The notes below the pieces were generated by a model. That model worked only from the letters and a program-made list of their open reading frames with translations, was not told the DNA's origin and searched no databases. Shown here piece after piece: positions 1 through 64,000 of a DNA stretch of 64,000 nucleotides (positions within the stretch are counted from its first letter, which is position 1; every line of letters starts with the position of its first letter). A program made the translations under genes and the position numbers. Source of the stretch: Syncephalis fuscata S228 (taxonomy: Eukaryota > Fungi > Zoopagomycota); assembly GCA_025786725.1 (NCBI GenBank), contig JAHLTZ010000034.1, forward strand, positions 124,001 to 188,000, read 5' to 3'.

Positions 1-486
1 TTCACCGACATTGGAACCAGTACCGGATGCAGCACAGAAACGTAGTAAAATGGATGATAATGCGCCACAAGACGTTACTCCACTGCCACCGACCACAATG
101 ACATCCAGTCAAGTAGCTGATGTGACAGTAACAGCAACGGCAAAAATACCTGCAGCCTCTTTATTATCGCCACCATCGCCGGAACAGCCCAATCCAACAG
201 CTTCAACGGCATCGCCGCCTGCATCATCTGTATCGCCACAGCAAGCAAGTCATAATACAACAGGTACATCATCACACAATCACCACCTGTATCGACTAGT
301 AACACTACTGCTACTGCATCGATGGCATTGGAGAATAGCCATAAAGACAACGATACTACTAACAGACACAATAACGGCATTACTAACAATGACGATGACG
401 ATGATGCTGAAGATGGTGAAATTGTAGATGATGCACCGTCAACAAGTGCAGAACCATCCGCTACTTCGGTTACACCGCCTTCATAA
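1..486 (+). CDS. 3' end of an unidentified gene (low-complexity S/T/P- and D-rich tail), truncated by the window edge
   Basis: Frame 2 is open from the window start. The plausible end (…DDDDAEDGEIVDDAPSTSAEPSATSVTPPS*) is in frame 1 with TAA at 484-486, implying an indel near 270-300. Confidence 0.5.
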
Positions 487-755
487 GCGCTACTTTAAAA
501 TCATGTAACTTTTTTTTGACATTTTCCTCATTTCAATTATTTGCATGGCTTTCAACAAGTCATTAAAATAAAATTTCGTGATTCATTGCTTTCGCCTATT
601 GTATCCCTTTCATTACAAGTGTATTGTTGTCTATTTAATAATGAACTATAAAATGTACAATTATTACTAATTGCTAAAATGATAATCACACTACTTTAAT
701 TAAAATAATGATTTTAAAAGTTGAAACGAATGGTATTAAAATGATATTGACGTAT

Positions 756-1600
756 TTATCGCCGTCCTTTCTTTCCTTTCTTCTTTTTACTGCTGCTACT
801 ACTGCCTTCGGCTGTTGCTGTTGCTGTTGCTGATGATGAAGCACCTTCTATAGCGGCAGTTTTTGATGAAGAGGCACCACCACTATTACTACCAGCACCG
901 CCAAATGCTTCAGTTAGAGCTGCCCATTCAGGTGGTACATTACTAGGAGCTGGCGGTAAAGTAGGCTGAATATCCGGTAATAAAGCACCCACTTTACGCA
1001 TTAAAGCCTTGCCTATATTAGTATTAGTATTAGTGTTAGTGTTAAAAGCTTTTAATAGCTAATAGAAAGATAGCTTACGATTAGGGACTGCACTATTAGC
1101 TGGTTTGCCATTAATCTTTAATTGAACGCGTACTCGACCCAGCACACCAAAGTTGCGAGGATGCATTTTATGTGGCTATTGCCGAATATTAATAGTCCAA
1201 TATTTGTATTAATAAACTGTAATATTCTATAATCAACGGTGTTATGATATTTACCTCAAATGCTACCATAAGTCGTAGTTTCTTGGCTGCTTCAACAATG
1301 GCGCGTGCATCTGGTTGAGGATAAGCGTAGATTTTGGCTACTTTGCGACCATCTTCCAGTGACCGATCGGCATCAAAGTAGATCGGATAGAGACATACCC
1401 AACTAATGTCACCCGTTAGACAATCTATTAGCTAGCTAGTGCTGCAAGTGCTATATCAGAGTAGCGCTGTAGCTTATAGTCACTTACTCTTTGAATAATT
1501 CATCTGAATTGACATAGCGTACATTGCCGTAACCTTCCACGTGCTGTACCTGTTCCTCTCCCGCTGGTAGCGGGTAATCCATATCATCAATATCATCCAT
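756..1600 (-). CDS. SRP19: Signal recognition particle 19 kDa subunit (SRP19/Sec65), spliced
   Basis: Exons read WVCLYPIYFDADRSLEDGRKV, PHKMHPRNFGVLGRVRVQLK and a basic KKKKGKKGRR tail; GT-AG introns. Confidence 0.93.
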
Positions 1601-1886
1601 AATGAATAAAGCAAATAAATAATATGCAATAAAGCGTGTCAACTAAAGATTCACGTTCCAATTGACAGGATACTATGCGTGGAAAGAGTCGTGAGCTATC
1701 ATGGCTATAGCTCTTTTCTATGTCTACTAGTTAGACTTGTGTCAAGTGTTAATTACTAGTTGTTTTGGTACAGATACAATTATTTGATGTGTTATTTACT
1801 GAACAGTAATTGGTAGCACTACACATCATTACCAAAAATTTAATAAAAAATGTAACATTTGTCTTTATTTTACTCAATAATTCAGT

Positions 1887-3562
1887 ATGCGTTTTATACT
1901 GCACTCACAGCAAACAGGGACTTTTCTCCACAAAACAATAACGTTAAAAAAAGTGCCGTTTAAAGCAATATCACAGCTACAATACTGTCGATCCTTATCT
2001 ACAACTAGAACCGATGATTTTAGCCCGAATGTTGATCATACTCCAGTGTTACTTTCAGAGGTATTAGAACGACTAAAACCAAAATCAGATCAATGGTATT
2101 GCGATGCAACATTCGGTGCAGGTGGATATACGCGTGGTATTCTTGGTAAACAAATAGCTTAATTTATATAGTTTAAAATCTAACCAGCTCTATCAGATGC
2201 GGCCAGCTGCAAGGTTGTAGCGATAGATCGAGATATTGAGGGCATCGAAAGAGCAAATCAGCTAGCTACTCAACCAGCATACACGTAAGTATAGATAGTT
2301 ATGTAGCGACTGATCTATACGTGTATTAACTGTCTATAGTGGCCGTTTATTACCTATAATGGGCCAATTTGGCCATTTACGATCATTAGTTGAAGCTAGT
2401 ACACAATTAAAGTAAGTGGAATATAATTAAAATAAGCAACAATCTCACAACTAGTAGAGAGCCATGCTTTGATGGTATAGTATTTGATATCGGTGTTTCT
2501 AGTATGCAGGTACTTTACGATGCATTTTATATTTACAACGCTATATTTATAGGCAAAAATGACAGATTGACAATGCAGAAAGAGGATTTTCCTATCGCTG
2601 GGATGGTCCCTTAGATATGCGTATGGATACGTTGCAGCCTAGTGATACTGCGGCTGATCTAATCAATAGTTTGGACATAGCAGAGTTGGAACGTTTATTT
2701 TTTACGGTAATTAATAAATCTACAATATCTAGTTTATTGAAATGATAAATAACATAACAAAGTATGGCGGAGAACATCATTCACGGCGTATTGCTAGAGC
2801 TATTGGTGTTGCACGTACACAATCGCCTATTTTACGCACAAGTCAACTTACAGAGTTAGTGTTGAAGACAGTGCGTGGTCGAACAGCCGACCCTTACAGA
2901 AGTGTTGCACGTATATTCCAAAGGTAGCTATATATATATATATAGCTGTCTACATACTTATAATTGATATTTATTAACAGTTTACGAATACAAATCAACG
3001 ACGAAGTAAATTATTACAATTAGTATACAATTATTAGCAGTTAACTGACGTAACATTAGATAGGAGAGCTAAAACGTGGATTGCTTGCTGCTGAACGTCT
3101 TCTTCAGCCGGGTGGACGATTAATAGTGGTTAATTTTCATTCATTAGAGGATCAATAACCAAGGATTTCTTGTATCGATGTGCGGGACGTCGTTCGTTGG
3201 AAGGAAAGAGCAAAGGTAAATAGCACTATTGATGGATTAGACAATTAAATGTTGATTAACTATTAATAGATCGCGTTGAGCGTAAACAGAGACGTGCACG
3301 TAAAGAACAGCTAGCGCAAAACGCCGACAATTGGATGCCAACAAATACAGCGTCATTAATAGATTCTGTTCATGAGTCGATTGTTGATGATGAGAAACAA
3401 TTAGCATCATCTATTGATTCATCGCATGAATACGAGTCTGAATATTCGTTCAAGTTGATGGAAAGAAAAGCCATTCGACCAACGACTCAAGAGAAGGAAC
3501 GTAATCCTCGTAGTCAATCAGCAAAATTGCGCTATGCAATACAACTAAAGCACCATCTTTAG
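1887..3562 (+). CDS. METTL15: RsmH/MraW-family rRNA m4C methyltransferase (METTL15-like, probably mitochondrial), multi-exon
   Basis: Motifs [59 protein letters not shown]; basic presequence-like N-terminus; apparent 1-bp deletion near 3153. Confidence 0.92.
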
Positions 3563-3731
3563 CTCCATATGATTTAAATTGACCAGTCTATTAATAAACA
3601 ATGTAATCCTAAATATTTTTACATATTGCTATTACACAACTGGAATAGAATAACATTAAATGACAATAGACCAGCTTATCATTGTTTGTTAATAGTATAA
3701 TATGCATTTATTAAATAACCGTATACAATAT

Positions 3732-5095
3732 TTATGACATATCCGAAGTCGAGAGAAAAGACTTATCATCGATTGAGGGATTTTTACGTTCAAATTTAAT
3801 GTTACCTTTGACGTAATGGCTAGCACCGCATGAAGACATTATTCTAGCCGGCAGTCCAGGTGAAGCCGAGTGCATGTCACTGGTAGGCAGCCCATTGGCG
3901 GAAAGGCCGCCGGCCGCTGGATTGGCCGTCAAGCGACGAGACCGAGCCAAAATGGCTTCCACCACGTCAAATGCATTCGGCTCATCCTCCTCCGCTGCAA
4001 TGGCTGCTAATGAAGGCCGAGTCTAAAATAATAACAAATACGCAAGTATAAATTATTCTATTGCTGCAGATAAATATCACAAGTCTTACCAGCTGTAGAG
4101 CAGTAAAACGAGTAAAGCTACGGGCATGCTGGTTGATGGCTCTGCTTAGTGTCATTTCACCGACACCGCGTAAATGAGAGTTATTACCTAAAATAAAATA
4201 TTTTAAACATATATACTTGCTATTAATAACAAAAATTGCTTACCATCCGGTGCACCTTGAGATGATGTGTCATTGGTAGACATATCCAACGACCGCCTTA
4301 TATTGTCTCGCTTAATAAGACCTGATTGATCGTCTGACAAATTTCGTTGGTGTTTGTGGTGCTCTTTAATAATGCCCGACAAATCGACGTTAATTTGCGA
4401 CATGTTTAAAGGTGGGCTGTAAAACATATCAACGGTTATATTGTGCCAGTGTAAATGCCTTGCATACTTACGTCCTATACACAATATCACCAAATGTTTG
4501 TCGTAGATTGATGGTCAACTAATTGGTAATAATTTAGCTTAGTCTACATTTGCACATCACCAGTCTTACCACTAATGTTGAATTCATTTTTGAATCTTGT
4601 AATAAATAGCTTCGGCTCTGTCGTGATAATCCCACATACTCTGACAGATTCAGTCGTAGTACGCCAATCCATTCCGTTTCTCCCCCACCTACTAAAACCT
4701 AAACAATGACTGTTGCTCGTGTCATGAATATTACAACATAGTACTATGACCTACATGGCAGATACGTAAACGGAGCGGGCAAGGCAGTAGCATGCCGTCC
4801 TTGCCTATCATAAATGAAAAGGTTCCTTGCACTGCACTTTGCCAGCTTATACAGTGGCCACGAATAGGTGCGCTGTTTGTTGATGCTTGGTATAAGCAGT
4901 AGCAAGTATCGGACGAACAAATACTTACCGCTCAGTCACACCGGCTTCTCGAGAACCTGTTGCGTCGCGTATACGCCATTGTACGTAATACGTACCACTA
5001 ATAAGTGGCACATCTCGTAATTCCTGTATTTCTAAAGACAATTCCGCTTTGACCAGTCGGTCCTTGGGCACAAATAGACGCTGAAAAGAATTCAT
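3732..5095 (-). CDS. NT-C2 (EEIG1/EHBP1 N-terminal C2) domain protein, spliced
   Basis: LEIQELRDVPLISGTYYVQWR … IGVLRLNLSEYVG … RSYLLQDSKMNSTL fits the fungal NT-C2 pattern. Confidence 0.8.
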
Positions 5096-5499
5096 TGGGA
5101 CAACGGAGTAAATGACAATGATGAAAGGTGTTCCTTGAAATAAACATGTGATTTGTGTTCTATTGTTTTTTGTCATTGTATCTGTGCTACAATCATTGCA
5201 ATATCTTTTGTATGGATTAAAACGACAGCTTCTTGACTTTTATTGCCGTTTAATATAGTATTAACTATGTTTAACCGGTCCATACAAATGTTTAGTGATT
5301 ATTAGTATACTAAAACCAACAAGCTGCTATTAAGCTTAAAATATACGCAATGTTATAACCATTACATAGTTGTAATAATTGAATTTATAAAATTGACTTA
5401 AAAATACTTGTTTAATAAAAATAAAATAAAAGTAGCAATCAAAATGACATATCTATTATTTTATAGTCTTCGTTATCTACTATCACCCTCGCATTTCTT

Positions 5500-7046
5500 G
5501 TATTAAACATATCGTTTAGTAATAAAGAGTGATAATATGTGGTCAGCTTTATAATAAAGTATTACGAGTCAAGTGCTTTTTGTATAAGTATTTGAATTTC
5601 TTTGCCCAAGGTTTTAATACGATTTAAATGAGTTAAATCTATTGCCTTAAATGTTTTGTCGTGCTTAGATTATAAAGAACAATCTTCCCATATATATGAA
5701 AAAAAATTACATCTGTTCTATTACGGGAATAAGTTTAACATTAGCTAAAAGTTTCTTCATTGCTTGTGCTAGTATAGTGCCATCGGTTATGCTGTGAATG
5801 TCCATTCTTTTTAGACCAACAAGAATGCGGTTAGAACCAAATAGTGGTACTGTACTAAAAAAACCGTTATGTGTCCAAATGGGCTTTACATCTTCATGCA
5901 AGTATTTGAGTAGCCGCATTTGTTGAAATCATGGCCAAGGTTATTCCATTCTGTTTGTAACCTTTGAACTCCAAATTGATTAGATTTTCAATCAAAACTC
6001 GATTATCATCCAGTTTTTAATAAAAAATCAAGCATTCTGTATTTGTAAAGCGGATTTCTCCTTGCATTAAACAGCGCGGACCATATCCTAGACGACGATT
6101 TGAAAACTCCCATACATTCCATTTGATTGTGTTAGTGGTGTCTGAGTGATGCATTGATATGCTAAATATAGTTGCTGCTTCTTCAGTAACTCTCAATAAA
6201 AAGACTTCTCCTTGATGCGTTTTAATAGTACCCATGCACATTTGACCGTTAGCCAGATCAAAAACGCGCGTGGTTATTATTCTATTAAATCTATTCGTTT
6301 CTCTGTCTATTATCTCAAATGATTAATCATCATCCAGCGACCACAATGCTTGCATCATCGCATAAACAGGAAAATTGACGCGGCTGCATGATTGAAACTC
6401 GATTTACTGGCCAGATAGAAATAGTGCATGTTTTTCCACAAATAAGATTTGCACTATTTGCTTGTTCACTAATCGCCACCACAAATTTATCTGATATCAA
6501 ACATTGTTTTATCAGCAATATATAGTCTACATCATCGGAAAATAGTCTACACAAGCGCCAAAATCGTTTGTTAGATGCTTCTCCTATGGGTTGACATTGC
6601 TCAACAATAAAGCATTTCTGCGGATCAATATGGTAATGTTCAATTCGCTGCAATACAATAGAACGTGTGTTGTCTGGTTCCTTTTCCACTACATCTTTGA
6701 CTGGATACGGTGTATCCTTAAGCCAATTTGCATCAGTAGCACGTCGGTAGCAAAATGCATAAAACCATTCAATATGCTGGCTATTTAACTGAGCCGTGTT
6801 GACTGTTTTTTTGGCCTGTGGTGCCAATAACTTTGATGCACGCACGGTCTTTACATACCAGGCCAGCCATTTTATTTCATTGCCCTCGGCAAGGTTGTAA
6901 TCAAGCTTATATCGCTGATACCAGAGATTATTATGTTGTCTAACACAATACCGCAACCATTTGCTGCAACATGAAAGCAGAACAAGTGTATCATTGTCGG
7001 CAAATACAGCAACACGTCCAATAACAACTATAGGAATATGATCCAT
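5500..7046 (-). pseudogene. Intronless F-box-like protein gene, disrupted by frameshifts and an in-frame stop
   Basis: N-terminus MDHIPIVVIGRVAVFADNDTLVLLSCCSKWLRY…LW resembles an F-box. Coding-like sequence continues through ORFs 6017-6241 and 5707-5919 across shifts near 6350 and 6318 and a TAA at 6017-6019. The 3' boundary is approximate. Confidence 0.55.
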
Positions 7047-7487
7047 GGTGCATAAGTGAATAAGACAAGAAAAGGATGGTAGCTAGATTGCTAAAAGCTA
7101 TTCATACTATAATACTTTATTAGCGATAGACAATCATAGCGCATATTTATAATCAACATATGCTAGATGCATACTTTGGATTTATATATATCATGCAGAT
7201 TTCAAAGCCCTTGAACCTTTGAACCAACGCTCCATTTACAATACAACCATCATACTCATATCACATATTCTAGTTATCACGATAATGATATATATCATTA
7301 ATAAAATAGATTACTTATTACTAGCTATATTTATTGTAGATATTGGTTCGTTTTAATGTTATACACTCTATAATCTCATCATTAATAGCCACACACCAAA
7401 TCTATTACAAACAGTAGTGCCACTTATCATAGTTGACATTAGGCCATCATTCTATAGTTATATGCTAATATATTTATTTTACAGCGG

Positions 7488-10036
7488 TTAATGCAAACTG
7501 TTTGAATCTAACACAACCACCTATAGGGTCAATTGTCACCATAATTAGTCATACTACACTATAGAAATATAAAACCTGCAGGTAATTTACCTTATTGTTT
7601 GAAAAACATGCTGCTAGCCGTGTATTATCGGCATTCCAACCCACTTCAAAAATGCCACCACTACCTTGATAAGACTTTATTAAAGTACCCTCCTAATTAG
7701 CCATAATTAAAAATAGATAGCGTTATCATTCTATTCTACATATATACGCATATATAGTAGCAATTACCTGAACGTCCCATACACCTAGTTGGAAATCAAA
7801 TGACCCACTGGCCAATAGACAGCCATCTCGACTAAAGCCTAACGAGTAGACGTTGGCGGTATGGAAGGTCAACGTATGAAGTAGATCTCCCGTATCGGCA
7901 TTCCATAAACGAACAATGAAATCAAACGACGCCCTAACATTAACGAATAAGCAAACGTTAGAATAATAAAGATAGCGGCAAAGTCAATAGTAATATACTT
8001 ACGTAGCTAGTAAACGCGCCACTCCTTGTCGATCAACCCCCACCGCTTCTTGACCTGATACGAATGGCGATAGAATGGGACGCCATTGCATCGCATAAAT
8101 AGGACCTTTTGCCACTAGTGTATGAATGGCCTGTGCACAATCCATACTCCACGTCTAATCATTTTAATTAAATATTCATTAGTACCATGACACTACACCA
8201 CACTAACAGGTGCATTCATTGACATCTACCTTGGCTGTAGCATCGTCGGCACTAGAGGCAAGTATCTGGCCGGTAGGATCCCATCGTACACAGTTAACCT
8301 CATTCTATTAAATCATATAAGTATAACCTAATAGTCTATTGATTTACTTACTTCGTGACCTTCAAATCGAATAGTAGGTTCCGATGATGTAGTACTAAAA
8401 ATACATATAGTCTTATCAATAGACGATGAAGCAAATGTTGTATCATCCCTCCAATCAAGATCTAGAACTGATTCTATAGCTCATTCTATTAACAAGGGCA
8501 TTATCGTATAAATCTATTGATGGTACCTGCATGAGCACGATAGGTGCGTATTTCTTCACCTCGAATTGTTTCCCATAGAACAATACTATGATCGGCACTG
8601 CCTGATACAAGCATAGTACCTGATTTGTTCCATTTAAGTGCAAATACTGGTCCTGTATGCTGAACCATTAAGAATCGCATAGCCCCTATTATATTATTAA
8701 TTATTAATTATTAATTATAAACCATTAAATTCAGCATCCAACTCACCTTCAAGTGTCCAAATACGCACTTGACCATCAAATGATCCAGTAGCCAAAAGTG
8801 TACCCGTTGGCTAATAGATACCATGATTACTATTAATATTGTTACTATGGTCATATTACTTACATTCCAACAAAGTGTGGTTACTTGATTCTTGCCATCA
8901 GATGGCCATGGAGGATGACTAAGTATACTGGCTGTTGGTGCAGTAGTATTTCCACTAGCTGGTAATTTCCATATCCTTGCGGTACCATCTCCTGATCTAT
9001 AATAATTACGTTTATATATTATATCATAGTATCTCTCTCTTTATTGACCTACCCCGATGCATAAATATCTGACTGTTTAGGATTCCATGCTCCTACATAC
9101 ACCTAATACTTTTATTAATAACTATAAACATTAATGATAATAACTAGTCTACCTCAGCCTCGTGACCCATTAGACTTAATACTTGACTATCAGGAATAAC
9201 TCTTGATTTATCCAGTGCTACTACAGTATCCATCATTATTTGTGTACTTTACCATATCTATTTACTTACCTGGTGTAATATCAACTGACATAGTTGCAGT
9301 GGCCGCCTCTTCATCAGCTTTAATTAAACTTGATGTTTCACGACGACCTCGACGATCTTTACCATTATTACTAGTATTATTAACACCACCTCGTCTTCCA
9401 CCACGTTGACCACTTGAAATACCACGTCGTTCATTCGACTCATTATTCTGATCCATGGATGTTCCATGTTCATTCCCATCTTCATCCATAGGCTGTACAT
9501 TGGCATCAGTATCATCTTTATCCATCCTCATCATCATAGCCGATGAAGAAGATGACGCTGTTATAGATGGTAACGATGTTTGTTGTTGTTGTTGTTGTGT
9601 TGATAATCCCGAATGATCATCATTTTGTTTATCAATAAGCTTTTTACGAGATTTAATTGAACATTCATGTGGTTGTATTAACGAGAATGGTGCATCACAC
9701 TCTATCTCTGTACCATCCTATCATTATCATAAATGAATGAATATGCATGTTATATAATACAAAATACTACTTACTTGATTAACATGTTGTTCTAAGCGCA
9801 TATACTGTAATCCTTTGTGAATAACTCGAATAAGTGCACCCGGCTGAATACTCTCCTCTAGTAGGCCGGTCTCTTCTAGCTGTGATTCGTGATGAAAGGC
9901 AAATGCCGCATGTCGAAATCCTACTCTATATTAACGATACTATATGCCACTGTAACTAGATATGCCTACCCGACTCTTCAAGATAGCGAAACACCAAGGC
10001 ATTCACCTCTTCGCTACGGATGGTCACCGTGGGCAT
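7488..10036 (-). CDS. SIF2: LisH + WD40 corepressor subunit (TBL1/Ebi/Sif2), multi-exon
   Basis: SEEVNALVFRYLEESGFRHAAFAF (LisH), PGALIRVIHKGLQY, WD repeats (LATGSFDGQVRIW, GGIFEVGWN). Confidence 0.92.
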
Positions 10037-10489
10037 GCTAATAATGCGTGCAACGTCAATGTATAGTGTTGTATGTAAAAGTCGACTACAGAATATTCAT
10101 AATACAATCGTTAGGTAAATCTATGCTATGTACGCCGCCACCATCTGTTTGGCCTACTTTTTATCGGCAGTTAGACGCGTAATTCAAAGCAATCCCTCCA
10201 TTCAAGTATGTTTAATCAAAAAGGAAAAGACTAGACGAATTGTTCAGTGTGAGTGTGAGTGTGCATAATAAGCCTCTCAATAACTAGATCATTAGCCAAT
10301 CAATGACCAGTCTATATTTGTAAATACTGTGCCCAACACTCAATTAGTCCAATGTTATTACTACCATAGCATAGTTGTAATAGTATCGTATTTTATACAT
10401 TGATCTGCTTAATGTAAATGTATTAATTCGTCAATTAATTAATTAATTAAATTTAAAATATGTTATATTTGAAACTAATAAACGATCCC

Positions 10490-12240
10490 CTACAAATCAA
10501 TCAAATTCCCCTCGGCTGCTTTAGTCGATGGAGTGGGTGATTGGTGAGGAGTGGCAAAAGAGTCACTATCATTTAACGAGGCTGTATCAATCAATGAATG
10601 GCTATTGTTGTTATTACTCTGGCCGTGTTGAGTATTCGATAGGCCATCGCGTGATCTTGAGTCTAATGCCGAATAGGATACACTAGTATCGAATATGAAT
10701 TCCTTTAATATTGTTATAGCTTGTGTATGGTCATTAGGCAGTCTACATTGTTTATAAATTACATTAATATAGATACTATTTATATAGACAGACTACTTAC
10801 GTGGGAATACGACATATCCAGCGTGGATCTTCTTGGTATATCTGTTGTTGGAAGAATCGAGCTTGCCATTCTACGTTTTCTATCTCTCGTTCTTTTGTTG
10901 TTCGGCGTTGTTCATCTTCAATTGCCGTTTTTTCATCGGTGGCCGTATCCATATCATTCTGCTTAATAGCTAAAGTTACTTTATGCCATTTACTGCAGAT
11001 TTAAATAGAATAGATTTAAATATATTAATGTATATATGTATAGTTCGTTATTTGACTTACCGTCTTGATTCAGCATTCTCTTGCTCTTCAATCGGTGCCA
11101 CAATCATAGGGAATGTATGGGAATTGTATGCATCAAAGAATACTACAGGTGGCTGTCCACTATTGACCTATTAATATTACATTTACAATTACATTAGTTA
11201 CATTTATATTGACCCAATAGTTATTGATTTATAGTTTATTTTACTTACTTTTTTGATTAATAGTTTATCGGACCATTTGCCAGTTATTTCATACAACACC
11301 TCGCCTGTTGATTCCCGTTTAATTTTACCTGCAATGGCATTATATGTACCTGTAAAGAATCCCTATTATTCAAATAATACATATATATATATATATATAT
11401 ATCAATATGCCATCTATTACCATTTAATAATATAAATTCATTTACCTTTGTTTTAAACTCAATCTCACAAACTAGATCGGTCTTTTCACAGCGCACCACT
11501 GCTGTATCTCCCAATTCCATAACCATCGTGCCAAATAGAATACCTCGAGCATAGATATTTGGCATACCAATAGTGTATATTTCACGAGGACGATTAGTGA
11601 ACTCTACAGTGGAACCACCATGCATAATTGACGCTACACTATTGCCAAGAAATTTACTCTTTGGATAAATCTGTCCTCGAATCACCAGATTATTCTCGGG
11701 CGACGCGTAGTAATAGGCCGAGACGGGCGGATGATGCGACACTTGCTCCGAAACAAAATAGGCTTGTGTTTTGTCAGGATACTCCCAACGACCACGGAAA
11801 AACTCGCCTAAAACTGGATTATAAGGTTTTTTAACACCCTGATATCCATTAGCGTTAGATAGACGCTATTAAAAGCCATAGGCCATAGAACCATAGTTAC
11901 CTTGGGTTGAATATGCCACCCGGATAGAAAGTATCGAGTAACACTGATAAAGCGTTCAAGCGGGTCCTCTACTTGAGCCACACTATTAAAGACCAGTGTT
12001 TATTAGCTAGTTTAACGCTGATCGCTATTCTAATAGTTACTTGAGAATCAATTCAGGATGGCTCATAAAGTCTGTAACGCGTTCAAGAAAGCTACGTGGC
12101 TCAAGTACAAATGTAGGCAGCGTCACTCGATGTAAATCAACTCCTTTGGACAGCTGTGAGATGATGCCAAGCAAGATGGAGCGCGATTCTTCTGGAATGA
12201 CTTCAGCACATTCAGAATCAACAGCATTGTTACTACTCAT
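10490..12240 (-). CDS. OSH6: Short oxysterol-binding protein homologue (Osh6/Osh7-like lipid transfer protein), spliced
   Basis: GVDLHRVTLPTFVLEPRSFLE, KKPYNPVLGEFF and the EQVSHHPP signature. Confidence 0.9.
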
Positions 12241-13122
12241 GGTGCTTATGGGTGGTTAGTTATCGAAGAGAACGTCCAGTTGATAAACAGCGTAACACAG
12301 TAGCTACAAGAATAATGAATAATGAAAAGGATGCAATGTTAAGCAACAATAGTGCACGCACACGATAGCAAGGAGATGGTAAACACAGTAGTGGTAAAGA
12401 GGAGTGCAAAAAGGAAGAGTAAGTAGAAGGAGTGTGTGTGTTGTTGTTGATAGAAACACTTAGCACAGTCAGAGTTTTAATTGTATTGTCGTTGAGGGAC
12501 TGATAGTAAGAGGATAAGAGAGAGAGAAAGAAAGAACGATGGATGACGAAGATCAAATGATGCGGTTATTGTAGTCATTATAGTTGTTCTGTTAACAGCC
12601 ACCATTAAATCACATCTCTATGAGTATAGATCACATGGCTCATTAGTATCAAAGATGTATATATATATTGTAGGATATATTGTTTTATTTATAAGACATA
12701 GTTAATAAGTAATTAACTAGTAGAAACTATACGGTTGTCAATAGTAGTAAGTGTAGCAATAGTGGCAATTGTCATAATATTGCTAGTTAGATATCAATAT
12801 GGTGTGTGCTTGGCAGTATAGATATGCAATGGATGGTAGAGTCAAGTCGATGGATAAAAACGAACATCGGAAATTGGTGTATTTCTGTATGCCGTTGGGG
12901 CAATTTAGCCAAGATTGCTAAAAGACATTTTATTAATTAAATTATTTGAATCAGATTTAGTTTAAACAACAAAATGGAATGGGTGGATATGTAAATAATA
13001 GTGTGTACACACATGATTAACCTTTATGACAAGCGATCTTTTTGTTTTCTACTATTTGCGTAGAATTCAGCTTTTCTCTTTCTTTCTTTCTTTCTTCTCT
13101 CTTTATTGCAACGGCGGCGGTT

Positions 13123-13543
13123 ATGACGGTAACGGCCGGTGGTGTGATCAAAACACGATTGGGTGCGTTAGCTCAATTAACGGCCCGTGTGTTTGGACAT
13201 GTGTATAATCCAACTGGCGTGCGTACTGGCAACAAGATTCTACGCCAACGATTAATTGGTCCCGCTATTACATCGTATTATCCGGCTAATTTTGGTCGAG
13301 AAATTCGTGTCTTAAAGGATGTAACGCAGAAATTTCCTGAACTGGACCTGGAGAATATGGCTGAAGAGGAGCGATTAGACGAAGTAGAGCGTCGTCGTCG
13401 TCGTGGTAAAGGACCGCCTAAGAAGGGTAAGTAGCCAGTATGGTCTATAACTAAGTAGACAATAACAATTAATTATTAACAATCTATAATTTAATTCAAT
13501 AGGTCAAGGCAAACGGGCAAAACTCGGCAAGAAAAAGAAATAA
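13123..13543 (+). CDS. RSM27: Mitochondrial ribosomal small-subunit protein mS33 (Rsm27), 2 exons
   Basis: ARVFGHVYNPTGVRTGNKILRQRLIGPAITSYYP … RGKGPPKKGQGKR. Confidence 0.92.
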
Positions 13544-13921
13544 ACTTATTCTGATAGTGATAGTAGCAATAGTAATAATTATATACGAAGACTCAATAAA
13601 TAGGACACCATTTACTATTAAACAGATGGGTTTAGATACGGAAAGATAGACGGAGGATGATTTTATATACAAATAGATTGTACAATGTTTATTTAAAGCT
13701 AATTGAAGAACAAATAGTTATAATATAAAATAGTAATTAATAATGAATTAATAAAATACAAAATATTTGTATTAAATAGATTATAAAGTATTAGCAAGTT
13801 ATTTATAAATAATTATACTTTAAACATAGGCGACAGATCTATACAGTGTTTAATATTTTTGAATTCAAATAAATGGTTAAGTAACATCATTTATTTATAT
13901 TTATCTTTCAAATTAAACACC

Positions 13922-15200
13922 ATGTCCCGTGTACTAAGCTTTGGTTCAATTAACATTGATGAATTCTACTTTGTTTCAAAGATTGCCGTGCCAGGTCAGA
14001 CGGTAAAGTCAACACATCGAGCAAGACTTGCTGGCGGTAAAGGTAAGCTAGCTAGTTAGTTAGTTAGTTGTAGTTGTAGTAGTAGTTACCACTATTAGCT
14101 ACTGACAACAATCTTTATAGGTGCTAATCAAGCTGTTGCACTGGCCAAGGTATAACTTGAGTAAACAACTAGTAACCTATTACTAACGGTTAATATTGTC
14201 ATCACTTAACTAGGCTGGTGCCAATGCTTATGCGGCAGGAAAGATAGGCTCTGACGGTGTATGGCTACGAGACGGGATGGAAAGGTTCGGTGTAAATGTT
14301 ACATCCATTCTAGTTGATAATAATATGGCAAGTGTTTATAGTTATGAAGAATAAAATAGTAATTTATTAACAACAAATGAATAGTCAACTGGGCGTGCAA
14401 TAATTCAATCAAGTGTAGAAGACGGTGAAAATGCCATTATTCTATTTGCCGGCACTAATGGAACAGTCGATGCTACAGAAGTTGCCGGTGTGCTTGATGG
14501 TATTATTCCAACTGAAGGTGGTCAGCTATTCAAAGCAGGCGATTGGCTATTGCTCCAGAATGAAATGAGTTCAGCTGGACATGCACTTGCTTTAGCTAAA
14601 CAGCGTGGTAATTATAGTGTTATATTAAAGTGTATTACATTATTTACATTTATAATTAATAGGCATGGTTACCGTATTCAATCCCGCACCCATGTCCGAT
14701 AATGTATTATCGGAATACGATTTGAATTTGGTAGACATTTGTATTGTTAATGAAACGGAAGCTATTCATTTATTACGTTTACTAAATGAAACAACTGCCG
14801 ATTCATTAGCAACATCTCTTTCTCCAGCAGAGTTAGTAAATAAGCTATTAGCTCGTTTTCCTACTTTGGCTGGAGTAATTGTAACGCTAGGATCAGATGG
14901 ACTTGTGGCTAAATTCCATACGACAGCAACGACAGATAATTCATCGATGGATCTTATTCAAGTAGCTGCTTGTCCAATTAGGGATAAAGTGGTCGACACC
15001 ACTGGTGCTGGTGATACGTTTATTGGCTATTTAGTGACGGGTTTGAGCGAGCATGGCTGGCGACCAGATCAACCATTGGCGCGTGAAGTGATGGAATCGG
15101 TACTGCGTCGAGCAAGTATGGCTTCGGATTGGCAATTCAAACACATGGTGCTATGGAAAGTATTCCAACTCGTGAACAAGTTAATAAGGCACTAGGATAA
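13922..15200 (+). CDS. RBK1: Ribokinase (PfkB family), multi-exon
   Basis: GSINID, GGKGANQAVALAKAG, TGRAII, LLQNE, FNPAP, VNETE, VDTTGAGDTFIG. The natural end (…HGAMESIPTREQVNKALG*) needs a 1-bp correction near 15126. Confidence 0.93.
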
Positions 15201-15254
15201 ATAAACTATTGATTGTTTATTGCTATAATAATAATAATGTAATATAATGTATCA

Positions 15255-17825
15255 TTAAATATCTAGTAAATGATACTGTTTTAACGAGGCTAGTATCTGT
15301 GCAACACATTGTAGTAGTGGTGGATGTTGGCTCGTTTTGACTGTCTCGATTAGCGAGGGAACTGCTTTAGCTTGCACTACTTGTGCAGCCGCTGCTTTAT
15401 CTAACGCTACAATGTTGCGTAGACACTCAGCACCACGATGTTGTAATCCATCGTCAGTTTCAGTGAGTAGTGCTACGAGACGCGTCACACTTTGTTTACC
15501 ATTTAAAATGGCTCGTGCTCCTTGGGGCCAGGCCGAAAGAATAGCCAATGCACCGGCAGCAGCACTTCTAGTCGCCGTATCCTCAGCATCCGCCAATGCT
15601 ACCAATAGCTTAATACGCTCAGTTGATGCCGAATAAAGTTGACCCACGGCCGGATACATCATCAAGTTGCATATAAGTTCGGTGGCCGCTCTTTGTACGA
15701 GTGTAATACGCGAAAACTGTAAAGTACTGGCTGCTTCCACTCCTTGCGTATCCACAATGCGTTGGGCTATTTGACTATCTTCAGATACCGAAGCCAGATT
15801 CGTTAGTGCTAATAAACACTCAAATTGCCGTAATGCCGGCTGTTCCTGATCGGCACATATACGCACAAAGGGCCGTACCAGCTCTTTGGCCAATTCACCG
15901 GGAAATCCAATTCTTGGATCCACTGTAATGGCTAGTTTAGCCAATGCTTGAGTAGCCAGTTCTGCATAAGGAACATAAGGCTGCGATGCTGGATCGGCAT
16001 CATTATTCACGGCCCTACCTGGTATAGGTATACGCTCGGTTGCTAATGATAACAATATACGAACACCACCCCGCTGGATTACAGTGCCGCGATGTGTTTT
16101 ATCGGTTACAATACTTAGTAAACAGCGGGTTGCTGATCCACGTACGGCTTGACTAGTATGTTTGGCCAGTTTCAATATAACCGATAACATATCTTCTTTT
16201 AATAAACGAGCTGTTCGCTGTTCCACCTGTTTATCGTCATCTAGTGGATTATCAACAATCTGTGCTGCTTCCTTGGCCTTTTTAGATGGATTTTTGGTGT
16301 AGACTGTGCCATAGCTCGTAACTTTCTTAATTGCCTCTGCTCTTCCGTTAATTCTGGTCGATAAGACATAACATTTTCTAAGATAGATATAACACCATAG
16401 CTCATACCACTATCCTTAAGCGTTGTATTATTTAATTGATTTGCAGCATTTGGTGTTACTGCTGGTACAATAAGTGTATTTAATCCTTTGAGCAGTGCCG
16501 TATCTTTGCTAATCTGTTCTTTTACCGTTGGATCTAATGAGAAATAAGTTAGGCCTTCAACGGCACGAGCGTTAATTGTTCCATCTTCACTTGGTTGGTG
16601 TAATGCTTGATAAAAAACTTGAACAAGAATAGCGCGATGAGCTGTATCTGTAGTTGACCCGTTATCCGATGGTGCATGAGCTATTTTTGTTAATGCAACG
16701 GCTGCGGCAATCCGCATTGGCACCGAATTAACTTCTCTTAACCGAGCGAGTAAATAAGAACGACATCGAACAGCAATAATAGAACGACATGCTTTATCGT
16801 CACAGGCATACGATAGTGTTTCGGTAAGTGCTAATTGAGCTTCAAATGCTTCGTAGTCGGCCAATTCAGTTGTATCGGCCAATTTCTCAGCGCCCTCCGA
16901 ACCAAGAGCAGCTATAGCCAACGATGAATCAATTTGGAATAGTGCACAAAGAACACGGAAGCCAGCCACCCGAGTAGTAATCTGTTCATGTTCTATCCAA
17001 TGTTCAATTAGCGCTGTACATTGTTTTTCCATTGCTGTACGCAAAGGATTGGCTGGTGAGTTTTTCTGTTGTGCCATTTGACTATTTTCATTTAATTTGG
17101 CCAGTAAAAGTAAAGCCAGACCTCGAACACGATTTTGGGTAGCTTCAGCACTGGCCAGTAATAATTGTTCAAATCCGTTAGACTGTACAAATGCTATAGC
17201 CAATTCAATGTTATTCGTATCTGTATAAGTTAATATTCTTAATACTGCTTGCATCGCTTCTGCCCGTATGCCTTCCGGTAGATCTGGTGCTGTACATGGC
17301 TGCAGTGCAACAAGATACTGAACTGATGTTGCCGTATCCGTGATTGAATCTTGAATAACTGTTAATAGTCGTGTAGCAATGTTCATCGATAATTCAGCCA
17401 GCTGTTGTATTTTGCAATAATTGCGCTGTTTTGATCCTTCTCGCTGCTTTTACACCGACTTATTAGTATTGGTACCGCTTGTAATAGTTGTTTGATCATA
17501 GCCACATCCACTGAAGATGCAATAACCTTTAGTAAATCTTGAATTTCATTATCCGGATTGCCAATCAATATAACTAAACACTTTGCAAACTGTATTCTAT
17601 TATCGACTGTTCCAGCAAGTTGTGCTAATAGTTCGCCACCAACGGCTGCGGTAATTGATGTTGCAATAGCGTTGGCTTGAATTAAATCAATCCGCTTTGT
17701 TTTACTTTCTTGGCCAGTAGCAATGCTAATAAAGCGATTGTAAACTCGCTCGCATCTTTGCCTGATACTGCCGTTTCTTTAAGCAGGTCAATATCACTTT
17801 TCTCCTCGTTAAGGTTGGTGTCCAT
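15255..17825 (-). CDS. SHE4: UCS-domain myosin chaperone (UNC-45/She4/Cro1), split by apparent single-base errors
   Basis: RGTVIQRGGVRILL, ATQALAKLAITVDPRIGF, QFECLLALTNLAS, QRAATELICNL, DTATRSAAAGALA; the ORF pieces join across indels near 16295, 17390 and 17690. Confidence 0.9.
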
Positions 17826-18161
17826 GTTGTAACTAGTTGAATATCGCTTATAGCTGTCCAAGTATGAAGGCACTTTTGGCGATGTTCAAGTTGAATATAC
17901 ACTACCAGTACGCCTTTATAGCTATTGTGCTTGCTTAATTCAACAAAATAAAAACAATTTACAAGGAATAGCTTGCTATCGACAGTACACGAACAACACA
18001 CTATAGACTAGAGTCAACCAGCTGTATTCTCACGTGATATACGTAATTATATTCAATGGATAATCCAGTTTTATTATTTATTGCAATAAAGCTTATTACT
18101 TGACCTGCATTCCTACGACGTAGCTGACGCCTGTGTAGCTAGTAGTGCTAGTAACGATAGT

Positions 18162-19865
18162 ATGGCTATTCATCATTTTGTAGAATACTCGCGTATTTTT
18201 AAAAAGCATAGCATTCCCTTGGGATTGCGTCCCAGTTCTATGATATGTGGTAATTCTTTGCTTCGTAAGATAAATCAAACTTTATTTGCAGCTAGATCTG
18301 TAGATACGATGATGCAGCGCAAAGTACGCACGCCTGGTTGCGACGGCGTTGGAATCAAAGACATAACAAAAATTATTGTAGGACCGGGTACGCGTGGTGC
18401 AGGCAAACGCTCGATGGAGACGCGAAGACTGGCCAAGACGAGGGAGTTACCGATCTTGCCGGTGCCTCCATTCCAGGGCCGACCGATAAAAGACTTTCAA
18501 GATCTAGTTGAAGGTATGCAAAGTGCGATAAGAACGGGTGAATATAAGGCCGACTTTTTACTGCCTCGGGGCTGGGACCAGCGCTGGTATGCGACAAGAC
18601 AGCGTAAAGCCGCCGCCGCCGCCAACGAAGCGTTTAATAATGAACAACAATTAACACAGCTCGATATTGATGAACACAACATTTTGGATCACGCTTCTGC
18701 ATTACATGAAATACAGAATAGTCAGCTTGATACAGAATTGGATGAAAATGAAATAATTGACTATGATGAACCGGATTATTATCAAAATGAGCCATTAGCT
18801 GCTCAGCATACTGCATTATTGAAAGAAAACGACGATAATAGCAAATTAGTACCAGGTTATGGCGACGAAAGTTATCAATTTAAAACAAAGTCTTGGGAGG
18901 AACGGCCTTATTTAGGTGTATCAACCATGTACGATCGCTGTATGGATCAGTATTGCTTTGATTTGATAATGGCTACACTTCCATTAGACTATTTATACGA
19001 GGCGGGTAATCATAATCTACCATTAAGATCAATACGTACAGCACATATGGCAATTGCCAAACACGTTGAAGGCATGCAAGCAGATCTTCTAGCGACCCAG
19101 TCTTTCACTTCATCTGCAGGTAGTGTAGCCAGTCCACAAATACCCATTCCTGTATTGCTGGAAATTGATATGTTACGCTTACGAGATCATGTGCCACGTG
19201 AAAAGATAATACAACTATTTACAGAATCGTCTACTTCATTTTATGGCACTACACTATCGCACAATTTAATTAATGTAATATCAAGTCTAGTACATCGTCA
19301 AGTAAAGGGCGATGTTCTACCGCGTCGATTGGGTCTGGCACCGAATAACACGCTATCAAATCTATTAAGCAATGTTTATCTTTATCCATTGGATGCGTTT
19401 CTTATTTCACGCGGCTATCGAATTGTACGCTATCTAGATCGTATTGCACTGGTACTACCCAGTATGGAGTCAGCCATACATATTAGCCGCGATATTGTAT
19501 TCTTTGCCGAGGGTGAACTCGGAGTACCGGCTTCATTGCATCGTACTCAACTGGTTGAGCCAGGTCAACGAGGCAATATACTAATGCACGATGTTGAAAT
19601 CAATCCAGCTACTGGCAAATATCATTACTATATTCCAGAACCGCAAGCAAGTCGACTTGATAAACTAGCTAAGCAGCTATTTACACTTTTACATGATGCA
19701 TCCGCTCATAGAGAATCTAAGGAAGTGGATCAATGTGTACGACAGATTCTTGGCTGTATTATTATCTACACAACTGCCGATTCAACCTTTCCATCGGTAT
19801 CACGGATTAGCAAACTTTATCGACAGGGTCGGATGACAAAGATGGCATTATTGACGAAATATTAG
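18162..19865 (+). CDS. Group II intron reverse transcriptase/maturase-like protein, catalytically degenerate, intronless
   Basis: Ordered blocks: RT0 TPGCDGVGIKDI…AIRTGEYK, RT2 RPYLGVSTMYDR, RT3 LLEIDMLRLRDHV, RT4 GLAPNNTLSNLLSNVYLYPLD, RT5 IVRYLDR (19431-19442 = YLDR), RT6 ELGVPASLHRT, X-like ILGCIIIY. Confidence 0.82.
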   Translation: MAIHHFVEYSRIFKKHSIPLGLRPSSMICGNSLLRKINQTLFAARSVDTMMQRKVRTPGCDGVGIKDITKIIVGPGTRGAGKRSMETRRLAKTRELPILPVPPFQGRPIKDFQDLVEGMQSAIRTGEYKADFLLPRGWDQRWYATRQRKAAAAANEAFNNEQQLTQLDIDEHNILDHASALHEIQNSQLDTELDENEIIDYDEPDYYQNEPLAAQHTALLKENDDNSKLVPGYGDESYQFKTKSWEERPYLGVSTMYDRCMDQYCFDLIMATLPLDYLYEAGNHNLPLRSIRTAHMAIAKHVEGMQADLLATQSFTSSAGSVASPQIPIPVLLEIDMLRLRDHVPREKIIQLFTESSTSFYGTTLSHNLINVISSLVHRQVKGDVLPRRLGLAPNNTLSNLLSNVYLYPLDAFLISRGYRIVRYLDRIALVLPSMESAIHISRDIVFFAEGELGVPASLHRTQLVEPGQRGNILMHDVEINPATGKYHYYIPEPQASRLDKLAKQLFTLLHDASAHRESKEVDQCVRQILGCIIIYTTADSTFPSVSRISKLYRQGRMTKMALLTKY

Positions 19866-19916
19866 CATGGAAGTCAATTCCTGGTACAGGATAAGATGTA
19901 ATGCAACAATTTATTG

Positions 19917-21107
19917 TTAAAGTTTTGCATATACCGGTTTGCGTTTCTCAAGACTTGATAGAACACCTTCTTTCAAATCCTAATTAATAATAATATTAGC
20001 ATAATTATCGTTGTAATAAATAGTGAATTAGCTTACATTGGATTGTAGCATAGCAGCGTTCCATGTTACAGTGTAGGCTAGACCCTCATCGACCGTATGA
20101 TCGCGCGAGTAGTTGAGTAGATGTCTAGAAAATTAAATGTGTAAGTATGGTTCTGAAGATCCATTGATCACTTACTTTGTGCCAAGTGTAGCAATAGGCG
20201 ATTTACTAGCGATAGTATTGGCCAATGCAGTAGCATGTTCTAATTATTTGATGGTGAATGTCAGTATTTTAGTCACGAATTAATTAGCTATACAATGAGG
20301 GATGCCTACCCAATAATGTCTCGCGTGTTTCAAATACACGGCTAACCAGCCCATATTTTAGTGCTTCTTCAGAAGGAACAGAACGTGCTGTTAAACAGAT
20401 CTCTCGGCCCAGCTATCGTTGCCGACGACCTTGGGTAGGCGTTGAAGGGTGCCGACATCGGCGGCCATGCCAATATCGACCTCTTTAACGTTGAAATAAG
20501 CATCTTTGCTACAGTAGCGAACATCGCAAGCAGTAGTTAAATCAACGCCGGCACCAATACACGCTCCATGAATAGCAGCAATGACAGGACGATCACATTT
20601 CTCTACTGCAGTAATGGCATTTTGCCAATCCTACATTAATAAATTAACGAATACAAGATGGACAAGAATGAATAGTGTGTCATTGATGAAATAAACAATG
20701 CCTACCGAGATGGCTTTGCGTAGATGAAAGGCGGTACGGGCTGGATCATCATGTTCTGACACTAGACTTATTGCTTCTTGCACTAGCAAATAAAACATTA
20801 ATTAAATACTTGTTAATTTGTATTCAAATAATACGTACAATCTAGACCGGCAGTAAATATTTTACCATTGGCCGATAGAACAACTGCACGCGTATCCACA
20901 TCATGCGCCACAGCGTTGAAACAATCGACAATCTTGCCAAAGTCTAGTGTAATATCGATGGTTATTTCAGGTGCCAATAGCGTAGAAACCATCGACTTAC
21001 TGGCTGTTAAAAGCGTTGAGTCGTTCAGGACGATTTAACTGAACGTGGAGGACGTGGCTGCCAATACGGCTAGCTTTAATGTGTCTCAAACCAGCGTAGA
21101 GTGACAT
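19917..21107 (-). CDS. ECH1: Delta3,5-delta2,4-dienoyl-CoA isomerase (crotonase fold) with peroxisomal PTS1 -AKL, spliced
   Basis: LHVQLNRPERLNAF, IFTAGLD, AAIHGACIGAGVDLTTACDVRY, KEVDIGMAADVGTLQRLPKVVGN; C-terminal YAKL*. Confidence 0.92.
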
Positions 21108-21733
21108 GGTAGCCGTAGAGATAGATGTTGGTTGATTATTGTGTTGTTAATATTGACAATAGTGTCGGCTGCTAGACGAATAAGCTAAAGACTTGACACT
21201 GGAAAGAAGAAAGAAGTTAAACAAAGTGGTATATAGAATGATAGTAATAAATATGGATAGTAAGTGACGGTACATCCAAAGTACAGCCAGCCAATCATTG
21301 ATGGTAACAGTTGCAAGTAACGGCAAGTTGTGTTTTATTTGCCGTTGAAGCTACGACCAGCTAAATGGTTGTAACTAATGATGGACGCGTGTATAATTAT
21401 AACATGCGACTCCCACGTGCTCTTACAGCTTGGCTGTCACAAGGGCAAGTGAATGAATAATAGAGCGGGAATAATAGACTAATAATAATTGTTTATTTAA
21501 TAATATGGTAACATTCAATACGACGCCGTTTAGTTAGAGATGATAGATGGTCATAAAACGTTAAAGTGTTAAAACTATTTACTAGTAATTGCAAAATTAG
21601 TGGTATTTAAAGATCAGTTCAATTGTATTTATTGGCTGGGCCATGACTTTTGGCGATTATCAAAATCACACTACTCATTCTCCTATTACTACACACACAT
21701 TCATACTACTTGTATTCGCACTGCTTATTTATA

Positions 21734-21999
21734 ATGGTAGATACTATTTACAAAAAAGCCTCCCTTCAGTATTACCGATGGGAGTTGACCACGGCAATCT
21801 ATATGCTTGAGCCTTGGGAGAAGATTATCGTCAGTAAGTAGAGGGTGGATAGGCTAGGCGACTATCATCTTACAAGCTACCTTTAGATTCGTTGTTTATT
21901 GCGCTACTTACCTTGGCCATCTACGCGTGTATTACTTATTTGCCAAACTCTATCGTATATACGTTTGAGAGAGTGGCTGCCTATATCCACGAGGCTTGA
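21734..21999 (+). CDS. Serine palmitoyltransferase small regulatory subunit (ssSPT/SPTSS-like), 2 exons
   Basis: YYRWELTTAIYMLEPWEKIIV[intron]NSLFIALLTLAIYACITYLP matches the YMLEPWE motif. Confidence 0.85.
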
Positions 22000-22646
22000 T
22001 TGCTGGTGTTGGATAATATTATGAACTGATACAGAATGGAGTTGCACTATTTTAATAAATGTTGTTGGGTTGTTTTTTAACATAAAGCTGTATTGAAATA
22101 ATAGGCAGGCAATCTGATAGAATAGACAAAGAAAGTATATAAAATACAGCGCGTATCACTGTGCTAGCCTAACTCATGAACATGACTTATGGCCATTGAT
22201 AAATATACTAATTTATTTGTCAGCTATCACTCTATATATTGCATACTGCGCAATACTGGTGCAATTATTAATGATTATTAGATATATAGATATGTATATA
22301 CAAGAATGATAAAAGACCTCAAGTTAGTTATTATTATTTATAATAATTGGATGTTGTGGGTTTAAAATAATAATTAATAATCGATATAAAAATAATATTA
22401 GCAGGATTTGGTAGCTATTAAACATGAGAAAATTGAACAATATAGCAAAATGTCGCTAATCACCGCCACCTATCTATTTATAAATTAAAACTTCGACATT
22501 TAAATATCCGCGCAGTATTTTGTTAATATATATATCGTTTTATTTAAATCTCTTGATTTCGTTTGTTCGATATAGTGCCTAGTATACTAGTGTCAAATAA
22601 AAACAATATAAAAACGAACACCATAAGAATAATTTTAAACTACAAA

Positions 22647-23519
22647 CTATTCATGGGCAGGTATTATTAGTAAAGCTGCCCAGAAAATTAAAGATAGAAT
22701 AAAGCCAATTGCCGTCATTCGCCATGCAATTTTACGCTGAACTGCCATGATACGTGGCTCCATAATAAGAATAAATGGCCCTTCTTCGTCCAGCCCTTCC
22801 ATGTCCCATTCTGGGCGTTCCGTAACGCCTAACGTGTATCGAATTAAGCATAGTCTGGAAAAGTACGCTGGAAGTAGGAAAAGAGAGCAAGTAATTGGTA
22901 TAAGCGGAATAATACGATACCAACGAGATATCGATATCCAAATAAAGCCACCAGCCATGAGGAGCGACAAGCATAGCGTCACTAATAGTAAAACGACACG
23001 AAGCGTACGTGCACGTGGATGAATATTATAGATCACTTCTTGCGTAAAACGTGCTGCTTCCGGTGTTAGTCGGCGGTAGGCGTCTTCCAGCGCTGGTAGA
23101 AACACATCAGGATGTGTTGTTGATGCTGCGGCTGTTTGCACCGCTTCGACAGCTATATCCGAGAACAGTGCGCCTGTCATATAGTGTGCAACGGCCGAGT
23201 CGACTTCATTTCGATAAGGGTGTTGCGACGAATGTTCTGGATGATAGGCAATGGGAGAAGCTGTTGCGCGCGGTGGATAGGCCGCGTGTAGATCACTTGT
23301 TGGCGCTGGCGACCAAATACGTTCCTCGTCCGGCAAGGTGTTATAGTAGCCGCGGTAGGTATTAAGCCAATCGTAAAAGTTAACAAGCGGGACATGTTCG
23401 TTATATCGGTGGCTAGGTGTTTGATAGCTGAGATACGCTAGAAATTCGCGATGGGATATTGGTGCCTTTGTACGGCCTTCGAGGATAGCCTGGAGGCGGT
23501 CGCGTGCGTTTTCCGCCAT
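22647..23519 (-). CDS. Fungal RGS-domain membrane protein (Rax1-like), intronless
   Basis: LQAILEGRTKAPISHREFLAYL, VNFYDW, HPYRNEV, TTHPDVF, followed by three hydrophobic segments. Confidence 0.75.
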   Translation of the reverse strand: MAENARDRLQAILEGRTKAPISHREFLAYLSYQTPSHRYNEHVPLVNFYDWLNTYRGYYNTLPDEERIWSPAPTSDLHAAYPPRATASPIAYHPEHSSQHPYRNEVDSAVAHYMTGALFSDIAVEAVQTAAASTTHPDVFLPALEDAYRRLTPEAARFTQEVIYNIHPRARTLRVVLLLVTLCLSLLMAGGFIWISISRWYRIIPLIPITCSLFLLPAYFSRLCLIRYTLGVTERPEWDMEGLDEEGPFILIMEPRIMAVQRKIAWRMTAIGFILSLIFWAALLIIPAHE

Positions 23520-26039
23520 AGCTGTCTTGCTATTATTGTGTTGTATATATCGCGCAGGTATAAATAGTGCCGCCAGAGCACCACACGCAAATAGTATGTC
23601 GGCTACTGCGCTAATACTAAGGTGAATATGTTACGAAGCGAGTATTATTATTATTATCAGGAGCTGATAGTTAGGCTGACAAGTTCAAAATTAATAGAAG
23701 GTAGCGTGGTTTTAATAACAGTGACAAGATATGATGGAGTGCAATATGAACGCCTGCGTTTTAAAAGTATTAATAAATAATAATAAGCTGGCTTCTCAAG
23801 CTACGAGTAGGGAGACAAGAAAATGACGGCGGCCAAACCTCGAACGACTTGAAACGTTTTATTCTAAAACAAGTTGAACTTGCGCAACGTTTCACACGGA
23901 TGATGGACAAAAACGTAACGAATTAATATCTATTTACGGCCAACCCATGATTTCTTTACCATAAATTTAGAAAGCAATAACGTTTGATCGCTGTTACTAC
24001 GAATGTACGCTTTTAGGCATCACAGCTGTTGTGATTGATGTTATAATAATTAAGATACAACAAACGTGTTTATGAAAGATCTAGTCTAAAAGAGGCGTGC
24101 TACTTTTATTTTGATTGACATTCAAAAACGCTCTCATACAAAGATTAACGCTCGACGATCTCATCGCTAACGATGATGGCAGGACAATATCAGTCAAGCC
24201 TTGTACATTAACATATAGACAAAAGAGCAAAGACGTTTCTTTGTTAATATACATAGTATTTTTATAATAATGCTTTATTTATAGTATCAAGTAGTTTTAT
24301 TCTTTGTTTTAACTTTATTATATTCAATATTTTACTAGTAATATAATCTATGATAGTAACATTTGATGTTAAATGTCTTTTATTCATTTTTACTACATTT
24401 TTTTGCTTTTAATCTATTTCATAATATGTCAACATGTTGAGTAGATTGCTTTTTATTATTTACACCTAGTCAATTAAACTCCTTTGTTTATAAATATTGA
24501 CTGACAGGGTCCACATCTCACAGTCTACATCATCACATTTCTCTTTCTCTTTCTTCACACTTGACAACATATATCCATTGCATATACTTTTACACTTCAT
24601 ATATGCTACGTAGATAGTGACAGTAGCTGGCTGAGTACTAGTCAAGTACAAATATTCTTTACATTCTTGCATTGCCCTTTTATAATCTCACCTTTTGCTA
24701 GTCATCTTCGCTTCGTATATTGGAATTGGCATCTTTATTGCCATAGTAAGTACATTCATAGCTTTGCTTTATGCTACATTGAATAAGCAGCAAAAAGCCT
24801 GTTATATGCTTTATTTTTGCCTAGTTCGCAATTATAGATTGTGCTATGACAACAATTGTGCAATCTTAACAATAGCAGGAGGCGCACTACATTGGCACTG
24901 AATACTTATTTAGTGGCCACACTGGCAGTACTTTTAATATTGCTACTGTCATATGTATATAATCGCTAGTATAATTGCCATGGTGGCTATGTACACTGTA
25001 TCTTTCCACTGCTTTTCTAGCTTTGCTCTTTTTCACTACCCGAACGATACCATTTATCAGTACTTCTTCTTAAACATCAATGTTTTTATGGCGTTGTATT
25101 TTCCTTTTAATTTTTGCATTACTTGTTTTGAATCGATGTTGTAACCGGCGTCAATGTTTGCAGCTGTTTATTAATTAAGCATTCTTTAAGTATATGTCTA
25201 CCAGCCTATATTTAAACGCGTGTCTTTTCTAAAATTTATAATTAAATACTACTATATTTTATTAAATTTGGCAGGCTATTTGCAAATATAAAAGATATAT
25301 AAATAGACGCGCATGTTTCTATCATTGGTTACTTGAAAATGACACTGACTGTTAGTATTGAATTATTGTTGTGCGCGAGTGGGACTGTCATGCAGTAAGC
25401 TTTCATTCTTTTTGGCTTAAATATTTATTTTTTGTTTAGCCACCGCTCTTTTATAAATATAAATAATTAATATTACTGTTTTTATTTATAGTAACATATT
25501 CTAAATTAAAGAATAAGCTTATTGGGAAAAGATCAGATTTGCTACAAGCCAACAATGTAATTAATAAAAAATGCATTGCTATGGTTTTTTGCAGTTTGTA
25601 CACTTGATTCTGCTAAAGTTTCAATCATCATACAGTTCCCGGTTTTGCTTGGCGCATATGACACTGTCGCCCATCTAGCAACGTCTTGATTAGCTAACTG
25701 CGTGTAAGAATGATTATTATTTTGATACATTGTATGAGGTATCGGAGAAGACTATTTAACTATAACCGGACTTAGTGACACGTAATACCATCATTTAATC
25801 AATAGAAGCTGAAACCAGTACGTAGTATAGGAAATGATAATCAAGGAGACATATAGCACTCCATGCGGAACAAGTTTATAGATTACACAAATTTATGTGG
25901 ATTTGCCTTGTCTGCTATTGGTCGTTTCAAAAAAAAGACAAAAAGGCATAGACAATAAAGAATTAAACATAGAAAACATAACTACTTTATAGAAATATCG
26001 TATACTCAGTACAACATAATTGAAAAATAAAATAATAGC

Positions 26040-27249
26040 TTATGGAAGCAATGTGCTGAATACACGATCCCATATCTTGCTGGTAATGCCATAGCCAAGG
26101 TTGGCATCTTTGTAGTGATGTGCCAGATGATACGACTTCATAATTCGTATGTGTTCTCCCATTGGCTGGCCATGGTGCAGATAGTAGTGGGTAAGATCGT
26201 AGCCTACATAGCCAAATAGGATTCCAGAAAACACGGCGTTTGTAATGGGAATTGAGGGCATTAGCACTGAAAATAGGTTATACAACGGATAGGCAATGAT
26301 GATGGCTAAAGCAGGTGGCATGACTAGACGCATGCTATATAGACGTAAAGTTAGCATGTACTGATTATATGATAAAAGTAAACATTAACTTACCGATCCA
26401 TGGGCAAAAAGTGATGTATGCCATGAACAGTAAAATGCAAGGTAAGTGCCCAAGTGTGATCAGGCACCCAGTCATCGGCGTGAAAAACGAATCGATGCAG
26501 CACATATTCGACAAGTGTCCATAAAAGTGTGCCTATCGCAAATAGCGCGTAGGCGAGTTGTTGATCAAGTGCTGCCGCACCCCATGTAAATAGATAATAA
26601 ATGACTGGTAACCAGAATATAGGCACGACCCACCACGGTGTAAGCGATAGCGGTTCAAGCAATGAAGAGCCAAATAGACGAGCCGAGTAGGGCAGATAGC
26701 GTGGTTTATGTACTTCACGCATGTACTGTTCCTTTGTAAAATTGGAGGTCCACATTTGGTAGAACAAGGGCGTGTCAAAACTAAGAAATTCATTGTCATC
26801 GTCGGCAATCGTTGCGGGCCGGTTATTATTAAGTGCCCATTATTATTGTTGATGTTGTCGGCCTTTGTTTTGGCCACTGGCTCGTCCGATACAAGCCAGC
26901 CAATACAATACGACTCCAGCATTGCATAGGCGGCATTCGAGTGTAGATGCGTATCAGGATCAGATAATACGCGAGTAATATCTTCGCCGGCAAAAGCAAG
27001 TAATAATTCAGTACCGCCAGGATGATCTGCAGCAAATTCCGTAAGGTCAAAAACGCGCCCTTTAAAAGCTACATAAAGAGAATCGGGAGTCGAGTGCTTA
27101 TTGCGCAACTCTGCCATAGTAAAAGCGTGTGGCGATTGAGTTGCAGTAACCATAAAGGACATTGTTGTTGGTTTTTCGACATTTTGCTTAGCTATTTTGG
27201 AGTTAACCACTGTGGTCGTTGTAGTTTTGGCCTCGGCAATAGGAGACAT
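26040..27249 (-). CDS. SCS7: Sphingolipid fatty-acid 2-hydroxylase with N-terminal cytochrome b5 (Scs7/FA2H)
   Basis: b5 motif FDLTEFAADHPGG; His boxes YVLHRFVFH, HGIHH, THYYLHH, HLAHH; one intron (about 26337-26393) and an indel near 26830. Confidence 0.95.
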
Positions 27250-28496
27250 GTTGATTTGCTTTAATAACTTGTTCTGTAATCAATAGCGACGATGACGATT
27301 AGTTAAAACAAATAAATTCACATTTATGGTTACACAGCAAGCAAGTGGCAATACAATTCATGCAGCTGATAGGCACTTATTGATAGCAGTTGGTATTCAT
27401 TCTATACTAATGCTTCAACTATAAACTGCGTCTTATGGCCATTATCTATCTTATTAGCAGATGATAAAGTCGGCTTACAACGGCTTTATTTCGATTGAAG
27501 CATTTTGCATTGTTTATATCTTAAAATGAATTGTTTTTAGAAATAGGAGAGTACTACAATTATGTGAAAGTAATCAAATATTCACTCCATTCATTTTAAT
27601 AGCAACAATAGCTTCTCAACCCAATAGATAGCAAATAAGCAGTGATAAACTTACCTGTTAAATTGCTCGATATTGGGTGCCGATAGAGTCAACAAGCTGT
27701 GCTATTGATTTACATTGACTAATACGCGCAACAACTTTAAAGGAAAGATAATGAAAACCAAGAAAGTTCAGAGAGACAAAGAGCAAAAGATAGGTTAGTC
27801 GCAGAGTAAAAGATTCAAAGCTATGAGATATTTTGAATATTTAACGATAAGACTATTTAAGAAAGTGCGTAGGCTAAAAACGTGGTCTCAAAATAGTATG
27901 ATGAAATTCTCTTAAAATTATAAGGCATGTGCGTGATTTCTACACATAGGAATAAATAAATTCTCAGCCTATTTATTTATCTTCAGCTATTTTCTAAAAA
28001 AAGCTCCGCCGGGTTTTTTACAACAGATGTTTCGTCGGAAACCTTGTTCCGCTTTTGCAGTACTGATTCTCATCATTCACTTCCAGAGCAGGTACTTTTG
28101 CTTGCTTTTGTTACTCAGAAAAAAGCTTAGACAATTTGTCGTTATCTCCACCAAAAACTCCATTTAAAAGTTGTCAAGTTGATGGCATTTACTCCGTGCT
28201 ATGACTAAATCTCTTTCGGATAGCGTTGTTATTGGTCGGTAAATCGGATAAATTCCTATTTTTTACTATTTCTATTTTAATAACTCGATACTGGATTTTC
28301 TTTGACTAGTGTTGTTTTACTAGCCATTAGTACCTTTGTGGTAATAGTAGAACAATGCTGGTGAACACAACATACGCAGTAATAGATGTTTTATGCTGTA
28401 AATGCCAATAAAGCTACGAATTGGTGTCCATGCCATATACCTGTATTGTTGGTAAATATAGAAACAGGCATACTAATGGTAACATAAGTTTTTTTT

Positions 28497-28608
28497 AATT
28501 TCTTGGCATTCAGTATAGCAACCATTTTATTTGTTAGATAGTGGTATTTAATTAAATTTCTTGGCATTCAGTATAGCAACCATCATGTCTATTAAATAGT
28601 GGTATTTG
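28497..28608. repeat. Two-copy tandem direct repeat, 58-bp period
   Basis: AATTTCTTGGCATTCAGTATAGCAACCAT occurs at 28497 and 28555, each followed by …ATAGTGGTATTT. Confidence 0.85.
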
Positions 28609-29098
28609 GTTAGCATGCTTGTGTTACTCATTTATTAATAGTACTTCAATTGATTGTCTTTTTCTTGGCAAACATGGATTAAGACTGTGTTTTAGATTTT
28701 GTGGATACCAAACCAGTTCTAAAGACAATAGCTAATTTTAAAGACAATAAAAATAGTAAGCTATAGGACAGTTCTACCATCAATACATACATATATAAAC
28801 GTATACATATATATATATATGTGTGTGTGAGTGGGTGTGTGGTGTAAATTGTAAATTTGAATTTACTAAATATTTTAATAAGGTATTAAATTGATTACAA
28901 TAACTATCTATAATAAATATATAATCACATTGAGCTATATTACCAGTCATTATTATCATTATCAGTATCATTATCATCAAATTCTTGCTCGAGCAACGTG
29001 ATATTTGCGTTAATTTATGCATTTATTCTCGTTATCAGATGCTCAATATTTAAAATCTAATATTAGCAACAAGATTAAAATACATAGAAAATTATGAG

Positions 29099-29212
29099 CC
29101 AATCAACGCGCACCATCTAATATCACGCCACACCAATAAATACATGACGGATCAGTTGCCTGTTTCAATATCATCGCAAGGCCAGTGGCGTGGTCAACTA
29201 GCGCCAACCAAT
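29099..29212 (+). promoter_or_regulatory. Putative sterol regulatory elements interleaved with CCAAT boxes upstream of ERG25 copy 1
   Basis: ATCACGCCAC 29122-29131; GTGGCGTGGT 29185-29194 (reverse ACCACGCCAC); CCAAT at 29099, 29133 and 29208. Confidence 0.55.
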
Positions 29213-29387
29213 CCGAGATAGTGCATGATAACGCCAGCCATCTGTAGTTACTCGAAAAGCCTTTAAATATACGCTAGTTCTGTTGTTTCCTCTGTTGCTT
29301 CTTATTGTCCTACGTGCTATTAGTTTATTTTGCCAGCGGTCTAACAATCCCGACACTATATACACCGTCATTCTTAAAGTTTACTAT

Positions 29388-30585
29388 ATGTCTTGCAACG
29401 CTACTGCCGGTGCCGTATGTACCGAGGCGTCAAAGTATTACTTCACCTATGAAGGAAAGCCGTACACGCCTAATGTGTGGGAGCAGCTATGGCTGGATAT
29501 GTTCCATGGTCGCGACCCAGCCACTGTGCTTGTTGTGTTTTCGTTTGTTATGCACGAAGCATTTTACTTTGGTCGCTACTTGCCGTTTTATATTCTTGAT
29601 TTCTTTCCATCAATGAACAAATACAAGATTCAACAGGTAAGTTGAAATACAGTGTAAATTTTTTTTATTAATTCACACATTAAATTGTCGTTTCATAGAA
29701 CAAAGAAAATACATCAGAGTTACAATGGAAGTGCATGCGTAAATTAATGTTCAACCATGTATTTATTCAACTGCCTATGATGTTTGGATTTCATTCGGTT
29801 GCCGAATTCTTTGGCATGAAAATCATTGATATCTTTCCAACATGGTAAGTATTTAGTTAATTAATTAACTACTTAATTATAAGGCCACTGTTGTGGTTAT
29901 ACATATTAACACTCAAACGCTCAGGCAATCATTTTTACTACAGCTTGCCTTGTTTTTTGTTTTTGAAGATTTCTATCATTACTGGATGCATCGCCTAATG
30001 CATATACCGCAACTTTACAAATATGTCCACAAAGTGCACCATGAGTTTTCGGACCATTTGGTATTGTAAGTAATTAGCGGCAAAAGAGATGCGCTTTTAT
30101 AGCTTAAATTAACTGCACAATAACTAATCGTACTATTATGCTACTAGACGGCCGAGTATGCGCATCCAATTGAGACTCTTGTGCTCGGTATGGGTACTAT
30201 CGGCGGTCCTTGCCTCTGGGTGATGGCCACGGGCGATCTGCATGTTATGACAATGTTTGCGTGGATTATTCTCCGTTTATTGCAAACTGTCGATGCACAC
30301 AGCGGCTACGATTTTCCCTTTTCCATGCATCGCTGGTGTCCATTTTGGGGAGGTAAGCCCATTAGTCATGTCTAAGGCCATAACGATTAACTGACTAGCA
30401 CAAACTTGTGGGTCAATTGTACAGGCGCCGACCATCACGACTACCACCACATGTCTTTTGTGAATAACTTTTCAAGCAGTTTCCGCTGGTGGGATACTTT
30501 ATTCGGCACCGATCTTAAATACATCGCGTACAAAAAGCAAAAACGCGAGGAGGAGGCCGCTTTAGCCGCGAAAAAGGTGGAATAA
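29388..30585 (+). CDS. ERG25: C-4 methylsterol oxidase, copy 1, spliced
   Basis: [61 protein letters not shown]; KKVE ER-retrieval end; indel near 30052. Confidence 0.95.
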
Positions 30586-31593
30586 GCATTTGTCAAGATT
30601 TAATCTGTATATTGTCTGGCTTTCAACATCAGAAAATACTATTATTGTAGTATTTGTGAACAAATTTATACGTAAAACATTGCAATATATTTTATGTTTT
30701 TGCTCGAAATAGTTTTGTTCCACGTGTGTCAATCGTAATTATTAGCGTGTTGTTTAGCACGTTTTCGTAGGTGTGAGCCGTGCAACATCATGGTTTTCAG
30801 GGTGGACTAAAGGGGCGCAGTAGTACCTGCCTAATAAAATGGTATTGTCTTTAAGGCCTAAAGAATAGACATAAACTATACTGCTATTGATTGTTAAATT
30901 GTGTATTACAAGCATAATAGTACGCAAAGTCAAACGCATAGGGACACAGGCCATCAACAGCAATGTTTGAGATCAACATTCGAGTATTGTTATTGTTTTA
31001 TAGGCGGTAATATTAGACTAATATACGGCAACTAAATATTGCCAACTTCTACGCTACTTATTAGCATTTAGTAAAAGTAATATGGCCAAGCCAGCTGCTA
31101 TAAATGATAGATTGTGGACCTTACAGCTCCCATAGCTCAATAACGAATGCTGTTATCTGACTGGTGTAACAACTTTAGTCTTTGTTCGCTCTAGATGCAC
31201 AAAGACAATGGGGCTAGTGGTTGTCTTTAGGAGAAACATTTGCCTTAGTTTTTATTTTTATTCATGTTTTTCTTGAAACTATTTAGCCCATTGGTTTAAC
31301 GAAATCATCCGCACAACTGATAGTAACTGTATTCGTGCTCCTGCATATATCGTTTGTGAGTTTTATATGCCACGAGCTCAGCGACGGAGTATTTGCGGAC
31401 ATCTCACTCGGCCTTATCGCGATGTTACAACGCTAGCTAACATAATTACAAGGCCAGTTTTACGGTTTAAAAGGAGAATGGTAGTATCACTTTATCGATA
31501 CCATCGCTCTATCCATCAAAAATTTTATTATTTAATTATCAGCGCATATTTGGCAGCAATATTTAATAGGCATAAACGGCAGCTTATTTTAAA

Positions 31594-32713
31594 ATGGAAT
31601 GCGATGCTAGTTTAGGAAAAGTCTGCGTAGCCGCAAATAGCACGCTAAAATTCTTTACCGATGAAGGCCTGCCTTACACTCCAAATTTTCTTGAGCAACA
31701 ATGGATTAGCATGTTCAGCGGCCGTGACCCGGCAATTGTGCTTGGTGTTTTCATTTTTATTATAATGGAGTCTATTCATTTTGGTGGTGTGTTATTTTAC
31801 GCATTTCTTAGCCAGTTCTCATTTATGGAAAAATATCAACTCCAGGTAATAGTGTCCGTATTAATTTTATGCTTATTTTACTTATTCATAATATGACAGT
31901 CTAAAACAATGTCTTTTGCCGAACAATGGAAATGTCTTCGTTTAGTGATATTCAACCAGATTGTTGTAACGCTGCCCTCATCTTTTCTATTCTACAGCTC
32001 TGCCGTACAGTTTGGTGTTAAAGTAATTGATGTGTTTCCAACATGGTATGTAGCATAATGGCTCTATAAATACACTGTTGGCTAATGCCTATAATTAGGC
32101 AAACTTTTCTATTTCAAGTTGTATTGTTTTGTGTGTATGGTGATTTCTACCATTACTGGGCTCATCGTTTCCTACATTTGCCATGGATGTACCGTAATTT
32201 CCACAAAACACACCATGAATTCCCAGCACCAGCAGGAATTGTAAGTCATTATTAAATACAATTAATGTTGATCGTACTTACACCAGTATAGGTGGCCGAA
32301 TACACTCACCCGGTCGAGACGCTTATTTATAGTTTTGGCATTACGTTTGGGCCTTTCTTATGGGCTGCCTTTGTCAGCGATGTCCATGCCATCACGATAA
32401 TTACATGGGTGGCTTTATTTATTCTACATTCCACAGACACACATACCGGCTATGAAATGCCATGGTCGCTACACAACATTATTCCATTCTTTGCTGGTAA
32501 GTCTTAGCTACTGGAGTAACCTATCTCTTGTTAACATATCTATGCTATTAAGCTACCGAGCATCACGATTACCACCATGTATCGTTCAGCAATAACTTTT
32601 CAAATATGTTTACATGGTGGGATGTTTTATTTGGCACTGATGGTCGTTTTACCGCCTACAAGGAAAAGCGACGAGCGGCCAAAGCCAAAGCTACTTTGAA
32701 AAAAATCAACTAG
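31594..32713 (+). CDS. ERG25: C-4 methylsterol oxidase-like, diverged tandem copy 2, spliced
   Basis: Same intron positions as copy 1; HYWAHRFLH, HKTHHEF, AEYTHPVE, HSTDTHTGY, HHDYHH; KKIN end. Confidence 0.88.
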
Positions 32714-33099
32714 ATTAGCGTTTTGAACAAGTTAAACGACAAGGGCTATTATTAACACTTTTACTATAAAATCTTATATTATCGATTACTATACCATTAT
32801 TAATAGTAATAAATACACTAAATGAAATCATTTACAAATCATCTGCTCATAGCAAATAGCTATTAGCCAATATACCAATACTATGCGAATGCCTATATTT
32901 ACACGCTATTAATGCAGCAATTCATATTTATTAAAAAGTAAAATTAGAAAACTCGCAAAATCTAAACATTAAAAGTATTGTTACAAGATTATATAGCTGA
33001 TGTGACATCATCACTACTGCCTGTTTCTTTCTTTCTCTGTTTTCTTAATACGTACTCATTCCATCAAGTTGTCATTCTTATTGAATCTATTGATCGGCT

Positions 33100-33771
33100 A
33101 TGACCTCTCAGCACTATATACCGCCTCAGGTACGTCGGCAATGACTTGTATAGCGCTATTACTAACGACTTCTATAGAATTTCGGCTATATTGAAGAGAA
33201 TCTTTATCGTTCTGGCCAGCCCAATGAACTGAACTTTCCCTTCTTGGAAAAACTTGGCTTAAAGACGTTGCTCTGGCTGGCTCCTGAAGAACCTAATGAA
33301 CGATTGTATGTTAAGAGATTATATAAAATACTATGAAACTCACCATTATTGTTAGTATGACATTTATCCAGGATCAAGATATTGATTTTCATCATTTAGG
33401 CGTGGTGACTGCAGCCAGTGCCTGGGATCCCATTACTGAGGAGGTAGTTCTTGATGCGCTGGATTTAATTCTACGAGCAAAACATCATCCAATGATTATT
33501 ATGTGCAATTTGGGACGTCATCGCACGGGTAAGTAGCCAACCATTGAGTGGTTAATTGGTTACGCAACAGTAATAATCATAACTATAATCGATTTGAACA
33601 GGAACGGTAGTTGGATGTTTGCGTAAATTACAACGCTGGAATCTAGCATCTATCTTTGATGAGTATCGACGACATGCTGGTCAAAAAGTACGAGTACATA
33701 ACGAACAATTTATTGAACTATTTGATACGGACCTGGTTAGCAAACCAGAGGATGCACCCTCTTGGCTGTAA
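33100..33771 (+). CDS. OCA1: PFA-DSP family phosphatase, Oca1-like (Siw14/Oca family), spliced
   Basis: [60 protein letters not shown]. Confidence 0.88.
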
Positions 33772-33866
33772 AAACAGATTTATTCAAACATCAATATGAT
33801 ACTATAGTAATTACAATAACATTAATAATAATAAACAAGCTGATTAGTACAATAGTTATAGGCCAT

Positions 33867-36699
33867 TTAGCCATCTAACTTTTTTATTAAATCATCGCGT
33901 TGTTGTTCTCTGCATCGTGTACGCAGTCCACCCAACATTACACCCATGCCATGCATCTGTGGATTGTATTGATACAGTTTCACCGTTTTTACAGCCTTAT
34001 CAAGTTCGCCGTGTCGCATATAAGCCTCTACTAAAGCAGCACCATTATTGCCATTTACTTTTACACCATCTATCTTCGTAGCTATATGCCATATGTTATT
34101 TGTCTCTTTAACAGTAAGTCCTCGACCCGATAGATCCAAGAGTACTGACAGCAATGCATTATCTATTTTTGCTGCAGATTCAGCTGAAGTAGATAGCTCG
34201 GTCCGCATACGTTGCCAAAATGCATATCCTTCTTTATCTTGACCAGCACGGGCATATGCTTGTACCATCGCCGTAATAATATGTGGCGTTATTGGAATCT
34301 GCTTTTCTAGATCTTTCTCGTTCTTTAGAGCTAGCAGCTCATCAAACCATTGTTGGGCCAGTGATAATTCTCGTTGTCGAGCAAAGACCAGTAAAGCAAT
34401 AGCGTAGTTTTGTTCACCTAATAAATAGCCATCACTTTCAAGTTCCTTTCTTACTGTGCATATATCCTCGACAGATAAACGCTGTGCGGCCGCAATCATA
34501 TGTGCCGTCCATGCATCACGCTTAGGCACTGGTAAATGCATTTCTTCACGTGCCCGTTTATAAATACGTCGTACTTGATCTAAATCTCCCTTTTGGGCAT
34601 AGCCTAATGCTAATGCATGGACCACCCGATAGGATAGATCCGGAGACGGTAATGAATGTGACGTTTTTATATAGACGGCTAGCTGTTCTTCTGCTTCATC
34701 TAGACGTCCTTTAGTCGATAGTGCTTGTAATTGTGCGGCTATTACCCATATATCGCTGAAAGCACCGCGATCTAATGCTTCAGTTGCTATCTCTAAGGCT
34801 TTTTCTGGCTTTTGCCATGCCAAATAGACGCGCATCATTGGTGCCACTAAAAATTCATGATAAATACCCCATTGCTTAACCAACTCCATGTATAGCTGTT
34901 CTGCCATACTAAAATAGTGCTTATGACCACGTCGGCCATACGCATCGATCAATGTACCGGCCGTTTGAGCATGAGGCCACAGCGTACATATAACCGTTTT
35001 ATGCCTGTCTCTTTCTTCGTCCTCTTCTTCTTCTTCCATACGTGTATTGTATAACTCAACATCATCTTCATCACGTAAACGTATAGCAACTAGCTCTCCT
35101 TTTGGTCCAGTAATTACCGTATTGGATGTTGATGACGTTGTTTGTTGCTGTTCTTGTCGCCGTAATGTATCGATAAGCATTTCGTCAAGTACCTGCCTTG
35201 CACTAGTCAATTGCTTTCGCACGATGTGAGAATGAATCATTGCCGAATAGATTAAAACTTGCCGTCCATCTGTATGACCATCCTGTCGACATGTATTATA
35301 TACACTTTCGGCTTTAAGATGGTGTCCATGACTGGCCAATCGCTCAATTAACAATCGATTGGCCGCTGCATGTGGTAAACGATTTGTGGCCACCTCTGCC
35401 TCGAATATATTCCATGCCACAAGTACTCGCTTATCTAATGTCCATTGACTAGATTCAGGCTCTGCCACTGCTTGTTGTAGTAATAAATGGAGTAGACGTG
35501 ATACTGAACGACGATTGGGCTGTCCACCAGCCTCGATAGTTTCTGTGTATAGTTTATAGATTACGGAGAGCGAATAGGGTGGGCGTAGTGTACTGCCGGT
35601 TAATAGCTTTTCTCCCAACGAGCCTGGCATAACAAAACCATCTCGCCGGGCTTTGTCTAAAAGACGTGTGGCCATAGGCGGTACACGGAAGGCTGTCCAT
35701 TCAAGTAGTGCACACCAAGCAGAACTTGATAGTCGAATGGATGGTGACAGTGCACCCAATATTAGACGACGTAATGGCGTCATACCACGAGCCGGATGTT
35801 TCATACTTAGTGTTGTTGCCAATTGATCAGTATCATCGCCATCTTCATTTTCTTGGTCTTGCTGTTCATTCTTGTCGTCGTCGTCTTCTTGTTGTTGTTT
35901 GGGCTGCTTCATTAAGCGTGGGTCAATTTGAGCAGCAGCCATAATCGTCTCTTCAATGGCCACACCACGCATAGCAGTCATATTTGACATCATACGGTGA
36001 GAGATACGGCTACTAATAAGAAGAATACGCAGTGGTCGACCTCGCCCTTGTTCTCGTTGCATCCATATGGCTATCAGTTCCCATTAAATAGCTGTACTTT
36101 GTATTTAAATAAAGCGTCAAGAAAGCAATCAAATAATGATCTTTCCGTTACTTCATCTGAGCTATTGAATGTTACATTATGATAAGTCGATGAAGCATTT
36201 AAATGCATTAGTCGGAAAGTTTTTTCCATTAATTTTGTTGGTGTTTTACGTAATTGATAATTTGCCATGAATGGCTGCATTGCCTCCCAAACCATTGAAG
36301 GATCCCGCTCTCTTAGTCCAATTCTCCATGCTCGGTATCTTCTTCTTCTTTCAATCTACCCTCTGGTTTAACGGATAAAATTGATGATAATTGTGTATTA
36401 ATACGTTTTTTTGCAAATTTATGAGTATTCGTATTTTTTGTAGTAACGCTATAGTCAGTTGACGCTGTTTTCTCTATTATATTATTCGTTTTTACGCAGT
36501 TAATCGTCGACGTAGTATTATCAAAGAAGGGTGGCGATTCATGTGTTGAGCGATTATCATAAGCACGAATAGTGGACTGTACTGTGAACTGTCGTTGAAG
36601 ATTACTGCGTCCTACAATAGACGCGCGTGTTTTTGTAAAGTATATTGGTCGCTGAGTTAAGTGACGCGGCTTTGAAGTACATAATATAGATCGGTACAT
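33867..36699 (-). CDS. Pentatricopeptide-repeat (PPR) protein, probably mitochondrial; intronless, two apparent indels
   Basis: PPR-like units (IYSAMIHSH…ARQVLDEM, TLIDAYGRRG…AEQLYMEL, TAMVQAYARAG…FWQRM, ALVEAYMRHGELDKA); R/S/T-rich N-terminus; ORFs join at about 36340 and 36085. Confidence 0.82.
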
Positions 36700-38387
36700 T
36701 CCTTAAAGCTAAGAACTACAACGTAGCTCTGACCAACCACTTATACTTTTGTAAAAGAGATTCTAGCAAAATACAATTGTCAAAAAAGTTAAAAACTGAT
36801 TACTATAAAAGTAATAAATCTTAAAAAAGTCGCATTTTTAATATTTAATTAGAATTATTTTACTTTGGCTAAATTTAATGCAAGTATTATCAAATACTAA
36901 CAAGCTTTATTATAGGTCATTCGACTAGTACAACGCTAGTGATGTGTTTATTATTTTACTCCAAGTAGAATAGTAGCATGCTGTCATATATTCTATCTAG
37001 TTTATTAGTTAAATAAAATATTACAGCTAGTTACATTTAATACAGCACATTAACACGCCATTTTAACAATGATATCGCAATTTATTTAGATTATCTTCAA
37101 TTCATTAATATTTTAGAATAGTTTGGGTCAAAAGAGTATGAATAATTGAAATACAAATGAAAGAGTTGCTCAAGTAGTGGAACAAAATAAAGAGTAAAAC
37201 TAATTGTATAAATAAATACAACTATAGAATAGTGTCAACAGTAGAGTACTGTACATAATAAAGAAAATAGACAACATGCAGTATAGATAAGCATATTTAT
37301 AGAACATGTTAACAGTAAAACAACAATAGCAGAAACAAAAAGATATTCTAAATGAATTACTATATAAAAACTATCGCCGCATAACACTAACACCTTACTA
37401 ATATAAATTAATTACACATTCATCTATAAATATGTAATGTGCTGTTACACGATTTAGCCATAGGGTGTCTATTAATCTATTGGTTCTATAGAAACTGTGA
37501 TGCTGCATCATTCGAATTTTATCACTGTTTTCATCGACAATTGCCATCCTCAATATCTGCATGCACATAGGGTGCTCAACTCTGATGCAACAGTAACGTT
37601 AATGCATTGAATCTGTACTTTTACTCAAATGTTTACTGCTATGCATAAACCAGATATAATGCCTCAAGTCGTAGAGCTATATCAATTTACTCATCCATAC
37701 ATCCTATTGACACTACAGGCTATCTACAATAATAAATAGGGTGTTTTAGCGTCATACTAACAGTCATTGATACAAATACCATTGCTAACCATTTATTACC
37801 GGTGTTAACTGTTGACTCTTGTATAGCAATAATTTGACAATGACATCCTATAGCTATAATACTGTTACATAGTGCAAAACTACTAATGAAACAAATGTTT
37901 ACAAACTGATGCATTTGAAAACTTCGTTTGATTATACTAATAATGGCTTATTGTCGATATACACACCGTATAAATAAACTGAAACATATTGAGACTTGGA
38001 CATATGACAGAATTAAATTCAAAGACATTTTTGCAGTTTATGGACAAGTAGTACCACCAAGGCCATTCATCCATTGTACTCATTATCCTTAATTGCTTCT
38101 AACATGCAAATTCCTGGTAGGCCATTTAAAAGTACTCAATATTACTTTGACTACTAAAAAAACCTGTATCATCCCGGCTGTGGTGATTATCCCCCCACGT
38201 CTCTACTATTCATTATTTAAACCAGATTAGCCGTTTCAATATAGCACACGCTCTCCACTTCTTCCGCTTTTATAATCGCACATAACAACGAGCAGACGTT
38301 ATTTTATAAAGACACTTGGTATATCTATTCCAGAAATAACTCCGTTTTATTTTTCTTCTTTTTCTTTTGTACTGGTTGCTTATCAAT

Positions 38388-40017
38388 ATGGAAGAAGCAT
38401 TACTGTCCAGGAATGGCATGGTAGTGGCTGCTACCACCTCTCATGGCCATTACCACAGTAGCCATCACAGCGCTTTGCATGGCAGTAGCAATGGCATTAA
38501 CAAAGATAGTGACGACGCATCTGTGCCATCTACCGCAGCTGCCAGTTCTCATTCCTTCACTGCCCAGCAACCACAAGAATATGTACTATCACCAACATCC
38601 ATGACATTTAATACGCCCAAGTGTAGGTCGCTAGTGTTACATTGAAACAAATGAATAGCCATAACAATACGGTGATTATTTAGATACTATCGGTGTATGT
38701 GCCATGCATAAAAAAGCCCGGTCCAAACCGATGCAGAGTATTCTAACTCGATTATGTAATAGTGGACATTTTGATGTTGTTTATTTCGACGAGACAGCAA
38801 TTCTAAACGATGGTAAATAGCCGTGCCACTTTACAGTGATGGGATCACTATTACTATTATGCTATAGCTTACTTTATTCAATAGAGGTGGATACTTGGCC
38901 CAGATGTGATTTTCTTATTGCATTCTACTCGGAAGGATTTCCGCTGGAGAAAGCAATTACCTACGCAGAGAGATATCAGCCGTACTGTGTCAATGATCTG
39001 CGATTACAGCAAGCGCTATTTGATCGTCGACTTGTGATGCGTATCCTCGATGCCAATGGTATTCCTACTCCACCGCGCATTATTGTGGTTCGTGACCAGG
39101 GACCGGTAGCAACGAAAGAACTGGCCGATAGACTTCGACGTCGTTATGGCGTTGAACTATGTGGGAAAAGAGCGGCACTCCCACAATATGTTGTTACAGC
39201 GCCCCATTCTGAAGAAGGCGACAAAGAAGCAGCCTCGGGGGTAGAGACTGATGCAAATACGCAATCTACAGATGATGTTAGTGGATTTGCTCAACTAGAT
39301 GAGGATACCATTCGATGGGATGGTCAAATCATGCGCAAACCATTTGTAGAAAAACCGGTAGATGGTGATAATCACAATGTGCGTATCTACTATTCAAGTA
39401 AAGATGGTGGCGGTGCTCGTTGCTTGTTTCGTAAAATAGCCAATAAATCAAGCGAGTTTAGACCGGAAATCAGCCAAGTACGCACCGATGACTCTTATAT
39501 ATACGAGGTAACAACAATCATTTATTCATTAATAGTATTATTAATAACGGCAATTGAATAGAAATTTATGCAAGTAAATAAAGCAGAGGATGTTAAAGTA
39601 TATACCGCCGGTGCAAGCTATGCTCATGCCGAGACACGCAAGTAAGTATCCAGTATAGTATCTGTCTCACTATAGCTACTAAGCATGCAACTATACAGAT
39701 CCCCTGTAGTAGATGGCACTGTAGTAAGGAATCCAGATGGTAAAGAAATACGCCATACCACACCACTTACGCCAACGGAAAAGGAAATCGCCCGTAAAGT
39801 ATGTAGGGCATTTGGTCAAACCATTTGTGGATTTGATATGCTCCGTGTGGGCGATCAGTCATTTGTTATTGATGTTAATGGCTGGTCATTTGTTAAGGGA
39901 AATGAGGCATATTATGATCGATGTGCATCTATTCTACAACAAATGTTTTTACGTGCTGCACATCAACGCCGTTACTCTCTTTCATTGCCCAAGGGAACCG
40001 GTCTTGACAATCTTTAG
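38388..40017 (+). CDS. VIP1: Vip1/PPIP5K inositol pyrophosphate kinase, ATP-grasp kinase domain only, spliced
   Basis: [66 protein letters not shown]…[29 protein letters not shown]; stop at 40015-40017. Confidence 0.93.
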
Positions 40018-40106
40018 CTTTACTGTTTATTTAACCTTAATTTTACATCTTAGTGCATAATAAATTGTGACTAATTATCAATCAATATAAATTAAATGAT
40101 GGTTTA

Positions 40107-43100
40107 TTACATATTTTCATTATTTTCGTTTTCATTATTGTTATCATTCTCATCGTTATTGCTATCATAAGATGTATCCATATCATGATCAGTGGGATTT
40201 GCTGTGTTGTCGTCATCTACATCCATGGCATAGATACGAACTCGTCGTCCATCATCGTTAATGGAGGCAATAACACGTCTTCCCTCGTGTCCATTAACGG
40301 CTAATCGACTAGTACTGGCTATTGGTTGATCGTTAGTGGTAGAGGTGGACGTGTTCACTACAGGTCCTGTCTGTCTATCTATAAATCTGGCTCGATCAAA
40401 TCGACAAATTTGTCGGTCAAATGACTAGTTGCGTCGATTCATTAGAACGAACAAATATCCACCATCTATAACTACTTACTACAGTATCTAATGCACTAGA
40501 TAGAATATTGTGAGGCCATTGTTTAACTGGTAGATCAGCCACTGAGACTGAGTAATAGTTCAAATCTAGAAAATAGCTTGTAACTAAATAGCGTTCTATA
40601 ATCAATACATTAATTAGTATTTACACATTATATTTATATGTCTCTATTTACCTTGATAATTCTCTTTTAGTAGTTCAACTCGTAAACAAAGTGTCTCATC
40701 ATCAAAGAACTGCATGTCCAGTACTCTTATTCGTGGTTGTTTATCAGTTACTATGGTTGCTGTATCTGATACACATGCTGATAAAGGAATTCGCGCTACT
40801 TGAATAGATGTTGTAGTATTCAATATATCTTCTATAATTAAATCAGAAGCAAATGCATCTAAGATAGAATTTGATGTTGTAGTTTTAACTCCTGGACATA
40901 GTTTATGAGCACAAGGTATTTTGATAATCCATACTAATTAATAGTTATTGTAATTAGCTAATATATTGTATTATATTCATTATACTTGCCTGCATCATCT
41001 ATAGTTGAAGCATGATGACGATTAAACACAGTAGTTGTTGGTGAATTGTTATAATAAGCAACAAAACAAGCATAATCCTCTTTAACTGTCTAATGATCAA
41101 TATACATCAATAATAATTAACATTATTAATATATATATATATATATGCTTTAATAGGTTACCTGATCCTTAATGACTCGTAATGTACATAGTGAATTAGA
41201 TTTAATATCTTGTTGAGCAATAACCAGTGTAGATGTTAATTGAATACTACTATTAATAGCATCTGAACATAGATTAAATATTTCCGTCATATGTCGTGTT
41301 ACTTTATCAAATCCACTGGTTAATTTCGCATTATTATTCTCGTCTATTTTATGAAAGAATACATAAAGTTGATCAGTACCACGTCGTATTTCTCTAAATG
41401 GATCATCATCTTCATCCATATCAGTGCCACTTTCTTTAGTATATTGTTCTCCTGCTAGTGATTCTTTTAAAAATGTTTGTACTAGTGCTTGTTTAACTCT
41501 AATTGGTCGTTGTTCTTTATGTTGCTTTTCCATATTCATAATGGTAGAGGCTATTAATGTTAGATTAATATTAGTATTAGATATGGTATACTACAAATGA
41601 CTTGCCATATTCAATCCATGTCATAAACTCATTAAAACAATCCAATTCTTTATCTACATTTTCTACTAGTTGCTTTACTTGATCCATAAACTCTTCTATT
41701 GCTTTAAGACTGCGTTCAATCTCTGCTGCACTAAGGCCAAGTGGGCCATATCGCTCATTCCTAATTAATAATACATTGATTAACACATAAACACACACAC
41801 ATATATATACATATATACATCTATATATAATAAATGGTTATTACCATAGTGCAAATGTTTCTAATCGTCGTGCTGTTATCTTAAGTCGATCAACCATTGT
41901 TATCAACTTCTGCTTAATAAGTGTTTGCATTGTTTCAAGTGATTTTTGTCCAGTTGATCGCCACCGTTTAAGGCTCTATTATATAAATCATTTATAAATA
42001 TACTTTTATTATTTACAATAGCCAGTAACTTACATGTTCGGTTAGATTCTGTTCAAAGAATTGTTCAAATGCATCACTGAATGAGAAAGATGCCATAAAA
42101 TATAGAAATGCTCTCTTGGTGTATATTCATCTATTATATATGAATATGTATATATATTTATATAGTTATTATTACATTCATTATTATATAAATACTAGCT
42201 ATATAGTATATTAAATACCTCCATGTCTCCAAAGTAAACTAGCCAATACTCGAACTTGTTCATCAATAGATCGTCGATACGTATGATATGCATCCTTTAA
42301 TGACCGACAAATATTCTTAACTTCATTTAGTGTGGTATCTGTACACGTAAACATTGCCTCAATCATGGCCAGTTCATTGGCATATTTACCAATACAATCA
42401 AGTGAAAACCGTTGTAATTCAATACTTCGTGTAGATTCAGTGACTTGAGTAGTCAGTAGTAATAAATATGAAAGTGCCTCATTATCCATATAAACACCTA
42501 ATACACTCTATTATTTCATTATAATTATTATTGATACAGTATAATACATTTTGATATTGAATTTACCTGAATTCGTTGATGCCCAATAGCGCCAATATCC
42601 ATTAATCCATTAATACTATTACGTTAATATTAAGATTAGTCCTATTAGCAATTATATAATATAATATATCGCATTTATACATACTTTAATCGTGTCCATC
42701 CACCAGCATCAACAATGGCCAGTAAACTGTAAGGTTGCGGTGTATAAGCATCCAAATCCGATGGTAAAGTTGTCCATCCAAAATAAGCGGCCATATCATT
42801 TCTTTTAGCCTTTTTAGCCAAATCTCTAATATAATAATCAATAGTAATTATTATTATATTTACTATATCGACATCTAATCCTACTTTATGATTTCTGAAC
42901 GATCTGACGGCCAATCTGATACCAGTGATTGAGTACGTAATATATCTAACATTTCCAATTTATTTCGATTTACTTTAAATTTCTAAATAATTTATGAGTA
43001 CTACTATGGCTAGTATAAACGGTATTAATCTAACTTACTGGAACTGCTTTAACTGCCCAGTAGACACCAATAACACTCGAGGTAGATGGTCGATTAGAGT

Positions 43101-43791
43101 GGGGTTTAGACGATGAACGATATGTATCAAGTGTTGTAGCTACTGTTGTAGTTGTTGCTTCATCAAGTGGCCTTAATTCACGAATAAGTTTACCATTATG
43201 GATAGTAAATAACTTTATTGTGCCATCAGTATAACCAGCCACCAATATCTGACCTAGTTAGATGTGTATCAATCAAATCGTTACTATATTAACGGCATTA
43301 AATAAGACTTGGTAAAGTAACTAACCATCTGGACGCCAATTAATACAAGCAATCTGAACCTTATCCGATTCAGAAGGCAGTGACCAAACACGCGACCATG
43401 AAATGCGTGACACCACTAAATCGCCACGTGTATGCACCATAGCCAATACATCAAGTGTAGGACACCAACTAGCCATAAGAATAGGATCCGATAGTGACCG
43501 TTCCGAATACAAATGGAAATGCCGAGCAGTATCTGGATTAGCCGCTTTTAATAGCATTCTACCACTTGTATCCACTGCTGTAGATAATAAGGATGTATTT
43601 GTTGGTGGTGGTAGTTTAACTGAACGCGACATTCCTTTAGTTGTACGAAGCCGTTTAACTTTTCTACCTTCTTCATCGTTACCAATAACACCAAGTGTAT
43701 CGTTAATAGACTCATAGCCTACTTCTGTATCGCTATCGATATCTGGTGGGGGAGAACCCACAAGAAATACCACGTCGTCTGTTCTATCCAT
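40107..43791 (-). CDS. APC4: Anaphase-promoting complex subunit 4, multi-exon
   Basis: SWCPTLDVLAM…SRISWSRVW…INWRPDGQILVAGYTDG; LKRWRSTG; FNEFMTWI; C-terminal LAVNGHEGRRVIASI…RIYAMD plus acidic tail. Confidence 0.88.
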
Positions 43792-44305
43792 TGAAAATAG
43801 TAGAAAAAGGTTAAAATAATAAACAATGAATTGACATAAAAGATACATCACACACAATACACACACACACAAATGAAGGCCCAGCCTTATTTATTCATAT
43901 ACTTTCACTTTACTTATCACTCTCCACTCACTCAACCTCTTATATATTCTTTATTGTTTCGTGGCTGTTCTATTTGTCTTTGTCTTTATTCGACGTACTC
44001 TTCGTCATTCTATTGATAAATACCGTGATTCTATAAGCTATTGGGTGACTGTTATTGTCAAAGTACTTGGTTAATTAACCTCTTCCAGTAAACAGTACGT
44101 ATTACTTGGCAGCATTCATCTTTATTATGGCTTTATTCTGTGCCTAGCTTGTTCAATCGTGAATTCCCTTCTCTATCGTTACTAATAGTGTTTCTCATCT
44201 GTATTAGCCGCTCTATCTAGGCATCTACAACGCTGTTATTACCTACGTTTGTTTGGGTTGCCTTAAACGAGCGTGTGATTGCCAACGTGGCTGAGGCTAG
44301 ACAGC

Positions 44306-47300
44306 ATGGAGCAGCCGTCCGGTTCTGCTCCTACCTCTAATGCGGCCACACCGTCGAGTGCATCTCCACCGGCTCAGGAGAGCATAGCAGAGCGGCTAGC
44401 AAATAGGCTTGGTAATCTTTCTTTGACAAAGCACAAGTCGAAATCCAAAGTGACTGAAGAATCAGCCAGTGAGAGTGAGTCTTCTGCAGTTGGTACGGCT
44501 AGCGCGTCTCCGACGTTAAAAAATCATCAAAGATCACAGGATCTATTTAGTGAATTGCCTCCTCTGCCGTTTGAACGTGAATTACCGGCACCGCCACCAG
44601 CTGTAGCGGCCGCGCCTTATCCATCCGATTATGCGGCTGCAGTAATGCGATCTACTTCATCGGCAAACAATTTACGGGCCGATGCACCTAGTGCTGGATT
44701 TACATTTGCACAAGCATCGGCCAGTACTAGTGAAGTTAATAACAATGAAGCTAGTACATCTACTGGCGATAGACATGTTGATATGCCGTATTTGCAACAA
44801 CCACAACAAACTACGATAGAGGATGCACCGTTGCCATCATTACCACCACGACCTAACACAATAGGCAGTAATAGCAGTAGTGGTAGTAACAACAACAATA
44901 ACAACAACAATAACAATACGCGACTGGATGTAAATGTTGCCAATGTAATGTCCACATCTAATCGTTCTAATGGCTTCTATTATCCATCTTCTACTATATC
45001 AACGCCTACAACGGCAGCAGCCACTGTACATGCACATGCACAAGGTAGTGGATTAGCGCGTGTCCATTCAGTGTCACCGCCTAATAATCGGGCTCAATTA
45101 ATACCGCCAACATCTGGATCACCTTTATTACAGACACCACAACATCAACAAGTACTACGAACAAGGCCTGCATCATCCGTTGGTCTAACCAATGTGTCAT
45201 CTCTGCCAAACCCACCTCATTCGGCCCCTGCCTTTTCAGATCATTCAAGTACGCCACCACCACTTCAAGTGGCACCCACACCACGTCCTATGTCCTATAC
45301 TGCATCCAATACCACAGCATCCATGGGCAATACATTCCTGCCCGAGGGATCATCTGGATCGACTGAGCCACAAATGGTGATTATTAATATATTATCCATA
45401 AATTATAATACTTATATTGATATGAATGGATTAGGTATTTTGTCGCTGTGCTTTTTGTTACACGTACGTTTATTGACTATTAATTAATGTATAAAAACTA
45501 ATAGAATATTTAGAGAGCTCAAGTACTATGACGTTAATCGATGCTTTTCTTGTACTGTATGTGATACCGTTAATGATTTAGATGTTCACATTTCTAGTCG
45601 AAATCAATGTTAGTAACAAACGAGTATTTATATCGATATTAGGTCCTAATAACATAATGTAACTATAATAATATAGCTATTCGACAACAAACATCGCCTC
45701 TAGAATTGGATTGGTTGCAGGCAGGGCCTGGTGATGATGAGGCTGGTTATGCTAGACGCATCTATCTAGCATTCTCCAATTGGGATATTCTTAATGCTTC
45801 ATTTAGTAATGTAATACACAATAGATGAATTGGCTATGTAAAGCTAATGAACTAACCGATTAATAAATAAATAAATGTAGGGGCGAGAAAGTAGTGTAGT
45901 TGATACAGGACTGTTAATGAATGATCTACGTCAAGGTTATCGTATTATTATGTCACAGGTAGGTCTTTATATATGTTAGTAGTCATATTAATTAGTAATT
46001 AACAATTAATATTGAATTAGCCACGAGCTGTTATACGTGCTATGATGAGTGGTATTGATAAATTACTACGACGTATTGGTCGGTAAGTATTTGTATTTGT
46101 ATCTGTATTAATGAAGTAGTTCTAATTATGTATTAGACCTATTCGGACGACTCAAGAATTAAAATTTATTATGATTTTGCTTGAAGTAAGTAGTAATGCA
46201 TAATAGAATTTAATTAATTGTAATGTCTAATAGAATCCGGTATTGAATGCGAGTGGGCATCAACCAAAAGAGGCTGAACAACGACATGCCGTTCATCGTC
46301 GGTTATTTGGTCTAATTGGATTTCTGGCTAATGATTTACACCATTGTCTTGTAAGCTGGTTTAGTCAGTAAGTATCTATTGGTGTTGTTGTACTGGTATC
46401 AATAGAATATTTAACATAAATTATTTAGATTACCTAAAGACGTGTTTTTAGAACGAGTGGAAATGATTAATCGATTTATTACATTTCGACTACAAAATCA
46501 ACATCGATATCAATTAGATCCAAAGAATTTTTCACTTTATGACTCGGATTGGCCAACTTCTGCTGGTGCACGAGTAATGGCGCTATTCTGTATCCTTTTA
46601 CCACTTAATATACTAATACGTGTGGGTGTATGTGTGTTATAGTGACTTAACTTATTATATCTAGTTTCGGCCAACAAACAACGAACAAAAATTGAATTAC
46701 ACGATTTCTACAATACGCTGGCTGATTATATAGATTTACAACGAGATTTTGATTTATGGCGACGAACGACAAAGTAAGTGCTCTATTTACTGTGTAGTAC
46801 GAGTAGTAACTTTTGGTGTATTAGGCGGTTCTGTTTCTGCCAGTATCCGTTCCTATTAAGTATTGGTGCGCGTATGCGTATTATGGAAGTAGAAGCACAG
46901 CGCCAAATGCAACATCTAGCCGATGTAAGTTATTTATTTATATATTTAATGCATATGAATTAATTGTTAATTAATTAAATGTGTTTATGTGTATGTATAT
47001 ACATAGAGTGCGGTGTATAATACACTTTGTGGGCATCAGCCTACTGTACCTTATCTTGTTTTAAGAGTGCGTCGTGAATATTTAATTGAAGATTCATTAA
47101 ATCAGGTGTGTGTGTGTAATGACAATAAAAGTGTATTGTATTAACTTGATTCTTTCTAGTTGGCACAACTTCGACGTGACTTTAAAAAGAAATTACGTAT
47201 AGAATTTGTTGGCGAATTGGGCATCGATGCCGGTGGATTGACCAAAGAGTGGTTCTTATTGTTAGTTCGCGAGTTATTTAGTCCAGATTATGGTATGCAG

Positions 47301-48574
47301 TTTAATTGGATACTATATATTTGTGTTAATAATGTTATTTAGGCATGTTTACCTGTGATGAAGATTCGGGCCTTATTTGGTTTAATCCGGCTAGTTTTGA
47401 ATCATCCGATCAATATTATTTAGTTGGAGTGGTAAGCAGCATCATTATTGTATTATTAAAGGATTAGCATCTGATTTATACATTGTTGATTAATTTAGAT
47501 TATTGGACTAGCCATCTATAATTCGACTATTTTAGATATTCGTCTACCATTGGCTTGTTATAAAAAACTACTAGGTGTTAATGTGGGCTTAAGTGATTTG
47601 GCCCAGTTCAGACCTGTAGGTTATATGATTTAGTCTTTACATTTAATTAATAGCTTTATATGGCTGTTGTAGGCATTTGCTCATGGTCTTCGCCAGCTAC
47701 TTGAATATAAGGGAGATGATGTAGAAGAAGTATTTGGGCTAGATTTTGTTGCTCAATATGAAGCATTTGGTGAGATTCAACTTAAGCCACTAGTACCAGA
47801 TGGTGAAGGTAAACCGGTAACTCGAAGAACTCGACGCGGTATGTCACATCCTATAGAATAGCTATTATATACTGACATATAAATATAAATACATGTAGAA
47901 TACGTTGAACGATATATCGATTTTATTCTAAATACTTCAATGAATGATCAATTTGTGGCATTTAAACGAGGATTCGACGAAGTATGCGATGGTGCTACCA
48001 TTAAAGTACGTAGTAGTACACTCAAGTAGATAGACCTATTTACTTACTCAATAATCATCTAGTTATTCCGTCCAGAAGAAATCGAATTGGTTGTACGTGG
48101 TAGTGCTGATAGTCTACAATTGACCGAATTACGGGCAGTTACCGTCTATGATGGATTTAGAGATGACGAACAGATTATAAAGTAAGCTGGATTATGGAGT
48201 AATAGTAATTCAGTATATTGATATATATATTTATATACAATTAGCAATTTCTGGAATATTTTCATGTCAGCCGATCCAACAATGCAACGCCGTATTTTAT
48301 TCTTTATTACAGGCAGTGATCGTGTACCCGCTACAGGAATGAGCAATATGGTGTTTAAAATTACGTGTATAGGTAGTGATTGTGAACGGTAAGTTAAAAA
48401 TACTATAGTATCGATCATGGTTAATTAATAATAACTGGTGTTTATTAATCTAGTTATCCTCAAGCACACACTTGTTTCAATCAACTTTGTCTGTATCGCT
48501 ATAGAAACCGACAAAAGTTATACGACAAGCTAATTACTGCTGTTATGGAAAGCGAAGGTTACGGCCTTAAATAA
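44306..48574 (+). CDS. HUL4: HECT E3 ubiquitin ligase (Hul4/HECTD2-like) with long disordered N-terminus, multi-exon
   Basis: [68 protein letters not shown], catalytic [16 protein letters not shown]. Confidence 0.92.
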
Positions 48575-48683
48575 TAATGATGATGCTGTTATTCATGCGT
48601 GCACTTATACACATACATATACACAATTTATAAACAAACTTATTTTTGTACATATGACTATCTTGACTATTAAATACAACTCA

Positions 48684-49268
48684 TTATTTCTTTATTGTTC
48701 CTGTGAACCAATGACTTGTTTTACGTGCACCATTTAATACAGGAGTGACAGCAACACGGGCAAACCATGGGGTAAGTGCCACACAAGCGGCAATACGGAC
48801 TGGCATAAGTGCCTTGACAACTGCATAGGCAATGGCTAAATTGACAAATACTTTACTAGTGGCGCCTACCACACTATGATCTGATTCAACTGTATTAGTA
48901 TCTGTCGATGAACTCATATCAGCTGTTGTTGTTGCTTCTATATCTATATCTTCAGGTGCAGTACCCCAGCCATAACGTGCTACAAGCCGTCGAGCAAAGC
49001 GTTCTCCTTCGTGTAGTGCACTATCTGGTACCGGCAATTTTATATCGGCTGTATCAAGAGCATAATAAATAATTGGAATTGGTACAATAGCCGTAATTTC
49101 ATGAAGTATAGCAAAACTAGTAATATGTGTTGCTGGTGCATTTCGAAACTGATTAGTATAACGTCGCCAACCACGAGCTGTTGAGGCCGTTGTTGTTGTT
49201 GAGTATTTTGAAATCGAACCCGCCATCGGCCTTCGATTAAAGAGCATTACAAGGCGAAGACGACCCAT
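48684..49268 (-). CDS. MRX11: Mrx11-like mitochondrial membrane protein, intronless
   Basis: PATHITSFAILHEITAIVP … NLAIAYAVVKALMPVRIAACVALTPWFAR; arginine-rich presequence. Confidence 0.8.
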   Translation of the reverse strand: MGRLRLVMLFNRRPMAGSISKYSTTTTASTARGWRRYTNQFRNAPATHITSFAILHEITAIVPIPIIYYALDTADIKLPVPDSALHEGERFARRLVARYGWGTAPEDIDIEATTTADMSSSTDTNTVESDHSVVGATSKVFVNLAIAYAVVKALMPVRIAACVALTPWFARVAVTPVLNGARKTSHWFTGTIKK

Positions 49269-49670
49269 CACGTACAAAGGTAAACAATAGCTCTAGCCAA
49301 GAAATAGACAAATAGACAGATAAGAAGGATTGTTAACAAATAGGAACAGTATGATATTACTAGTAATATAGGTCGTTTGATCATGTGTCTGTGTATTTCA
49401 TTGGATTAAGGCTGCATAAAACAGTTTTCAAGGCAGTTGATTAATATCTACTTTAACCCCCAAAGCAGCAAACCATTTTACGCAATTGATTGTAGTGATT
49501 TAAATAGTTGATGGGTTGATTGGATTAATTTGTGTTTGAATGATAATTCATAATAAACATTATGTAGTGTAATAATATTATCATTTTCATAAAATTAATT
49601 AAATGTAACAGAGCATTGTATTAATAATAATTTAAATATTTTAATAAAAACATTAAATATCTAAAAAGTC

Positions 49671-49909
49671 TCATTGAGACGAACCCGCATTCTCTGCGGT
49701 GCTTGTGTTGGTTTGAGATGGTCTGGCAAACTCAGCTGGTCTGCCATTTCCATCCCAGATTGATTCGATGATATAAAAATATTTTTGCTTGCCATGACAT
49801 TCCAATTCCACACCACCTGGCAGTTTTGGCAGACTAAGGTGGTGTGGTGGGTATGATTATTTACAGCAATCTTTTCTATTAGACTTCTTTCCTTACAGAC
49901 ATGACAACT
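49671..49909 (-). mobile_element. C-terminal relic of a Fanzor/TnpB-type RNA-guided nuclease gene (Zn ribbon + RuvC-III), 5'-truncated
   Basis: CHVC…LVCQNCQVVWNWNVMASKNIF, continuing after a 1-bp shift near 49777 as YIIESIWDGNGRPAEFAR. This matches the Fanzor pattern CxxC…CxxC…WNRDVxAxxN…GRP..F.R. Confidence 0.72.
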
Positions 49910-50254
49910 ATCGTTTTTATAAATCAAGCAATATACTTGTTTTTACCAAATAGTTAAATCGTGTAACAGAAAATACAGGCCAATATGCCTATTTCTATCG
50001 CATATGTACTGGATTATTATCATTACTATGTTGCTATTTGTTCAAATGACTGGCAGATTGGAGTAAAGACCGTGCAAGTTAAAATCAAGACTGGTCAGGT
50101 TGAAATCAAAACTAAGAAGCATCCTATCACACCATGAATCTATTGGTACATGTGCACCTCAAACCATCGTTTGGATTGTTTTATTGGTTCATATTACACA
50201 TCAATGGTATATCTCGTATACTGCAGTATATTAGTATCTCAGCATAGCCATAAG

Positions 50255-50262
50255 TATAAATA
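50255..50262 (+). promoter_or_regulatory. TATA box upstream of the secreted peptide gene
   Basis: TATAAATA about 140 bp before the ATG at 50399, which sits in a CACCATG context. Confidence 0.5.
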
Positions 50263-50398
50263 GCCCACAAAATATACACAACCAACTGCAATATCATCAT
50301 CAAGCTCTACTTCTTGCTATACACACACTAATATACACTTTATATCAACCACACACTACTATTTTTTTATTTGTTTGTTTTAACAAATCAATATCACC

Positions 50399-50602
50399 AT
50401 GAAGCTTTCCATTGCCGTCGTTTGCACCATTGTCGTTGCGCTTGTGGCCGCTACAGCCATGGTGGATGCTAACCCAGCCTTAGTTCGTCGTCTTGATGCT
50501 AAGGCCTGCCAGGATTGCAGCAATGGATGCGCTTTGTCCTCCTCTGGAAACCCTTTGGCTGCCTGGCTTTGCTCTAGAAACTGCAAAAAGTTTTGTGAAT
50601 AA
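50399..50602 (+). CDS. Small secreted cysteine-rich peptide precursor (signal peptide, Kex2-type RR site, six Cys)
   Basis: MKLSIAVVCTIVVALVAATAMVDA-NPALVRR-LDAKACQDCSNGCALSSSGNPLAAWLCSRNCKKFCE; a GC-richer ORF inside AT-rich flanks. Confidence 0.82.
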   Translation: MKLSIAVVCTIVVALVAATAMVDANPALVRRLDAKACQDCSNGCALSSSGNPLAAWLCSRNCKKFCE

Positions 50603-51582
50603 TCGATGGTTTTAAGACATCAGCATTGGTAGTGCAATTGAACCACTATTCCAATACAATTTAGGTATATATTCGGTGAAAAGCAAGACCATTTGACAAC
50701 TACGCCGTCCAGTCTATTTATATATCAAGTTTTGGCCAATGCTCTGGTTTATCCAGTTTTTAATCAATGGTATCATTATTTCACCAACAAGTTTGCATCT
50801 AGTCGTCCTTATTCAACTGTGCAAGCCTATTGTAATAAACTTATGCTTTTATCTTTTAAAAATTACAAACATGACAAATCTATTAAATTGTTAAATTGTT
50901 ACATTGTTAAATAAAATAATGATTACATTAAATACTTACCTGAGAAGAAAGATATTCATCAATTTTAATGGCAACAAGATCTCCACGACGCTCTCGTCGT
51001 TTCAACATTTGCCAGCACCTGTTTACAACAGCAGATCGATGGCCCTTGTATACATTGCTCTGCTTGCCAAACATTGCATTGCCGAATACAATAAGTGGCA
51101 TTTTGTTAGTTGTTTGTAACCTTGCTGGACGCCATCCTTCTTTCTTCTTGGTGGATCACTATTTAATTACAAATACAAAGGCGTAGTTTAGAGTAGATGT
51201 GTTTACAAGTATTTTATTTAACATTCAATAAACACTGTTGCTTATACACTGAATCTAATGCTTAAAAGTCTAGTTGTCAATTATAATATCATGTTTTATA
51301 ATAATGACATTTGTCTATGCATTGATATTCATTCTTCTTATTTACTGATAACATATTCTATTAATATATTTGCTTTTATGCTATTAATTTTTATTCTTTC
51401 TTTTATTCTACCACTTAAGCAATTCCCCCATCTATATTTCAATTGGTTCAGTCTTTTTATTTACAATGTGATTCAATTTATGGATTGTATATATTAAATT
51501 ATTTATTAATTAAATAAAGATAATCTTTTTGCATTAAACAGTTTATTAGTCATTTAATGTTTATTTGGCGTAAATAACTACA

Positions 51583-64000: not shown

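Follow-up and report, generated by a model that had tools for sequence, protein, structure and literature searches.

A conserved single-copy nuclear gene for a group II intron-type reverse transcriptase-like protein with a degraded catalytic centre in Zoopagales fungi

The window analysed here comprises 64,000 nucleotides of Syncephalis fuscata S228 (GenBank assembly GCA_025786725.1, contig JAHLTZ010000034.1, positions 124,001 to 188,000 of the forward strand). The first-pass annotation, made from the sequence alone, had described within it an open frame of 567 codons (18162–19865, +) as a catalytically dead, maturase-like gene of group II intron descent between two housekeeping genes. The frame and every motif quoted for it were recovered, as were the neighbours, a UNC45/She4 gene placed head to head with the reverse transcriptase (RT)-like gene and an ECH1-type gene placed tail to tail, the latter identified through an orthologue annotated with PF00378. 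The RT-like gene is present as one copy in the 29-Mb assembly, in which the remaining matches to TIGR04416 (group II RT/maturase) are long multi-copy frames, probably retrotransposons. The features of the locus are collected in Table 1. The window also holds an intronless gene for an RGS-like membrane protein (22647–23519, −; 290 aa, 52% identity to its orthologue on a JGI contig), which belongs to the conserved gene cluster described below.

Table 1. Features of the RT-like gene and its surroundings, in window coordinates.
Feature	Position	Strand	Remarks
Dead group II-type RT CDS	18162..19894	+	577 aa with a base restored after 19837 (RNA contig); 567 aa as assembled
Probable 5′ UTR	18113..18161	+	RNA contig starts at 18113; contigs are unstranded, no proof of the start
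Head-to-head interval with UNC45/She4, 336 bp	17826..18161	.	Comparable layout in S. pseudoplumigaleata
N-terminal helix, aa 1–30, FVEYxRI[FY], conserved, net charge +3	18162..18251	+	Modelled folded; all five copies begin alike
RT0 / N-terminal extension (PGxDG ... GxY)	18252..18560	+	Lineage-specific basic insert at ~18378–18482
Acidic insert of ~100 aa, net −16, poorly conserved, low pLDDT	18570..18899	+	Stands in for the RT1 fingers hairpin
RT2 + RT2a, the best-conserved stretch (64% identity between families)	18900..19109	+	Lineage-specific invariant Cys/His
RT3 / motif A	19152..19199	+	Asp336 only in S. fuscata; group II-invariant Phe is Arg341 (Arg/Lys in 4/4)
RT4	19332..19394	+	PQG and SP motifs gone; NxYLxPLD scaffold retained
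RT5, YLDR for YADD	19431..19442	+	Orthologues YLDR, YFDR, YFDQ; 12-residue spacer from RT4
Thumb / domain X-like three-helix bundle	19638..19894	+	Fold retained, GWxxY Trp lost, 25% identity to JGI orthologue
One-base assembly deletion shifting the last codons of the RT-like gene	19837..19838	+	RNA contig; agreement with S. plumigaleata C-terminus
Convergent ECH1-type gene, stop codon	19917..19919	−	22 bp past the corrected RT-like stop; no space for intron domains V/VI

Contigs from a public run, whose RNA nature is a guess and which give neither strand nor level, cover the whole RT-like frame unspliced (18113–19978 without a joint, the contig running on into the 3′ end of ECH1), and ECH1 contigs from that run are spliced at five introns. 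With these unstranded contigs taken as RNA, the RT-like gene is transcribed and, as had been proposed, intronless. At the divergent promoter the UNC45 transcript contig ends at 18108 and the RT-like contig begins at 18113, a break that fits two transcripts. Over the RT-like frame the comparison with the run contigs revealed five substitutions, four of them synonymous, and over 5.9 kb (window 15000–20900) the contigs carried 12 single bases that the assembly lacks, several in UNC45, with sites at 15127, 16291, 17406, 17742, 17828–17868, 17998, 19837 and 20407. UNC45, PfkB and ECH1 appear broken solely through assembly errors, and frameshift or pseudogene calls elsewhere in the S. fuscata genome need the same caution. 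The extra A after 19837 moves the stop of the RT-like gene to 19894, so that the gap to the ECH1 stop, given earlier as 51 bp, shrinks to 22 bp. The corrected C-terminus of the 577-aa protein, which is computed only and without which the homology searches were made, resembles the end of the S. plumigaleata orthologue. The standard code, the lack of intron RNA nearby and the 22 bp to the next gene uphold the view that the gene is neither an intron nor a NUMT.

The RT blocks of the protein stand overall in the order described, with the departures that the acidic insert takes the place of the RT1 hairpin and that some 35–50 residues are inserted within RT0. The D/En endonuclease domain is absent, as claimed, and the start of domain X that had been noted corresponds to a three-helix fold from which the Trp motif is lost. 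A Pfam scan of the protein returned no match to RVT_1, GIIM or Intron_maturas2, and none to the domain X profiles PF01348 and PF08388. TIGR04416 was matched with E 1e-9 and 38 bits, far under its cut-off of 300 bits, and the solved group IIC maturases of Eubacterium rectale and Roseburia intestinalis were matched with E 1e-5 by the single sequence and 2e-9 by the family profile. Without the acidic insert, the protein has a pI of 9.5.

The main structure model (pTM 0.76) was built from an alignment with added bacterial RTs, which biases the model, and shows in order the N-terminal helix, RT0 with the basic insert, the acidic insert, RT2–2a, the palm, RT7 and a three-helix thumb. Its best fold match is the GsI-IIC RT (Z 23.1 and rmsd 4.6 for 336 residues aligned within 31–557; Foldseek E 3e-13), with a DGR RT level with it (Z 22.9) and the E. 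rectale maturase (21.4), R2 (21.0) and Prp8 (17.6) behind. Refolding from Zoopagales sequences only gave a poor model (pLDDT 45), for which the GsI-IIC RT was again the top match (E 8e-7). The sequence match and the Foldseek check, which the first-pass annotation had called for, agree on a group II-type RT fold from RT0 to the thumb.

The catalytic centre has been taken apart in all four copies that cover the RT core. YADD has become Y[LF]D[RQ], and PQG, SP and the fingers Lys are lost in each of them. The Phe of motif A that is invariant in all group II references, which we take to be the steric gate, is replaced by Arg or Lys in four of four. Loss of YADD and PQG had been claimed correctly, but the S. 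fuscata copy retains two of the three catalytic Asp (D336 and D426); across the four copies the motif A position is D/G/G/A, D being found solely in S. fuscata. Near-invariant group II positions are kept at 16 of 46 sites, mostly structural ones (Gly, Leu, Asn, Asp, Arg). On sequence grounds, an acidic metal pocket turned basic would fit a non-catalytic nucleic-acid-binding scaffold. Residual nucleotidyl transfer or RT activity of a non-canonical kind is very improbable: the invariance of Tyr424 and Asp426 in the copies compared, together with the motif A Asp of the S. fuscata copy, speaks for it, but the second Asp of YADD is Arg or Gln in every copy, the motif A Asp is Ala or Gly in three, and neither PQG nor the fingers Lys nor the invariant Phe survives.

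Orthologues were found in S. plumigaleata, in S. pseudoplumigaleata (RKP24924, partial), in Thamnocephalis sphaerospora (RKP04870, partial) and on a JGI contig (577 aa); Syncephalis and Thamnocephalis represent different families within Zoopagales. Matches at E 1e-51 to 1e-103 came from Zoopagales-type sequences only, the next match had E 9e-10, and past the four orthologues those examined were bacterial-type RTs. No other eukaryote was identified among those examined, gene calls in this group being poor; word-based homologue searches returned Syncephalis sequences only, no relative emerged when metagenome, genome and viral contigs were scanned by pattern, and a Piptocephalis locus sought via the RGS-like neighbour gave the Thamnocephalis and JGI copies only. 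UNC45, PfkB, ECH1, the RGS-like gene and a fatty-acid hydroxylase gene are shared as neighbours, in subsets per locus, and the orthologue and synteny check proposed earlier therefore yielded a conserved neighbourhood in two Zoopagales families. pN is low (0.13–0.36) against a saturated pS (0.70–0.88), which indicates strong purifying selection; dN/dS has a single finite value of 0.24, dS being saturated for most pairs. Since synonymous sites are saturated and the RT core (pN 0.13–0.18) evolves as slowly as UNC45 (0.156, two Syncephalis species), selection has retained the gene. GC3 tracks the host in three genomes (0.32 in S. fuscata, 0.65 in Thamnocephalis). No group II RNA (RF00029) was detected in the genome, around the gene or around its four orthologues. 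An RT fold, syntenic orthologues, a single copy instead of dispersed TE-like ones, and expression were each found, the points on which the earlier reading had been said to turn.

The RT-like gene is very probably a long-kept, domesticated host gene. A decaying relic, NUMT, transposon remnant or contaminant is highly improbable; the three frameshifts in the S. plumigaleata copy, which was analysed in pieces joined with X, would favour such a relic, but that contig's UNC45 has frameshifts as well and, with the 12 single-base errors in 5.9 kb described above, points to assembly error, which the S. plumigaleata frameshifts look like. Synteny, purifying selection, expression, the standard code, the single copy and the lack of intron RNA weigh against it as well. 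A non-LTR retrotransposon remnant was rejected (one copy, RT2 and RT4 motifs of group II type, LINE/R2 fold matches ranking lower), and so was a mobile intron-encoded protein (no domains V/VI, no active YADD or PQG, 38 vs 300 bits with TIGR04416).

Several observations were made at the orthologous loci. The public 332-aa model of the S. plumigaleata copy (KAI8049756, L002:10001-11725) is mis-spliced around the three frameshifts with false introns, and the whole RT core is dropped. In this species UNC45 and the RT-like gene are separated (L002:6713-9690) by a gene for an aldehyde dehydrogenase and by a basic frame that carries no annotation (9480-9686, then a GT donor-like site), the latter without a match in the window or at the other three loci. 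The JGI contig (3300051380, 9 kb) carries four genes, all intronless, and lacks the fatty-acid hydroxylase intron common to Syncephalis and Thamnocephalis; it comes either from a Zoopagales-like genome poor in introns or from transcripts. The same RGS-like gene is found on a 1,080-base contig of a second JGI sample.

The first 55 or so residues had been described as rich in R/K/S/L and nearly acid-free. They do not form a clear presequence, as residues 31–62 constitute RT0 and residues 1–30 are conserved and structural-looking. The latter show 43% identity across families, near the RT0 and palm blocks (50%), and contain an invariant Glu; residues 11–20 are modelled at a pLDDT of about 90, and the helix overlays the extensions that R2, LINE-1 and Prp8 have at their N-termini. 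All five copies begin 3–6 residues ahead of FVEYxRI[FY], and no in-frame Met lies within 40 codons upstream except in the JGI copy, where one is found 33 codons upstream with two stops intervening. Cleavable presequences are usually variable and unfolded, and the hint of a presequence is weak because this N-terminus is conserved and modelled as folded. The helix is mildly amphipathic (moment 0.32–0.45) with a net charge of +3, and a non-cleaved import signal is possible. Kinship of the RI[FY][KR] helix and AxRxV to the CL-class N-terminus was considered and dropped as not significant (z 1.4, 20/200 shuffles). Elsewhere in the assembly, a succinyl-CoA ligase alpha-like gene (contig C340, 7401–10417) has a typical Arg/Ser/Thr/Ala-rich, acid-free presequence, by eye unlike the RT-like N-terminus.

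The origin of the gene was approached through the RT4–RT5 spacer, profile scores and phylogeny. The spacer of 12 residues has the length seen in class C (70/70), in other compact bacterial classes and in RT-Cas1, as against 75–82 in ML, 18–33 in CL, 39–47 in B and mostly 14 in DGR. Over shared columns the profile scores were 56–78 bits for C and 73–93 for RT-Cas1 vs 26–43 for ML and 25–28 for CL, scores that are biased in that the class C and RT-Cas1 references were picked by similarity to the query. Mitochondria hold group II classes ML and CL only (PMC4424553, Table 2). In a reference tree built without fungal organellar maturases, the family sits on a branch of 2.3–2.8 changes per site whose placement shifts with taxon sampling, and the ML, CL and C placements all survive AU tests (p 0.53, 0.49 and 0.64, respectively). 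A scan for fungal mitochondrial maturases returned bacterial ML-class introns only, from gut and other metagenomes. The RT phylogeny suggested earlier is compatible with a mitochondrial and a bacterial origin alike, and spacer and profiles lean towards compact bacterial RT classes; bacterial transfer is somewhat favoured as the putative source, and an organellar ancestor may instead have lost its spacer insert. The best non-fungal match is formed by bacterial proteins (P0005, P0037 and P0040, one from Anaerolineae) with tandem group II-like RT domains bearing YCDD and YGDD/YADD.

Compared with known systems, the closest in sequence and structure are the bacterial group IIC RTs (GsI-IIC, E. rectale, R. 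intestinalis), with which the protein shares the order of RT0, 2a, palm and thumb, the 12-residue spacer and the lack of an endonuclease. It differs from them in having only about 16–22% identity, a destroyed catalytic centre, no intron RNA, an extra N-terminal helix and a nuclear gene. The G2L4 and RT-Cas1 group II-like RTs are likewise domesticated and intron-free, have the compact spacer and are among the best matches, but those are active bacterial polymerases, and the RT-like protein carries no Cas1 or other fusion. The RT-like domain of Prp8, an inactive scaffold descended from group II RTs and domesticated by the host, matches in fold, whereas the protein described here stands alone with 577 aa and has no sequence match to Prp8 families. 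Identity with Prp8 itself was excluded by the lack of a Pfam match and by the genome's own Prp8 locus on contig C124. The rvt genes are single-copy, cellular, RT-related genes of fungi; their products form a different RT lineage, are of greater size and have an active centre, and none appeared among the homologue matches. With the type I plant proteins nMAT1 and nMAT2 the gene shares its free-standing nuclear state, descent from a group II intron protein, a degenerate RT, lack of D/En and retention under selection (PMC3927076). In contrast to these, it is fungal and apparently independent, has no clear targeting extension, and combines two large inserts with a compact bacterial-type spacer. 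Because its domain X is poorly conserved, matches neither PF01348 nor PF08388 and has lost the Trp, we did not file it as an nMAT. Reviews name nuclear maturases for plants only (PMC4424553, PMC3927076, PMC10012718), and the earlier statement that no fungal equivalent has been described stood, none being found in the literature searched, which lay mostly outside subscription titles.

Judged from its anatomy, the protein probably binds and shapes structured RNA without copying it. In the scheme we favour, a group II intron-type RT gene was very probably captured once, before the split of Syncephalis and Thamnocephalis, and shed its intron RNA and polymerase chemistry to become an ordinary single-copy host gene. 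The RT0–fingers–palm–thumb scaffold and basic surfaces are kept, which would allow RNA contact through RT0 and the palm, and the client would be at least one mitochondrial group II intron without an ORF, helped in trans to fold and splice. nMAT1 and nMAT2 act in this way on mitochondrial group II introns (PMC3927076), and the RT-like protein most plausibly works like them. As a whole chain this mitochondrial maturase role falls somewhat short of an even chance, and it is the likeliest single mechanism. Against it stand the missing substrate, in that cox1, cob, cox3, nad2/4/5 and group II domain V/VI were not found in the searchable assembly and no Zoopagales mitogenome report was found in the literature; a domain X that, although well conserved in nMAT/MatR, varies more here than any other folded part and lacks its Trp; the lack of a clear presequence; and a spacer unlike that of ML or CL, the sole mitochondrial classes. 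A lone cox1-pattern match in the assembly proved to be a chance hit within a nuclear gene. The single Zoopagomycota mitogenome tabulated (Conidiobolus) contains group I and unclassified introns only (PMC7325650). The turnover of fungal mitochondrial introns would moreover sit poorly with long conservation for an intron-specific job.

Two other readings were weighed. A domesticated dead RT could serve mitochondria in an RNA job outside group II splicing, such as group I chaperoning, rRNA or mRNA maturation, ribosome assembly or translation activation; the new invariant RT2/2a residues and weak thumb conservation fit a permanent new role, and the basic helix at the N-terminus could direct import without being cleaved, but we know of no precedent to cite for an RT scaffold in group I chaperone, rRNA, ribosome or translation roles, and this reading is rather unlikely. 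Alternatively, a bacterial RT (class C, CRISPR-associated or G2L-like) may have reached the nucleus of Zoopagales through horizontal transfer, ceased to be catalytic and been recruited by the host for new RNA work unrelated to the splicing of mitochondrial group II introns, as a non-catalytic nuclear or cytosolic RNA- or DNA-binding scaffold in a small Prp8-like convergence. The 12-residue spacer, profile scores favouring C and RT-Cas1, the lack of an organellar maturase among the best matches and of a clear presequence, and language-model features resembling Prp8 fragments at 0.91 (a lead only) argue for it. It is nonetheless a doubtful alternative, given that the C and RT-Cas1 references were query-selected, that AU tests reject no placement, that the reference set holds no fungal mitochondrial maturase and that no conserved nuclear signal was seen.

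Group II-derived nuclear genes are documented in plants (nMAT1-4) and, as Prp8, at the root of eukaryotes. A long-conserved, dead, stand-alone RT-like gene would constitute an independent case of a selfish intron protein turned host RNA factor and a tractable model of the step between maturase and Prp8, although its Zoopagales hosts are obligate parasites and hard to work with. Were bacterial transfer the true source, the gene would repeat, independently and on a small scale, the passage from maturase to Prp8. Its existence predicts that Zoopagales mitogenomes yet to be described contain group II introns dependent on a maturase, or else that there is a new RNA client. It escapes notice in public records, since it has no Pfam match and is filed as partial or mis-spliced hypothetical proteins. 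In the ESM Atlas, phage clusters of 343–404 aa named RT-like and without a Pfam family reached feature scores of 0.92–0.94, and are possibly degenerate phage RTs.
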